DNA of 63,849 bases, the filler included. It is 4 parts of 4 records of this genome, joined end to end, with 100 filler letters (N's around TTAATTAATTAA, not from the genome) between each part and the next. Parts side by side here need not be neighbours in the genome. Positions count along the whole stretch, not along the records: positions 31,891 to 43,271 come from SRR22947725_2347; 3 more parts are not named here. One strand, given 5' to 3'. Below the pieces are notes generated by a model. It did no database searches, had not been told where the DNA came from, and saw only the letters and a list, made by a program, of their open reading frames with translations. The position numbers and the translations under genes were made by a program. Below are positions 1 through 63,849 of this stretch, in pieces; the stretch's first letter is position 1, and each line of letters starts with the position of its first letter.

Positions 1-1
1 G

Positions 2-1285
2 CCTTCAGGAGGGTCAATTTTACCTTTTGCAGATTGGCCAAAAGAATTAGTTGATTCCATGAATGGAAATTTTCAACTAGTTAAAGGTGGCTTTGAAATG
101 GATGGAAGTGAGATTGCTAAACTAGATGAAAAAGAAATTATAAATGCTTTGAATGAATTAAAAAAATTAGGCTGTGATCAAATAGCTATCAGCTCAGTCT
201 TTGCAACAGTTAGAGGTGATATGGAGCAAGAAGCATTTGATATTATAAAAAAAAATTCACCAAATATAAATATTTCTCTTAGTAAAAATATTGGAGGAAT
301 GGGATTATTAGAGAGAGAAAATGCTGCTTTAATCAATGCTACCTTGAAACCACTTGCAAAAGAAGTGGTAGAGTCATTTGAAGAGCTTGGTAATAAGATG
401 AACTTTAAATGTCCAATGTTCTTTACTAAAAATGATGGTACTTTAATTCAATCCTTTGAGGTAATTGATTTACCTGTTCTTACTTTTGCATGCGGACCTA
501 CTAACTCAATGAGAGGTGCAGCTTTTTTATCCAAAGAAAAAAATGCACTTGTCGTAGATGTAGGGGGTACAACTACTGATGTAGGTGAAGTAAAGGATGG
601 GTTTCCTAGACAAGCAGGTACTTATGTTACTGTAGCAGACGTCAGAACAAATTTTTCTATGCCAGATGTAATAAGTTTTGGTTTGGGAGGGGGGTCAATT
701 ATTAATAACGACAAGCTCTCTATAGGTCCTCAATCAGTTGGACATGAATTAATAGATAAGGCAAAAATATTTGGAGGTGATATCCTAACTGCTAGTGATG
801 TAGCAGTTTCTTTTGGGAGATGTAAAATAGGAACTAGTCAGGCCCCAGAAATTACTAATAAAAATGAGATAATTAATTTAATGGATCAAATGGTTGAAGA
901 TAAAGTTGTCAGAGCAAGAACTTCTAGCCAAAAAATACCCATTTTAGCAGTTGGAGGTGGAAGTATTATGCTTAATAATGAAATTGACGGATTGAAAGTA
1001 ATAAGGCCACCACACAATGATTTAGCTAATGCAGTTGGTGCTGCAATAGCTCAGGTTAGCGGTCAAGTATCTAAAGTTGTATTGATTGATGATAAAGTTG
1101 ATAGGGAGAGTGCTATAAAAGAAGTTACAGATGAAGCAATAACACTTGCTATTAAAAGAAATGCTAATCCAGACTCTATAAATGTATTATCGGTTTCTGA
1201 TATGCCATTATCTTATTTGCCAGGTAATAATTTATTAATTAATGTTACTGTTGTTGGTGATCTAAAATGGAGCACAAATAATTAA
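2..1285 (+). CDS. Hydantoinase/oxoprolinase family protein (5'-truncated)
   Basis: Motifs GPTNSMRGAA, DVGGTTTDVG, LGGGS, ANAVGAA; frame open from window start. Confidence 0.85.
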   Translation, partial: PSGGSILPFADWPKELVDSMNGNFQLVKGGFEMDGSEIAKLDEKEIINALNELKKLGCDQIAISSVFATVRGDMEQEAFDIIKKNSPNINISLSKNIGGMGLLERENAALINATLKPLAKEVVESFEELGNKMNFKCPMFFTKNDGTLIQSFEVIDLPVLTFACGPTNSMRGAAFLSKEKNALVVDVGGTTTDVGEVKDGFPRQAGTYVTVADVRTNFSMPDVISFGLGGGSIINNDKLSIGPQSVGHELIDKAKIFGGDILTASDVAVSFGRCKIGTSQAPEITNKNEIINLMDQMVEDKVVRARTSSQKIPILAVGGGSIMLNNEIDGLKVIRPPHNDLANAVGAAIAQVSGQVSKVVLIDDKVDRESAIKEVTDEAITLAIKRNANPDSINVLSVSDMPLSYLPGNNLLINVTVVGDLKWSTNN

Positions 1286-2350
1286 ATGAAAAAAATTACA
1301 TTAGTTGATAAAGATAAATTAGAAGCAATCGCCATTGGAGGAGCTGTTCTTGGTTCAGGGGGAGGGGGAGACCCTTATGTTGGAAGATTAATGACAAATC
1401 AATGTCTAGAAACCACTGATCCTGTAAAAGTCATAGAGGTTGAAACACTGGATAATGATGCATTAATACTTCCTATAGCTATGATGGGAGCGCCTACTGT
1501 TATGATGGAAAAATTTCCTTCTGGAAATGAGTTTACGCAACTTGTTTCGATGATGGAAAAATTAATGCAAAAGAAAGTTTCCGCAATATTATGCATTGAA
1601 GCAGGTGGATTAAATTCTACTATTCCATTTGTTGCTGCAGCAAAATTAGGATTACCAATAGTTGATGGAGATGCAATGGGACGAGCATTCCCTGAATTAC
1701 AAATGGTATCATTTACATTAGGTGGGATCACAGCCACACCAATGGCGATGATAGATGATAAAGGCAATGGTGCTACTTTTGATACTATCAGTAATCAATG
1801 GACAGAAAAATTAGCAAGAGCCCTTACTATTCAAATGGGTGGTTCAGCTATGGTAAGTTTATATCCAGTAACTGCTGGAGAGTGCAAGAAATATTTGATT
1901 AAAAATAGTTTATCTTTAATTCATTATATTGGTTGTGTTGTGAAAGAGTACTCCTTCAATGCTTACAAAGTACTTGCAAAAGAACTAAACGGAAAACATT
2001 TATTTCAGGCTAGAGTAAGAGATGTTGAAAGAGCTACAAATGAAGGTTTCACAAGAGGGATTGTAAAATTAGAGGGTATAGGTAATTTTAAAGGCAGAAA
2101 TGCAAAACTTGATTTTCAAAATGAATTCCTGATTGCGATGGAGGGAGATAAAGTATTAGCAACTACACCAGATTTAATTTGTTTATTTGATGCTAATACA
2201 GGCGAACCAGTAACAACAGAAGCGATGAAATATGGACTTTCAGTAAATGTATTAGGCCTCCCTTGTGATCCTATTTGGAAATCAAAAGAAGCAATTGATT
2301 TAGTTGGACCAAAATATTTTAAATACGATATAGAATATCAGCCACTATAA
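1286..2350 (+). CDS. DUF917 family protein (S-methyl-thiohydantoin desulfurase-like)
   Basis: GGAVLGSGGGGDP, EAGGLNS, DGDAMGRAFPELQM, FQNEFL, PDLI motifs; abuts hydantoinase. Confidence 0.85.
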   Translation: MKKITLVDKDKLEAIAIGGAVLGSGGGGDPYVGRLMTNQCLETTDPVKVIEVETLDNDALILPIAMMGAPTVMMEKFPSGNEFTQLVSMMEKLMQKKVSAILCIEAGGLNSTIPFVAAAKLGLPIVDGDAMGRAFPELQMVSFTLGGITATPMAMIDDKGNGATFDTISNQWTEKLARALTIQMGGSAMVSLYPVTAGECKKYLIKNSLSLIHYIGCVVKEYSFNAYKVLAKELNGKHLFQARVRDVERATNEGFTRGIVKLEGIGNFKGRNAKLDFQNEFLIAMEGDKVLATTPDLICLFDANTGEPVTTEAMKYGLSVNVLGLPCDPIWKSKEAIDLVGPKYFKYDIEYQPL

Positions 2351-2352
2351 AT

Positions 2353-2790
2353 TTAATCTTTAACAGACTCCATGGACACAAATGTAGATGTCGATGATAC
2401 ATTTGGAAGGGATGAAATTTTTTCTGATAAAAGTATTCTATACTCCTTTATATTTCTTGTTCTGACCTTTAGTAAATAATCAAAACTTCCAGCTATCATA
2501 TGACATTGCTCAATACTGTCTAGTTTGTTTACTTCTTTATTAAAGTTTTCTAGAGCATTAGCTCTTGTATCAGATAAAACTACTTGAACGAATGCCACGT
2601 GAGCTTTTTGCATTTGTTCGTAATTTACTCTTGCGTGATAACCAAGAATATAATTTTTATCTTCTAATTTTTTTAATCTAGCCTGGCATGGGGAGATAGA
2701 TAAATTTACTTGCTTTGCCAAATCACTTAATTTGATACGTCCATTTTTAGCTAATAACTTAATTATTTGTTCATCTATCTTATCAATCAT
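2353..2790 (-). CDS. putR: Lrp/AsnC family regulator (PutR-like)
   Basis: N-terminal HTH, AGSFDYLLKV; divergent from putA. Confidence 0.8.
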   Translation of the reverse strand: MIDKIDEQIIKLLAKNGRIKLSDLAKQVNLSISPCQARLKKLEDKNYILGYHARVNYEQMQKAHVAFVQVVLSDTRANALENFNKEVNKLDSIEQCHMIAGSFDYLLKVRTRNIKEYRILLSEKISSLPNVSSTSTFVSMESVKD

Positions 2791-2931
2791 ATTAAAAATT
2801 CTTGTATTATATAGTAAAACAAGAAAATATATTAAATATATATATAAAAAAAGGAATAATTTCTAATAAATGAAATTTAACAGTAAAAAATAATAAAGAA
2901 ATTACTGTAAAAAGTATGAAACTTTTACAAA

Positions 2932-5900
2932 ATGAGAGATATTTTTACTAATAAATTTACTGACCAAGTTTCCTTCACGCATGATTACTTGGTTCCTGAA
3001 ATTTCTGAATATCTTCAGTCCAATGAAGAAGAGATTCAAGGTCGCGCAAAAAAAATAATAGAGTCTGCAAAGCAATACAATTCCTACAATGCCTTTGAAA
3101 AATTAATGCATGAGTATGATCTGTCCAGTTCAGAGGGAATAGTGCTCATGTGTTTGGCAGAAGCACTTCTTAGAATTCCTGATAACAAAACTATTAATGA
3201 CTTAATAGCAGATAAAATTCCATCTGGTAAATGGAGAGATCATATTAAAAATGACAATAATATTTTTGTTAACATTTCCTCTATAGCTTTTTTAATGACT
3301 GGGAAAATTCTAAAACAAAATGAACTAAAAGAAACTGATATTTTTATGTCAGTATTAAAAAATATTAGTAAACCAGTTTTGCGCTCAGTTATAAAAAAAT
3401 CAATTAACATTCTTGCAAAGCAATTTATTTTTGAAAAAGATATTCAAAGAGCCTCAAAACTCTCTTCTAAATTAGAGGGATCTATTTATGCTTTTTCATT
3501 TGATATGCTTGGCGAAGGAGCCAGAAATTATAATGATGCAAATAAATATTTTGAAAATTATAAAAATGCTATTACGGCAATAGGAAAATCATCCGCCAAA
3601 AAAAAACATAGTATATCTATTAAATTATCAGCTTTACATCCTCGATATGAGCGAGGTAAGCTTGATTTGCTTCGAAAAGAATTATTACCAAAATTATTTG
3701 AATTAATTGAGCTTTCAAAAAAACTAAATGTGGATATTTGCTTTGATGCGGAAGAAGCTGATCGTTTAAATCTATCATTATTTATGGTTGAAGAGGTTTT
3801 GAATAGTAATTTAGTGGATAATAATTATTCTGGTTTTGGTATAGCCGTTCAGGCATATCAGCAACGTTCAATTTTTGTCTTAAAGTGGCTTGATTCTAAA
3901 TTGAAAAAGTTAAACAAAAAGATGAATGTACGTTTAGTAAAAGGAGCGTATTGGGATACCGAAATAAAGCTTGCTCAGGAAAAAGGATTAGAAAATTATC
4001 CAGTATTTACAAAAAAATTTATAACAGATTTATCATATTTAAAATGTGCTCACATACTAAAAAATTCAAATAATATATTTTCTCAATTTGCAACACACAA
4101 TGCTTTTACAATAGCTTATGTTCAACAGTTATTTGATTCTAAGTCTTATGAATTTCAAAAATTACATGGCATGGGAGATGAAATTTATAATCATTTTACT
4201 AATACAACAAATTTTTCCTGTAGAGTCTATGCTCCAGTTGGAGGATATAATGATCTTCTTCCATATCTAGTAAGAAGGTTATTGGAGAATGGTGCCAATA
4301 CTTCTTTCATTCATCAATTAAATAAAAAAGACGCTGATCTAGATAGTTTAATTAAATCTCCATTATTAAAAATCAACAAAATTGATTATAATCAAATTAA
4401 TAAACCAGAAAATATATTTATTGGTAGAAAAAACTCTCTTGGAATTGATTTAACAGAAGAAAATAATATTGAGGTATTTTCTAATTTAAAAAATATTGAA
4501 AATGTTAAACCAACATCAGTAGTAAATGGCTCTGATAAATTTACTGATGTCAAAGAAGTTATTGTATCTCCCTATAATAGGTTAAAAATTTTAGGTGAAG
4601 TTTATTATGCAGATGATAATGTTACTAAAGAGGCCATTTCAAAACTTACATCATATAGCAAGGAATGGATAAATACTGATCTTGATTATAGAATTGATAT
4701 TGTAAATAATTTTGCTAATCTACTTGAGAATAATTATCATACTCTTGTTTCCTGTTGTGTAAAAGAAGCTGGCAAAACTATAAAAGATTCAATTGCTGAT
4801 ATACGCGAGGCTATTGATTTTTGTAGATATTATGCAGAAGAAGCTAAAATAATTTTTAAAGAGAAACATTTACCAGGCCCTACTGGTGAAAAAAATATTT
4901 ATCAATTTAAAGGAAGAGGTTTAACGTGTGTTATTAGTCCTTGGAATTTTCCCATTGCAATTTTTGTTGGACAAATGATCGCTTCGTTAGTTTGTGGTAA
5001 TGTAACGATTGTTAAACCTGCTGAGCAAACTTCTAATCTTAGTTATGTTATTTTTAAGCTCTTATTAAATGCAGGTCTCCCAAAAAATGCTGCAGCATTA
5101 ATATTAGGTAAAGGAGAAGAAATATGTCCATTAATTTTTTCTAATATAAATTTACAAAATGTTGTTTTCACAGGATCTTTAGAAACTGCAAAAGTTATTC
5201 AAAAACAACTTCATAAAAGAGATGATCTTATAAATTTCATTGCTGAAACAGGAGGCCTTAACTGTCTTATTGCAGATAGTTCTGCTCTTACAGAGCACAT
5301 AGTTGATGATGTAGTAAATTCTGCCTTTAATAGCGCTGGTCAAAGATGTTCTGCATGCCGCATATTATGTATTGAAGAAAATGTTTATGAAAAAACATTG
5401 TCTATGCTTGAACAAGCAGTTGAAACATTATCAGTTTCAAGTCCAGAACATATTTCTACTGATGTAGGTCCTGTTATTGATGAAGAGGCTAAAAATAAAA
5501 TAATAAATTATTTATATAATTTTAAAAAAAATAATTTTGAAGTTCAAGTTAGGAATGAGGGATATTTTATAAGCCCTACCATCATAGAGATAAGAAATAT
5601 TAATGAAGTTAAAGAAGAAATATTTGGCCCTGTTTTACATGTATTATCTTTCAACTCTAAAAACTTACTTGAATTGTGTGAACAAATTGACTCACTTAAT
5701 TATGGTCTAACAATAGGAATTCATAGTAGAATTGATAGGGTAATTGATACTGTAATTAAAAACACAAATGTTGGTAATACTTATATTAATAGAAATATCG
5801 TAGGAGCAGTTGTCGGTTCTCAACCATTTGGAGGACATCATAAATCGGGAACTGGACCAAAGGCAGGCGGACCTGAATATTTAAAAAAATTCTGTTATGA

Positions 5901-5970
5901 ATACAGCATATCAAATAATATTGTTGCTATGGGTGGTAATATAGATTTGTTATCTAGTGTTTCAGATTAA
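2932..5970 (+). CDS. putA: Bifunctional proline dehydrogenase / P5C dehydrogenase
   Basis: LMCLAEALLRIPD, RLVKGAYWD, YLVRRLLENGAN, ETGG, FNSAGQRCSA, EEIFGP. Confidence 0.97.
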   Translation: MRDIFTNKFTDQVSFTHDYLVPEISEYLQSNEEEIQGRAKKIIESAKQYNSYNAFEKLMHEYDLSSSEGIVLMCLAEALLRIPDNKTINDLIADKIPSGKWRDHIKNDNNIFVNISSIAFLMTGKILKQNELKETDIFMSVLKNISKPVLRSVIKKSINILAKQFIFEKDIQRASKLSSKLEGSIYAFSFDMLGEGARNYNDANKYFENYKNAITAIGKSSAKKKHSISIKLSALHPRYERGKLDLLRKELLPKLFELIELSKKLNVDICFDAEEADRLNLSLFMVEEVLNSNLVDNNYSGFGIAVQAYQQRSIFVLKWLDSKLKKLNKKMNVRLVKGAYWDTEIKLAQEKGLENYPVFTKKFITDLSYLKCAHILKNSNNIFSQFATHNAFTIAYVQQLFDSKSYEFQKLHGMGDEIYNHFTNTTNFSCRVYAPVGGYNDLLPYLVRRLLENGANTSFIHQLNKKDADLDSLIKSPLLKINKIDYNQINKPENIFIGRKNSLGIDLTEENNIEVFSNLKNIENVKPTSVVNGSDKFTDVKEVIVSPYNRLKILGEVYYADDNVTKEAISKLTSYSKEWINTDLDYRIDIVNNFANLLENNYHTLVSCCVKEAGKTIKDSIADIREAIDFCRYYAEEAKIIFKEKHLPGPTGEKNIYQFKGRGLTCVISPWNFPIAIFVGQMIASLVCGNVTIVKPAEQTSNLSYVIFKLLLNAGLPKNAAALILGKGEEICPLIFSNINLQNVVFTGSLETAKVIQKQLHKRDDLINFIAETGGLNCLIADSSALTEHIVDDVVNSAFNSAGQRCSACRILCIEENVYEKTLSMLEQAVETLSVSSPEHISTDVGPVIDEEAKNKIINYLYNFKKNNFEVQVRNEGYFISPTIIEIRNINEVKEEIFGPVLHVLSFNSKNLLELCEQIDSLNYGLTIGIHSRIDRVIDTVIKNTNVGNTYINRNIVGAVVGSQPFGGHHKSGTGPKAGGPEYLKKFCYEYSISNNIVAMGGNIDLLSSVSD

Positions 5971-5971
5971 T

Positions 5972-6076
5972 TTATTTTTTGGATTTAACGGTTTTTACTA
6001 AATTTTTGGCTGTATTGAAGAATAATGCCTCTCTTTGTTTTTGGGAAAGACCAATTTGTCTAGCTTTTCTTCCCAT
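5972..6076 (-). CDS. Small basic protein, 34 aa (MGRKARQIGLSQKQREALFFNTAKNLVKTVKSKK)
   Basis: Hand-translated ORF, stop 1 nt from the putA stop (convergent); below ORF-track cutoff. Confidence 0.45.
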   Translation of the reverse strand: MGRKARQIGLSQKQREALFFNTAKNLVKTVKSKK

Positions 6077-6166
6077 ATTTTTTTATCTAAATAATTTATG
6101 ATAATATTAAACATTTCAAAATATAGTATTTAAATTAATAAAAATTTAAGTCTTATTACAAATAAA

Positions 6167-6628
6167 CTAAAATATATCGGAGAATTCATCAAGTATAGTT
6201 TTGTAAACTATACGTTTAAAAGGAACAGCATTCTCTATTAAATTACTTGCATTTATCCATTTCCATTCGCTAAATTCTGGGTTTTCAGTTTCAACATTAA
6301 TATCCTTTTCTTGTCCTGAGAATTTAAAGATAAACCATTTTTGCATTTGACCCACATATCTTTTCCCCCAAGGAAGTTTATCAAGTGTTTCTTGAGGTAT
6401 ATTGTATTTTACCCACTGTTTTGAAATTTTAAAAAGATTCGCATTGTTAGTGCCTATCTCCTCTATCATTTCTCGCCAAACTGCTTCTTCAGGATTTTCT
6501 TTTTCATCAATGCCCCCTTGTGGCATCTGCCAATATCCACTTGGATGATCAAGACGTCTTCCAACAAGTATTTCATTGTTGGCATTTAAAATCATCATAC
6601 CAACACATTTTCGATATTTATCCGACAT
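6167..6628 (-). CDS. rppH: RNA pyrophosphohydrolase (Nudix)
   Basis: YRKCVG, WQMPQGGID...REMIEEIG Nudix box, GQMQKWF, PEFSEWKW. Confidence 0.93.
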   Translation of the reverse strand: MSDKYRKCVGMMILNANNEILVGRRLDHPSGYWQMPQGGIDEKENPEEAVWREMIEEIGTNNANLFKISKQWVKYNIPQETLDKLPWGKRYVGQMQKWFIFKFSGQEKDINVETENPEFSEWKWINASNLIENAVPFKRIVYKTILDEFSDIF

Positions 6629-6629
6629 A

Positions 6630-7919
6630 TTATTCTTCAAAAGACTCTTCAAAAATACTTAGCCCCTTTAATAAATCAAGCGCTCTTTTAAGTTGATAAT
6701 CTTTAGCTAATCTTTTTTCTTTTTCACTTAATTCATTATCTTCAACATTATTATCATTATTATTTTCATCATTTTTATCTAATGAATCTTTTAGATCAGA
6801 CTCTGAATATCTTTTGAAATCAAAAGATTCAAATTCTCCTTGTTCAACAATGATGTCAGGACTTATTCCTTTGCCCTGAATTGATTCACCTGAAGGAGTG
6901 TAATATCTTGCTGTGGTTAATCTAATACCAGATACATTTTCTGCATTAGATCGTTGAAAAGGCATAATGGTTTGAACTGAACCTTTACCAAAGGATTGGG
7001 TACCTACTATTATTGCACGGCGGTGATCTTGAAGGGCTCCAGCAACAATTTCTGAAGCAGATGCTGACCCACCATTTATAAGAACAACAAGAGGTTTGCC
7101 ACTTGTATGATCTTTATTTTTAGCTCTATATCTTCTAATATCTTTTGTTTCTCTCCCTCTAGTAGAGACAATTTCTCCTCTTGTTAAAAAAATGTCTGAC
7201 ACCTTTACGGCTTGACTTAGAAGTCCACCAGGATTTGATCGAACATCAAGAACATAGCCTTTGATATTTTCATTTTCTTTTTGAATTTTTCTAATAGATT
7301 TTAATAAACCATCTTCTGTTTGCTCAGTAAAAGAAGTTATTCTTAAATACCCAATATCATCGTATACTTCTGATTTAACTGATTGAATTTTAATTATGTC
7401 TCTTATGATTTTTACTTCGAAAGGCTCTGTACCATCTCTTGAAACTGTTATGGTTATGGGTTGACCTTTTTCACCTCTCATTAAATCTACAGCTTCATTT
7501 AGTGTTAAACCAAAAACAGGTGTATCATCAATTTGGATAATAAAGTCCCCAGCTAATATTCCAGCTTCATAAGCAGGACTATCTTCAATAGGAGAAATAA
7601 CTTTTACAAAGCCTTCTTCCATTGTTATCTCTATACCTAAACCACCAAATTTACCCTGCGTATCCATTTGCATTTCTTGCCATACTTCTTCATTCATATA
7701 ACCAGAATGAGGGTCTAGGCCTGTCAGCATGCCATCGATTGCTTTTTCTATTAACTCTTGATCTGTTACTTCTTCAACATACTCAGATCTGACCCTATCA
7801 AAAATTTGCCCAAATAAATCAAGGTATTCATATGTTTCTTTATTCTTTGAGGCACCCTGCGCGGAAAAAGAACCTAAAAATATTAATAAAGTTATGCAGT
7901 ATTTCACAAATAATCTCAT
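6630..7919 (-). CDS. ctpA: Carboxyl-terminal processing protease, S41 family
   Basis: Signal peptide, LDPHS, PDZ GLGIE, RSNPGG, SASASEIVAGALQD, FGKGSVQ. Confidence 0.95.
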   Translation of the reverse strand: MRLFVKYCITLLIFLGSFSAQGASKNKETYEYLDLFGQIFDRVRSEYVEEVTDQELIEKAIDGMLTGLDPHSGYMNEEVWQEMQMDTQGKFGGLGIEITMEEGFVKVISPIEDSPAYEAGILAGDFIIQIDDTPVFGLTLNEAVDLMRGEKGQPITITVSRDGTEPFEVKIIRDIIKIQSVKSEVYDDIGYLRITSFTEQTEDGLLKSIRKIQKENENIKGYVLDVRSNPGGLLSQAVKVSDIFLTRGEIVSTRGRETKDIRRYRAKNKDHTSGKPLVVLINGGSASASEIVAGALQDHRRAIIVGTQSFGKGSVQTIMPFQRSNAENVSGIRLTTARYYTPSGESIQGKGISPDIIVEQGEFESFDFKRYSESDLKDSLDKNDENNNDNNVEDNELSEKEKRLAKDYQLKRALDLLKGLSIFEESFEE

Positions 7920-7940
7920 TTAATTACCTTATGTTACCTT

Positions 7941-8297
7941 TTAATAAGCTAGTTTACTTTTCTCAGATTCAAAGTTTACTTCCCACAATTGTTCCAAATT
8001 ATAGAGTTCTCTTATTTCTTTTTTAAATAAATGCACGATAACTGAGCCAGCATCAACTATTACCCAGTCACATTTAGGCCTTCCTTCAGGGGAAGGATTC
8101 TTAAACCCTAACTTTTTTAACTTCCTTGATAAATCATCAGCAGTTGCATCAGCATGGCGACTTGATCGACATGTTGAAATTACAAAGTAATCTGCAACAG
8201 AAGACTTATTTCGTAAATCGATTATTTTTATGTCTTCTGCTTTTGCATCATCTAAGATGCTGAATATTTTATCGGTTAATGATGATGAAGAGCTAAT
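7941..8297 (-). CDS. rsfS: Ribosome silencing factor RsfS (Iojap); no canonical start codon, probable ATT start
   Basis: Hand translation LDDAKAEDIKIIDL...ADYFVISTCRSSRH...DWVIVDAGSVIVHLF...RELYNLEQLW; follows nadD. Confidence 0.9.
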   Translation of the reverse strand: MSSSSSLTDKIFSILDDAKAEDIKIIDLRNKSSVADYFVISTCRSSRHADATADDLSRKLKKLGFKNPSPEGRPKCDWVIVDAGSVIVHLFKKEIRELYNLEQLWEVNFESEKSKLAY

Positions 8298-8874
8298 TTT
8301 TATACCTCAGTTGTTCTCGTTGTTTTCTGATTTCAGTAGATGATATTTTGATTTCTTTATTTTGAATAATAGTCCAGGCCGGTGTTTTGTTAAAACTACT
8401 TACGCGTATATTTTTGCTATTAATTCTAAAGTTCTTATAAAAATTTGCTATGTTACTCTTCAATGCTTTATCATTATATCCATATCTCCTAAATACTACA
8501 ATAGGGATTTCGTTAAATATTCTATGGGCATTTTGCCACTTGTGAAAATTAATTAAATTATCAGCTCCCATTAACCAAAAAAAATTAAGATTTTTGTAAT
8601 GATTATTTATGTATTTAATTGTTTGATATGAATATTTAGAGTTTATTTTTTTTTCTATTTCTTTAATTTTTATTGGTTGGTTTCTTACAATTGATTTACA
8701 GTTTCTTAATCTCTCAGAATAAGACGCCGGTTTGTTTATTTTTAGAGGGTTTTGAGGGGTAACAAGCCACCATATTTCATCAAGTTTCAAAATTTTCTTT
8801 GCTTCTAATGATATATATTGGTGACCTTTATGAGGTGGATCAAATGATCCTCCAAGTAAACCAATATTTTTCAT
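8293..8874 (-). CDS. nadD: Nicotinate-nucleotide adenylyltransferase
   Basis: GGSFDPPHKGH, WLMGADN, ISSTEIR. Confidence 0.95.
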   Translation of the reverse strand: MKNIGLLGGSFDPPHKGHQYISLEAKKILKLDEIWWLVTPQNPLKINKPASYSERLRNCKSIVRNQPIKIKEIEKKINSKYSYQTIKYINNHYKNLNFFWLMGADNLINFHKWQNAHRIFNEIPIVVFRRYGYNDKALKSNIANFYKNFRINSKNIRVSSFNKTPAWTIIQNKEIKISSTEIRKQREQLRYKN

Positions 8875-10127
8875 TTATGGTCTAACTTGTCCATTTCCAT
8901 GAACAATATATTTGTATGTTGTTAGGTGTTTTGCTCCTACTGGTCCACGAACATGAAGTTTATCAGTAGATATTCCAATTTCTGCACCAAAACCGAATTC
9001 TCCCCCATCAGCAAATTGAGTTGAGGCATTTTTAAGAATTATTGCGCTATCAATATTATTATAAAAATTCATAAATGTTTCTTCGTTTTCAGTAATGATA
9101 GATTCTGTGTGATTAGAAGAATAATTATTTATATGATCAGTAGCCCCAATAACACCATCAACAATTTTGACAGATATTATTTTATCTAAATACTCAGTAG
9201 ACCAGTCCTCATCATTTGCTCTCTCAAAATTTTTATCTAAATTTGTTATAAAATCATCACCCCTAATTACACATCCTGCTTTGTATACAGGTTCTATTAA
9301 TTCGAGTGCTTTTTCTTTTATTGATGAGTCTATTAATAATGTTTCAGCTGCACCACAAATTTCTGGTCTTCTTAATTTACTATTAAAAATAATATTCTTA
9401 GCAATTTCAATGTCTGCTTCTTTATCAACATACACATGACACAAACCTTCTAAGTGTTTAATTACAGGTATTTTACTTTTTTCATTTATTTTTTTAATTA
9501 AACTTTTTCCTCCTCTAGGAATTATAACATTAACATAGTCTTTCATTTCTAAGAGGTGATCAACAGCCTCTCTGTCAGTTGTTGGTATCATTTGTATGAT
9601 ATTTTCTGGCAGATTGGCCTCTATAAAAGACTCCGTTATGATTTTCACTAATTGTTTTGAAGTGTGATAGCTATCACTCCCGCCTCTTAGAATTAATGCG
9701 TTATTAGATTTTAATGCAAGACAAGATGCATCTACTGTTACATTTGGTCTTGACTCATAAATTACTCCTAATACACCCAGAGGAACTGATATTTTTGAAA
9801 ATTTAAGTCCGTTTGATTGTCCCCAGTTTTCTAAGACTGTTCCGATTGGATCTGGTTGATTTTTTATTGCAGATATACTTTTAATTATACTTGCTATGGA
9901 TTCTTCACTAACTTTTAATCGATTGATTAGAGGTTTTGATAAATCGTTTGCAGAAGCATTTTCAATATCCAATTTATTTACACTTAATATTTGTTCTGCA
10001 TTCTTTTCAATATTTTTTTCTAAGCATTGATAAGCTGCCATTTTTTTTTCTTTTTGTAATACTCTAATTTTAATAGACGCATCTTTGGCTTTTTTACCTA
10101 ATTCATTAATTGTTTTAAAAATATTCA

Positions 10128-10131
<4 letters not shown>
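8875..10131 (-). CDS. proA: Gamma-glutamyl phosphate reductase
   Basis: IYESRPNVT, PRGG, CGAAETLL, NASTQFADGGEFGFGAEIGIST. Confidence 0.97.
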
Positions 10132-12225
<2,094 letters not shown>

Positions 12226-12240
12226 TTAGTATTTTACTAA

Positions 12241-12492
12241 TTATGCGGGTACTACAGAAACGTATGTTCTAACTCGTGTCTTTTTAAATGTGACTTTACC
12301 TTCACTTGTAGCGAAAATAGTATGATCTTTGCCTATACCTACATTATCACCAGGATGAAATTTTGTGCCTCTTTGGCGAACAATGATGTTTCCTGAAATA
12401 ACTTTTTCACCACCAAATTTTTTCACACCTAAACGACGACCTGCCGAGTCGCGACCATTACGTGAACTACCACCTGCTTTTTTTGTAGCCAT
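12241..12492 (-). CDS. rpmA: 50S ribosomal protein L27
   Basis: [16 protein letters not shown]. Confidence 0.98.
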
Positions 12493-12965
12493 TATTTATC
12501 TTCCTTTGGTGTTGTAGTTTTCTTGTTTGCAGTTTTTTTAACAGCTGTTTCTTTAGATGCTGCTTTTTTTGGAGCAGCTTTTTTCTTTACAGCAACTTTT
12601 TTTTCAGGCGTACTAGTTTTTATTTCTTTTTTCTCTGATTGAGATTTTTTTCCACCCATTGAGATAGTTTCAATTTTTAATACAGTTAAGTATTGTCTAT
12701 GACCTTGGGTTGAACGATAATTTTGTCTTTTTCTCTTTTTAAAAACAATTATTTTTTTATCTCTGATCTGATCTAAAATTTTTGCTTCAACAACAGCACC
12801 TTCTACTAAAGGTGACCCAATAGTATTTTGTGTGTTTTCTGAAACAGCAAGAACGTCTTTGAAAGAGATACTATCGCCCTTTTTACCCTCAAGTTTTTCA
12901 ACTTTTAGGATTTGTCCTGCTTTTACAGAATATTGTTTTCCACCTGTTTTAAATACTGCTAACAT
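12492..12965 (-). CDS. rplU: 50S ribosomal protein L21 with Lys/Ala-rich C-terminal tail
   Basis: KTGGKQY, GHRQ; ~50 aa basic tail. Confidence 0.97.
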
Positions 12966-13055
12966 AAGTTCTTTCGATTGAAGGGCGTTTATATCTAAGG
13001 TCTTTAATAGTCAAATAAAAATACTGAGAATTAGGGTCTTTTTGCTTAGAAATAG

Positions 13056-13817
13056 CTAAAAACTGTCTTTTTCTTCCCTTAGATATCTAAAAAATTCAAA
13101 ATCAGTATAATTATTTTTATCTCTTAGTTCTAAAGCCATTTCACAATTCTGATTTAAAAAAGGGTTACATTTTTTCTCATCTCCCAAATAAAATGGAATA
13201 GACCTTTTTTTTGAGTCTAGGTCAGAAATGATATCATTTTTTATACTCTCTAAAATTTTATTTTTTTTAAATAAATGTTCTAAAAATTTTAAATTATTTA
13301 AAGTATATTCATGACCACAATAAACCAACATCCTATCTGGTAAATTAGAAAGCTTATGTAGTGAGTTTTGCATTTGTTCTAAAGTACCTTCAAATACACG
13401 TCCACAGCCTAGTCGAAAAAGAACATCGCCAACAAACAGCAAATTATTTTTATGATCACATAAAACAATATGATCAAGAGTATGCCCAGGAGTATAAATA
13501 ATTTCAAACTTATTTAAGTTTGTTGTAATATTATTACCACCAGAAATTGTATCAACTGAAATTGAATTTAACTTTGAGGGTGAAAATACTTTTACTTCTG
13601 GGTATCTTTTAACTAAATCAATTACTCCTGATGTATGATCGCTATGATGATGAGTAATAAAAATATAATCAAGGATAAGTTTCTTCTTTTTTAATACATC
13701 CAATATTTTATCTGCTTCTGCGGGATCTATAATGATACTAGAATTATTCTCATTGCTAGAAATTAAGTAGGAGTAATTATCATTAAGTTGATTGATTATT
13801 TCTACAGATACAGTCAT
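13056..13817 (-). CDS. gloB: Hydroxyacylglutathione hydrolase (glyoxalase II)
   Basis: DNYSY, THHHSDH, GCGRVFEG, CGHEYT. Confidence 0.92.
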   Translation of the reverse strand: MTVSVEIINQLNDNYSYLISSNENNSSIIIDPAEADKILDVLKKKKLILDYIFITHHHSDHTSGVIDLVKRYPEVKVFSPSKLNSISVDTISGGNNITTNLNKFEIIYTPGHTLDHIVLCDHKNNLLFVGDVLFRLGCGRVFEGTLEQMQNSLHKLSNLPDRMLVYCGHEYTLNNLKFLEHLFKKNKILESIKNDIISDLDSKKRSIPFYLGDEKKCNPFLNQNCEMALELRDKNNYTDFEFFRYLREEKDSF

Positions 13818-14512
13818 TAATTGATGATAGCAGAGTTTTTTGCAAACATTTTATTTGTGGTTTTTATTTTTATAGGTTCAAAGTTTTTATAACTAAGTAA
13901 AAAAATTGCCTCATGAGTTATGATGTTTGTAGGAAGTAATGTGTTATTAAGCGAAAACTGTTTGCCCTTACTAGTAAGACCAATACTGCTCTCTATGACT
14001 ATATTCATTTCTTTACATAAATTTTCAAAATCTTTTAAGGTAAAAAAATGAATGTTAGGAGTATCATACCATGAGTAGGGAAGACCTTCTGTTATTGGCA
14101 TCTTCCCCAATAATAATAACTGTAATCTAATTTTCCAATGTCCAAAATTAGGAAAAGATACAATGGCTTTAGATCCAATCCTTAATAATTCTGTTAATAT
14201 TTTTTTTGGCTCAATCATTGCCTGTAAAGTTTGACTAAGAATAACATAATCAAAACTTTGATTTGCATATTGAAATAAGTCTTTTTCTGCATCACCGTGC
14301 GTAATATTTAATCCTTTAGCAATCCCTTTTAAGGCCAACCCCTGATCTTTTTCAACACCGTGAACATTTGCATGTAAATTTTTCTTGAGTTGCTGAATGA
14401 GATCTCCTTCACCACAGCCCACATCTAAAACTCTTGATCTTTCATTTATTAAAGATTCTATTAAATCCCAATCTTTTCTTATGCTTCTGATGCTATTCAT
14501 TGGTTTTTCCAT
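13817..14512 (-). CDS. metW: Methionine biosynthesis protein MetW
   Basis: LDVGCGEG, ILSQTLQ, SFPNFGHW, WYDTPNIH. Confidence 0.93.
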   Translation of the reverse strand: MEKPMNSIRSIRKDWDLIESLINERSRVLDVGCGEGDLIQQLKKNLHANVHGVEKDQGLALKGIAKGLNITHGDAEKDLFQYANQSFDYVILSQTLQAMIEPKKILTELLRIGSKAIVSFPNFGHWKIRLQLLLLGKMPITEGLPYSWYDTPNIHFFTLKDFENLCKEMNIVIESSIGLTSKGKQFSLNNTLLPTNIITHEAIFLLSYKNFEPIKIKTTNKMFAKNSAIIN

Positions 14513-15644
14513 AATTACTCTCTAAAAAACCTTTCATGGCAATATCAAGATCAGGTTCGTCTAATAGAAAACTATCATGCCCTTTATCCGTCTCTATTTC
14601 AAGAAAGCTCACATTACGTGATAAGCTATTTAAAGTTTCAACTATTTCTTTATTTTCTCTTGTGGGAAATAACCAATCAGAAGTGAATGATATAATTAGA
14701 TACTTAATGTTATCATTTTCATTATTTATAAATTCTAGTGTTTTGCGATAGGTTTCAGAATGATCAAAATAATCCATTGCTCTTGTTAGATATAAATATG
14801 AATTTGCATCAAATCTCTCAACAAAAGATCTGCCTTGATGACGTAAATAGCTTTCGATTTGAAAATCAGCATCAAAGCCAAAAGATATAATATCTCTTGA
14901 TTGAAGCTTTCTTCCAAATTTTCTATGCATTGCATCTTCTGATAAGTATGTAATATGTGCTATCATTCTTGCGACTGACAATCCTCTTTCTGGGATAGAT
15001 TCTTTTTCAAAATAATTACCTTCATGCCAGTTAGGGTCATTCATTATGGCTTGTCTGCCAACTTCATGAAAGGCGATATTTTGCGCAGAGTGTTTAAGAG
15101 CACCTGCAATATGAACAATGGTTTGTATTCTATTTGGAAAATCAGTTGACCATTGTAACGCTTGCATCGCTCCCATTGAACCACCAACTACACTAAATAA
15201 TTTATCTATTTTTAATGCATCAATTAGTTTTACCTGAGCACCAACCATATCTTTAATAGTGATAGATGGAAAGCTTCCTCCATAAATAATATCTTCGTTA
15301 TCTTTTCTTTGTTTTGGCCCTGTAGAACCTGAGCATCCACCCAAAACATTTGAGCAGATCACAAAATATTTATTTGTATCGATAGGTTTATCAGGGCCTA
15401 CCATTCTCGACCACCAACCATCTCTTTCAGTTATTGGATTAAATCCTGAAACATATTGATCACCTGTTAACGCATGACATATTAAAATTGCGTTTGATTG
15501 ATTTTTATTAAGTGATCCAAATGTTTTAAAAGCTATTTTAAAACTCTCTAGTATCAAGCCTGATTCAAGTTTAAAATTGGCATTTGCAAATTCTGCAATG
15601 CTGCAATCAAGCTCTTTATCTTTTTTTATATCAAAATTACTCAT
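14493..15644 (-). CDS. metX: Homoserine O-acetyltransferase
   Basis: CHALTG, GGSMG, RFDANSY, GHDSFLL. Confidence 0.95.
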   Translation of the reverse strand: MSNFDIKKDKELDCSIAEFANANFKLESGLILESFKIAFKTFGSLNKNQSNAILICHALTGDQYVSGFNPITERDGWWSRMVGPDKPIDTNKYFVICSNVLGGCSGSTGPKQRKDNEDIIYGGSFPSITIKDMVGAQVKLIDALKIDKLFSVVGGSMGAMQALQWSTDFPNRIQTIVHIAGALKHSAQNIAFHEVGRQAIMNDPNWHEGNYFEKESIPERGLSVARMIAHITYLSEDAMHRKFGRKLQSRDIISFGFDADFQIESYLRHQGRSFVERFDANSYLYLTRAMDYFDHSETYRKTLEFINNENDNIKYLIISFTSDWLFPTRENKEIVETLNSLSRNVSFLEIETDKGHDSFLLDEPDLDIAMKGFLESNYGKTNE

Positions 15645-15687
15645 AATCTTTTTACCGATTTAATATTTTACTAGTTACGGAGAGTAT

Positions 15688-15738
15688 CACGCTTTAGCTG
15701 TTCAGATACACACCCGCAAGCAGTTACAAATCGGTGTT
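15688..15738 (-). promoter_or_regulatory. SAM-II (SAM_alpha) riboswitch
   Basis: ACACCGATTTGTAACTGCTTGCGGGTGT...CAGCTAAAGCG: ACACC/GGTGT P1 stem, GATTT, TTGC and AGCTAAA consensus elements; directly upstream of metX. Confidence 0.85.
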
Positions 15739-15850
15739 AAAGGGTATTTAATTTATATAAGTTTTTTGTCAATAATTGTTAATTTTGATCAAGAAATTAC
15801 TGTTTATTTTGATTTATTGTCATATAGTTTGTAAAGACACCCACAACAAT

Positions 15851-17200
15851 ATGGATAATAAAAAACTAGAAACATTAAGAGACGATATTAATTCACTAGA
15901 TGATAAAATATTGGATCTACTTAAACAAAGAGCTGAAATTGTTATAGAAATTGGTGAACAAAAGAAATCAAAGACTGATATAGTTGATACTCAAAGAGAG
16001 CAGAAAGTACTTGATAGGTTATTACAAAATTCAAAAACAAAATATTCTAAGGACTCTATCGTTAGAATTTGGCGAGAGATATTTCAAGCATCAACCAAAT
16101 TACAAGAAAACAATAGCTCCCTAATAACCACGAAGAGAACTATAAATTCTATAAATATTTATAAAGGTGGAAAGTCTTCAGTAACAGGTAAAGATAATAT
16201 TATTAAATTGTCTTCTAATGAAAATTCTTATGGCCCTTCACCTAAGGTCTTAGATCATATAAATAAATCTGAAACTCTTCTTAATTCACATCGTTATCCA
16301 AGTATTGATGGAATTGAGCTCAGAGAAAAAATTGCAATTACTCACAATTTAGATGTTAACCGAATAATTCTTGGTTGTGGCTCTGATGAAACATTACTTT
16401 TTGCTGCTTTAGCATTTTGCCAGGACGGAGATGAAATAATTCACGCAAAACACGGATTTGAGATGTATCCGATTATAACAAAAATAGTTGGAGCAACATC
16501 TAAACTTATTGAAGAGAATACAAATTATACAATTGATGTAGATTCTATTTTACAACAAGTCACACCTTCAACAAAAATTATTTATTTAGCTAACCCCAAT
16601 AATCCTACCGGTACTTATTTATCAAGGACTGAAATAATTAATCTTTTAAATAAACTACCTAAACATATTGTAGTCGTTATTGATGGCGCCTACGCAGAAT
16701 ATGTAATTAAAGATGATTATGATAGTGGATTTTCTTTAACAGAAGATTTTGAAAATATTATCATGACAAGAACTTTTTCAAAAGTTTATGGCCTTGCCGC
16801 ATTGAGAATCGGTTGGTGTTACTCAAGTGAAAAGATCGCAAATATTTTAAATAAAGTAAAAGGACCATTTAATACACAAACTATATCACAGGAAATTGCT
16901 ATGCTTGCCCTAGAAGATAAAGAATATTTAAAGGAGGTCGTTGATAATAATCACAAAGTTAAAAAATGGTTTGAAGATGAGTTAAAAAAATTGGGTATAA
17001 ATTGTGGCTCCTCTGAGGGAAATTTTTCTTTTATTCAATCATCTGAAAAAAGAGCTAAAGAAATCTCTGCACATTTAACAAATGAAGGAATAATTGTCCG
17101 TCAATTAGATAGTTACGGATTACCTAATTGTCTTCGAATAACAATTGGAACACAAGAAGAAATGATTGCTACAATAGAGTCACTTAAAAAAATATCATAA
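15851..17200 (+). CDS. hisC: Fusion: AroQ chorismate mutase + histidinol-phosphate/aromatic aminotransferase (HisC)
   Basis: N-terminal LETLRDDINSLDDKILDLLKQR...REQKVL; C-terminal KLSSNEN, NPNNPTG, DGAY, RTFSKVYGLAALRIG. Confidence 0.88.
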   Translation: MDNKKLETLRDDINSLDDKILDLLKQRAEIVIEIGEQKKSKTDIVDTQREQKVLDRLLQNSKTKYSKDSIVRIWREIFQASTKLQENNSSLITTKRTINSINIYKGGKSSVTGKDNIIKLSSNENSYGPSPKVLDHINKSETLLNSHRYPSIDGIELREKIAITHNLDVNRIILGCGSDETLLFAALAFCQDGDEIIHAKHGFEMYPIITKIVGATSKLIEENTNYTIDVDSILQQVTPSTKIIYLANPNNPTGTYLSRTEIINLLNKLPKHIVVVIDGAYAEYVIKDDYDSGFSLTEDFENIIMTRTFSKVYGLAALRIGWCYSSEKIANILNKVKGPFNTQTISQEIAMLALEDKEYLKEVVDNNHKVKKWFEDELKKLGINCGSSEGNFSFIQSSEKRAKEISAHLTNEGIIVRQLDSYGLPNCLRITIGTQEEMIATIESLKKIS

Positions 17201-18111
17201 TGACAAAAAAATATAATTCAGTTTTAATAATAGGAATGGGTTTAATTGGCTCATCTATTGCTCGCGCACTAGTAGAGAGCCATGTTGCAAACAGCGTATA
17301 TGGATTAGATTCTGATGATAAGATTATAAAAAAATGCCATGATTTAAATCTTTTAGTTCAAGGAGAAACAAACTTAAAAAATTTTGAACTTCAATTTGAT
17401 CTTATAATTATTTGCACACCCTTAAGTGCATATAAAAATATTTTTTCTTCTTTATCAGATTTTATTTCTCTACCAACTTTAATAACAGATGTTGGCTCGA
17501 CAAAAATGAGCACTATAAGTGACTTTAAAAATAGTGTTACAAATAATAATATGACTTTTGTGCCTTCACATCCAATAGCAGGACTAGAAAAAAGTGGTCC
17601 AGAATATGGTTTCAGTAAATTATTTGACAATAGATATTGTATTTTAACTCCCTATGAAACAAACGATGCTGCTACTTCTTCTATCAGTGAAATGTGGAAA
17701 TCAATTGGGATGACAGTTGAACTTATGGATGCTGATAAACATGACCGTGTCTTGGCAATGACATCACATATTCCTCAGCTCATAGCCTTCTCTGTTGTTG
17801 GAACTGCGACTGAGCTAGAGTCTCATATGCGTGATGAAGTAATCAAATATTCTGCTGCAGGCTTTAGAGATTTTACGCGATTAGCTGGAAGCGATCCCAT
17901 TATGTGGAGAGATGTGTATAATAAAAATAAAGATGCAGTTCTAGAAATGCTTGGAAGATTTAGCGAAGATTTATCGACGTATCAAAAAGCAATAAGAAAT
18001 GGTGACTTAGAATTTTTAGAAAATAAATTTAATCAATCGAAAAAAATTCGTAAAGAAATTGAAGATATTGGTCAAGCAGGAAGTTTTGATCCAACAGAGA
18101 AAAAAAATTAA
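17200..18111 (+). CDS. tyrA: Prephenate/arogenate (cyclohexadienyl) dehydrogenase
   Basis: GMGLIGSS, DVGSTK, HPIAG, HDRVLAMTSHIP, GFRDFTRLA. Confidence 0.93.
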   Translation: MTKKYNSVLIIGMGLIGSSIARALVESHVANSVYGLDSDDKIIKKCHDLNLLVQGETNLKNFELQFDLIIICTPLSAYKNIFSSLSDFISLPTLITDVGSTKMSTISDFKNSVTNNNMTFVPSHPIAGLEKSGPEYGFSKLFDNRYCILTPYETNDAATSSISEMWKSIGMTVELMDADKHDRVLAMTSHIPQLIAFSVVGTATELESHMRDEVIKYSAAGFRDFTRLAGSDPIMWRDVYNKNKDAVLEMLGRFSEDLSTYQKAIRNGDLEFLENKFNQSKKIRKEIEDIGQAGSFDPTEKKN

Positions 18112-18809
18112 TTCAATAATTTATTGGTTGCTGACTCAACAGAGCTTTCTACCTTATTTAGAACCTCTTTTTTATCAAGACCGATATCTATTTGAGGCAA
18201 AAATTCTATAATAATATGTCCTCGCTTTATGATCTTAAATCCCTTTTGCCAAAATAATCCTGAATTAAGAGCTACCGGCTGAAGTTTTCTTTTTGAGGTA
18301 TTATAAATTCCTATAAATCCAGTTTTGTAATCAGCTTTTGCACCAGGTTTTTTTCTTGTCCCTTCAGGAAAAATAATAATTGTAGAGCCGCTATCTAATT
18401 TTTTTTTAACATCAGTAATCATTTTACGCATGGTAGATGCTTGACCCGCTCTATCAATAGACACCATATTATGCTTCATTAAATATTGACCAAATATAGG
18501 AATATAAAAGAGTTGTTTTTTATGAATAAAAAAACTTTTTTTAAGATAGTAATAAAGAGCAAACGTTTCAAAAGCAGATTGATGCTTAGAAACAATAATT
18601 ACTGGCTCATCTGAGAGGTTAGCAAGCCCTCTCATTTCATGAGTAACTCCACATATATATCGTAAACTAATAAAAATACCCTTGATCCAAATTTTAGCAG
18701 GTAAAGCGATATATGTACTTGGCAAAAGTAAAAATGGAAGGCTTAAAAAGCCCATTAAAATTGTCCAAGATGCTAAAGCACCATAAAAGATAATAGTTAA
18801 TAATAACAT
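18108..18809 (-). CDS. plsC: 1-acyl-sn-glycerol-3-phosphate acyltransferase
   Basis: KHQSAFE, FPEGTR. Confidence 0.85.
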   Translation of the reverse strand: MLLLTIIFYGALASWTILMGFLSLPFLLLPSTYIALPAKIWIKGIFISLRYICGVTHEMRGLANLSDEPVIIVSKHQSAFETFALYYYLKKSFFIHKKQLFYIPIFGQYLMKHNMVSIDRAGQASTMRKMITDVKKKLDSGSTIIIFPEGTRKKPGAKADYKTGFIGIYNTSKRKLQPVALNSGLFWQKGFKIIKRGHIIIEFLPQIDIGLDKKEVLNKVESSVESATNKLLN

Positions 18810-18858
18810 ACTATAAATTTTGTTTTATATACTAACCTCTCTACTCTATATATAGATT

Positions 18859-19311
18859 ATGTTCATTCAATGCTCAGATTGTGACTATAAATATATTGTA
18901 AATTCTGCAGATTTAAAACCTGATGGAAGAATGGTTGAGTGTGCAAACTGTAATCATCGCTGGTTTCAAGAACCATTAAAAGGAGAAGATTTACTATCTT
19001 CTTCAGTGCCAAAAACGTCTCAAGAAAAACCTTTGGAAAAAGAAGAAAAAAGTCAAAATAATGAAACTAATTTACCACCTAAAGAGATAAAAAATTTACC
19101 AAGTACAGTAGTCAGAGAACAAAAGGTAAGTTTTATAAATACTTTTTTAGTAATTTTTTTCTTGGTATTGGTGATTTTTTTATTTTGGACTTTAAGATCT
19201 TATGGAACAAATATTTTTGTTTTAATAAGTTTTTATATTAATGAATTTTTTTTCAATTTAAAATTAATCATTGATGATTTAGCAAAAATTATTTATCAAA
19301 TTATAAATTAA
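18859..19311 (+). CDS. Zinc-ribbon (MJ0042-type) membrane protein
   Basis: CSDC...VECANCNHRW plus C-terminal TM helix. Confidence 0.75.
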   Translation: MFIQCSDCDYKYIVNSADLKPDGRMVECANCNHRWFQEPLKGEDLLSSSVPKTSQEKPLEKEEKSQNNETNLPPKEIKNLPSTVVREQKVSFINTFLVIFFLVLVIFLFWTLRSYGTNIFVLISFYINEFFFNLKLIIDDLAKIIYQIIN

Positions 19312-20552
19312 ACTAGCCAATCAGGAATACGATCCTGATCAATATACTCTTTTGTACTCAAAGGTTTGTGAATAACAAAAAAATCATTATCCTTCACGAG
19401 TATTTCTTTTGGCAGGCCTCTTGAATTGTAATTAGACGCCATGACCTTTCCATATGCGCCAGTATCTTTTATAATAATTAGATTGCCAATTTGTTGCTGC
19501 GGTAAATTAATATTTTTTCCAAAAATATCAGAACTCTCACATATTGGTCCAGCAATAGTATAATCTGTTGGTTTCTGTGTATTCCCACTTACTGATTCTA
19601 TTTCATGGTGTGCTTTATACAGAGCTGGGCGTATTAATGTATGCATGCCAGCATCTGTTATTAAATAATTTATTCCACCATTATTTTTAATTGTGATTAC
19701 AGTTGTTACTAGAATACCTGCATTTGCAATAAGGTATCTTCCGGGCTCAAAAGATAATTTATAAGGTACATCAACAAAACATTTATTCATTTCGTTTTTA
19801 ACGAGTTCTAAATTAAGTATTTTTTGATCTTGGGAATAGGTCACTCCAAGACCTCCCCCTAAATCAACATGCTTAATAGCATATCCTTTATCTAAAAATA
19901 TTTGGGCATTAGCTTTCATTTTTACAAAAATTTCAGCAAATACATTTATATTAAATATCTGACTTCCAACATGACAACTGATACCAATAAGATTAACATT
20001 TTTAGAAACTTCTAGAACTTGAAATAATTCATTTAGTTTGTCTGTATCTATTCCAAATTTGTCCGTTTTTTTCCCTGTAGATATCTTATCGAGTGTTTGA
20101 CCATCTATGTTAGGATTTAATCTTATACCAATATTAATTTTTTTATTTAGATGAAGAGCAACTTCATTAACTCTCTCTAATTCATCTATTGACTCAATGT
20201 TTATGAGACGAATATTTTTTTCTATGGCAAATGCTATATCTTGTTTGGTTTTCCCTATACCTTCAAAAATTATTTTTTGAGGTTCTACACCTGCTAATAT
20301 TGCTCTTTCTAACTCACCAACTGATACAACATCAGCCCCGGCTCCTAAAGAAGCCATGAGTCTGATGATAGATTGATTAGAATTTGCCTTAACAGCATAA
20401 AATATTTCAGAGTCCAAACTATTTTTTAATTGTTTAAATATATTGGTAATTTTAGTTTGAGAATAAACATAAAAAGGTGTTGTCTGAGCTTTAGCTATAT
20501 CTTCTAACGATACACCCTCAATAAAGGGTCTGCTTTTATTGTAATGAATCAT
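19308..20552 (-). CDS. lysA: Diaminopimelate decarboxylase
   Basis: YAVKANS, HVGSQ, EPGR, GPICESSD, GAYG. Confidence 0.96.
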   Translation of the reverse strand: MIHYNKSRPFIEGVSLEDIAKAQTTPFYVYSQTKITNIFKQLKNSLDSEIFYAVKANSNQSIIRLMASLGAGADVVSVGELERAILAGVEPQKIIFEGIGKTKQDIAFAIEKNIRLINIESIDELERVNEVALHLNKKINIGIRLNPNIDGQTLDKISTGKKTDKFGIDTDKLNELFQVLEVSKNVNLIGISCHVGSQIFNINVFAEIFVKMKANAQIFLDKGYAIKHVDLGGGLGVTYSQDQKILNLELVKNEMNKCFVDVPYKLSFEPGRYLIANAGILVTTVITIKNNGGINYLITDAGMHTLIRPALYKAHHEIESVSGNTQKPTDYTIAGPICESSDIFGKNINLPQQQIGNLIIIKDTGAYGKVMASNYNSRGLPKEILVKDNDFFVIHKPLSTKEYIDQDRIPDWLV

Positions 20553-20553
20553 T

Positions 20554-20742
20554 TTATTCCGTTTGAATAATGACTGATTGCTGTCTTTCTTTCTCAGCTT
20601 CAAATCGCTCCATACAAGCTTCATCACAAGGATAGCTAATAACCGATTTATCCAATTGATCTTCAGGGAGACTTAAAGGGCCCACTTTCCCACAACTAAA
20701 GAGGAAAAATGAAATAAATAAAATATATAAAAAATTTTTCAT
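20554..20742 (-). CDS. Small lipoprotein (LptM/YifL/LppL-like)
   Basis: Lipobox LFSC followed by GKVGPLSLP; between argH and lysA. Confidence 0.75.
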   Translation of the reverse strand: MKNFLYILFISFFLFSCGKVGPLSLPEDQLDKSVISYPCDEACMERFEAEKERQQSVIIQTE

Positions 20743-22124
20743 TACAGATATTTTTTTATAGCATATTTAATTGATTGTTTAACCCTTTGTGGTGATGTTC
20801 CACCAAAACTTTTTTTATTTTTTATACTTTCATTTATAGAAAGAGTTTTTTGAGCATCTTTTGTAATTTTTTTATTAAATTGTTGAAGTTCTTCTAAACT
20901 CAATTGATCCAGTTTTTTATTGTTTTTATTAGCGTGTGCTACAATTTTACCAGTCAATTGATAAGCTTCTCTAAAGGATAATTCCAGATGTTGTACTAAC
21001 CAATTTGCAAAATCTGTAGATGTAGCATTAGAATTATTTACTGCATCAGCCATAATATCTTTATTAAAACTAATCTTAGACCATATTTCTGTCATCACTT
21101 CTAATGTTAGGCAAACATCATCAAATGCTGAAAAAACTATTTTTTTGTCATCCTGAAGATCTTTACTGTAAGCTAATGGAAGGCCTTTTAGTATAACCAG
21201 TAATCCATTCAAGTTACCAATAATACCACTTGCTTTTCCTCGCACTAATTCAGCCCCATCAGGATTTTTTTTCTGAGGCATGATAGAACTACCAGTTGCT
21301 AATTCATCTGGTAAGTTTATAAAATTAAATTGTTGATTAGACCAAAGAATAATTTCATCAGCCATTCTAGATAAATGTGTGCTTATAAGTGATATCACAA
21401 ATAAAAATTCAACAGCAAAATCTCTATCAGATACACTATCCAGTGCATTAGCTGTTGGTTTAGAAAATTTCAATAATTTGGATGTTAAATTTCTGTCAAT
21501 AGGGAATGATGTTCCTGCTAAAGCTCCAGAGCCAAGGGGATTTTCATTTAACCTTTCTATGCAATCTTTTAATCTTGATCTATCTCGACCCATCATTTCA
21601 ACATAGGCGAGACAGTGATGAGCTAACGATATGGGTTGTGCAACCTGAAGATGTGTATAGCCAGGCATTACAGTAACAGTATTTTTCTTAGCAACATCAA
21701 TAAGACTTTTTTGTAAGTTTTGAACGTGCTTATCAAGATTGATACTATTATTTCTTATCCAAAGTTTAAAGTCGGTAACAACCTGATCATTACGTGATCT
21801 AGCAGTATGTAATTTTCCTGCAGTTTTTCCAATTTGTTTGAAGAGCAAAGATTCAATATTCATATGAATATCCTCAAGCTCACTTTTAAAATGAATTTTA
21901 CCAGAATTAATATTTTGTAAAATGACTTTAAGGCCATTAACAATTTTTGTTTGATCTTTTTTTGATATAATATTTTGTTTACCAAGCATTGTGGCATGTG
22001 CGATTGAGCCCTCAATGTCTTCTCTGTACATTCTTTGATCAATATCTATCGAGTTATTAATAGATTCTAATAACTTCGAAGGACCGTTCTTTAAATGCAT
22101 ATTTCTTGACGGATTTTTTTTCAT
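20742..22124 (-). CDS. argH: Argininosuccinate lyase
   Basis: EDIH, HTARSRNDQ, GSSIMPQKKNPD. Confidence 0.97.
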   Translation of the reverse strand: MKKNPSRNMHLKNGPSKLLESINNSIDIDQRMYREDIEGSIAHATMLGKQNIISKKDQTKIVNGLKVILQNINSGKIHFKSELEDIHMNIESLLFKQIGKTAGKLHTARSRNDQVVTDFKLWIRNNSINLDKHVQNLQKSLIDVAKKNTVTVMPGYTHLQVAQPISLAHHCLAYVEMMGRDRSRLKDCIERLNENPLGSGALAGTSFPIDRNLTSKLLKFSKPTANALDSVSDRDFAVEFLFVISLISTHLSRMADEIILWSNQQFNFINLPDELATGSSIMPQKKNPDGAELVRGKASGIIGNLNGLLVILKGLPLAYSKDLQDDKKIVFSAFDDVCLTLEVMTEIWSKISFNKDIMADAVNNSNATSTDFANWLVQHLELSFREAYQLTGKIVAHANKNNKKLDQLSLEELQQFNKKITKDAQKTLSINESIKNKKSFGGTSPQRVKQSIKYAIKKYL

Positions 22125-22230
22125 CGCGTGCGCCTATAAAGCTATTTACAATATTTTTCACTCAAATACGTTATTTTTTTGTGTTTCTTTTGATGAGATT
22201 TGTTAAATTATCTATATAACCTCTTAAAAA

Positions 22231-24534
22231 ATGAAAATATCAAAAGTTGTTGTTATAGGGTCTGGAACCATGGGTAGTGGAATTGCTGCCCAAGTGGCAA
22301 ATGCAGGTTTGCAAGTTCATCTACTTGATCTAACCACTGAGATTGCCACTAAAGCATGTGAGCGAATAAAAAAATCAAGACCGCCTCTATTAATGGAAGA
22401 AAACAATCTCAATCATATTATTCCTGGAAGTATTGAAAATGATATGGAGACATTAAAAGATGCAGATTGGGTTGTGGAGGCTGTTGTTGAAAGAATTGAT
22501 ATTAAAAAAACACTCTATTCACAAATTGATGCACTTCGAAAACCTGGAGCTTTGGTTTCATCCAATACATCTTCTATTCCTTTGAAGGTGTTGACTGAAG
22601 ATATGTCGAAAGAAATGAAAGAGGTTTTTTGTATTACACATTTTTTTAATCCAGTTCGCTATATGCGATTACTTGAATTAGTTATTGGATCACAAAATGA
22701 TAAAGAAAAAATAAATGACCTTGTTATTTTTGGTGATAAGATTTTAGGAAAAACTGTTGTCGTCTGTAATGACTCTCCGGGATTTTTAGGAAATCGTGTA
22801 GGCGTTTATGCAATGCAAGTGGCAATGACTGAAGCTTTTCGTCTTGGACTTTCAGTCGAAGAAGCTGACGCTGTTTTTGGCAGGCCTCTTGGTATTCCTA
22901 AAACAGGAATATTTGGATTATATGACTTAATTGGTATTGATTTGATGGCTGATGTTTTAAAAAGTTTTATTTCAGAACTACCATCAAGCGATCCTTTTCA
23001 TAAGGTAGGGAAAGAATTGCCAATTATTAATCAACTTATTGCAGATGGATATACTGGTAGAAAAGGAAAAGGTGGTTTTTTCCGAATGAATAAGTCTTCT
23101 GATATAAAAATCTTAGAGTCACTTAATTACAAAAATAATACTTATCATGAATCTAAAAAAGTAGATTTAGGCTTGCCTAATGTAATGGATGTAAAGACTG
23201 TGATAGAGCGAGAAGACGTGTATGGAAATTATGCCTGGTCCATTATGAAAAAAACTATTCTATACGCATCAAGTTTAGTTCCAGATGTGACTGAAAACTT
23301 TAATGATATAGATGACGCAATGAAATGTGGCTTTAACTGGTCAAAAGGTCCCTTTGAGATACTCAATGAAATTGGAATAGAAAATTTTGTTTCAAAACTT
23401 AATCAAGATGAAGAAATTCCTTCTTTTATTAAACAGCTCATCGATCAAAAAAATTCGTTATTTAAGACTACCGATAATGTTTTAGAATATTTTCATCCAC
23501 AGCACTTTTATATGCCGATGCAAAGACCGAATGGTGTTATTTCACTATCAGATATAAAAAAATTCTCAAAACCAATTTATTCGAATACCTCAGCTTCTAT
23601 TTGGGAAATGTCTGGAAAATCAAAATTTATTTGTGTTGAGTTTCATACTAAGGCAAATGCTCTCGATGGACTAACCAATGACTGTTTAATGAAAGCATAT
23701 GATTTGTGTAATGAGAAGTATGATGGAATTGTTATTGCTAATGATGCTATGCAATTCTCTGCAGGTGTCAATTTAAATTATTTCTATGATAGAGCAGTAA
23801 ACAAAAAATTCAAAGATATTGATATTTTTCTCAATAATTTTCAACAATCACTTTACCAGCTCCAACATGCAAAATTTCCCGTTGTATCTTGTCCTTCAGG
23901 ATTAGCTATAGGAGGAGGATATGAAGTCATTTCACAAACTAGTTTTATTGCTGCACATTCGAACTCTGTTCTTGGTTTAGTAGAATCACTTGTAGGTCTC
24001 ATACCTGCAGGAGGTGGGTGTAAAGAAATGTTAAGACGATGGGCAAATCATTCTGATATTAAAAACGATCCTAAACTTTTATCGTTAAAAGTTTTTAATT
24101 TAATAGGATATGCAACTACTGCTGACTCACCTATTAAAGCTAAGGTGCAACAGTTTTTAGGAGATAGAGATGTTATGGTAATGAGCAAAGACCGCTTAAT
24201 AGAAGAGGCAGATAAAATTATTTTTTTAAATAAAGAAAATTATCAATCACTTGATAGCGCCTCCTTTTCTTTACCAGGTTCATCAGTAATGTCAGATATG
24301 ATGGATATTTTATATGAGTTAAAGGATAAAAAAGTAATTGGTGAGCATGGAATTGAAGTTGGCAAAAAATTGGGATTCATGTTGAGTGGTGGGGATACAA
24401 TGCCATCAACAATATTAACAGAGCAAAACCTATATGATCTTGAAAGAGAAATTTTTATTGATTTAATAAGTCAAAAACCAACACAAGAGCGAATCAGACA
24501 CACTCTCGATACTGGAAAACCTTTGTTTAATTAA
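22231..24534 (+). CDS. 3-hydroxyacyl-CoA dehydrogenase / enoyl-CoA hydratase (FadN-like)
   Basis: GSGTMGSGIA, SNTSSIP, HFFNP, then crotonase domain (FSAGVNL, GGGYE), TGKPLFN end. Confidence 0.9.
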   Translation: MKISKVVVIGSGTMGSGIAAQVANAGLQVHLLDLTTEIATKACERIKKSRPPLLMEENNLNHIIPGSIENDMETLKDADWVVEAVVERIDIKKTLYSQIDALRKPGALVSSNTSSIPLKVLTEDMSKEMKEVFCITHFFNPVRYMRLLELVIGSQNDKEKINDLVIFGDKILGKTVVVCNDSPGFLGNRVGVYAMQVAMTEAFRLGLSVEEADAVFGRPLGIPKTGIFGLYDLIGIDLMADVLKSFISELPSSDPFHKVGKELPIINQLIADGYTGRKGKGGFFRMNKSSDIKILESLNYKNNTYHESKKVDLGLPNVMDVKTVIEREDVYGNYAWSIMKKTILYASSLVPDVTENFNDIDDAMKCGFNWSKGPFEILNEIGIENFVSKLNQDEEIPSFIKQLIDQKNSLFKTTDNVLEYFHPQHFYMPMQRPNGVISLSDIKKFSKPIYSNTSASIWEMSGKSKFICVEFHTKANALDGLTNDCLMKAYDLCNEKYDGIVIANDAMQFSAGVNLNYFYDRAVNKKFKDIDIFLNNFQQSLYQLQHAKFPVVSCPSGLAIGGGYEVISQTSFIAAHSNSVLGLVESLVGLIPAGGGCKEMLRRWANHSDIKNDPKLLSLKVFNLIGYATTADSPIKAKVQQFLGDRDVMVMSKDRLIEEADKIIFLNKENYQSLDSASFSLPGSSVMSDMMDILYELKDKKVIGEHGIEVGKKLGFMLSGGDTMPSTILTEQNLYDLEREIFIDLISQKPTQERIRHTLDTGKPLFN

Positions 24535-24589
24535 TTTATCTGATCCACTAAAGATTTAAATTATTTTTTTTAATGCTATAACAAATTCC

Positions 24590-26221
24590 ATGAATCAATT
24601 TTCAACGGATCTTGATAAAAATAAAGCTAACTACACCCCTCTATCTCCGTTGAGTTTTATAACTCGTGCGAAAGATATTTATCCAAATTATGAGTCAGTA
24701 GTTTATGGAAATAGAGGTTACACATGGCTTCAAACATATAATCGCTGCACTAAGTTTGCGAGTGCTTTGACAAAACAAGGTATTGGCCTTGGTAGTACTG
24801 TATCAATTATTGCTGCAAATACGCCGGAATTATTGGAGGCTCATTATTCTATTCCAATGACAGGAGGGGTTGTTAATACAATTAATACTCGTTTAGATGC
24901 TGAGACAATTGCTTACATCTTAGAGCATAGTGACGCTAAGATATTAATCACTGATACACAGTTTTCACCTACAATAAAAAAAGCTTTAGATCTTTATGGA
25001 AAAAAAATACCCATCATCGATATCCATGATGACCAAGCAATATTTAAAGAGGGCGAAGGTGAAAAAATAGGTGACTGGACTTATGAAGAGTTCTTAGAAA
25101 AAGGAGATGATGATTTTAATTGGTCTCTGCCAGAAGATGAATGGCAAGCAATATCCCTAAGTTATACTTCTGGAACAACAGGAAAACCAAAAGGTGTTGT
25201 TTATCATCACCGTGGATCTTACCTTATGTCAACAGGCAGTGTGACTGCATGGAACATGACGAATAAACTTACTTTTCTTGCAACGGTCCCAATGTTTCAT
25301 TGTAATGGATGGGGATATCCATGGACAGCAGCATTAATTCACGCCAAAGTAGTATGTTGTCGATACATAATAGCTAAAGATATTTACAATCTTATTGATC
25401 AGCATAAAGTTACTCATTTTGGTGGTGCACCTATCGTGTTAAATTTAATCGCCAATGCTGATGAAAAAGATAAAAAAGAAATTAATCATAAAATCTATGT
25501 GCTAACAGCAGGAGCTCCTCCAACAAGTGCAATTTTAGAAAAAATGGATAACTTAGGATTTGAGGTAATGCATGTGTACGGACTAACTGAAACATACGGA
25601 CATGTTTTGCAGTGTGCATGGAATGAAGAATGGAATGATTTATCCAATAGTGAAAAAGCAGATTTAAATTCAAGACAAGGAGTGCGCTATCCTAATTTAG
25701 AAGAAGCAATGGTTGCAGATCCAGAAACATATACGCCAGTTCCAAAAGATGGAAAAACAATGGGCGAAATTTTGATGCGTGGTAATGTAGTAATGAAAGG
25801 ATATTATAAAAATAAAGAAGCCACTGAAACATCTATGCGTAATGGCTGGTTTCATTCGGGCGATTTAGCTGTTGTGTATCCTGATGGATATATTCAAATA
25901 AAAGATCGCTCTAAAGATATTATAATATCTGGGGGAGAAAATATTTCCTCTGTGGAGGTAGAAAATGTTGTGGCAAAACATCCATCTGTTTCCTTAGTAG
26001 CTGTTGTGGCAAAACCAGATGAAAAATGGGGGGAAACACCTTGTGCTTTTGTTGAGTTATCTCCTGGAAAAACTGCTACTGAAGAAGAAATTATTATGTT
26101 TTGTAAGGAAAATATGGCTGGATTTAAAAGACCTAAAAATGTAGTCTTTGGCGAGTTACCCAAAACCTCTACGGGCAAAATACAAAAGTTTGAACTACGA
26201 ATGAAAGCAAAGGAGATTTAA
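24590..26221 (+). CDS. Acyl-CoA synthetase (DmdB-like short/medium-chain CoA ligase)
   Basis: ANYTPLSPLSF, YTSGTTGKPKG, PMFHCNGW, YGLTE, KTSTGKIQK. Confidence 0.88.
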   Translation: MNQFSTDLDKNKANYTPLSPLSFITRAKDIYPNYESVVYGNRGYTWLQTYNRCTKFASALTKQGIGLGSTVSIIAANTPELLEAHYSIPMTGGVVNTINTRLDAETIAYILEHSDAKILITDTQFSPTIKKALDLYGKKIPIIDIHDDQAIFKEGEGEKIGDWTYEEFLEKGDDDFNWSLPEDEWQAISLSYTSGTTGKPKGVVYHHRGSYLMSTGSVTAWNMTNKLTFLATVPMFHCNGWGYPWTAALIHAKVVCCRYIIAKDIYNLIDQHKVTHFGGAPIVLNLIANADEKDKKEINHKIYVLTAGAPPTSAILEKMDNLGFEVMHVYGLTETYGHVLQCAWNEEWNDLSNSEKADLNSRQGVRYPNLEEAMVADPETYTPVPKDGKTMGEILMRGNVVMKGYYKNKEATETSMRNGWFHSGDLAVVYPDGYIQIKDRSKDIIISGGENISSVEVENVVAKHPSVSLVAVVAKPDEKWGETPCAFVELSPGKTATEEEIIMFCKENMAGFKRPKNVVFGELPKTSTGKIQKFELRMKAKEI

Positions 26222-27531
26222 TGGATCCAAAAACTTATAAATTTGATACACTTAGTTTACATGCTGGTTATCAACCTGATAAAAACGCTGGCTCTCGTCA
26301 AGTACCAATCTATCAAACAACATCTTATCTTTTCGATGATGTTGATCATGCGGCAGCACTATTTAATCTAGAGCGAGGCGGTCATATATATAGTAGAATT
26401 TCTAATCCTACTGTTGGGGTGCTTGAAGAAAGGGTTGCAGCTTTGGAAGGTGGAACTGCAGCAATAGCAACTTCTTCAGGAATGGCTGCTATTTTTCTTG
26501 CAATCATGACCTTATGTGAGTCAGGCGATCATATAGTTGCTTCCTCACAAGTATATGGAGGAACTGCTAACCTTCTTCGTTTGACGTTACCGAAGTTTGG
26601 TATCAATACAACTTTTGTTAAACCACGTGACACTCAAGGTTTTCAAAAAGCTATCCAAAAAAATACAAAATGTATATTTGGTGAATTATTAGGTAACCCT
26701 GGAAATGAACTCATGAATATGCCTGAGGTTGCTGACATTGCTCATAACGCGGGTATCCCTTTAATGATTGATAGTACATATCAAACACCTTATCTATGCA
26801 AACCATTTGATTTTGGTGCAGATATAGTTGTTCACTCTTTAACAAAGTGGATGGCAGGACATGGCTCATCAATGGCTGGCATTATTGTTGAAGGAGGAAA
26901 ATTTAACTGGATGCAAAATGATAAATTTCCTTCTCTTACAAAAGAATATGAGGGTTATCATGGTTTATCTTTTGCTGAAGAATTTGGTCCTGTTGCTTTT
27001 ACTATGAAAGCTCGTGCTGAAGGCATGAGGGATTTCGGCCCGTGCCTAAGTCCACAAAATGCTTGGAATGTTATGCAAGGAATTGAAACATTATCTGTTC
27101 GAATGGAAAAACATTGCGCTAATGCTGAAAAAATGGTCAAATATTTATTGGCTCATGAAAGCGTTGCATGGGTTTCACATCCGAGTGCTCCTGATCACCC
27201 TGATTATGAACTAGCTAAAAAAATTCTTCCTAAAGGAAGAGGTTCGATGATTGCTTTTGGAATTAAAGGAGGAAAAGAAGCTGGGACAGCTTTTATTAAC
27301 AATGTTAAGCTTGCCTCTCATTTAGCTAACGTTGGTGATACTCGAACATTAGTAATTCATCCTGCATCCGCTACACATTCACAAATGGATGAAGCCACAT
27401 TAAAATTTGCGGGCTTATCTCAAGATATGATTAGGTTGTCTGTTGGTATTGAGGATATAGAGGATATAAAAAATGATTTTGAAGATGGTTTTAGAGCTGC
27501 AAAAAAACCAAAGCTAGTCGCAAATAAATGA
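26221..27531 (+). CDS. metY: O-acetylhomoserine sulfhydrylase (MetY/CysD)
   Basis: PIYQTTSY, YSRISNPT, HSLTKW, LANVGD, HPASATH. Confidence 0.88.
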   Translation: MDPKTYKFDTLSLHAGYQPDKNAGSRQVPIYQTTSYLFDDVDHAAALFNLERGGHIYSRISNPTVGVLEERVAALEGGTAAIATSSGMAAIFLAIMTLCESGDHIVASSQVYGGTANLLRLTLPKFGINTTFVKPRDTQGFQKAIQKNTKCIFGELLGNPGNELMNMPEVADIAHNAGIPLMIDSTYQTPYLCKPFDFGADIVVHSLTKWMAGHGSSMAGIIVEGGKFNWMQNDKFPSLTKEYEGYHGLSFAEEFGPVAFTMKARAEGMRDFGPCLSPQNAWNVMQGIETLSVRMEKHCANAEKMVKYLLAHESVAWVSHPSAPDHPDYELAKKILPKGRGSMIAFGIKGGKEAGTAFINNVKLASHLANVGDTRTLVIHPASATHSQMDEATLKFAGLSQDMIRLSVGIEDIEDIKNDFEDGFRAAKKPKLVANK

Positions 27532-28340
27532 AATTTAAGGTAAATAATGAGGAGGTCTTTGCTTCTACGGGAGGAAGACCTTTCGATAAAAACAAACCAT
27601 TGATAATTTTTATTCATGGCAGTGGCCTCACCCACATGTGTTGGGTTCTGCAAACCAGATATTTTGCTTTTCATGGTTATAGTGTTTTAGCTCTTGATTT
27701 ACCTGGTCATGGATTATCTGAGGGTAAAAGTCTAATTTCTATTGAAGATATGGCTGACTGGATTAATGATGTTATTGATGCTGTTGGATTTAACCAGGCG
27801 TCTTTGGTAGGGCATTCTCAAGGATGTCTTGTTGCTGTAGAATGTGCATCTCGGTATCCAAATAAAATTAAAACATTAAGTTTAATGGGTGGAGCAGGTG
27901 CTATTCCAATGAATCCAGAATTATTAGCACTAGCAGAAAATAGTGATCCGAAAGCAGTTGATTTGATGATGGATTTTGCTCATGGACCATCTGGACATTT
28001 CGGAGGTCATCCAGTTCCAGGTTTATATCATTTAAATACAGGATCGATGCTCGTTCAAAGTAAGGAAATTAAGGATACTCTTGGTGTTGATTTTAGAGCG
28101 TGTGAAAATTATACAAATGGTTATGAAGCAGCAAAAAAATTAGATTTACCTACATTATCTATTTTAGCAGATAAAGATAGAATGTGTAGATTAAAGGATG
28201 GACAAAAATTAGCAGATCACATTAATGGAAGTGAAGTGCATATAATTAAAAATTGTGGACATATGATGTTACTTGAAGAAGCTGATCAAACTCTTGCGAT
28301 ACTTAAAAAGTTTATTTTAGAAAAATATCCTATTAGCTAA
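27528..28340 (+). CDS. Alpha/beta hydrolase
   Basis: IHGSG, DLPGHG, GHSQG nucleophile elbow, GHMM. Confidence 0.88.
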   Translation: MKFKVNNEEVFASTGGRPFDKNKPLIIFIHGSGLTHMCWVLQTRYFAFHGYSVLALDLPGHGLSEGKSLISIEDMADWINDVIDAVGFNQASLVGHSQGCLVAVECASRYPNKIKTLSLMGGAGAIPMNPELLALAENSDPKAVDLMMDFAHGPSGHFGGHPVPGLYHLNTGSMLVQSKEIKDTLGVDFRACENYTNGYEAAKKLDLPTLSILADKDRMCRLKDGQKLADHINGSEVHIIKNCGHMMLLEEADQTLAILKKFILEKYPIS

Positions 28341-28375
28341 AAAATATAATTTATAAAAAAATAGCTCTTATGAGA

Positions 28376-28546
28376 TTACTTATCGGGTTTTGTAAGTTCT
28401 TCTAACTGTCTCATTTCTTCTTCTAATTTCAGTCGCTCTTGTTCTTCGCGTTTCTTTTTACGCTCTTCAGATTTTTGCTTTAGTTTTAATTCTTTTTGCA
28501 TTTTGCGGTCTCCCGCTTTAGATTTGTGATTAAAATGAATTCCCAT
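28376..28546 (-). CDS. Small charged coiled-coil protein, 56 aa (MGIHFNHKSKAGDRKMQKELKLKQKSEERKKKREEQERLKLEEEMRQLEELTKPDK)
   Basis: Hand-translated ORF with AGAGG RBS 5 nt upstream of ATG. Confidence 0.65.
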   Translation of the reverse strand: MGIHFNHKSKAGDRKMQKELKLKQKSEERKKKREEQERLKLEEEMRQLEELTKPDK

Positions 28547-28606
28547 AACAACCTCTTTATGCCTTATACTAAAAAAATAATATTTTTTCTAGGGGGTATA
28601 TTTGGC

Positions 28607-28801
28607 TTAATTCCTAGATGCCCAAATAATAATGACAAAAACTAAGACAGCAATTGCTTGAAATAAAACACGAAGACGCATAAGTTTATTGCTATGGTTT
28701 TTATTAAGTTTACCGTTTACTGCCATTGCAATGACGCCCACTACTACTGCACCGAGAGCGCCCACCATAAATACAACCATAATTATCTGTAATACATCCA
28801 T
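28607..28801 (-). CDS. HIG1-domain twin-transmembrane small protein
   Basis: Two TM helices flanking SNKLMRLRVLFQ. Confidence 0.85.
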   Translation of the reverse strand: MDVLQIIMVVFMVGALGAVVVGVIAMAVNGKLNKNHSNKLMRLRVLFQAIAVLVFVIIIWASRN

Positions 28802-28862
28802 AACTAACATATAGTGCAATTCTTCTCTTGAACGAACTATCAAATGTCGCATATAGTAATTT

Positions 28863-29537
28863 ATGACTGAAATTTTAAATGGACCTTCATTTTCAAGACA
28901 TGATAATCCAAAAAAATTAATTTTTATGCTTCATGGATATGGTGATAATGCAGCAAATTTTATGCATTTAGCTCATCCGATTGATCAAGAAGAATGGCAA
29001 ATGGCTTATATAGCGCTTAACGCACCAGGAGTTATCTCGGGTAATTATATGGGATATCAATGGTTCGACTTATATCCAAATGGTGTTTACATTGCAGATG
29101 CTGGACCCAAAGAGTTTGATCAAATTAACAAAGAAGTTAATGAGGCTGTTATAAAAATTATTAAGACTATTGATCAATACTGCGAGTCGTTAAAACTTAC
29201 CTATGAAGATTGTGTTTTAATGGGATTCTCACAAGGGGGAATGATGACCTTTGAAGTTGGGAATTTTCTTCAAAAAAAACTGGCTGGTTTAGCTATTCTT
29301 TCAGGTCGTATAATGTCTCATCATCAAATTACTAATGAAAATTTATTACAAACGCCAATTTTTATTTCCCATGGCGAGCAAGATGAAGTTATTCCTATTA
29401 AAAATTATCATAAAGCTGGAGAATATTTAAAAACAAATAAATGTAACTTTGAATCACATATTTTATATAAGGATGCCCATAATATTTCTCCAGAGGCAAT
29501 AACTTTATTGCAAAAATTTATTAAAAAAATTCTATGA
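28863..29537 (+). CDS. Phospholipase/carboxylesterase
   Basis: LHGYG, GFSQG, HGEQDEVI. Confidence 0.88.
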   Translation: MTEILNGPSFSRHDNPKKLIFMLHGYGDNAANFMHLAHPIDQEEWQMAYIALNAPGVISGNYMGYQWFDLYPNGVYIADAGPKEFDQINKEVNEAVIKIIKTIDQYCESLKLTYEDCVLMGFSQGGMMTFEVGNFLQKKLAGLAILSGRIMSHHQITNENLLQTPIFISHGEQDEVIPIKNYHKAGEYLKTNKCNFESHILYKDAHNISPEAITLLQKFIKKIL

Positions 29538-29598
29538 TATAACCGAATCATTATATTATAGTATTACTATAATTAATGATTAAGGTTTGTAGATATAA

Positions 29599-30153
29599 AT
29601 GAACATAAATGGAAATCCAGCATTAGTATTAAACGCAGATTTCCGACCACTCTCTTATTACCCACTTTCTTTATGTTCTTGGCAAGATGCTGTTAAGTCA
29701 GTTTTCCTAGATCGTGTTTCTGTCATAGAAAAATATAATCATTCAGTTAGCTCACCTTCCACATCTTTTAAGTTACCTAGTGTAATAGCTTTAAAAGATT
29801 ATGTGATGCCTCAACGAAAACCAGCTTTTACAAGGTTTAATGTTTTTCTTCGTGATAATTTTACTTGTCAATATTGTGCAAAAAAATTTGCTGCTAATGA
29901 TTTAACTTTTGATCATTTGGTCCCTCGATGTTTGCATGGAAAAACAACATGGCAAAATGTTGTATCAGCGTGTACGACATGTAACTTAAAAAAAGGAAGA
30001 AAATTAATTCAAAACACTGATATGAAGTTACTTAAAAGACCTATCCAGCCTCATTCTATGCAACTACAAAATAATGGACGTAACTTTCCACCAAATTATT
30101 TACATGATAGTTGGCGAGACTATTTATATTGGGATACTGAATTAGAAAATTAA
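29599..30153 (+). CDS. HNH endonuclease (conserved alphaproteobacterial type)
   Basis: ALVLNAD, RDNFTCQYC, TFDHLVPR, NVVSACTTCN. Confidence 0.9.
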   Translation: MNINGNPALVLNADFRPLSYYPLSLCSWQDAVKSVFLDRVSVIEKYNHSVSSPSTSFKLPSVIALKDYVMPQRKPAFTRFNVFLRDNFTCQYCAKKFAANDLTFDHLVPRCLHGKTTWQNVVSACTTCNLKKGRKLIQNTDMKLLKRPIQPHSMQLQNNGRNFPPNYLHDSWRDYLYWDTELEN

Positions 30154-30707
30154 ATTTTTTTTGATATCGCAATTGCTGTTTTGCAGCCAATTTCAATTAC
30201 TTTTGTCATAATCTTATAACCAGGTGCACTTTCAGCATCATGCTCTAGACCAATATCATGATGCTCGAGTTCATCTTTTTCAAACTTAGCGATTGTTTTC
30301 TTTAACTCTTTTTCATCCTCTTCTAATAGATCTTGTTGTTCTCGGTAATGTTCACCTATTACTTTTTCGACTGCAACAGTGCATGCCATAGCTGCTTTTT
30401 CTCCCATCAAGGCAGTACCTGCTCCTAAAGCAAACCCAGCAACATTCCATAGAGGTAAAAGGGCAGTGGGACGAACACGCTTTTCAACTAAAAGTTCATT
30501 AAACTTCTCGATATGTTCTTGCTCTTGATCAGCCATATGTTGGATTGTTTTACCAATTTTTGACTCCTTACCAAAGATTGCAATTTGACCATCATAAATT
30601 CGTGTTGCGCCATATTCTCCAGCATGGTCAACTCGAATTATCTCATCCAAGATATTTTTATCAGTTGTAACCTTAACGCTTGAAGTAGAAGTCTTTTTTT
30701 TCACCAT
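30150..30707 (-). CDS. coq7: Demethoxyubiquinone hydroxylase (Coq7, di-iron)
   Basis: RVDHAGEYGA, EQEH, VEKVIGEHY, DELEH. Confidence 0.93.
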   Translation of the reverse strand: MVKKKTSTSSVKVTTDKNILDEIIRVDHAGEYGATRIYDGQIAIFGKESKIGKTIQHMADQEQEHIEKFNELLVEKRVRPTALLPLWNVAGFALGAGTALMGEKAAMACTVAVEKVIGEHYREQQDLLEEDEKELKKTIAKFEKDELEHHDIGLEHDAESAPGYKIMTKVIEIGCKTAIAISKKI

Positions 30708-31173
30708 AGATATTCCAAAGATATATGGCATTTAAAATAAAAATCAAAAGTAAAAGAAGACTATTAATCGTCGCAGCTGATAAACCAAACATACTCCAAG
30801 CGATATCTTCACAATTGATAACAGGCTTAGATAAAATTTGTTCTTTTAGACTTAATGTATTATCTGTTAAATTTAATCCACTAGAGCATCCTGCTGGCCC
30901 TAAGAGTAATTTATTTTCTATGCCTACGTGCCAAATAGAATAAAATAATCCATAAATACTCATTAACTGAACGATAAGATAAAACCAAATTCGCTTTTGC
31001 CATCTAAGTAAAGCTATAAAAACAAAACTTATAATAATAACATAATAAGGTTCTCTTTGCTTTAAACACATTTCACAAGGAGCTAAATTAAAATAAAATT
31101 CAGCAATAAAAGCTGAACCTAAAGCAATAAAACTTAATATACCTAAAATGTAAAACCAATATTTTTTGAGCAT
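30673..31173 (-). CDS. dsbB: Disulfide bond formation protein DsbB family
   Basis: PCEMCLKQR; four hydrophobic segments. Confidence 0.85.
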   Translation of the reverse strand: MLKKYWFYILGILSFIALGSAFIAEFYFNLAPCEMCLKQREPYYVIIISFVFIALLRWQKRIWFYLIVQLMSIYGLFYSIWHVGIENKLLLGPAGCSSGLNLTDNTLSLKEQILSKPVINCEDIAWSMFGLSAATINSLLLLLIFILNAIYLWNIYGEKKDFYFKR

Positions 31174-31757
31174 TAAATTAGTTTGATTAATAACACACTT
31201 CCAACAAGAAGAATAAAAAATAATATTGCAAGTAAGTTAAAGTATTTATCAATTAAAATTTTTATTTTTTCGCCAAAGATAAAAAGCAAACCTGCAAGTA
31301 AATAAAATCTTAATCCTCTAGCAATGATAGCAGTTATGATAAATAAAAAAATATTTAGGTTGAAAACTCCACTGGCAATTGTAATAAATTTAAATGGAAA
31401 AGGTGTAAAACCTGCACCCAACACAATTAACATACCGTATTCATTATAGTAATTTTCAAATACACTAAAAGAATTTGATAAATGATATGTATCAACTATT
31501 AAAACACCAATACTATTATAGAAAAAATAGCCAATAGCATATCCAGCAACCCCACCCAGCACTGACGATAGTGTACAAATAAATGCATATGTCCAGGCCT
31601 TCACTCTTTTAGCAATTATCATTGGAATAAGAAGAATATCTGGTGGAATGGGAAAGAATGAACTTTCAGCAAAAGAGACAATGCTTAATATCCAAGAAGA
31701 ATATTTATGCTCAGCTTTATTAAGCGTCCAATTGTATAAAAATCTTAACAGTCTCAT
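31173..31757 (-). CDS. YqaA/DedA (VTT) family membrane protein
   Basis: SFAESSFFPIPPD, TPFPFK, ARGLRF. Confidence 0.88.
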   Translation of the reverse strand: MRLLRFLYNWTLNKAEHKYSSWILSIVSFAESSFFPIPPDILLIPMIIAKRVKAWTYAFICTLSSVLGGVAGYAIGYFFYNSIGVLIVDTYHLSNSFSVFENYYNEYGMLIVLGAGFTPFPFKFITIASGVFNLNIFLFIITAIIARGLRFYLLAGLLFIFGEKIKILIDKYFNLLAILFFILLVGSVLLIKLI

Positions 31758-31762
31758 ATATT

Positions 31763-31790
31763 TGGTAGGAGTAGAGGGAATCGAACCCAC
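31763..31790 (-). tRNA. 3' fragment of a tRNA (T-arm, acceptor strand, CCA), cut by contig end; isotype unknown
   Basis: GTGGGTTCGATTCCCTCTACTCCTACCA. Confidence 0.8.
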
Positions 31791-31890
31791 NNNNNNNNNN
31801 NNNNNNNNNNNNNNNNNNNNNNNNNNNNNNNNNNTTAATTAATTAANNNNNNNNNNNNNNNNNNNNNNNNNNNNNNNNNNNNNNNNNNNN
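31791..31890. other. Artificial contig spacer
   Basis: N run - TTAATTAATTAA - N run; abrupt AT-rich to GC-rich switch. Confidence 0.99.
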
Positions 31891-32434
31891 ACAGCGAGCC
31901 CGGACTGGACAGCGAGCCCGACCACGTCGATGTCCCAGCTGTCAGAGAACCCAGCCTCGTCTCTGTCCTCCTCCCCGCCAATTCCAGCGCCAACCCCGAC
32001 GGCCCCGGTCTCACCGCCATCGATGAGATTTACGTGGTCATCCTCAATCCCCAGAATACCTTCAGCACCTATGCGTGCCAGCTGCCAAACAAGCGTGCCC
32101 TGGTGGTCTAGGTGGAATCCCTCCCGAAGGGAACCCGAACCGATGTGCATATCTCGTGATGTGCATGTGTGCCCCCGTCCCTGGACCATGTACTGAGAAC
32201 GCGTGTGTCTTCTCGTACTGTTTGTAAATTTCCATCCCATGGAAAGGCCCAGTTGGAAAGGCGATGAGGATGGCCCTACGGCGATCCTGGCCAGAGCAGG
32301 GCCATCATCCAGCCACTCCACGCATTGGGGCGATTTGTCGCGCTTCCTGCCGGAAATTCCTCCACAGTTATTTTTGATTCTTTCAAACAGTTCCGTTCGT
32401 TCGTCCATTCCTCCAGCACGAGCGTACATTCGAG

Positions 32435-34901
32435 ATGATTACGATCGCGACCACGTCGCCCGGCCTGCTCCCGGCGAAGACCCAGCAGCGTACGTTATTG
32501 TCCATCCACGCCCCTCTGTGGCCGTATCCGTGGTAGATTCTGTACACCCGAGTTTCTGCGGGATGCGTTGGCTCCATTGCCCGTCGCCAGGGGTCGAAAT
32601 CTCGTGGCAGGAATTCAACCACAGACCTCGGATGTGTGGGAACGCGTCGACAGGCGGTGGATTGTGCCATCGGCGTGCTGTATGGCTCACTATATGTGCA
32701 CATTGTCTACTTGCAGAGGCGAGGCGTGTATCTTCGGGTAGAAACGCGGGAATTGCCGTCAGGGCCGAGAACGCCAGCTCTGGGGCGAATTCGACGAGGC
32801 GCCAGCAGCTCGCAGGGTACGTTCCTTCTGTATTTGTTTCGTGGTGTATTGAACTGGATGCCGTACCTGTTCTTTTGGATCGGGGACGGGGTGGTTCGGT
32901 GCGAGGGATTCGCGCCCTTGGTTGGCCCTGGCGAGGACAAGCAACCCGCGTGGCACGTGCTGCGGCGCTCACCCGTCGTTGTTCGCACTCGTTACCTACT
33001 ATAGGTTGGTTTCCGGTCTGACGCTGGGAGCCGCGCCGCTGCTCACTGCGTCGGCGGCCAAGGCTGACGATGCGACCAATGTGGCGTCCTCCCGTATGTC
33101 GTACTCTCGTTTCCTCGAGTACTTGGATATGGGGCGCGTGAAGAAGGTCGATCTCTACGAGAATGGCACGATTGCTATCGTGGAGGCCGTGTCTCCGGAG
33201 CTTGGGAATCGCGTGCAGCGGGTTCGCGTGCAGCTTCCGGGCACCTCTGCAGAGCTTCTTCAGAAGTTCCGCGAGAAGAACGTGGACTTTGCCGCCCACG
33301 CTCAGCAGGAGGACGGTGGTTCCGTCTTCCTGAACCTTATTGGCAACCTTGCGTTCCCGCTGCTCCTTGTGGGTGGTCTGTTCCTGCTCTCGCGTCGCGG
33401 GGGAGGCCCGATGGGACCGGGTGGGCCTGGAAACCCGATGGCGTTCGGAAAGTCCAAGGCGCGCTTCCAGATGGAGCCCAATACGGGTGTTACGTTTGGA
33501 GACGTGGCCGGTGTTGACGAGGCCAAGCAGGATTTCGAGGAGATTGTCGAGTTTTTGAAAAAGCCGGAGAGGTTCACAAACGTGGGTGCCAGGATCCCCA
33601 AGGGATGCCTGCTCGTCGGGCCCCCGGGTACGGGTAAGACGTTGCTGGCGAAGGCGATTGCGGGAGAGGCCGGCGTGCCGTTCTTCTCCATCTCTGGATC
33701 CGAGTTTGTGGAGATGTTCGTCGGAGTCGGCGCGTCGCGTGTCCGCGACCTCTTCAAGAAGGCCAAGGAGAACGCGCCTTGCATCGTCTTCATCGATGAG
33801 ATTGATGCCGTTGGTAGGTCTCGTGGAACCGGAGTCGGCGGTGGAAACGATGAGAGGGAGCAGACCCTGAACCAGCTGCTGACGGAGATGGACGGATTCG
33901 AGGGCAACACGGGAATCATCGTCGTGGCCGCGACCAACAGGGCAGACATTCTGGATAACGCGCTGCTGCGTCCGGGAAGGTTTGATCGCCAGGTGCAGGT
34001 GGAGGTGCCCGACCAGGGTGGGCGTCTGTCCATCCTCCAGGTGCACTCTAGGAACAAGGCACTCGGCGATGACATCGACTTGAAGGAGGTGGCGCTGCGT
34101 ACCCCGGGATTCTCGGGAGCTGACCTGTCCAACCTGATGAACGAAGCTGCCATCCTGGCCGGGCGAAGGAACAAGGAGGCCATCAGCCAGACAGAGATTG
34201 ATGACTCGATCGACCGCATTGTGGCTGGCATGGAGGGAACCAGGATGACGGACGGAAGATCCAAGATGCTGGTTGCCTACCATGAGGTGGGACACGCTCT
34301 GTGCGCGACGCTGACCGAAGGCCACGACCCCGTGCAGAAGGTCACCCTCATCCCGCGTGGGCAGGCCAGGGGGCTCACGTGGTTCTTGCCGGGTGAGGAC
34401 CCGTCGCTGATCTCCAAGAAGCAGATCTTCGCGAGGGTTGTGGGTGCGCTCGGCGGACGTGCCGCCGAGGAGACCGTCTTCGGAGACGCAGAGGTGACCA
34501 CTGGAGCCTCGAGCGACCTCCAGCAGGTGACCAACATGGCCAGGGCCATGGTCATCAACTACGGATTCTCCGAGATTGGACAGTTTTCTCTCCAGGATCC
34601 GTCGGCCCAGAGCGGCGATATGATCATGAGGATGATGGCCAGGAACTCTATCTCGGAGAGCCTCCAGGCCAGGATTGACGCCGCCGTCAAGGAGATTGCC
34701 ACGGACGCCTACGACGTCGCTCTCAAGGTGATGACGGAGAACAGGGTGGCCTGCGACAAAATTGTCGAGGTGCTGATGGAGAAGGAGACCATGGGAGGCG
34801 ATGAGTTCAGGGAGATCCTGTCCCGGTACGCCACCATCCCCGCCTCCCACCTGGAGGCCGTGGAGAAGCAGAAGATGCCTGCCAAGTCGATGGTGGCCTG
34901 A
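32435..34901 (+). CDS. ftsH2: Thylakoid FtsH protease, type B (FtsH2/VAR2); exons 32435-32489, 32717-32816, 33005-34901
   Basis: GT-AG introns splice in frame to give transit peptide (AVRA) plus Tat-type signal (TRRQQL...AKA); [13 protein letters not shown], Walker [14 protein letters not shown]. Confidence 0.93.
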
Positions 34902-34951
34902 TGCTTTCGTTTCGTTCTTTGATGTTCTTTGACGATGAGAAAGGGTGATTT

Positions 34952-34977
34952 TTACAGCAGACAATGATGAGATGTAA
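34952..34977. promoter_or_regulatory. Convergent chlorophyte TGTAA polyadenylation signals (34973-34977 +, 34952-34956 -)
   Basis: TGTAA downstream of the FtsH2 and V-ATPase e stops; also at 39870-39874 after NDUFA6. Confidence 0.6.
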
Positions 34978-35000
34978 ATGTACATGGATTGCTCGACCGG

Positions 35001-35382
35001 TCACGACGGCAGGACGGGATTGACGAGCGGCTGTCGGTGATTTTCAGTGTTGTCGCGTCTGGTGAGATTGTCAGGATGACGTCGAGGTGGTGGGTGCTCT
35101 GAGGCAGCGGGCGGGTCGAGGTGGTGGGTGCTCTGAGGCAGCGAGGCGGAGCGAGGCGGGGTTTCCTGCCGGGGAGAGGCACCCATACCGGAGACATACC
35201 TTCATCTGCCCCATGTACACGATGACCCACAGCAACCAGCAGCAGATGACTGATGTGGCGACGAGCAACTGACCGAGCAGTTCGTGCCGCCGACCTTGCC
35301 GCGTCCCGATCAAGGATTTGACGAGAAACATGCCGAGTACCTCGAGCGCGGCGAAGAACACGGTGCCGAGCCAGAATCCCAT
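35001..35382 (-). CDS. V-type ATPase subunit e (70 aa); exons 35382-35200, 35030-35001
   Basis: Two TM helices, CCWLLWVIVYMGQMK|PLVNP; GTATGT...CAG intron. Confidence 0.85.
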
Positions 35383-35538
35383 CGTGTTCGTCCGGACACG
35401 CGGATATCTGCTATATGTGCGGGGAGACGGCCGTCCAGTGTTTTTTTTGTCGTCCCAGTCCAACTGCCGCTGAAGCTCGAGGACGGGGCCCGAAGGATTT
35501 GGGGGGAGGGCGACAGGGCCGGAGAACTGGACAACCGG

Positions 35539-35585
35539 AGGGCCAGAGAGCCAGAGGGCCAGAGGGCCAGAGAGCCAGAGGGCCG
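35539..35585. repeat. Short tandem repeat (GGGCCAGAG)n; (GGATGGAC)n at ~35753-35785
   Basis: Direct inspection. Confidence 0.8.
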
Positions 35586-36234
35586 GAGGAGGAAGCAGGA
35601 TGGACACGAGGACGACCAATATCCCACGTACATGGACGGCAGCATAGTCGCCAGTTTCGCAGTGCACTGGGTGCCGTGCTCATGAGGACAGCCGCTCCGG
35701 TTCGGGTCGAAGAGCCCGCTCCCACCAATTCGGTGACGAGATGTGATGGGCATGGACGGATGGACGGATGGACGGATGGACGGATGCGGATGCTGCGCAC
35801 AGACACCACCACCAGGAGGGCCGACTGGCCAGGACGCCCTCGACGGGTAGGGTGTATCGAAGCCGTCGCATCCAAGACCCTACCTCAGAGAGGGAGGGAG
35901 GTCGGCCCCTGATTCCGCCGTCCGTCGTTAGTTTCAATCATTCTTTGTCACTCTATCAGGTACGTTTACATCATACAGTGCACAGGACCGGGGGAAACGG
36001 CCGAGGGCCGGCGCCAATTCAGGCTCGCGCATTTCAGACCCGCGCCGGCTGCGTCTCTGTTCTTCCGTATTTCGCCGTGGACGCGCGCCTCGCCTGGTCC
36101 GAGGCCGTATAGTATGCATATGGCGAGATTCGTCGGACATAGGGACATCGGCCGTGAGCTTACGGCCGCTTCCGCCTCCATTTTGCGTCTCAAACTTACG
36201 CCGTCGCTCCTCCCGAAACTCGCAGCTAGGAACC

Positions 36235-37177
36235 ATGGCCGTTGGAAAGAACAAACGTTTGTCGAAGGGGAAGAAGGGAGGAAAGAAGAAGCAGTACGTT
36301 GTTGGAGATCGAAGGGGCTGCAGGATGTGTCGATTTGGCTGCTGGGCGGGAGGTCGGCTTCCCGGCCACGCCCTCTGATCACGGTGAATACCGCCTCGAC
36401 CCGCTCTGACGGCCATCCTCACATATGTCGTCCGTCGTTTTTCTCGATCGCAGGCAGGATCCGTTCGCCAAGAAGGACTGGTATGACATCAAGGCGCCGA
36501 CCATGTTCAACATCAAGAACATCGGGAAGACGCTGGTCACCCGTACCCAGGGAACGAAGATTGCTTCAGATGGACTCAAGGGACGTGTTATCAACGTTTC
36601 CCTGGCCGATCTGCAGAAGAACGAGTCCGATGCTCACCGTAACATCAAGCTGCGTGTGGAGGACGTTCAGGGCCGCAACTGCCTGACCAACTTCTACGGA
36701 ATGGACCTCACCACGGATAAGCTGCGCTCTCTTGTGCGCAAGTGGCAGACGCTGATTGAGGCGCACGTTGATGTCAAGACAACGGACGGATACTACCTGA
36801 GGATGTTCTGCATCGCGTTCACCAAGAAGCGCCAGGGACAGGTCAAGAAGACCGCCTACGCGCGTTCTTCGCAGATTCGCCAGATCCGTGCCAAGATGGT
36901 GGAGATCATGACTAGAGAGGCTACCAGTTGCGACCTGAAGGAGCTGGTCGGCAAGTTCATCCCGGAGGCCATTGGAAAGGAGATTGAGAAGGCCTGCCAG
37001 GGAATCTACCCCCTGCAGAACACCTTCGTCAGGAAGGTCAAGCTTCTCAGGGCCCCGAAGTTCGATGTCCAGAAGCTTATGGAGGTGCACGGAGACTACT
37101 CTCAGGAGGTTGTCAGCGAGGTGATTGAGAGGCCGGCCGAGGAGGTTGTCGGCATGGAGACTGCCGCTGAGGAGTAA
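36235..37177 (+). CDS. RPS3A: 40S ribosomal protein S3a (eS1); exons 36235-36293, 36454-37177
   Basis: [33 protein letters not shown]. Confidence 0.97.
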
Positions 37178-37468
37178 GTGCCGGAGTTCGGAGGATGTTA
37201 TATTTATATGAAGTAACAAACAAAGATAAACAAAGATAAAGTTCGCGGTCGGCGTGGGCGTGAAGATCCCCGTCGTTCTCGTCGCGCGTGCTGTGACCGG
37301 GCACGTGCAGCCGAATGGACCGTCGCGACTTCTACGCGACTCCTACGCGACTCCTACGCTTCGCCTGCGTGTGGGGACTAAAGTCAGAGGGGTCGACGAG
37401 CTGGCGCGGGCGTTCTGCAAAATCGGGAACACTGGGACGATGGTAGGCGCTTCAAAAATCACATCCGG

Positions 37469-37557
37469 GCTGCGTTCAGAGTGGTGCATGAATCAACGAT
37501 TTCAGCATTATATACTCAGAACAGGTCTGTGGTGATTGTATCTCATCACAACGCAGC
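37469..37557 (-). ncRNA. Box C/D snoRNA, double guide: 18S Gm1428 (snR56/U25-like) and Gm1271 (snR40/U32-like), yeast numbering
   Basis: C GTGATGA, D' and D CTGA, 8-bp terminal stem GCTGCGTT/AACGCAGC; guides antisense to AACAGGUCUGUG and GUGGUGCAUG; targets from D+5 rule. Confidence 0.9.
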
Positions 37558-37752
37558 ATGTGTTTTCATCGGATTCCAGGCGTCAGCCTAGAATCGACGC
37601 GCATCGCATACCTCTGTGACGGACGAGCCTCGGGACCTTGGCAATTGGCGCCAAGCTCTCAAGACGGTCCCGGGCTCGCACGGCCGTCAGCCGCCCAAGT
37701 GGCAGCAGAGGAATCTCCGAGTTACCTGCAAAGTGTGGGGACTAAAAGAGGG

Positions 37753-37988
37753 GGGACGTCAGTGCATGAGTAAGCCCCATTCTGTTCACGAACGAGCACA
37801 AGATGTGCTCGCCGCTGGCCACATAACTGTTTTCATGGCAAACTGTCGCAGCGCCGTGGATCGGCAGCTACAAGTCTTCTCCTCGCGGAGTGGCACTCTC
37901 TGCCTGGTTGCCCGGGGACTTTCTCTCAGCAATCTCACCGTCGTGCAAGCACGACAGATACGCCGAAGTGGCCCTACGCACTGCGCCC
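37753..37988 (-). ncRNA. RNase MRP RNA
   Basis: CR-I GAAAGTCCCC (37923-37914), P8 GGCAGAGAGTGCC with GARAR loop (37904-37892), CR-V AACAGAATGGGGCTTAC (37786-37770), P1 GCAGTGCGT/ATGCACTG, P2 GGCCAC/GTGGCC. Confidence 0.92.
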
Positions 37989-38104
37989 GTACCTGATATC
38001 CCAATGAGTAGAAGTCATAGGAGTGATAGGAGTGATAGGAGTGAATCCTCCTACTCCCATCGCTATGAAACAATCAGACGAGCAGTCACGACAGCATGCG
38101 CATC

Positions 38105-38187
38105 GACGCCATCAGATAGTGGTGCATGTTCCAAATTCATCCCGAATCAGGTTGATTGTATATGGATTGGTCATCTTCACCGACGTC
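38105..38187 (-). ncRNA. Box C/D snoRNA guiding 18S Um1269 (snR55/U33-like)
   Basis: C GTGAAGA, D'/D CTGA, terminal stem GACGTCG/TGGCGTC; D guide antisense to GUGGUGCAUG, D+5 = U. Confidence 0.8.
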
Positions 38188-38319
38188 AAAGCGTGCCAGA
38201 ACCCGCTGAAACTTCGAGTCGTGGCGACCCGCGCACATACCTGCAACAGGACACGCGAGTCAGTCGGCAAGTGCCAAAGTCGAAAACAGCGAGCCGACCA
38301 CGACAAGCATACAACAATC

Positions 38320-38418
38320 GGCCGTTCCCTCAGTTCAGGTCTCCAAAATATTTCCTCCACACAAGCATACGCTTTCAGTAGAACGAAAGTTATTTTTTTC
38401 GCATCACCGGGAACGGCC
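38320..38418 (-). ncRNA. Box C/D snoRNA, double guide: 18S Am974 (snR54/U59-like) and an LSU G in UCAGGUCUCCAA
   Basis: 10-bp terminal stem GGCCGTTCCC/GGGAACGGCC, C GTGATGC; guides antisense to AGAACGAAAGUU and UCAGGUCUCCAA. Confidence 0.88.
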
Positions 38419-38446
38419 TCGCACGCAGCACCGACAACGTCACACG

Positions 38447-38548
38447 ACCGTGGCATCAGTTGAAAGTATCGTCTCATAGGCCTATTAGAGACCTCTGAAG
38501 GTGTCCTAAGATTTTTGCTATGTGATTTCGTCCTCATGTGCACACGGT
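38447..38548 (-). ncRNA. Box C/D snoRNA guiding an LSU U in GCAGGUGUCCUAAG
   Basis: C ATGAGGA, D' CAGA, D CTGA, ACCGTG/CACGGT stem; 14-nt guide antisense to AGGUGUCCUAAGAU. Confidence 0.8.
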
Positions 38549-38619
38549 GACTGCGTGGACCACCGCACCGTCGGCAGGGCCGGGTCACCCGTCGCCAGAC
38601 ATCGAATCGGTCGAATCGG

Positions 38620-38713
38620 AAGGTCAGATAGAACGCAGCGATTGTAGTGTCATCTCAAAGACATCGATTCAGATACTATCTAGCGAGATATGAGACATCG
38701 ATCGTCATTCCTT
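38620..38713 (-). ncRNA. Box C/D snoRNA, double guide: 5.8S A43 (yeast numbering; plant snoR9-like) and LSU UACUAUCUAGCGA element
   Basis: C ATGACGA, D'/D CTGA; guides antisense to AGAACGCAGCGA and UACUAUCUAGCGA; long flanking inverted repeat 38582-38600 / 38741-38763. Confidence 0.85.
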
Positions 38714-39161
38714 TGATTCCACCCATTCTTGATTGACTGCGTCTGGCGACAACCGGTGACCCCGCCCTCTCCCTCTCCCGGCAGTTTAGATCGACGCACC
38801 TGTTCATTCCTTTATGACCATTCTTTTGCTCATTATCGCATATGATTGTTTGATACGCGTCTGACAGACCGCGTCTGACAGACCGCGACTGATAGAACCT
38901 GGATTCCGAGAAACAGCGGTTGTCAGTATGTATCAGCCTGGCAACCTGAGATGGACACCAGCACCCACCACAGAACAGTGCACCAGACAGACCAGCTCAC
39001 TCTCGTCAGTGTTACAGGGACGTTTCTACCCCGATGGTCTAGACAGGGCGACGCACGGAGAAATAACTGACTTGGTTCGCCCGGCTGGCCTGTCTGGAGA
39101 GCGCACACGCATGAAGAGGAAGGGGCAAGCGCCGGGCATGCGCCCGGACCACGACCCGGTA

Positions 39162-39239
39162 TTCCCTCAGGAGCTTGCTAGTTATCTTTCAAAGTATAAA
39201 CTACTCAGTTCTCAAAGATTAAGATACCATCCTCGGGAA
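39162..39239 (-). ncRNA. Box C/D snoRNA guiding 18S Cm38 (plant snoR66-like); second guide has no identified target
   Basis: TTCCC/GGGAA stem, degenerate C box, D' and D CTGA; 14-nt guide antisense to UCUCAAAGAUUAAG. Confidence 0.82.
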
Positions 39240-39454
39240 AGGGGCGCATCCGGTTTGGCATGACGATTTCAAGCCCTGCCACTGAAGGCCACGAAGGCCG
39301 TTTGGCATCATTGGGGCAGTCACGACATGGACATATACGTACTCTATAGACTCGACATATCGCACGATAGTTTAAACTCTGGTTTCGAAGTTTCTCGCCA
39401 GTTTTTTCTTGTCAGATTGACAGTCGCAACGTTTCCCCGTCGACGTCCCATACC

Positions 39455-39850
39455 ATGCCACTCGGTGCTGCGACATCCGCGACATCCACGACAGCACGTG
39501 TCGTGAAATCCACGGCGGGAAGTGCCACGAACAAGACGCTGCAGTTTTATCGGGAGGTCGCCCGATGCCTGCCCTCGATCCTGACTCAGTACAAGCTCTC
39601 TGAGCTCACCACGGTGGCCCAGCTTCGTCGAAACTTGTCAGAGATGATTCGGAAGAACGCTGACGTCGAGGGGGAGGGTGCGCGGGACGTGCTGATATAC
39701 AAGGGACGGGAGGAGCTGGAGATGATCCTCTTAAGTCACAAACAGCGGCACCACTTGGTGCGGGACTACGTACACAACCCGGCGATGGACAAGGTGGAGA
39801 AGCCGGGCAAGGGGAGTGCCTTCTTAGAGAGATTCTACAGGGGAGCATGA
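39455..39850 (+). CDS. NDUFA6: NADH dehydrogenase (complex I) subunit B14 / NDUFA6 (LYR family)
   Basis: FYRE, DVLIYKGREEL, KQRHH, SAFLERFY. Confidence 0.85.
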   Translation: MPLGAATSATSTTARVVKSTAGSATNKTLQFYREVARCLPSILTQYKLSELTTVAQLRRNLSEMIRKNADVEGEGARDVLIYKGREELEMILLSHKQRHHLVRDYVHNPAMDKVEKPGKGSAFLERFYRGA

Positions 39851-39900
39851 AATGAATGAAGGAGGATATTGTAAAATTCGTCCGACGCAAATCAGAGAGC

Positions 39901-41766
39901 TCACCGCGTGACGACCCGGCACTTGAGTCCGTTCGCGGTGTGAATCGTGGCCCCCGTCGCCATGCCAACGTCGCTGGGACTTCCTGCCAGCTCGAATTTG
40001 TATTTGCTGAGGGTCATCATCAGGCACACGGTGGCCTCCATCAGCGCAAACTGGTCGCCAACACACTTGCGGATGCCGCCCCCAAAGGGAAGGAAGGCAA
40101 AGTCGCTGGCAACTTCGTTGGGGTACAAGCTGCTCCCCTGTTTCTCGGGATCGTACCCTGCCCATTCCTTGAATTCTGGCTTGGCGTTTGCCTCAGAGAA
40201 CCGCTCTGGCCTGAAGGCATCGGGCTCCTTCCACAGGTATGGCGATCTGTGCAGGTTCCAGACGGAGATGAACAAGTCGGCGCCCTTTCCAATTGGGTAG
40301 CCGTTGGGATCGCCATTGAGTCCCGGTGGCAGCACGTCGTCGGCAAGTGCTCGTCGGATGAGGATGGGGGGCTGGGGGTAGAGTCGGAGGCTCTCGGCAA
40401 CGATGTTGCGCAGGTACGGCACCGTTGCGATATCGGCAAGCGTTGGAGTCGTCCCATCGGCAAAGCGCTCAAGCTCGGCGTGCGCCTTCTCCTGGATTTC
40501 GGGGTGCGTGGCCAGCAGGAAGATGGCCCAGGTGAGGACGGCTGCGGTGGTCTCGTGGCCGGCGATGAGCATGGTCATGAGGTCGTCGCGCAGCTGCTTT
40601 TGTTCCAGGTCTGCGTCACGCATGTCCACCAGGAAACGCAGCAGGCTGGCGTCTTGAACCTGGGAGTAGTCTCTGGCCTGTAACGCCTCAATGTCATCCA
40701 CGCTGCGCGAGGATTTGGCGAGGTCGATGAGCTCATCCAGGCACTCGTTGATGACTTTGATGTCCTTGTTGAATTGAATCTGCCTGGGAACGACGTACTT
40801 GGAAATGGGAATATTCCAGTACGGGATGTAGAAGGTGGAGCGATGCTCCGCCTCCTTCAGCACGCCGTAGACTGCCTGGATGACCGGGGACTGCTGGTTG
40901 ATCGACCCGAAATCGTAGTTGAAGACCCCGATGCCGATTATATCCAGTCCCAAGTTCAAAAACTCTTGCTCCATGTCGATGACGGTGCCTGACACGCTCG
41001 CGTTCTCCAGACGCTCCATCGTCTTTTTGGTGCAGTCGCCAAACATCTTGACGCAGTTCTCCAAGTAGGCCTGGTGAAATGCCGGTACTATTTGCCGACG
41101 TCGCACCTTCCACGTTTCCAGATCGGCAGGGATCAAGCCCTTGCCCATGATGGGCTCAAGGATCTCCGCCAGGACGCCCTTGTCGTAGTTGAAGGCGTTG
41201 TCCTTGAGCAGGTGCTTGACCACGACGGGGTCCGAGATGACAATGAAGGCTTTCGGCCCAAATGCAAGCTTGAAAACCCCTCCGTTGTCCATGAACCACT
41301 GATACAAGGCCTTAAAGAGCGGCTCATCCCCGGCAAGATCGGAGAGCTCACCCTCGGCCGTCGGGATGTTTTCACCGCCCATGGAGGGCTGGAAGTATCC
41401 CTGACTCACCTCCGTGAGAACTCTCGACAGCCCATCGCTGAGGTTTCCCTTGCCCTTGACGAAGGCGTAGATGAGGGTGAGCAGCCCCGGGGTGAAGAAC
41501 AGCACGACCGGAAGTGGATTGAAACCTTCGGCCAGGCTTTGGACGATTTCCTGCGCCGGGAGGGCAGGTGATCTGATGGAAATGGGCCGATGATTTAGTC
41601 TAGGTGAAGCTCCCGATGGACGGCGGACAGCGGGCCCTTTTCCTGCATGGCGCAGGTTTGATAACGCATTCGATGCCGGCCGGGTCACGCGAACGGGGCC
41701 GACGCAGCCAGTGCCACTGGGCGTAACTCGCATGATGAATCGTGACGGTTGCTGAATCTGGCGCAT
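39901..41766 (-). CDS. CYP97B: Cytochrome P450 CYP97B (plastid carotenoid-hydroxylase family)
   Basis: YDKGVLAEILEPIMGKGLIPAD, AGHETTAA, ESLR, PFGGGIRKCVGDQFA. Confidence 0.9.
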   Translation of the reverse strand: MRQIQQPSRFIMRVTPSGTGCVGPVRVTRPASNALSNLRHAGKGPAVRRPSGASPRLNHRPISIRSPALPAQEIVQSLAEGFNPLPVVLFFTPGLLTLIYAFVKGKGNLSDGLSRVLTEVSQGYFQPSMGGENIPTAEGELSDLAGDEPLFKALYQWFMDNGGVFKLAFGPKAFIVISDPVVVKHLLKDNAFNYDKGVLAEILEPIMGKGLIPADLETWKVRRRQIVPAFHQAYLENCVKMFGDCTKKTMERLENASVSGTVIDMEQEFLNLGLDIIGIGVFNYDFGSINQQSPVIQAVYGVLKEAEHRSTFYIPYWNIPISKYVVPRQIQFNKDIKVINECLDELIDLAKSSRSVDDIEALQARDYSQVQDASLLRFLVDMRDADLEQKQLRDDLMTMLIAGHETTAAVLTWAIFLLATHPEIQEKAHAELERFADGTTPTLADIATVPYLRNIVAESLRLYPQPPILIRRALADDVLPPGLNGDPNGYPIGKGADLFISVWNLHRSPYLWKEPDAFRPERFSEANAKPEFKEWAGYDPEKQGSSLYPNEVASDFAFLPFGGGIRKCVGDQFALMEATVCLMMTLSKYKFELAGSPSDVGMATGATIHTANGLKCRVVTR

Positions 41767-41816
41767 TGTTTGTTTCGTTGCAAAACCTTGTTGATCAACA
41801 TGATGATGTCGTTCAT

Positions 41817-43198
41817 TTACACGTGCAGCACGCGCCACTCGCAGTTTCGAAGCGTGTCTTGTTTGGCCCCGTTCTGCACGCTGGTCGCAAAGTCCCTCCA
41901 AAACATCGAGTGCCCGACGGCGACGAACACCCGTTCGGGGCGGTCGATGATCCACTTGCGGAACTGCTTGACCCGTCGAGTCACGCTGTCCTTGGTCTCG
42001 TGGCTCTGGAAGAGCTGCTTGTACGAGCAGTTGGGCCGTTCAGACCGCGTGTACCACCACATGTCCTTGACTTCGTCCAGGCATCCCGCGAGCATGGGGA
42101 ATTCCCTCGACAGGTCGCCTGGATTCCTTCCCACGTCCCCAGACGTATGCAACTTCTCAGTTACCTCGGGCAACACAACGACGTTCTCAAGTCTCCCCGA
42201 CCCCGTTCGGCACGTCAATCGATGATCGTTGACATCGTTTTCCGACTTTGAGACGGAAATTTCTGGGTGCACGTGCAGCAGCGTCTGGATGGCGCGAGTC
42301 AACGGCGACGTCACCCACACCACATCGGCGGGAAGATCCCAGTTTTGTACCTCGTTTCGCAGTGTCAGCGCTTGAGACTTACCTTTGCACGTAAGTCTGG
42401 CATCAAACAGCAGCGGGTCTTCCCAAGAGGAACCCCTTGCCGAACACGCCGCGTTGAACTCTGACTCCCCATGTCGAATCAGATAGACGATCTTGCAGTC
42501 CTTCTTTGACCTAAAGATCGGAAAGAACCCATTATTAAGCTGTACACGATCCGCTGAGTGTACTGCGGGCGTTAGCCGATTCTGCAAGCGACCCCAAGGG
42601 CGGACAGTGAGTTGGATCTCGTCCATAGGCGGGCATACATCACCGTACGTACCTCTGCATCCGATTCATTGTTCGCATCTTGCGAGCTCGACGGAATCTG
42701 CAGCTCTTGCGGTCTCGAAGACATGATAACCCCCCTGTCCGACTCGCTCCCCTCGCCTCTGACTTCCCGCTCAACCGTCCTCACCTCTGCGGTGATGAAG
42801 CGGCAAGCCACATTCCCCAGGTCGTCGTCCGACGCGTTCCGCCATGCTCGCATATCACATCGTATTCCGATTCCTTCCGCTCCTTCGAAGCATGGCGTCT
42901 CCCAACCACGCTGCGCCCCAGTCGCGGTGCTCTTCCTATCCCTTGCGTTCTCCTCGCCCGCCGTGTTTTCCCCGTTGGTGTTTTCCTTGGCAACTTCATC
43001 GAATGAAAACTGAGAGTGCGAGTTGCCACGCTCATACGTCAGCTGCGATTTGATTCGAAACAACGGCTCGTCGTACTCACTATCATCAGCTTCCTCGGTA
43101 CATTTGTCCAGGCTGTCCTCCTTGACTGCCTTGTCCACCTTGTCCACCTTGTCCACCTTGTCTCCGACGCACACATTCTCGTCCCGTACTGTTATCAC
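41817..43198 (-). CDS. Phosphoglycerate-mutase-like (histidine phosphatase) protein; probable intron 42648-42563; 5' end uncertain
   Basis: IRHGES, SPLTRAIQT, VGHS, LRNCE. Confidence 0.75.
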
Positions 43199-43271
43199 AT
43201 GGACCGCCTCGACCGCCTCGACCGCCTCGACTGCCTCGACTGCCTCGACCGCCTCGACCGCCTCGACCGCC
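43129..43271. repeat. 9-nt tandem repeats (CCTTGTCCA)n and (ACCGCCTCG)n running into the contig end
   Basis: Direct inspection. Confidence 0.9.
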
Positions 43272-43371
43272 NNNNNNNNNNNNNNNNNNNNNNNNNNNNN
43301 NNNNNNNNNNNNNNNTTAATTAATTAANNNNNNNNNNNNNNNNNNNNNNNNNNNNNNNNNNNNNNNNNNNN
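43272..43371. other. Artificial contig spacer
   Basis: N-TTAATTAATTAA-N. Confidence 0.99.
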
Positions 43372-43659
43372 GGCCGGCGTCTTCTTGGCCGGGGCCTTCT
43401 TCACCGGCGTCTTCTTGGCTCCGGCCGATTTGGTCGGGGTGGCCTTCACGGCCGGCTTGGCAGCCGTCTTCTTTGCTGACGTTGCCTTGGCCTTGGGGCT
43501 TTTGGCGACCGGCTTCTTCGCCACCGATTTCCTGGCAACTTTGTTGGCCGCAGCCTTGCTCGCCGCTTTGTGCGAGGCAGACTTTTTCTGCGAGGCTGCC
43601 GGACGACTCGACGTGCTGCGTCGAGCGCCCCCGACAGACTTCCCTTTCTTTGGCGGCAT
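43372..43659 (-). CDS. Lys/Ala/Pro-rich N-terminus (histone-H1-tail-like), truncated by gap
   Basis: MPPKKGKS...SPKAK...KKTPVKKAPAKKTPA. Confidence 0.6.
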
Positions 43660-43868
43660 TGCTTCTCGGTTGTTCAATTCAACTGGAGGTACGAGCGCGA
43701 AGCAGGTGAGCGGCGAGCAACAGTTGCTCGGAATTTTTGGTTGTGGCAAATTCAAACTTTTTCACCGCCTCGTCCTTCTCCCGACACGATCGCGGGCGGA
43801 TGACCACGAATAATGAGATAAACACCGAAAGTGAGGACGGAAGATCAAAACGCACGCTGAGATGAAAA

Positions 43869-44501
43869 TCACATTGCCTCGTCGTTGAGCTTGTCCTCGT
43901 CGAGCAGTCCCAGCGGAAGGTGGCCGACTTGCATCGCACCAAAGTTCACCAGCACGCCCCGGTCCTCGCCCTGATATCTCGACACGGTACACTGCGGGGC
44001 GCTGTCGGGCAACGCACGGAAGCGGACATACACGGGCCCTCGCAACGCAGGCAGTGCCACAGAGGCATCGGCCGTCCCATCCTGGCCGACGTACTTCGGA
44101 AGCACGTACGCAACGCCCATAGCCTTGGTGTAGTCCCGAAGACTCCGGAGGGCGAGACGAATGTCGCTGGACAGGACGCCGAGGAGCACAGGTGACTGGG
44201 AGGGGCCCTTCCAAGCGATGGATTCGTTCGGCGTCTCGATCGCCACGTAGAAGGCTTCCCGAAGCTTGTCCCGTGAAGCTTTCGTAGCGAGATGGGTCGA
44301 TCCAGCCGTGCCCTGGAACTCGGACCGCGTGAACCGTTCCAGCAACTCCCAGGCTGACTCTGAGTTGGGCGGAATGGCCGAGTCGGCCGAGTCGGCCGAG
44401 TTGGGCAGCGTGACCCCGCCTCGCCGTCGCACGTGCACGCGACTCGAGTGCAATGTGCGTGTTTGGCAGCCCGAAAGCGTAACAGAGCGCACCACCACCA
44501 T
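43869..44501 (-). CDS. DUF1824-like plastid protein
   Basis: Transit-peptide-like N-terminus; GPVYVRF, YQGEDRGVLV, GHLPLGL. Confidence 0.7.
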   Translation of the reverse strand: MVVVRSVTLSGCQTRTLHSSRVHVRRRGGVTLPNSADSADSAIPPNSESAWELLERFTRSEFQGTAGSTHLATKASRDKLREAFYVAIETPNESIAWKGPSQSPVLLGVLSSDIRLALRSLRDYTKAMGVAYVLPKYVGQDGTADASVALPALRGPVYVRFRALPDSAPQCTVSRYQGEDRGVLVNFGAMQVGHLPLGLLDEDKLNDEAM

Positions 44502-44665
44502 ATTTCTTTCTCTGTAGTCGACGAAACTTGTCGAAACTTGTCGAAAAACTCAGTCAGGAATTCAATTCACGTACACAAGGCTTTACATTCGCCACCAGAT
44601 ACCACATTCCGCACCCTCCGGGACGCCCACACCCCATCGCACGCCACAGAAGCGGCCAAGAACGG

Positions 44666-45912
44666 ATGCATGAAATGAAATCGACCCACCGAAACCAGAC
44701 CACGGAACCCTCGAGCTCGGTGCTCGAGGAGTCGTTGCGGGTGCACGGGGAGGCATTCATGCGTATGTTTGACGACAGCGACGAGGATGAAGGCGAGCAG
44801 GCGCATGCGGGCGCAGGTGCGGAGGCCACCGCGGACCGACAGTCCTTGCCGCCCTTGAACGGGGAGCAGGCGGACGTCGCCGGCCCGCCCTCGTGTCCCG
44901 GGAAAAAGTCGCGACGAAAGAAGAAGCGGAACGAGCTTGAAAGGGAGGGAAATCCGCCCCGGTCCCGCCGGGAGGCACGGCGTCAGGACGACTTGGACGT
45001 GATATTCGGCGCAATTGGCGAGCGGGGGAGGCCGGACGGTCAGGACGGGGATGCCCCGAGCGGCCAGGGCACGAAACGCACGGATGAAGATCTCGGCGGA
45101 AGATCAGAAACCATGCTGGATGATCAGCGTCGGGAGGAGGCACGCCTTCGGCGGAAGATTGAGCGGAAGCGGTTCATGTCGTCCAATCCCGATGCCATGT
45201 TGTCGTTTAACGAGGAGGCCATGCTGGCCGAGGCAAAGCGCCGGGTCGATCGGTCCAGAGAGGCTGATGGTGTGGATAGAAAGACGGAGATGGAGGAGTT
45301 CAAGGCGATCCGGCGCGAGATCCAGTCGTTTGGTGCGTTTCCCAGTGTTTCTCGTGGCCCCGGTATTCCGAGCCATGGCGCGGATGTGCGAATAACGAAA
45401 GAGACGGGTCCGCCGCGATACGCGGCATCATGCCGGCCCGCGAGCGTGCCAGAGTTTTTCTGGCACCATCTCAGACCCCACATCCAACATTGATTACGTC
45501 GGCTCATAGTACGGCGCGGTGAAACGTTGCTCCCAACGCGCTGCCTCCAATGCCTCTGACAGCTCATTTCTCACGATGTACCCACTCGATATCGAATCCA
45601 ACAGGCGCGACAGGACTGGATAGAAAGTCTCGGGCCAAGTTTGAGCAGGATCGTCTCTTGGAGCTGGGGGCGAGGAAGGAGAAGGGGGTGCGTACGCCGG
45701 CAAAGATCGGTACGGGCATCGCAAGAAAGGCTGCCTGGCGGGAGCAGAGGTCGATCGATGAGGCAATCGCGTCTGGCATGGTGTCGCGCAAGGCGATCGC
45801 GGAGAAGAAGCGTCGGGAGGCCAAGAAGAGGCTTGCTGGCCAAGACCGCGGACTGTTTGAAGACCGCGGGACTTTTGACGCCAAGCGTGGCGTCCTCCGT
45901 CTAAAGAAGTAA
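44666..45912 (+). CDS. C1orf131/DUF4602-like ribosome biogenesis protein; exons 44666-45332, 45605-45912
   Basis: In-frame GTGCGT...CAG splice; C-terminal LLELGARKEK...DRGL...GVLRL. Confidence 0.55.
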
Positions 45913-46112
45913 GTAAGTAACCCTGTTACCCTTTGGTTCCGCAAACGTGGTGTGCTTCACTCGGTTTCGACCCGTGGCGACGACCAGAGGACGGGCACCG
46001 GCGGATGCACGAATTGGACTCCTCCGATTTCGAAACCGTGAACGCGAGACGTCGAGCACCGGACAACGTGTGCCAATATCTCGGCATATAACACAGACAT
46101 TTGTGGAACGCC

Positions 46113-49100
46113 ATGACTGATAGCGACTACAGCGAGGAGTCCTCGTTGCCCAGCTCGGGTGCGGACGAGGGCGAGCCGCGCCAGGCCCGGGAGAGCTGGG
46201 AGAGCGATTCCAGCGATTCCAGCGATTCCAGCGACGGCAGCGGTGACAGCGACGGCAGCGACGGCAGCGACGGCGATGGCAGTGAGGGTGGTGAAGGTGA
46301 GGAAGGGGTCGAGGCTGGGGAGGAGCGGGTGGACGGGGAGGAGGACGACGAGGACGACGTCGAGGACCAGATTGGCCGGTTCTTGGACTATGCCGAGGAC
46401 ATTCCTACGGCGCTCAAGGATCTAACGGGGCTTTCCATGGAGGTCGCGCAGAACATGAGCATGGGAGGGTATCTTCACGGCGGAAAGGTGAGGAACCTTT
46501 CACAGACTGTGCAAGGCAAGCTGAGGAAGACGCGGTCGTCCCGACGCGAGTTGTCCCAGTCTCCGGAGCAGGCGGAGGCCTTGCCGGACTTTTCCGACTC
46601 CGAGTCCGACTATCAGGAAGACGAGTGGGACGACGCGCAAGCGGAGGCAATGGGGCTGACGCCGGCGGCGAACCGGCGCGCAGAGAAGAGGCGACACTCC
46701 AACAAGCTGAAGCGCTTGCAGGCGGGCAAGTCAAAGGGGTACGGGATGCCGGAACAGGCGGTGGAGATGCTGGGAAGTGGCAACATGATGTATGTTGCGG
46801 GGAATTATCAGGAGGCGGAGAAGATGTTCATGGATTGCATCCGCCAGGCGCCGTCATTCCCGGACGCGTACTCGTCGCTGAGCCGGCTGTACGAGGAGAC
46901 TGGGGACGCCATGAAGTCGATGAACTTTCTGATGGCAGCTGCATTCTTCACCAAGAAGGACGCAGAAATCTGGAAGGACTGCGCGCGCAAGTCGAGGGAG
47001 AACCTCGCCCACAGACAGGCCGTGTTCTGCTACAACCAGGTGATCCGGCGTGAGAAGGACGTGCCGCAGTGGAGACGAGAGCGGGGTCTGACGATGGTGA
47101 ACCTCGGCCTGACCCACTACAAAAAGGCCCTCGTCGACTTGAGGGAGTATAACAAGGTAGCGCCGGACGACAGCGAAGTCGTCGAGTGCATGGCAAGAGT
47201 CTACGACGAAATGTCGAACATCGACGAGGCCATCCAGATCATGGACAGCTTCATCAAGGGTCATCCCGAGCAGGCGGGTCTCACAAGCTTCAACATTCTG
47301 GCCGAGCTCCTGATGAAGAAGGACAACCCCGACTGGCACCAGATCGTGGAGCTCATCAACAAGGCCCGCCGGGAATACCTGCATGGCAGCCAGCTGCCCA
47401 TCGAGCTCGAGTCCAAGGAGGCCGTCGCGTTCATCAACATGGACAAGAAGGAGCTGTCCGACGAGATTGCCTCGAGATTTTTGGAGAATCCGATGCACAC
47501 GGTCGAGGCTTACGAGGACGTGTTCAAGTTGTTTGCAGAGTCCTACCGGGCCAGCGGAATGCACGAGGCGGCGCTGGTGTTCTACGAGCGGCTCGCCTGC
47601 TATCCGTGGAGCGTGGCATCGCATTGGAAGAGCTACGTGGAGGTTTGCAACCTCGTAAATCAGTCCTCTGACTCTCTTGTCGAGGAAATCAGCGCCTGGA
47701 AGAAGATATTAGAGCATGCGTCCAAGCATCATCCCAACTACGTGGATGCCGTGGTTGAGCTGGCGGATTTGCTCACCCAGCATGGCGACACAAGCGAGGC
47801 CATGCAGTTCCTCGACATCCTCCAAGACGAGGAAGTGCGACCGTATGCGGTGGAGAACTGGACCGTCGACGAGATGACCTACCTGAAGCGTGCCAAGGTG
47901 TTCATCGCGTGCCAAAAGGACCAGTTGTACGTGCAGTACTTCCTTAACCCCGTCATCAAGTCGCTCCGACTCATCCTCCTCCACGCGGAGACCTCCAAGA
48001 CGAGAAAGGGGAGAAAGTCGCACGGCGACGAGGCGCTGCCGTCGGCAGGAGACGATCTGGTCGTGTGGGAGACCTCGGACGAGAAGCGCAGGAAGAGGGG
48101 CACCGACGTCGACGTGTTCGCCATTGACCACGCCATCAGCCTCCAGATGGCAGACGTTCCGGTGTTTGAGAACCTCGTCAGGGACCGGAAGAACTTCGAC
48201 ACGATCCTCCATCTCGTCAAAATTCTTCTGGAAATGGACGCCGTCGCAGACGCGTTTATGGTGTGCGACTTGACCGTCACCGTCCTTGCCAGGAAGCATC
48301 CCAACAAGGAACGCCGCGACCTCATGAAGATCCAGCTGGCCGAGTGCTGCTGCAGGATGCGCGACTGGTCCAACGCCCTGAAGCACATCAAGGGCCCGGC
48401 AGACACGCCCGCTGGATCGGTTTCACCTCAGGTCTGGAACATTTTTACCAAGATTGCCATCGGCGTCGGAGGCGTCCGCCAGACCTCCAAATACATCACC
48501 AGTATGAGGAAGAAATATCCCCATTCGCTGCCGATCGCCCTGATGAACGGCCACGCCAAGCTCCAGGCCAACGAGTACGGTGCCGCTCTCGGCGAGTACC
48601 TCGACGCCCACCGCATCAACCCCGACGAGCCGCTCGTCAAGCTGTGCATCTCCAACCTATTCACCAACTTTGCGTGCGACAGCAAGCACTGCCGCGATCT
48701 CGCCCTCGTCCACGCGTTCGCGTGGATGCAGGAGTATGGCCGAGCCACTGGGAACGCCGCAGAAGCCGCCTACAATGCCGGAAGGATTGCCCAGCAGTTT
48801 TCCATGCAGCACCTGGCTCTTCCCCTCTACCGAGAGTCTCTGCACCATCTCGACGCACAGCGCGTGGAGGAAGAGATGGCAGAATTGATGGATGCAGGAA
48901 CGCGGGGCAAGGGTGGCAGGGGTGGCAAGGATGGCAAGGATGGCACGCGGGCCTCGGTGGCAGCGTTTGCACGGTCCATCGCCGAGGGCCACGTCCTCGA
49001 CGCCAACTCCAAGAGCTCCATGGCAAAGAATGACCTCTCGCGCGAGGCAGCGTTCAATCTGTCGCTGATCCTGATGGAGTCGAACGCCCACGACCTGGCT

Positions 49101-49133
49101 CGTGAAGTTCGCCGCAGGTATCTCACCTGGTGA
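46113..49133 (+). CDS. Transcription factor IIIC TPR subunit (Tfc4/GTF3C3)
   Basis: Acidic N-terminus, TPR repeats, EAAYNAGR...LALPLY, C-terminal REAAFNLSLI...LAR...YL. Confidence 0.85.
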   Translation: MTDSDYSEESSLPSSGADEGEPRQARESWESDSSDSSDSSDGSGDSDGSDGSDGDGSEGGEGEEGVEAGEERVDGEEDDEDDVEDQIGRFLDYAEDIPTALKDLTGLSMEVAQNMSMGGYLHGGKVRNLSQTVQGKLRKTRSSRRELSQSPEQAEALPDFSDSESDYQEDEWDDAQAEAMGLTPAANRRAEKRRHSNKLKRLQAGKSKGYGMPEQAVEMLGSGNMMYVAGNYQEAEKMFMDCIRQAPSFPDAYSSLSRLYEETGDAMKSMNFLMAAAFFTKKDAEIWKDCARKSRENLAHRQAVFCYNQVIRREKDVPQWRRERGLTMVNLGLTHYKKALVDLREYNKVAPDDSEVVECMARVYDEMSNIDEAIQIMDSFIKGHPEQAGLTSFNILAELLMKKDNPDWHQIVELINKARREYLHGSQLPIELESKEAVAFINMDKKELSDEIASRFLENPMHTVEAYEDVFKLFAESYRASGMHEAALVFYERLACYPWSVASHWKSYVEVCNLVNQSSDSLVEEISAWKKILEHASKHHPNYVDAVVELADLLTQHGDTSEAMQFLDILQDEEVRPYAVENWTVDEMTYLKRAKVFIACQKDQLYVQYFLNPVIKSLRLILLHAETSKTRKGRKSHGDEALPSAGDDLVVWETSDEKRRKRGTDVDVFAIDHAISLQMADVPVFENLVRDRKNFDTILHLVKILLEMDAVADAFMVCDLTVTVLARKHPNKERRDLMKIQLAECCCRMRDWSNALKHIKGPADTPAGSVSPQVWNIFTKIAIGVGGVRQTSKYITSMRKKYPHSLPIALMNGHAKLQANEYGAALGEYLDAHRINPDEPLVKLCISNLFTNFACDSKHCRDLALVHAFAWMQEYGRATGNAAEAAYNAGRIAQQFSMQHLALPLYRESLHHLDAQRVEEEMAELMDAGTRGKGGRGGKDGKDGTRASVAAFARSIAEGHVLDANSKSSMAKNDLSREAAFNLSLILMESNAHDLAREVRRRYLTW

Positions 49134-49194
49134 AAAATATTCTCGTTTGATATCATCATCTTTAACCGTGCACAAATTTCTGGATTCGTACAGA

Positions 49195-50508
49195 ATGCTC
49201 CGTGCGACACGACTCACGGCGCCCAACCCTTTGATTTCCCCCCTGATTCGAAGCCCGCGAAGAAGATTCTTTGGAACGCGGACAACGGCGCTCAGGACCG
49301 AGGAGGACCACATCGCACAGCTCTCCAATGATCTTCAAAAGGGACATACGAAGGTGATGATCGCGCAGGTCGCGCCGGCCGTGCGCGTGTCCCTGGGTGA
49401 GGAGTTTGATCTTTCCCCTGGCACATTTGTCCAGGGGAAAATCATCTCGGCCCTCCGCGCGCTCGGCTTCGACTACGTGTTCGACGTCGCCGCTGGAGCA
49501 GATCTGACGATCCTCGAGGAGGGCTCCGAGCTGCTCCACCGCATCGTGGACAACCTGGAACACAAGCCGGGTGCGGCCCCGTTGCCCATGTTCAGCAGTT
49601 GCTGTCCGGGGTGGGTCGACTTTGTCGAGAAGTCCTCAAGCGAGCTCATTCCGTACGTGTCGAGCTGTAAGAGCCCGCACATGATGCAGGGCGCGGTCAT
49701 CAAGACATTCTTCTCGGACATCATTGACCACCCGGAGGAGGACATTGTCATTGCGAGCATCATGCCATGCGTTCGCAAGCAAGGAGAGGCGGACCGCGAC
49801 CTGGAGTCGATGCAGACCGAAGCGGGGCATCGTCACGTGGATCACGTCGTGACGACGAAGGGCCTCGCCCGGATGATCAAGGACGCTGGTATCGATTTTG
49901 ATTCCCTGCCGGACTCACATTTCGATGCATTTTTGGGCTACGGCACTGGGGGCGCTGTCCTGTTCGGGTCGACCGGCGGCGTACTGGAGGCTGCTTTGCG
50001 GACGGTGTACGAGGTGGCTGCCCGGGGCTCTGACAAGCCGACGCTGGACAAGGTGGAGTTTGTGGCAGTGAGGGGCCTTGAGGGGCTCCGGGAGGCGACC
50101 GTTGTCATTCCTCCAAATCCAACGGGCGTTCTCCACAACGAGAAGCCGTTTGAGATTCGCGTCGCGGTGTGTTCGGGCTTGGGCAACGCGAAAAGTCTGG
50201 TCAAGGAAATCCAGGCGACTGGCGATGATGATCCCACCAACCCCAAGTACCACTTTGTGGAAGTCATGGCGTGCCCCGGCGGCTGCATCGGTGGCGGTGG
50301 TCAGCCGCGCTCCAAAGATAAGGATGCGTTACGGAAGCGGCAGGCGGCCCTGTACGCGTTGGACGCCGGCGAAAAGATTCGGTCGAGCCACCTCAACCCC
50401 GTGATCGACAACCTGTACGACAAGTACTTGGTCGAGCCGGGCAGCGAGAAGGCGGAGAGACTCCTCCACACCCGTCTCGAGTCAGGTGGTGCACCCCACA
50501 TCGAGTAG
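49195..50508 (+). CDS. hydA: [FeFe]-hydrogenase, H-cluster-only (M1) type with short transit peptide
   Basis: APAVRV, L1 FSSCCPGW, SCKSP, L2 MPCVRKQGE, L3 EVMACPGGCIGGGGQP, LLHT. Confidence 0.92.
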   Translation: MLRATRLTAPNPLISPLIRSPRRRFFGTRTTALRTEEDHIAQLSNDLQKGHTKVMIAQVAPAVRVSLGEEFDLSPGTFVQGKIISALRALGFDYVFDVAAGADLTILEEGSELLHRIVDNLEHKPGAAPLPMFSSCCPGWVDFVEKSSSELIPYVSSCKSPHMMQGAVIKTFFSDIIDHPEEDIVIASIMPCVRKQGEADRDLESMQTEAGHRHVDHVVTTKGLARMIKDAGIDFDSLPDSHFDAFLGYGTGGAVLFGSTGGVLEAALRTVYEVAARGSDKPTLDKVEFVAVRGLEGLREATVVIPPNPTGVLHNEKPFEIRVAVCSGLGNAKSLVKEIQATGDDDPTNPKYHFVEVMACPGGCIGGGGQPRSKDKDALRKRQAALYALDAGEKIRSSHLNPVIDNLYDKYLVEPGSEKAERLLHTRLESGGAPHIE

Positions 50509-50581
50509 ACGTCCCGTTCCTCCCAATCGCTTCCGACCCCAGTGTTGTATCGGAGAAGGAAAGGAATTGGAAAAGGAAAGA

Positions 50582-52377
50582 ATGGGCGCGGTCGACGACT
50601 TGCTGGGGAGCAGCCAGCTCTCGGGCAGGTCCGAGCAGGCTCCATCCCAGTCGACAAAGTCGACGATGGCCAGGTGCGTTGGCGGTCTGGCGAGCTGCCG
50701 GAAACGCCTCGAGAATTTGAAATGTAAGTTGCCCGGATCGTCTCACTCCGCGCTCCTCGCCCTGCGCGTAGTCTGAAAAAGGATAGCAGTCTACTGAACA
50801 GTATTCTGAAGAAGCGGACGAAGCGGGAAATTGACGACGCAAGGTCGAAACAGGCGATGACCAAGAAGCGCTCGTCTGCCTCCCGGGATAGCCTTGCGTC
50901 GGTCCAGCAGCATATGGAGGCTTTCGAGCAGAAGATCAACGAGGCGATATGCAAGAGCGTTGTCGAAGCACCCGATGGATACCTCGATTCTGTCGAGGTC
51001 ATCAAACCCGTGGCAGGACCGCCCGCGCCGACGCTCAAGCTTGACGGTGAGATCGACAAGCAGATCAGGGTGGCTCTCGGGTGCATGAGTTCTTCTTTGG
51101 GCTACACGGAGGATCAGAGATACGTGATGGTTTTCAACCAATTTGTCCAAACAGGGACGATGGAGTCCCTGGTGCGGAAGTCTGGCGAATGCCCTGCGAG
51201 CCTCCTTTCCACGCTGATGCACGTGATAGGACACGCGCAGGACATTATGGTTGCGTATCAGGCCAAGAAGGCGGCCTCTAATTTGTGGAAGCTGCTCTAC
51301 GTGGGGAAGAAAAAGCCTGCGCACAGGCCGGGTGCGCACGTCCGGATCGATGCCAAGGCCCTCCCGAGTTTTTTCCAGTTCCGCACGCTGCGCAACGAGC
51401 TCAAAGCAAACGGGTGTGCATTGAATTTTGGGAGCCCCGGGGCCGCTATTTCCGGCGTGGACACGGTTGACATGACGGGGGAGTCGCAGGAACGGGGCGA
51501 CATGGCTGCTGGCAGTACGCTTGCCAGTCAGAGCCGGACCGAGACGTACAGAGTGCACTTCGTGTCGCTTCTACTGGGAGCTGTGGTCGACTTTTGCGGG
51601 TTTATTGACGACGCGGGCGTGAGTCTCCCGCCCAACGAAACTTTGGAGGCTACCAACCTGTTTGACACGATTCTGTGCCTGCGCTACGACCCCAACGCCT
51701 ACAGGATCCAGGAGGGTCTGGACGCCGCCCTGCTGGCGCTCATGGGGGCGTTTGACAACGTTACATGGCGCGGTCGACTTCCCACGATCAGCTTTTCCCT
51801 GGCCACCTCGTTCTCGATCAAGACGACGAGGGCCCTGCGGGCCAAGGTCATCCGCGAGCTGCCGTGTGGCTTTAGGATCATGGAAACGCGCATGAGCAGC
51901 AATCGTCGGCGGTGTACCGAACTTCAGCAATGCGCGGCATCCCTACTTCTGGATACAATCATGGAGCCGGCGAACTCGACTAAGAATCCAAACCTGGACC
52001 TTGTGGCCTCCACACCGCTGGACGTGGAGACGAGGATCAAAGGCGAGTCGTGGTTTCGCCAGCCAGAGACGCTCACGGACGTATCTGAAGACGCTGGAGG
52101 CGCATCTGTGATGAGCCACTTTACGCGGGTGGAGCTTTTGCTGCGGCTGGCAGACATGATCCTCTGGCCGTGCATTCTGACTGCAATGAACACGTCCAGC
52201 GAGGAACGCATCAAGCACCTCAGCCCGCAGTTCATGAAGCTGTGGAGCGCCTTTTTAGGCCAGGTCCAGCGACGGATTCGAACGCTCAATCCCGAGGAGC
52301 AGGCAGTCAAGACCATGGCCAGTTTCCTGCGGATGCGGTACGAGCACTGCGCAGAGGAGCTGCCGCAACGAGATTAG
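50582..52377 (+). CDS. Hypothetical protein; probable intron 50674-50801
   Basis: 506 aa ORF plus an upstream exon joined in frame by GTGCGT...CAG; no family recognised. Confidence 0.6.
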
Positions 52378-52563
52378 CATCGGAGGCTCGAGTTTGGTTT
52401 TTCACATATGGATGCAACTTGATCAACACGTGCTTGTGGTTCGTGGAACCGTAAAAATTCATTGGTATCATCGCTGCCGCTGCGGTTGGTGGTCAAAACT
52501 GTCATGGTCGCGGTTGGAGAGCGTTCGTTGGGTCGAGCCGTCGAGGACGATCGAGGCGATCGG

Positions 52564-53952
52564 CTAGAAATCGAACAAATTCTTCACCCTTCTGCTGCTG
52601 GAGAGCTTTCGGAGCACGCGACCGAAGCCGCCGAGCCCGTGACCCCCTGAGCGAGTTGTGGCCACGTCCTCGACCCCTCGGTTGGAGCCTTGGCTCTGCA
52701 AGGAGCTTGCGGAACGGTTGGCATCGACTCTGATAATGTCTTCAGTTTCCATCTTCGTCTGAGACTCGTCGTTGCTGGATCCCTGCGTCTGCTTGGCGTG
52801 CAGTGACATCCTTCCGAGCGTAGGGGATTCACCGGCCAGAAACCTTGTGATCCGACGCTTCAGCGTGAAGGCGCTCGGGCGATCCTCGGCCTTGTACGTG
52901 AGCATGTCGAGGATGATGTTGCGGCAGCCGATCGAAACGCACTCGGGAAACGACGAGAGCTGGTAGCTCGTGATGGCGTGTTTGATGGCCACCTTATCCT
53001 TGCCGTTGAACGGGAGCTTGCCCGTCACAAGCTCGAACAGCGTCACGCCCAGGGCCCAAATGTCCACCTTGTCATCATTTGGACGAATCGTCAGGGGATC
53101 GATCGCCTTGCTCATGATCATGTCGACCGGTGGGAGTGCCAAGACTTCTGGGGCCATGTACTCGACGGTGCCGACCGGGGAGATGGCCGACTCCTGGTGG
53201 GAACTCATGGTCAGGCCGAAATCACCCAGCAGGACGCGCAAGTCCCTCCCGAGGAATATGTTTTCCAGCTTGATGTCTCTGTGTATGATGCCCATAGAGT
53301 GAATCTGGCACAGGGTGTTCAAGAGTGGCACGACGATGCTGGCCAGTGCATCACGCTCGTGCAGCGCCTTCTTGCGCTTGAGGATCCACTCGAGCAGATC
53401 TCCACCCTCACAGTACTCCATGACGATGTAGTAGTGGAGGTCGTCCGCGAACGCGTCGAGCGCCTTGACGATGTTCGGGACCCCCTTCCGCTCCATGAAC
53501 GCCATCATCGCCACCTCCCTCTTGATGGCGCGGAGCTTGGTATGCGTCACCTTGTTTTTAAAGTAGACCTTGATCGCCACGGTCTTTCCAGCCTCCTGTG
53601 AGCCCCCGATCGGCCTCAGGCACGTCCCCTTGTAGATCATGGTGTCCTTGCCCCGGCCAATTTCCTCAAGGCTCTCAAAGTCCCTGCCGATGTCCCAGTC
53701 GCGACGGTTGAACAGGCCGTGGGGGAACTTTGGGATCTGCCTCTCGATGTTCTGCTGCCGCGATATGGCGCTCTTCGTCCTCACGACCGTGCCAGGGGCG
53801 GGCCTCGGGGACTCGACCTCGACAACGACGTCAATGACCCTGTCAAACTCGCGGGACCCGTCGATGGGCTTGTCTGCGACGCCCGCTCCCTGCCCGAAAC
53901 CGTCGCCTAGAGGTCTGAATTGGTCAATGGCCTTCGCCATTGGCTCGATCAT
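52564..53952 (-). CDS. Ser/Thr protein kinase (Aurora/CAMK-like)
   Basis: VAIK, HRDIKLEN, DFG, GTVEYMAPE, DIWALG. Confidence 0.92.
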   Translation of the reverse strand: MIEPMAKAIDQFRPLGDGFGQGAGVADKPIDGSREFDRVIDVVVEVESPRPAPGTVVRTKSAISRQQNIERQIPKFPHGLFNRRDWDIGRDFESLEEIGRGKDTMIYKGTCLRPIGGSQEAGKTVAIKVYFKNKVTHTKLRAIKREVAMMAFMERKGVPNIVKALDAFADDLHYYIVMEYCEGGDLLEWILKRKKALHERDALASIVVPLLNTLCQIHSMGIIHRDIKLENIFLGRDLRVLLGDFGLTMSSHQESAISPVGTVEYMAPEVLALPPVDMIMSKAIDPLTIRPNDDKVDIWALGVTLFELVTGKLPFNGKDKVAIKHAITSYQLSSFPECVSIGCRNIILDMLTYKAEDRPSAFTLKRRITRFLAGESPTLGRMSLHAKQTQGSSNDESQTKMETEDIIRVDANRSASSLQSQGSNRGVEDVATTRSGGHGLGGFGRVLRKLSSSRRVKNLFDF

Positions 53953-54400
53953 TCCGCTCCGAGGTGGTTCCCACGACGACGACGACGACACGAACGAAAT
54001 CCCACCTACCCTCGACTTCGATGTTGGGTGACCGCCGGCTTCTGAGCGGTCTATAAACCTACAAACACGACTTTGATACCACAATTATAAGCATATACAG
54101 CCCGGCCACCGCGGCGAGAACCGAATCAGCGGTCAACAAAGGGTCAGAGCGCCCAATGAAAATCTGTGAGTGAACGACGTGCCTGCGTTGACCACTCGGA
54201 CGGCGAGATACGGTCCCGTGGGTGCCCCGGGAATACCTCGATTTACACTAGATCCGAAAACAATTAACAAGCCCGATCGCACATCAGATGCGTATCTTGG
54301 GTTTTGTGAGGGTTTCCCGAGTCTCGTTCGACCGCACTAGACATACGTGGGTCCCGCCCCCGACGACGACGACGGCGGCGGTGGGCGGGCGGCGCACCGG

Positions 54401-56264
54401 TCAGCCCGGCGGGGCCTTCACCCCGCATTCTTTCCAGCCGTCCTCCATATTTCGAGGGCTGCACATGCCATCGCAGGCCGAGTCCTTGACTCCCATGGGC
54501 TTGGCGCCCGCCGCACACGAGCGCCAGTCCGTGCAAAAGTTCTGGTCGTCGTCGAACTCGACATCGAGGCCAAGCATCCACGTTCCGATAGTGGTATCCA
54601 TGTGTGCGTATCTCTGGAGCACCTCCCGGCTGCGGGCCAAGTGCCTGGCGACGAGTCTGCTGAAGCCGAACATGGCCGATCTGGCGTGCGTCGGGTACAC
54701 CTTTCCCTTTCCGTCGCCGAACCGGCCATGCAGGGGTTCGTACCACCCTTTGCCATCCTCGGTAACGATGGTACCGCTCTTCATACATCCCATGTACCTG
54801 TTGCCTTCGTTCATCTTTTTCGTCAGGTACTTGCGTAGGTTTTGCGGAAGCACGAGCAAGTCGTCAGAGACGACAAAGTAAAATGAGGCGTCATGGTGTT
54901 TGACGGCGTAGTGGAGTGCGCTGAGCAGTGCGTCTGTCTCCTCGGACCTATCGGCTGGGAGTGTGATGGGCACAATGTCTGCGTTCTGCGACATCTCCTT
55001 GTCCAGGGCGTCCTTATGGGGGCCGGAGAACTGTGTTCCGATGAAAAACCTGGACATCACCTGGTTCCCCTCTAGGGCGTTCCCCCAGGTTCTCCGGATG
55101 GTATCTCGCTGTTCCTGCTTTCCGGGGCTTGAGCGCACGATGATGAACGCGAGCAGGTCCGGGTCCTTGGCGCCGTCAAGCGGGATGGCAACCGCGTCCT
55201 GTTCGTACCGCCTCCAGGGCAGCTGGGTGTGCACCTCGTTCCAGAGTTTCGTGAGCAGGTTGTTGCGGTGTGTGATGATTTCGTCCTTTCGCTTGATGAC
55301 TGCGGCCATGCTCGGCTCGTTCACGGTCTCCTCAAACACGAGCGGTGAGTGGAAGGCCTCCACGAGAGCCACTGTGGTGGGGCTGCTGGAGGACTCGCTC
55401 GGATCTTTTCGGTCTGCGGAGGAACCCACGGATAGCGCCTTCCCCACATCTTGAATCAGAATTCGCAGCGTGTGGATTCCCTGCGGGAGTGGCGGCAAGC
55501 CGATGTCGAGTTTGAACACAATGACGCGAGGGTCCGCGCCGGCCGTCGTCGCGCAACTCTCGTGTACGTCCGCGGGCAGGTCGCGCTCGCTGTACGTGTC
55601 CACCACGTCAACAGAAGCAACGACTATGTCGTCAATGACGGCATACACGTGAGCCGACGTGGCCGTCGAGGGGGCTGGGGATGAGGGAGACGATGGGGCA
55701 TTCGTCGACGACCGATGGCAAGCCCACCCGGTGACGCGGCCCCCCTCCACCGAGTCCACGGAGGCGATGGAAGTTGTCTCATCGGCCGCCGCGACGTTCT
55801 TTGAGACCGGCAGCTCGACGCCGATTCCCCTGATTTCGTCCACTGCTCGCCTCCCCTTGGGCCGCACACTGTAGAACAGCGGCAGGTGCGACCCTCCGCA
55901 CCCTGAACCAGTGTCATCGTCCGTGCCGGTCGTAGCCGCATTTGATGTTGCATGGGCATCGCCGCCTCTGGTCTTCCGGGCCAGATACGCGCCGTCGCCC
56001 CCGCCGCTCTGGCCGGCTCCGGTGCCTCGTCTGGGCTGGCCGGGCGCGGCCCGCAGTTTCGCCAGCTCGACATGCTGGTCCCACAGCCTGATTTTCGGGG
56101 CGATGAGCGTAAAATAGGCAATCTTGGTCCACGAACGGAGACGCCGAGGGAAGGAGACGAACGGAAACGCACCGTTTTGCGACGAATAAGCAGGCCAAGA
56201 ATGTGACGATCGTGACGAACGACGACCCGCCCCTCCGCGCTTTGCCCATGGCCTTGGGGGCCAT
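54401..56264 (-). CDS. GT31 beta-1,3-galactosyltransferase-like type II membrane protein; intron 56172-56088
   Basis: N-terminal TM; RDTIRRTW, YMGCMKSG, WYEP, DTTIGTWMLGLDV. Confidence 0.8.
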
Positions 56265-56355
56265 GCTCCTCGTGTGTGATACAGATAAAAAGATGACGCA
56301 GGTGGGTGGCGCGCGCAGCAGTTCACAATCCTTTCTAAGAATGATCCAGCCGGCC

Positions 56356-58695
56356 TCACATACCGTGCAGCAACACCTTGCCGATGACCACTGCTGCCAG
56401 GCCACTCAGGCAAACCACCACCACCGTCGAGTCGATCGCGCCCGCGCCGAGTCCGCCCCCGAGTCCGCCCCCGAGACCACCTCCGAGTCGGTCGCCGAGC
56501 GCGCCCTCGATCGCCCCCTCGACGAACGAAACCAACGATGGAGGCAGACCATCCCTGACTGATATCCACATCTGATGTAACCTGAGCCAGGATACGGCGA
56601 GCGCGCCCGGTAAATACCCCGAACCATGCATGGCTTGCTCGTAGTGTCTCTGGGCGAGCTGCAAGTCCTGGGGCAAGCCGAGCCCGTGCTCGTGCATGTA
56701 GCCCAGGTTGAACGAGGCCCGCGCAATGTTCAGCTTAGATGCTGCTTTGTACATGTCGGCCGCCTTTTTCAGGTCGACCCCCGTGCCCCTTCCGTACCAG
56801 TAGGCGTCGCCGAGAGGGACCAGGGCGGCGTGATTGCCCTGAACCAACGACCACTTGTACATCCGGGCCCCCAGCTCGGCCGCCCCCTCGCCCCCGTATC
56901 CCAGTCCGCTGCTAATCATCCACGCAGCGTTGTGCTGGGCAAGCTCGACGCCCGCGTCGGCGGCGCGCAGGTAGTTGTACAGCGCCCAGCTATAGTCGCC
57001 TGCTGCAAAGTCCGCTGTCGCCTCGGAAAGCGATCCCCAGCCCCGCTCTGCGACGTTCTTCAGCAGCTTGACGGCCCGTTCACAGTTGTCGCCGCGCGCC
57101 AGCAGCAGCCCGGCCAGGTCGTAGGAGGCCAGCAGGTGGCCGAGGCGGGTCGCCCCTTCCAGCCACTGCACCCCCTTGGCAGCATCCTTGGGCGTGCCCC
57201 AGCCCATTAGGGTCATGAAGCCTGCAAAATGATTGAGCGAACGTCCGTTGGGCTGGTAAGAATGGCAAAAAGTCAGCGCTACCGACAGGATTTGAACCTG
57301 CGCGACTCTCGTCAGCGGATGGCACGACGTCGTTCCACGGATTCGAAACCGGGATGCGTTCAAGTCCGCCCCCTTAACCACTCGGGCACAGCAGCACCAG
57401 TGAGTCCAGAGGAATTTTCGGGCCGGGTGGGTCACGCGGAGGCCCTCGGCGGTCGTCGAGCCACCAACGACGAAAACGACAAGGAAGCGAAAATGCAACG
57501 ACGGGGATCACGTGCCTGCGTAGAAGAACGCATCCGACCTGCCCGGCCAGTCTTTGTCGATGGAGATGGCCTGAGTGAAATACTGCACCGCCTTCTGGTG
57601 GTCGACATGGACACCCTGACCGTTTAGGTACATGACGCCGAGCCCGAACAGCCCACTTGGGTGGCCCTTTTCGGCGGCCTTCAGGAACCAGCTCCTAGCA
57701 GTCGAGTTGTTCTGGGCGACGGCGATGCCGCTCGCATACGCATGTCCAATATGCGCCATGGCGGCCCCGTCGCCCATGTCAGCAGCCTGCATCAGGTACT
57801 CGAGGGCGGCGCCGAGGTCCTGCTCCTCCCCATGTATGAGCAGGTGCGCCACCGCCTTGGCGGCCTCCGCATGTCCGTGGTCTGCGAACCACTGGTAGTG
57901 GAGCATCTCCTGTTCCACGGTCGGCACGGGCTTGATTCCGTCCGTCGGCCTCCTGTCGAGGAGGCGGGCCGCGTCGTCGACTGGAAGCCCGCCCTCCATC
58001 GCGGCGGAGTGGATTACTCCGGAAGCCACGGCCTCGTAGTAGATCACGGCCGCGTGGCAGCTTTTCTCGACGCCGATGCCGTACAAGTGCCGGAAACCGA
58101 GCGCCATCTGCGCCACCGGGTCCTCCGCCTTGGCCGAGAACAGATAGTGCAACATGGATCGGTCGAGGTCGGGCTCCCGCAGGACGAACATGATGTCGTC
58201 CCTGTTCTGCGCGACGGGCTCGATGCCCATCGCGTACATGGTCGCCAGATCGCACTGAAACTCGGCGACCCCTGCCGCAGCCAGCTCGCGCACAAGCTTG
58301 TGCGCGATGGCCGGATTGATGGGCGCGCCCGTCCCGCTCCGAAACGCGTACACAAGCTCCCGCACGGCTTCAATGTGCTGAATTTTCCCGTGCCTCCATC
58401 GGACCTCGACGTCGTCCGCCGTATGAAAGGTGGCGTTTGGGTTGGACGACGTGTTCATCGACAGGTGCACCACGCCGGCGGCCGCGTACAGCTCGTGGAT
58501 CGACCGCTTCAGGTCCTCCTTGTTCTTTGTCATGACGGGCCCTCCCAGTGTGTCGTCCGTGTCGTCCGTTGAGACGAACCGCAGCGACATGGCTCGCTCG
58601 TACAGGTCCTGGGCGCGGTCGTACTCGGCAGCCTCTCTTTCCTCGCGCTCATACTCGTCCTCATACTCCTCGTCCTCCTCGTCCTCCTCGTCCTC
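56356..58695 (-). CDS. SEL1L/HRD3 ERAD component (Sel1 repeats, C-terminal TM); GC-AG intron 57515-57222; 5'-truncated
   Basis: AQMALGFRHLYGIGVEKSC, LAQHNAAW, FNLGYMHEHGLGLPQDLQLAQRHY; splice restores FYA|GFMTLMGWG repeat. Confidence 0.88.
57277..57395 (-). tRNA. tRNA-Ser(UGA) with a 38-nt intron (57358-57321)
   Basis: Acceptor GCTGCTG/CGGTAGC, D arm GCCCGAGTGGTTAAGGG, anticodon arm GCGGA-CTTGAA^A-TCCGC, long variable arm, GGTTCAAATCC, G73, downstream TTTTT. Confidence 0.92.
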
Positions 58696-58795
58696 NNNNN
58701 NNNNNNNNNNNNNNNNNNNNNNNNNNNNNNNNNNNNNNNTTAATTAATTAANNNNNNNNNNNNNNNNNNNNNNNNNNNNNNNNNNNNNNNNNNNN
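58696..58795. other. Artificial contig spacer
   Basis: N-TTAATTAATTAA-N; GC-rich to AT-rich switch. Confidence 0.99.
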
Positions 58796-58796
58796 C

Positions 58797-58880
58797 TATA
58801 ACTTTGCTGATGTATGGAACAAAATTGCGTTTGGTGTAATTATCTGGAACGTTGCTGTAACAGAGTCAGAAACTAAATAA
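58797..58880 (+). CDS. Proteorhodopsin C-terminal fragment (helix G)
   Basis: YNFADVWNKIAFGVIIWNVA with DxxNK retinal-binding Lys; upstream of crtEIBY-blh. Confidence 0.88.
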   Translation, partial: YNFADVWNKIAFGVIIWNVAVTESETK

Positions 58881-58889
58881 ATCTATTTT

Positions 58890-58920
58890 GAGGGGGTAAC
58901 AAATTAATTGTTACCCCCTC
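58890..58920 (+). terminator. Hairpin/terminator between rhodopsin and crtE
   Basis: Perfect inverted repeat GAGGGGGTAACAA-ATTAA-TTGTTACCCCCTC; T-rich tract shortly downstream. Confidence 0.75.
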
Positions 58921-58967
58921 ACGTCACTTATTTTTTTATAAATTTTTAATATCTTAGGAGGCACCCA

Positions 58968-59972
58968 ATGGACAAGCTATCAGCATTATCCACGGATGCC
59001 TTTAATTTTAATGGTTTGATTACAGATAGATCACCAAATGTTAATCATGTTCATGAATTAATCCTAAACAGATTAGAAAATGTAGATGCTTCTCTTTCTG
59101 ACGCTGCATTTTACCATTTTAAGTCACCAGGAAAAATGCTGCGAGCTAAAATGGCTATGCAAAGCGCATCATTGGCAAAAATAGATATTTCTATTTCGCT
59201 ACTCTGGGCCGCTTCTGTAGAGGTTTTGCATAACGCTTCTTTAATACATGATGATATCTGTGATGGAGATAAACAACGACGTGGGCGAGCTTCAATATGG
59301 ATAAAATTTGGTAGAGATACGGCCCTAACTCTTGGTGATTGGCTTATTGCGCTATCGTTTGAATTGGCATCAGAAGCAGCTGAGATGTCAAATACACCTA
59401 GATTGGTTGGAATTTTAGCTAGACATATGGCAACTACTACAGCTGGACAAGCAATGGAGTTTAGGTGGGATAGTACTCAAAGTTGGGATGTTTACCTAAA
59501 AATTGCAGCGGATAAGACTGCTCCATTGTTAACCGCTCCGATACACGGTGTTACCCTTATGAGTGGAACCAGTGGCTTAGGTTTTGCAATTTCAGGATAT
59601 TTTTGTGATTTAGGCAAAGCTTATCAAATTGCTAATGACATTTTAAATTTTAAAGGTACAGATGGTGCTAAGCTAATAGCAGGTGACTTGGCTCGAAGGG
59701 CTCCAAACGCAGTAACTGTTTCTTTTGTTGAGTCATTAAATGACCATGAGCATAATGAATTTAAAGACTGGTATAATAATTCTAACAATGAGGATCTAAA
59801 GTTTTGGAGAGATAAAATACTTGCTTCAAGAGCGATAGAAACAGCCTCAGTTAGAATGCTAAAAATACTAAATGCTGCAGAATGCAACATCAATACTCTG
59901 CCAAGTTCAGCATTGGAAGCGGTTGTTCCGGTTCATACAATTATCAAACGTGTCTGCGCTCTATCTATATAA
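58968..59972 (+). CDS. crtE: Geranylgeranyl diphosphate synthase
   Basis: GKMLR, HNASLIHDDICDGDKQRRG, KTAPL; AGGAGG RBS. Confidence 0.88.
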   Translation: MDKLSALSTDAFNFNGLITDRSPNVNHVHELILNRLENVDASLSDAAFYHFKSPGKMLRAKMAMQSASLAKIDISISLLWAASVEVLHNASLIHDDICDGDKQRRGRASIWIKFGRDTALTLGDWLIALSFELASEAAEMSNTPRLVGILARHMATTTAGQAMEFRWDSTQSWDVYLKIAADKTAPLLTAPIHGVTLMSGTSGLGFAISGYFCDLGKAYQIANDILNFKGTDGAKLIAGDLARRAPNAVTVSFVESLNDHEHNEFKDWYNNSNNEDLKFWRDKILASRAIETASVRMLKILNAAECNINTLPSSALEAVVPVHTIIKRVCALSI

Positions 59973-60036
59973 TATAAACTCGTTAAAAACTATATGAATG
60001 TAACCATATGTTTTTGATATACTTGGAAATTATGAA

Positions 60037-61536
60037 TTGGTAAAAAATAATAAAAATATTCTCGTTATTGGGGCAGGATTTGGAGGTATTGCATCTGCTT
60101 TGCGTATGCGTGCTCGGGGATATAATGTAACTCTTGTAGATAGGTTAAGTGCAATAGGTGGCCGTGCTCAGGTTTTTAACCGTGGGGGATTTAAGCATGA
60201 TGCTGGGCCTACTGTAATAACTGCACCATTTTTATTTGATGAACTTTTTGAATTATTTGACGAGAAGCGTGAAAACTATGTTGAATTTAGAGGGCTAGAT
60301 CCTTGGTATAGGTTTTATTTTCATACAGGCGAGCAATTTGATTATAGACCCTCAATTGAAGATACAAATAAAGAAATAAGTAAATTCTCACAAAGTGATA
60401 TCAAAGGCTATGGTCGACTTCTAAAGGCTTCACAGGCTATTTATGAAATAGGGTTTGAAAAATTATCAGACAAACCTTTTACAAAATTTTGGGATATGAT
60501 GGTTCAGATACCAAGTTTAATAAGATTAAAAAGTTATTTTTCTGTCTCTGGTATAGTTAATAAATACATTAAACATCCACTCTTAAGACAAGCCTTTTCA
60601 ATTCACCCGCTCCTAGTTGGTGGCAACCCTTTTAGCACTACTTCGATATATGCCCTTATACATTATTTAGAACGAAGATGGGGTGTATTTTTTGCTATGG
60701 GGGGTACTGGAAAATTAGTTCAAGCGTTATATGATCTTATGGAAAGGGCTGGTATTGATATTGTTTTAGATACTGATATCGCTCAAATCGAAGTAAAAAA
60801 TAATAAAGCTTTTGGTGCGACAAGTGTTGACGGTAGGTTTTTCCCCGCAGAGCGTATTATATGCAATGGTGATCCACCAACTGTTTATGCACAAATGTTG
60901 CCAGGTGATAAAAATCAAAATAAGCGCTTGTTTCCCGAAAAATTAACACAATATTCTATGGGCCTTTTTGTATTATTTTTTGGTACAAAAAAGACGTATG
61001 ATGATATTGCACACCACACAATCTGGATGGGCCCAAGATATAAAGAATTACTGGCAGATATTTTTGATAGAAAAATATTAGCAGATGATTTTTCTTTATA
61101 TGTTCATAGGCCGACAGCTACAGATAAAAGCTTTGCCCCTGAGGGCTGCGATAGTTTTTACGTTCTATGCCCTGTGCCAAATTTAAGAGCAAATATTGAT
61201 TGGGATGAAACTGGCCCCATTTTGCAAGAAAGAATAGTTGATGCTTTATCCAATACTATAATGCCCGATTTGAAATCGGTTATTACAGATGATTTCTATA
61301 TGACCCCTGTTGATTTTAAGGATGATTACCGTTCAATGCATGGAGCTGGTTTTTCAATTGCACCAATCTTTTTACAATCAGCATGGTTTAGGTTTCACAA
61401 CAGAGACCCACATATAGATAATTTATATTTTGCTGCAGCGGGGGCTCATCCAGGAGCGGGTATACCTGGAGTATTATCATCCGCTAAAGTTGTAGAGAGC
61501 TTAGTTATGGAAGATGAAGCTAAAGAGCTAAACTAA
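60037..61536 (+). CDS. crtI: Phytoene desaturase
   Basis: GAGFGG, DAGPTVIT, HPGAGIPGV. Confidence 0.96.
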   Translation: MVKNNKNILVIGAGFGGIASALRMRARGYNVTLVDRLSAIGGRAQVFNRGGFKHDAGPTVITAPFLFDELFELFDEKRENYVEFRGLDPWYRFYFHTGEQFDYRPSIEDTNKEISKFSQSDIKGYGRLLKASQAIYEIGFEKLSDKPFTKFWDMMVQIPSLIRLKSYFSVSGIVNKYIKHPLLRQAFSIHPLLVGGNPFSTTSIYALIHYLERRWGVFFAMGGTGKLVQALYDLMERAGIDIVLDTDIAQIEVKNNKAFGATSVDGRFFPAERIICNGDPPTVYAQMLPGDKNQNKRLFPEKLTQYSMGLFVLFFGTKKTYDDIAHHTIWMGPRYKELLADIFDRKILADDFSLYVHRPTATDKSFAPEGCDSFYVLCPVPNLRANIDWDETGPILQERIVDALSNTIMPDLKSVITDDFYMTPVDFKDDYRSMHGAGFSIAPIFLQSAWFRFHNRDPHIDNLYFAAAGAHPGAGIPGVLSSAKVVESLVMEDEAKELN

Positions 61537-61573
61537 TTTAAATTAAGTAGTTATGTAATTTTGGTGATATATT

Positions 61574-62494
61574 TTGAATAAAATAGATAGTGAAAACCTA
61601 ACACCTACAAAAGCGCTGGCTATTTATGGTAAAAGTTTTAATTGGGCAAAAAGATTTCTTGGTAAAGAAATGGGTACCAATGCAGCAATCTTATATAGGT
61701 TTTGTAGAGTTCTAGATGATATGGCTGATGGTGATATTATCAATGGGCCAGAAAGATTACATAAAATACGTGATGGATTATTGAATGACTATCTAACAAA
61801 TGACCCTTTATTATCGGATTTTGAATTTTTTATTACATCAAAAAAATTACCAAAATTGGTAATAATTTCATTAATAGATGGCTTACTTGGTGACCAGAAT
61901 AATGTTTTAATAGAAAACGAAAAAGAGTTACTTCGCTACTGTTATCGAGTTGCAAGTACAGTTGGAATACTTATGTGTAAGGTACTAAATTGCGAAAAAA
62001 GTAGCGCAATAAATCATGCAATAGATTTAGGTATCGCAATGCAATTAACAAATATTGCCCGGGATATACTTGAGGATGCAGAAATGGGTAGACGTTATTT
62101 ACCTAAAAGTTGGGTTGGAGATGTTTCGCCAAAAAAGATAGTTAAAATCAGCAAGTCCCCTAATTCTCAAGAAGCGAAAAATATATCGATGGGATCGCAA
62201 AAGTTACTTAAGCTTGCAGAAAAGTATTACTCTAGTGGTTTGGCTGGATGCTCCTATTTGCCCTTAAGGGCTCATGCCTCAATTGCAATAGCTGCAGTTG
62301 TTTACCGGCAAATAGGTATTAAAATCAAATTTAAAAAATATTCTTGGTTTAATGGCAGAGAATTTACTTCAATAAATGAGAAACTTTATTGTAGTTTAGT
62401 AGCTATTTTATTGTTACGCAGACGTTTTTTTAGATTGGCACCTCATAAAAAAAATCTTCATTATGCATTAAAGGGTTTGCCATATGTCAAATAA
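61574..62494 (+). CDS. crtB: Phytoene synthase
   Basis: CRVLDDMAD, YCYRVA, QLTNIARDILED, GRRYLP. Confidence 0.95.
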   Translation: MNKIDSENLTPTKALAIYGKSFNWAKRFLGKEMGTNAAILYRFCRVLDDMADGDIINGPERLHKIRDGLLNDYLTNDPLLSDFEFFITSKKLPKLVIISLIDGLLGDQNNVLIENEKELLRYCYRVASTVGILMCKVLNCEKSSAINHAIDLGIAMQLTNIARDILEDAEMGRRYLPKSWVGDVSPKKIVKISKSPNSQEAKNISMGSQKLLKLAEKYYSSGLAGCSYLPLRAHASIAIAAVVYRQIGIKIKFKKYSWFNGREFTSINEKLYCSLVAILLLRRRFFRLAPHKKNLHYALKGLPYVK

Positions 62495-63575
62495 ATTATT
62501 TGGTAAAACAAAAATTACTTTACTGGGTGCTGGATGTGCAAGCCTTTCTCTTGCAGCACGAGCAAATGAGCTTGATGCTTTTGATTTCACAATTGTTGAC
62601 TCAGGCGCTTATTCATCAAAAGACCATGTTTGGGGTTTTTGGTGCATGCCATGGCTATTAAATACTAACTCGATGTCGCGTAAAAAATGGTTTAAATGGA
62701 AAATAGTTAGCCATGATAAAGAAGTAATACATTCAACTGATCTGTTTCCATACTCTGCAATCAATAAAAATGAATGGATAAGTAATTGTAATAAAAAGGC
62801 GTTAAATAATAAGGTACATTTTAAAGAAAAAACATTACTTAACGATATATCACAAATATTAGATAGTAGGCCTCCCAAAGTTCCAGAAGGAAATATGCTT
62901 CAGCATTTTGTTGGATATGAAGTAGAATCTAAGAATGATATTTTTGATGATACTACAGCAATTTTAATGGATTTTAGATGTGATCAAAGCTTAGGTATGC
63001 ATTTTATTTATTGTTTGCCCTTCTCAAAACGACAAGCGCTTATTGAGTCAACTTTATTCACTTCTGAAATAGCCCCGTCAAAGTTTTATGACAATGCAAT
63101 TAAAAAATACCTCAATAAAATAATTGGTGCCGACGACTATAAAATCTTACGTGAGGAGAAAGGTGCGATTCCTTTGGGTGTATTTGAAAAAAGAAATCCA
63201 CTATATGATGGCATTGGTGGTAACGGAGGTGCGATAAGGCCATCAAGTGGTTATGCTTTTAGTTTTATTCAAAAACAAATTGATAAAATCATTAGCTCAT
63301 CTCAATCCGGCAATAAACTAAAAGTTTATGTTCCACACAGTAGGTTTGAATTATTGATGGATCGAATTTTTTTAAAAGTTTTGAGAAGGAGATATGAACT
63401 CGCTCCACGCATATTTACCAATATGGCAAACAGTTTATCGGGTGATGAATTTGCAAAGTTCTTAAATGGTGAAGCAAATATAAAATTGTGGACTAAAGTT
63501 ATATTTGCCATGCCAAAGATTCCCTTTATAGCAGGATTTTTTGAAACTTTAAAAAATAAAGATCCACGATGGTAG
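62484..63575 (+). CDS. crtY: Lycopene beta-cyclase
   Basis: GAGCA, QHFVG, LMDFR, EKGAIP, RPSSGYAF. Confidence 0.9.
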   Translation: MSNKLFGKTKITLLGAGCASLSLAARANELDAFDFTIVDSGAYSSKDHVWGFWCMPWLLNTNSMSRKKWFKWKIVSHDKEVIHSTDLFPYSAINKNEWISNCNKKALNNKVHFKEKTLLNDISQILDSRPPKVPEGNMLQHFVGYEVESKNDIFDDTTAILMDFRCDQSLGMHFIYCLPFSKRQALIESTLFTSEIAPSKFYDNAIKKYLNKIIGADDYKILREEKGAIPLGVFEKRNPLYDGIGGNGGAIRPSSGYAFSFIQKQIDKIISSSQSGNKLKVYVPHSRFELLMDRIFLKVLRRRYELAPRIFTNMANSLSGDEFAKFLNGEANIKLWTKVIFAMPKIPFIAGFFETLKNKDPRW

Positions 63576-63849
63576 AATTGGCAACTCTGGATTATCTAAG
63601 TATATTTGCTTTATTAATGGTAGTAGTTATTGGATTGCCACACGGAGCATTAGATGGCGCAGTTGCTATGCATCTTGGTGTGGGTAGAAGTATAAATGCT
63701 ATTTTAAAATTTTTGGCATCTTATTTATTATGTGCTATTTTCGTCATAATAATTTGGTATAATTTCCCAGATTTATCACTTGTCGTATTTTTGATTATTT
63801 CTATGATACATTTTGGGTGGGGTGATGCAAATTCAAATTTACGGCCTCA
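63569..63849 (+). CDS. blh: Beta-carotene 15,15'-dioxygenase (3'-truncated)
   Basis: GLPHGALD, SMIHFGWGD. Confidence 0.92.
   Translation, partial: MVELATLDYLSIFALLMVVVIGLPHGALDGAVAMHLGVGRSINAILKFLASYLLCAIFVIIIWYNFPDLSLVVFLIISMIHFGWGDANSNLRP

Follow-up and report, generated by a model that had tools for sequence, protein, structure and literature searches.

RNase MRP RNA is treated as the product of a free-standing gene; Pol III transcribes this gene in plants and animals, and Pol II does so in budding yeast. The locus described here raises the question of whether an MRP RNA can also be supplied by an intron. It lies in a stretch of DNA of 63,849 nucleotides (the window), for which an initial annotation had claimed that an MRP RNA takes up practically all of a spliceosomal intron in a snoRNA host gene. 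GT..AG joints in RNA contigs, conservation in four related lineages and a comparable layout in 19 of 29 environmental lineages all agree with this core claim. The MRP RNA of the host organism, an alga of the Picochlorum clade, probably has no free-standing gene, and occupies a 251-nt intron (37992..37742).

Identification of the MRP RNA and its host organism

The window is composite. Positions 1-31791 (30% G+C) carry bacterial-type operons and positions 31892-63849 (58% G+C) are algal, with an N/TTAATTAATTAA/N linker (31792-31891) between the two parts. The ribosomal protein S3Ae encoded beside the locus is 99.2% identical to a protein of 'Picochlorum sp. RCC944' and 92% identical to two other Picochlorum proteins, and a CYP97B gene located upstream has its best named match in Parachlorella (74%). 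Judged from these protein identities, the host organism is a trebouxiophyte of the Picochlorum clade, a marine green alga, and not a prasinophyte.

In the cmscan alignment, the Rfam model RF00030 (RNase_MRP) matched the minus strand at 37986..37757 with 93.3 bits (E 1.1e-24), against a gathering score of 50. The match spanned positions 1-266 of the 266 in the model, which bears out the earlier claim of a complete MRP RNA on this strand.

37757..37986, minus strand: RNase MRP RNA (full-model RF00030 match; P1/P2 covariation in 22 introns)

The alignment contains CR-I (GAAAGUCCCCGG), the loop GCAGAGAGUGC (GAGAG, the GARAR loop of P8), ACAGUUAUG and the AAUGGGGCUUA block. Across 22 related sequences, CR-I, the GARAR loop, CR-V and the AAUGGGGCUUA block were invariant or nearly so. 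When 22 related introns were examined with RNAalifold, compensatory changes were found in 19 of 34 consensus pairs, and both P1 (alignment columns 10-17/352-360) and P2 (columns 20-27/275-283) displayed such changes. The MRP intron of the window is predicted to adopt a single closed fold (-103.4 kcal/mol, z -3.3), with a closing helix that opens at intron base 5 and ends 13 bases short of the intron end. The RNA had been proposed to start 4 nt past the 5' splice cut; this is where the closing helix begins, and the Rfam match begins 6 nt past the cut.

Splice sites at the borders of the MRP RNA are used in RNA

RNA evidence was taken from Logan contigs of four coded runs (X1-X4), placed on positions 37150-39450. 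X2 is an oligo-dT library, and the X4 record is labelled 'probably DNA' though its library is cDNA. RNA ends, strand and level are not visible in such contigs, their depth and cover are no measure of RNA level, and an uncovered part is uninformative. Every joint but one read CT..AC on the plus strand, that is, GT..AG on the minus strand. With a caret marking each cut, the minus strand is laid out as ..GATATCAG^GTACGG-(MRP RNA)-CACTGACG-TCCCCCCTCTTTTAG^TCCCCACACTTTGCAG^GTAAC.., and the following elements and excisions were identified.

37742..37992, minus strand: MRP intron, 251 nt, with a 6-nt leader and a 15-nt tail round the MRP RNA (joint 37993 to 37741)
37987..37995, minus strand: 5' splice site CAG^GTACGG, with the cut at 37993/37992 (sequence and used donor)
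37758..37762, minus strand: CTGAC, candidate branch site in the 3' strand of P1 (sequence and Rfam alignment)
37742..37756, minus strand: tail TCCCCCCTCTTTTAG, pyrimidine tract and main acceptor (four joints; conserved in relatives)
37726..37730, minus strand: alternative acceptor TGCAG (one X3 contig, depth 2.3)
37992..37742, minus strand: exact MRP intron joint (X4, a single contig of depth 8.2; short side 27 letters)
38240..37742, minus strand: larger excision with the MRP RNA (joint in X3)
38799..37742, minus strand: larger excision with the MRP RNA (joints in X3 and X4)
38799..37726, minus strand: larger excision with the MRP RNA (X3, one contig, depth 2.3; 38800 joined to 37725)

The donor CAG^GTACGG that had been predicted at 37992 is present in the sequence and serves as the donor of the joint from 37993 to 37741, which removes exactly the MRP intron. 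The short side of this joint, like that of the joints at 37741 in general, has only 27 letters, which is under the 30-letter caution level of the tool; contigs with joints at 37741 seem to end at a polymorphism at 37712. As for the acceptor, of the five joints by which the MRP RNA is removed, four used TTTTAG at 37742, with donors at 37992, 38240 and 38799, and we therefore regard it as the main acceptor. The initial annotation had placed the acceptor at TGCAG (37726) and expected a junction from 37993 to 37725. This site was indeed used in one contig, but from the donor at 38800 and not from 37993. An exon of 70 nt (38062-37993) had also been proposed; its donor is supported, but no joint was found at its acceptor, and three of the four runs carry a substitution there (T>C at 38064) that alters the AG. 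The overlap of CTGAC (37762-37758) with the 3' strand of P1 holds in position. The A of this motif (37759) is the bulged A of P1 and lies 17 nt before the AG at 37743-37742, and the motif is a candidate for the branch site; the A of CUUAC at about -33 is another candidate.

Contigs of X1, X2 (oligo-dT) and X3 retained the MRP region unspliced while the next intron had already been removed. Either excision of the MRP intron is therefore incomplete, or a second transcript exists.

The host is a non-coding transcript with multiple snoRNAs

The host of the MRP intron is a non-coding multi-snoRNA transcript. The sole minus-strand ORF of at least 50 aa in 37180-39450 overlaps snoRNAs, and no credible ORF was found in this interval. 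The transcript is spliced, and a contig of its 3' part was present in the oligo-dT library X2. From its 3' limit to its upstream part, the locus comprises the following features.

36425..37177, plus strand: gene for ribosomal protein S3Ae, convergent with the host gene, whose 3' limit it marks (the exact protein clusters with named Picochlorum proteins)
37365..37611, minus strand: next intron (GT..AG), with a C/D snoRNA at 37470-37556 (joint in four of four runs)
37612..37741, minus strand: non-conserved 130-nt exon from the MRP intron to the next snoRNA intron (bounded by joints; unalignable with relatives)
37993..38240, minus strand: upstream segment, exonic in one reading and within a larger intron in the other (X3 and X4 joints)
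38241..38799, minus strand: intron (GT..AG) with the U59/Z159 snoRNA (joints in X3 and X4)
38800..38882, minus strand: upstream host exon (flanked by joints in X3 and X4)
38926..39237, minus strand: upstream conserved host RNAs, a 154-nt block at 38926-39078 (no family) and a snoR66-like C/D snoRNA at 39163-39237

The U59/Z159 snoRNA (38414-38324) matched snoZ159 with 58.9 bits, above the gathering score of 39. The other matches remained below their thresholds: the C/D snoRNA at 37556-37470 is of the SNORD33 type (41.4 bits; gathering score 44), the match to snoR66 at 39237-39163 scored 40.8 bits (gathering score 43), and a C/D snoRNA at 38106-38186 on the minus strand scored 31.8 bits. The latter lies in the segment 37993..38240, which also harbours a polymorphic 9-nt repeat. 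In the intron of the SNORD33-type snoRNA the identity to the sister lineage described below is 93%, the two upstream RNA blocks are 89% and 80% identical in that lineage, and the intron 38241..38799 contains two further blocks (38453-38541 and 38622-38690) conserved in relatives. Concerning the segment 37993..38240, an X4 contig joins 38800 to 38240 and continues to 38017, while the X3 joint excises 38240..37742. An unspliced contig (X1 record 2) covers 38017-39370.

AG^GT follows many acceptors. We set aside recursive splicing as its general cause, since CAG^..^GT is the usual exon-side consensus; one site has RNA support for both uses.

Conservation within the Picochlorum clade

A motif scan of metagenome contigs gave 77 environmental loci, ten of which belong to the clade of the window. 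One is near-identical to the window (L011, 97%), and seven form a sister lineage with 84% identity over the intron and splice sites. L061 (76%) and L007 (73%) are more distant and, by S3Ae, closer to P. oklahomense and BPE23. All ten loci, representing four lineages, are syntenic, with the U59 snoRNA upstream and S3Ae downstream. Between the lineages only the snoRNAs, the MRP RNA and AG^GTA(A/C)GG are conserved, the MRP RNAs being 73-93% identical. In all four, identity starts at AG^GTA(A/C)GG on the 5' side and stops after CACTGACGTCCCCCCT(C/T)TTTT..AG on the 3' side; the spacers, which correspond to mini-exons, and the intron flanks could not be aligned between the lineages. The locus carries an MRP RNA with GT..AG borders, and these borders are used in RNA and are conserved.

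Intron-like MRP loci in other algal lineages

RF00030 matched 75 places in 67 of the 77 environmental loci. After the truncated L009 and L063 and the partial L002 had been left out, 72 matches together with the window represented 52 distinct sequences, which formed 29 clusters (lineages) at 88% identity. By script, 16 of the 29 clusters had an AGGT whose GT precedes the Rfam start by 3-6 nt; the number is 17 if the cluster with an adapter-fused scripted representative is judged by its other members. At random places in the fetched loci, the same 13-nt span contained AGGT in 3.6% of cases (binomial P 3e-16, a value that overstates independence because the 29 lineages share ancestry). Counting one AGGC and one CC^GTGAGT case, 19 of the 29 clusters were intron-like. 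The initial annotation had proposed to look for GT...MRP...AG in other chlorophytes; one of the intron-like lineages (L006/L014/L065) is a haptophyte, Chrysochromulina parva, an ORF of L065 being 100% identical over 279 residues to a protein of that species.

From the donor to the first suitable AG, the introns of these loci measured 251-340 nt, of which the leader makes up 3-6 nt and the tail 7-36 nt. The tails, counted as far as the first AG, were poor in G (21 G in 220 letters vs a background of 30%). A run of at least four T within 40 nt downstream was absent in 11 of the 16 AGGT-positive clusters, which means that Pol III termination cannot explain these. Ten of the 29 clusters did not display an intron-like layout, and several of them had T runs; the scan was therefore not blind to ordinary genes.

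Among 22 introns, P1 starts at base 1 in 13, at base 3 in one, at base 4 in one and at base 5 in seven, the clade of the window belonging to the last group. The pairing is exemplified by GUGGGGCACC/GGUGCCCCAC and by GUAGGGUACC/GGUACCCUAC, in which both sides have changed. Leaders paired better with their own tails than with those of others (0.78 vs 0.67; 155 of 20000 permutations reached the observed value), an effect so modest that we do not lean on it.

Relation to known systems

Non-coding hosts of the UHG/GAS5 type consist of non-conserved mini-exons between introns that each contain a conserved small RNA, and in mirtrons the splice sites lie at the ends of a structured RNA. The algal locus resembles the former in its unconserved mini-exons and its conserved intronic RNAs, and the latter in that the splice sites are at or beside the ends of the MRP RNA. 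It differs from both in its cargo, a ribozyme subunit of 230-250 nt compared to a guide RNA of 70-150 nt or a hairpin of 60 nt, and in that the candidate branch site is inside the RNA's own closing helix.

Within the P/MRP family, an intron is the source of RNase P RNA in insects: it is spliced out and debranched, after which Rat1/Xrn2 trims the 5' end and the exosome the 3' end, and the host intron is spliced slowly (Palsule et al. 2019, PMC6797745). RNase P RNA in insects and crustaceans is devoid of Pol III signals and located in an intron of a Pol II gene (PMC4287351, PMC6797745). The algal RNA is likewise an intronic member of this family of catalytic RNAs; its host is probably a Pol II transcript. 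However, the cargo there is RNase P RNA and the host is protein-coding, whereas the alga has an MRP RNA in a non-coding, snoRNA-bearing host. The insect intron is also about twice as long as its RNA (701 vs 353 nt in a D. virilis reporter intron), so that long flanks are trimmed, while the algal intron exceeds its RNA by only 4-21 nt. As for MRP RNA, Pol III signals were kept in 26 of 26 insects surveyed (Manivannan et al. 2015, PMC4287351), and both insect studies stress, in the portions available, that MRP RNA made no switch into an intron (PMC4287351, PMC6797745).

Concerning algae, a preprint on the red alga Cyanidioschyzon merolae annotates one intronic RNA as RNase MRP RNA, in a single sentence and a figure category (bioRxiv 10.1101/2025.12.01.691491). 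This is likewise an MRP RNA in an algal spliceosomal intron beside intronic C/D snoRNAs, but in another phylum, and the preprint defers the details to a later paper; its available text contained no statement on the host gene, the fit of the intron, an overlap of splice site and P1, or other lineages. The arrangement had been thought undescribed in algae. This does not quite hold in view of the C. merolae sentence, but our literature search for intronic MRP RNA found nothing else; Piccinelli et al. 2005 and Davila Lopez et al. 2009, which may mention gene context, were outside that search. A Candida paper on an RNA 'located in an intron' was rejected as a precedent, as it concerns snoRNAs and not MRP.

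In another green alga, Ostreococcus tauri, Ot-MRP is an uncapped RNA of 246 nt, detected by northern analysis and followed by a T-stretch (Bousquet et al. 2020, PMC7671301). Its size is similar to that of the MRP RNA described here, and most O. tauri snoRNAs are also intronic or clustered. On the other hand, O. tauri belongs to the class Mamiellophyceae, and Ot-MRP is described as intergenic and monocistronic, with no intron mentioned in the portion of the paper available (PMC7671301). Intron-encoded RNAs of the P/MRP family are already known; in the present case the cargo is MRP RNA, the intron is filled, the host is a non-coding snoRNA transcript and the layout recurs in distant algae. The layout itself is confirmed, and its interpretation is supported but not proven.

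Proposed biogenesis and alternative explanations

Taking into account that the intron layout is also found in many other algae, we consider that the MRP RNA is probably made by splicing and not from a gene of its own. Most likely, it is produced from the excised intron, as is RNase P RNA in insects. Pol II would make the host transcript, and a single promoter would deliver the rRNA-cleaving ribozyme together with the rRNA methylation guides. The MRP intron would leave as a lariat, and debranching would turn this into a linear RNA bearing a 5' monophosphate. The leader of 4-6 nt and the tail of 12-15 nt would be trimmed, if at all, back to P1, a helix that the MRP proteins may protect against further trimming. 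As any trimming would stop there, the mature 5' end would be defined, exactly or almost so, by the 5' cut of splicing. P1 would pair the start of the intron with the region of the candidate branch A. The slow splicing of the host intron in the insect RNase P system, as reported in the available portion of that study, fits the contigs that retain the MRP intron (PMC6797745).

Endo- and exonucleases could also free the RNA from the unspliced host precursor, as with the polycistronic snoRNAs of plants and yeast, splicing being a side reaction. Unspliced precursor contigs are common (X1 record 2, and X1, X2 and X3 over the MRP region), polycistronic snoRNA clusters occur in O. tauri (Bousquet et al., PMC7671301), and several host introns carry more than one conserved RNA, so that some nuclease-based separation must occur. 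We nevertheless find this explanation unlikely for the MRP RNA. It accounts neither for the donor 3-6 nt before and the acceptor 7-36 nt after the RNA in 19 of 29 lineages, nor for the 13 of 22 introns in which P1 starts with the very first base, and outside P1 no conserved stem for an RNase III-type cut was seen.

We also examined the locus for signs of a nested, independent gene that, as in plants and vertebrates, would be transcribed by Pol III, starting from signals within the host and ending at a T run, in which case splicing would merely remove the region. The tail TCCCCCCTCTTTTAG contains TTTT (37747-37744), readable also as a Pol III terminator; the RNA and this run are 10 nt apart both in the window and in the sister lineage, and two further relatives have a T7 run. 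The window's one tRNA gene, an intron-bearing gene detected by Rfam whereas ARAGORN reported no tRNA in the window, terminates at T5. The unspliced MRP-region contigs in three of the four runs can be read in the same way, and the T-stretch after Ot-MRP is the reason why Bousquet et al. considered that RNA a probable Pol III product (PMC7671301). Against this, when the four Picochlorum-clade lineages were compared with one another, no USE- or TATA-like element was common to the 60 nt upstream of their MRP RNAs. No box is shared upstream of AG^GT, where conservation begins, in line with the remark in the initial annotation that no USE or TATA promoter was recognisable. Moreover, the species of the window is polymorphic for an extra 9-nt repeat unit ~26 nt upstream of the RNA, an indel that a spacing-dependent Pol III promoter should not tolerate. 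TAP also converts triphosphates, and the uncapped status of the O. tauri RNA, which was similar with and without TAP, therefore fits a processed 5' end with a monophosphate better than the triphosphate of a Pol III transcript. In addition, 11 of the 16 AGGT-positive lineages are devoid of a run of at least four T, and a nested gene would give no role to the fixed GT 3-6 nt before the RNA or to a P1 that starts from the first intron bases. Taken together, we judge it improbable that the MRP RNA is a Pol III product of this kind. That the intronic sequence is a silent copy, with the working MRP RNA coming from another locus, is very improbable in view of the full-length, high-scoring match, the compensatory changes among relatives, and the finding that all ten Picochlorum-clade loci are the same syntenic locus, with no second locus type of this clade among the 77.

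Implications

Production of the MRP RNA from the excised intron, read together with the environmental lineages and the C. merolae preprint, leads to a broader view that we put forward tentatively, as a possibility to be taken seriously and not as the expected outcome. The whole-intron MRP RNA may be widespread, and possibly ancient, in very different algae (Chlorophyta, a haptophyte and, according to the preprint, a red alga). The spliceosome would make the mature 5' end, folding of P1 and recognition of the splice sites would compete or cooperate, and branching would take place at the bulged A of P1. In that case the ancestral rule would not be the Pol III-type MRP gene of plants, animals and fungi, which would represent one of several solutions.

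For annotation, genes for MRP and P RNAs should not be rejected or misplaced for want of Pol III signals, and we suggest that the published Pol III inference for the Ostreococcus MRP RNA be re-examined. If the intronic origin is true, the helix that forms the ends of the MRP RNA overlaps splice signals, and the locus would provide a natural system for the assembly of a large structured RNP on an intron. It would also account for the persistence of some introns in very compact genomes. MRP RNA would be co-expressed with rRNA methylation guides from one promoter, and the spliceosome and the debranching enzyme would be needed, in two or more distant groups of algae, for an essential ribozyme that serves ribosome biogenesis.

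Further elements of the non-coding host gene

Apart from the RNase MRP RNA and the C/D snoRNAs carried in its introns, the host gene contains three blocks that are kept in sister lineages of the Picochlorum clade, with identities of 74-89%.

38926-39078, minus strand: conserved block of 154 nt
38622-38690, minus strand: conserved block
38453-38541, minus strand: conserved block

No matches to Rfam families were obtained for any of the three at E values up to 1. The blocks are probably additional snoRNAs of the host gene. The 3' end of the 154-nt block is ACATACTGACA, and this element may be of the H/ACA type.

The RNA contigs aligned to this region also revealed a position on the minus strand, TTGCAG|GTATGT (38241/38240), at which an acceptor directly abuts a donor with zero exon between them. 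The AG at 38241 is used as an acceptor in contigs from two public RNA runs, X3 and X4 (removed segment 38799..38241), and the GT at 38240 as a donor in a contig from X3 (removed segment 38240..37742). This arrangement resembles a site of recursive splicing or an exon of zero length. Farther upstream, a joint in X3 and X4 contigs (depth ~17) skips 458 bases (38883-39340) containing a snoR66-like snoRNA and the 154-nt block. The minus-strand ends of the skipped segment are AC..GG (plus strand: CC..GT), and it is therefore non-canonical as an intron; a direct repeat of 14 nt adjoins it. Possible causes of the skip are an artefact, a strain deletion and unusual splicing. Shortly before the start of the MRP intron lies a tandem repeat of 9-nt units (TCACTCCTA-like, 38012-38045); its copy number varies among strains, with a 9-nt insertion in RNA run X1 and three additional units in L011, the near-identical relative of the window locus.

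Composition of the window and a tRNA gene for comparison

A linker, N/TTAATTAATTAA/N, lies at 31792-31891 between two unrelated contigs. The first (1-31791) has a G+C content of 30% and tightly packed genes of bacterial type, and the second (31892-63849) is the algal contig, with a G+C content of 58%.

1-31791: genes for PutA with a DNA-binding domain, an S41 peptidase, argininosuccinate lyase and fatty-acid oxidation

On the algal contig, a tRNA gene interrupted by a 40-nt intron (57277-57395, minus strand) is detected by Rfam at 44.2 bits but was missed by ARAGORN. The gene is followed by CTGACTTTTTG, the sole Pol III terminator that could be used for comparison.

Other arrangements of MRP RNA among environmental loci

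In two public metagenome or metatranscriptome contigs, sequencing-adapter sequence is fused to the 5' part of an MRP RNA (L003, 1-41; L038, 1-34). These fusions are assembly artefacts, and one scripted MRP cluster representative was distorted by such a contig.

One MRP lineage (L017, L022, L031, L052, L060 and L075) displays reversed signals, with a pyrimidine tract and CAG immediately 5' of the RNA and, 7-8 nt beyond its 3' end, either G|GTATGT or G|GTGCGT. It is as if the MRP RNA were an exon, or as if the donor site set its 3' end. L060 also carries a Meckelin gene, and its organism is therefore probably flagellated. Tandem triplets of MRP RNA genes are present in L050, L056 and L074 (spacing ~460-470 nt), where every copy is bordered separately by CAG|GTA .. 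CCCCAG|GT, and in L034, whose three copies have no donor site and in two cases are followed by T7-T9 runs. Finally, L051 (2290-2540) encodes a short MRP RNA of 199 nt and, within ~15 nt downstream of it, a C/D-box-like RNA, which has the guide element CATGCACCAC in common with the two SNORD33-like snoRNAs flanking the MRP intron of the window.
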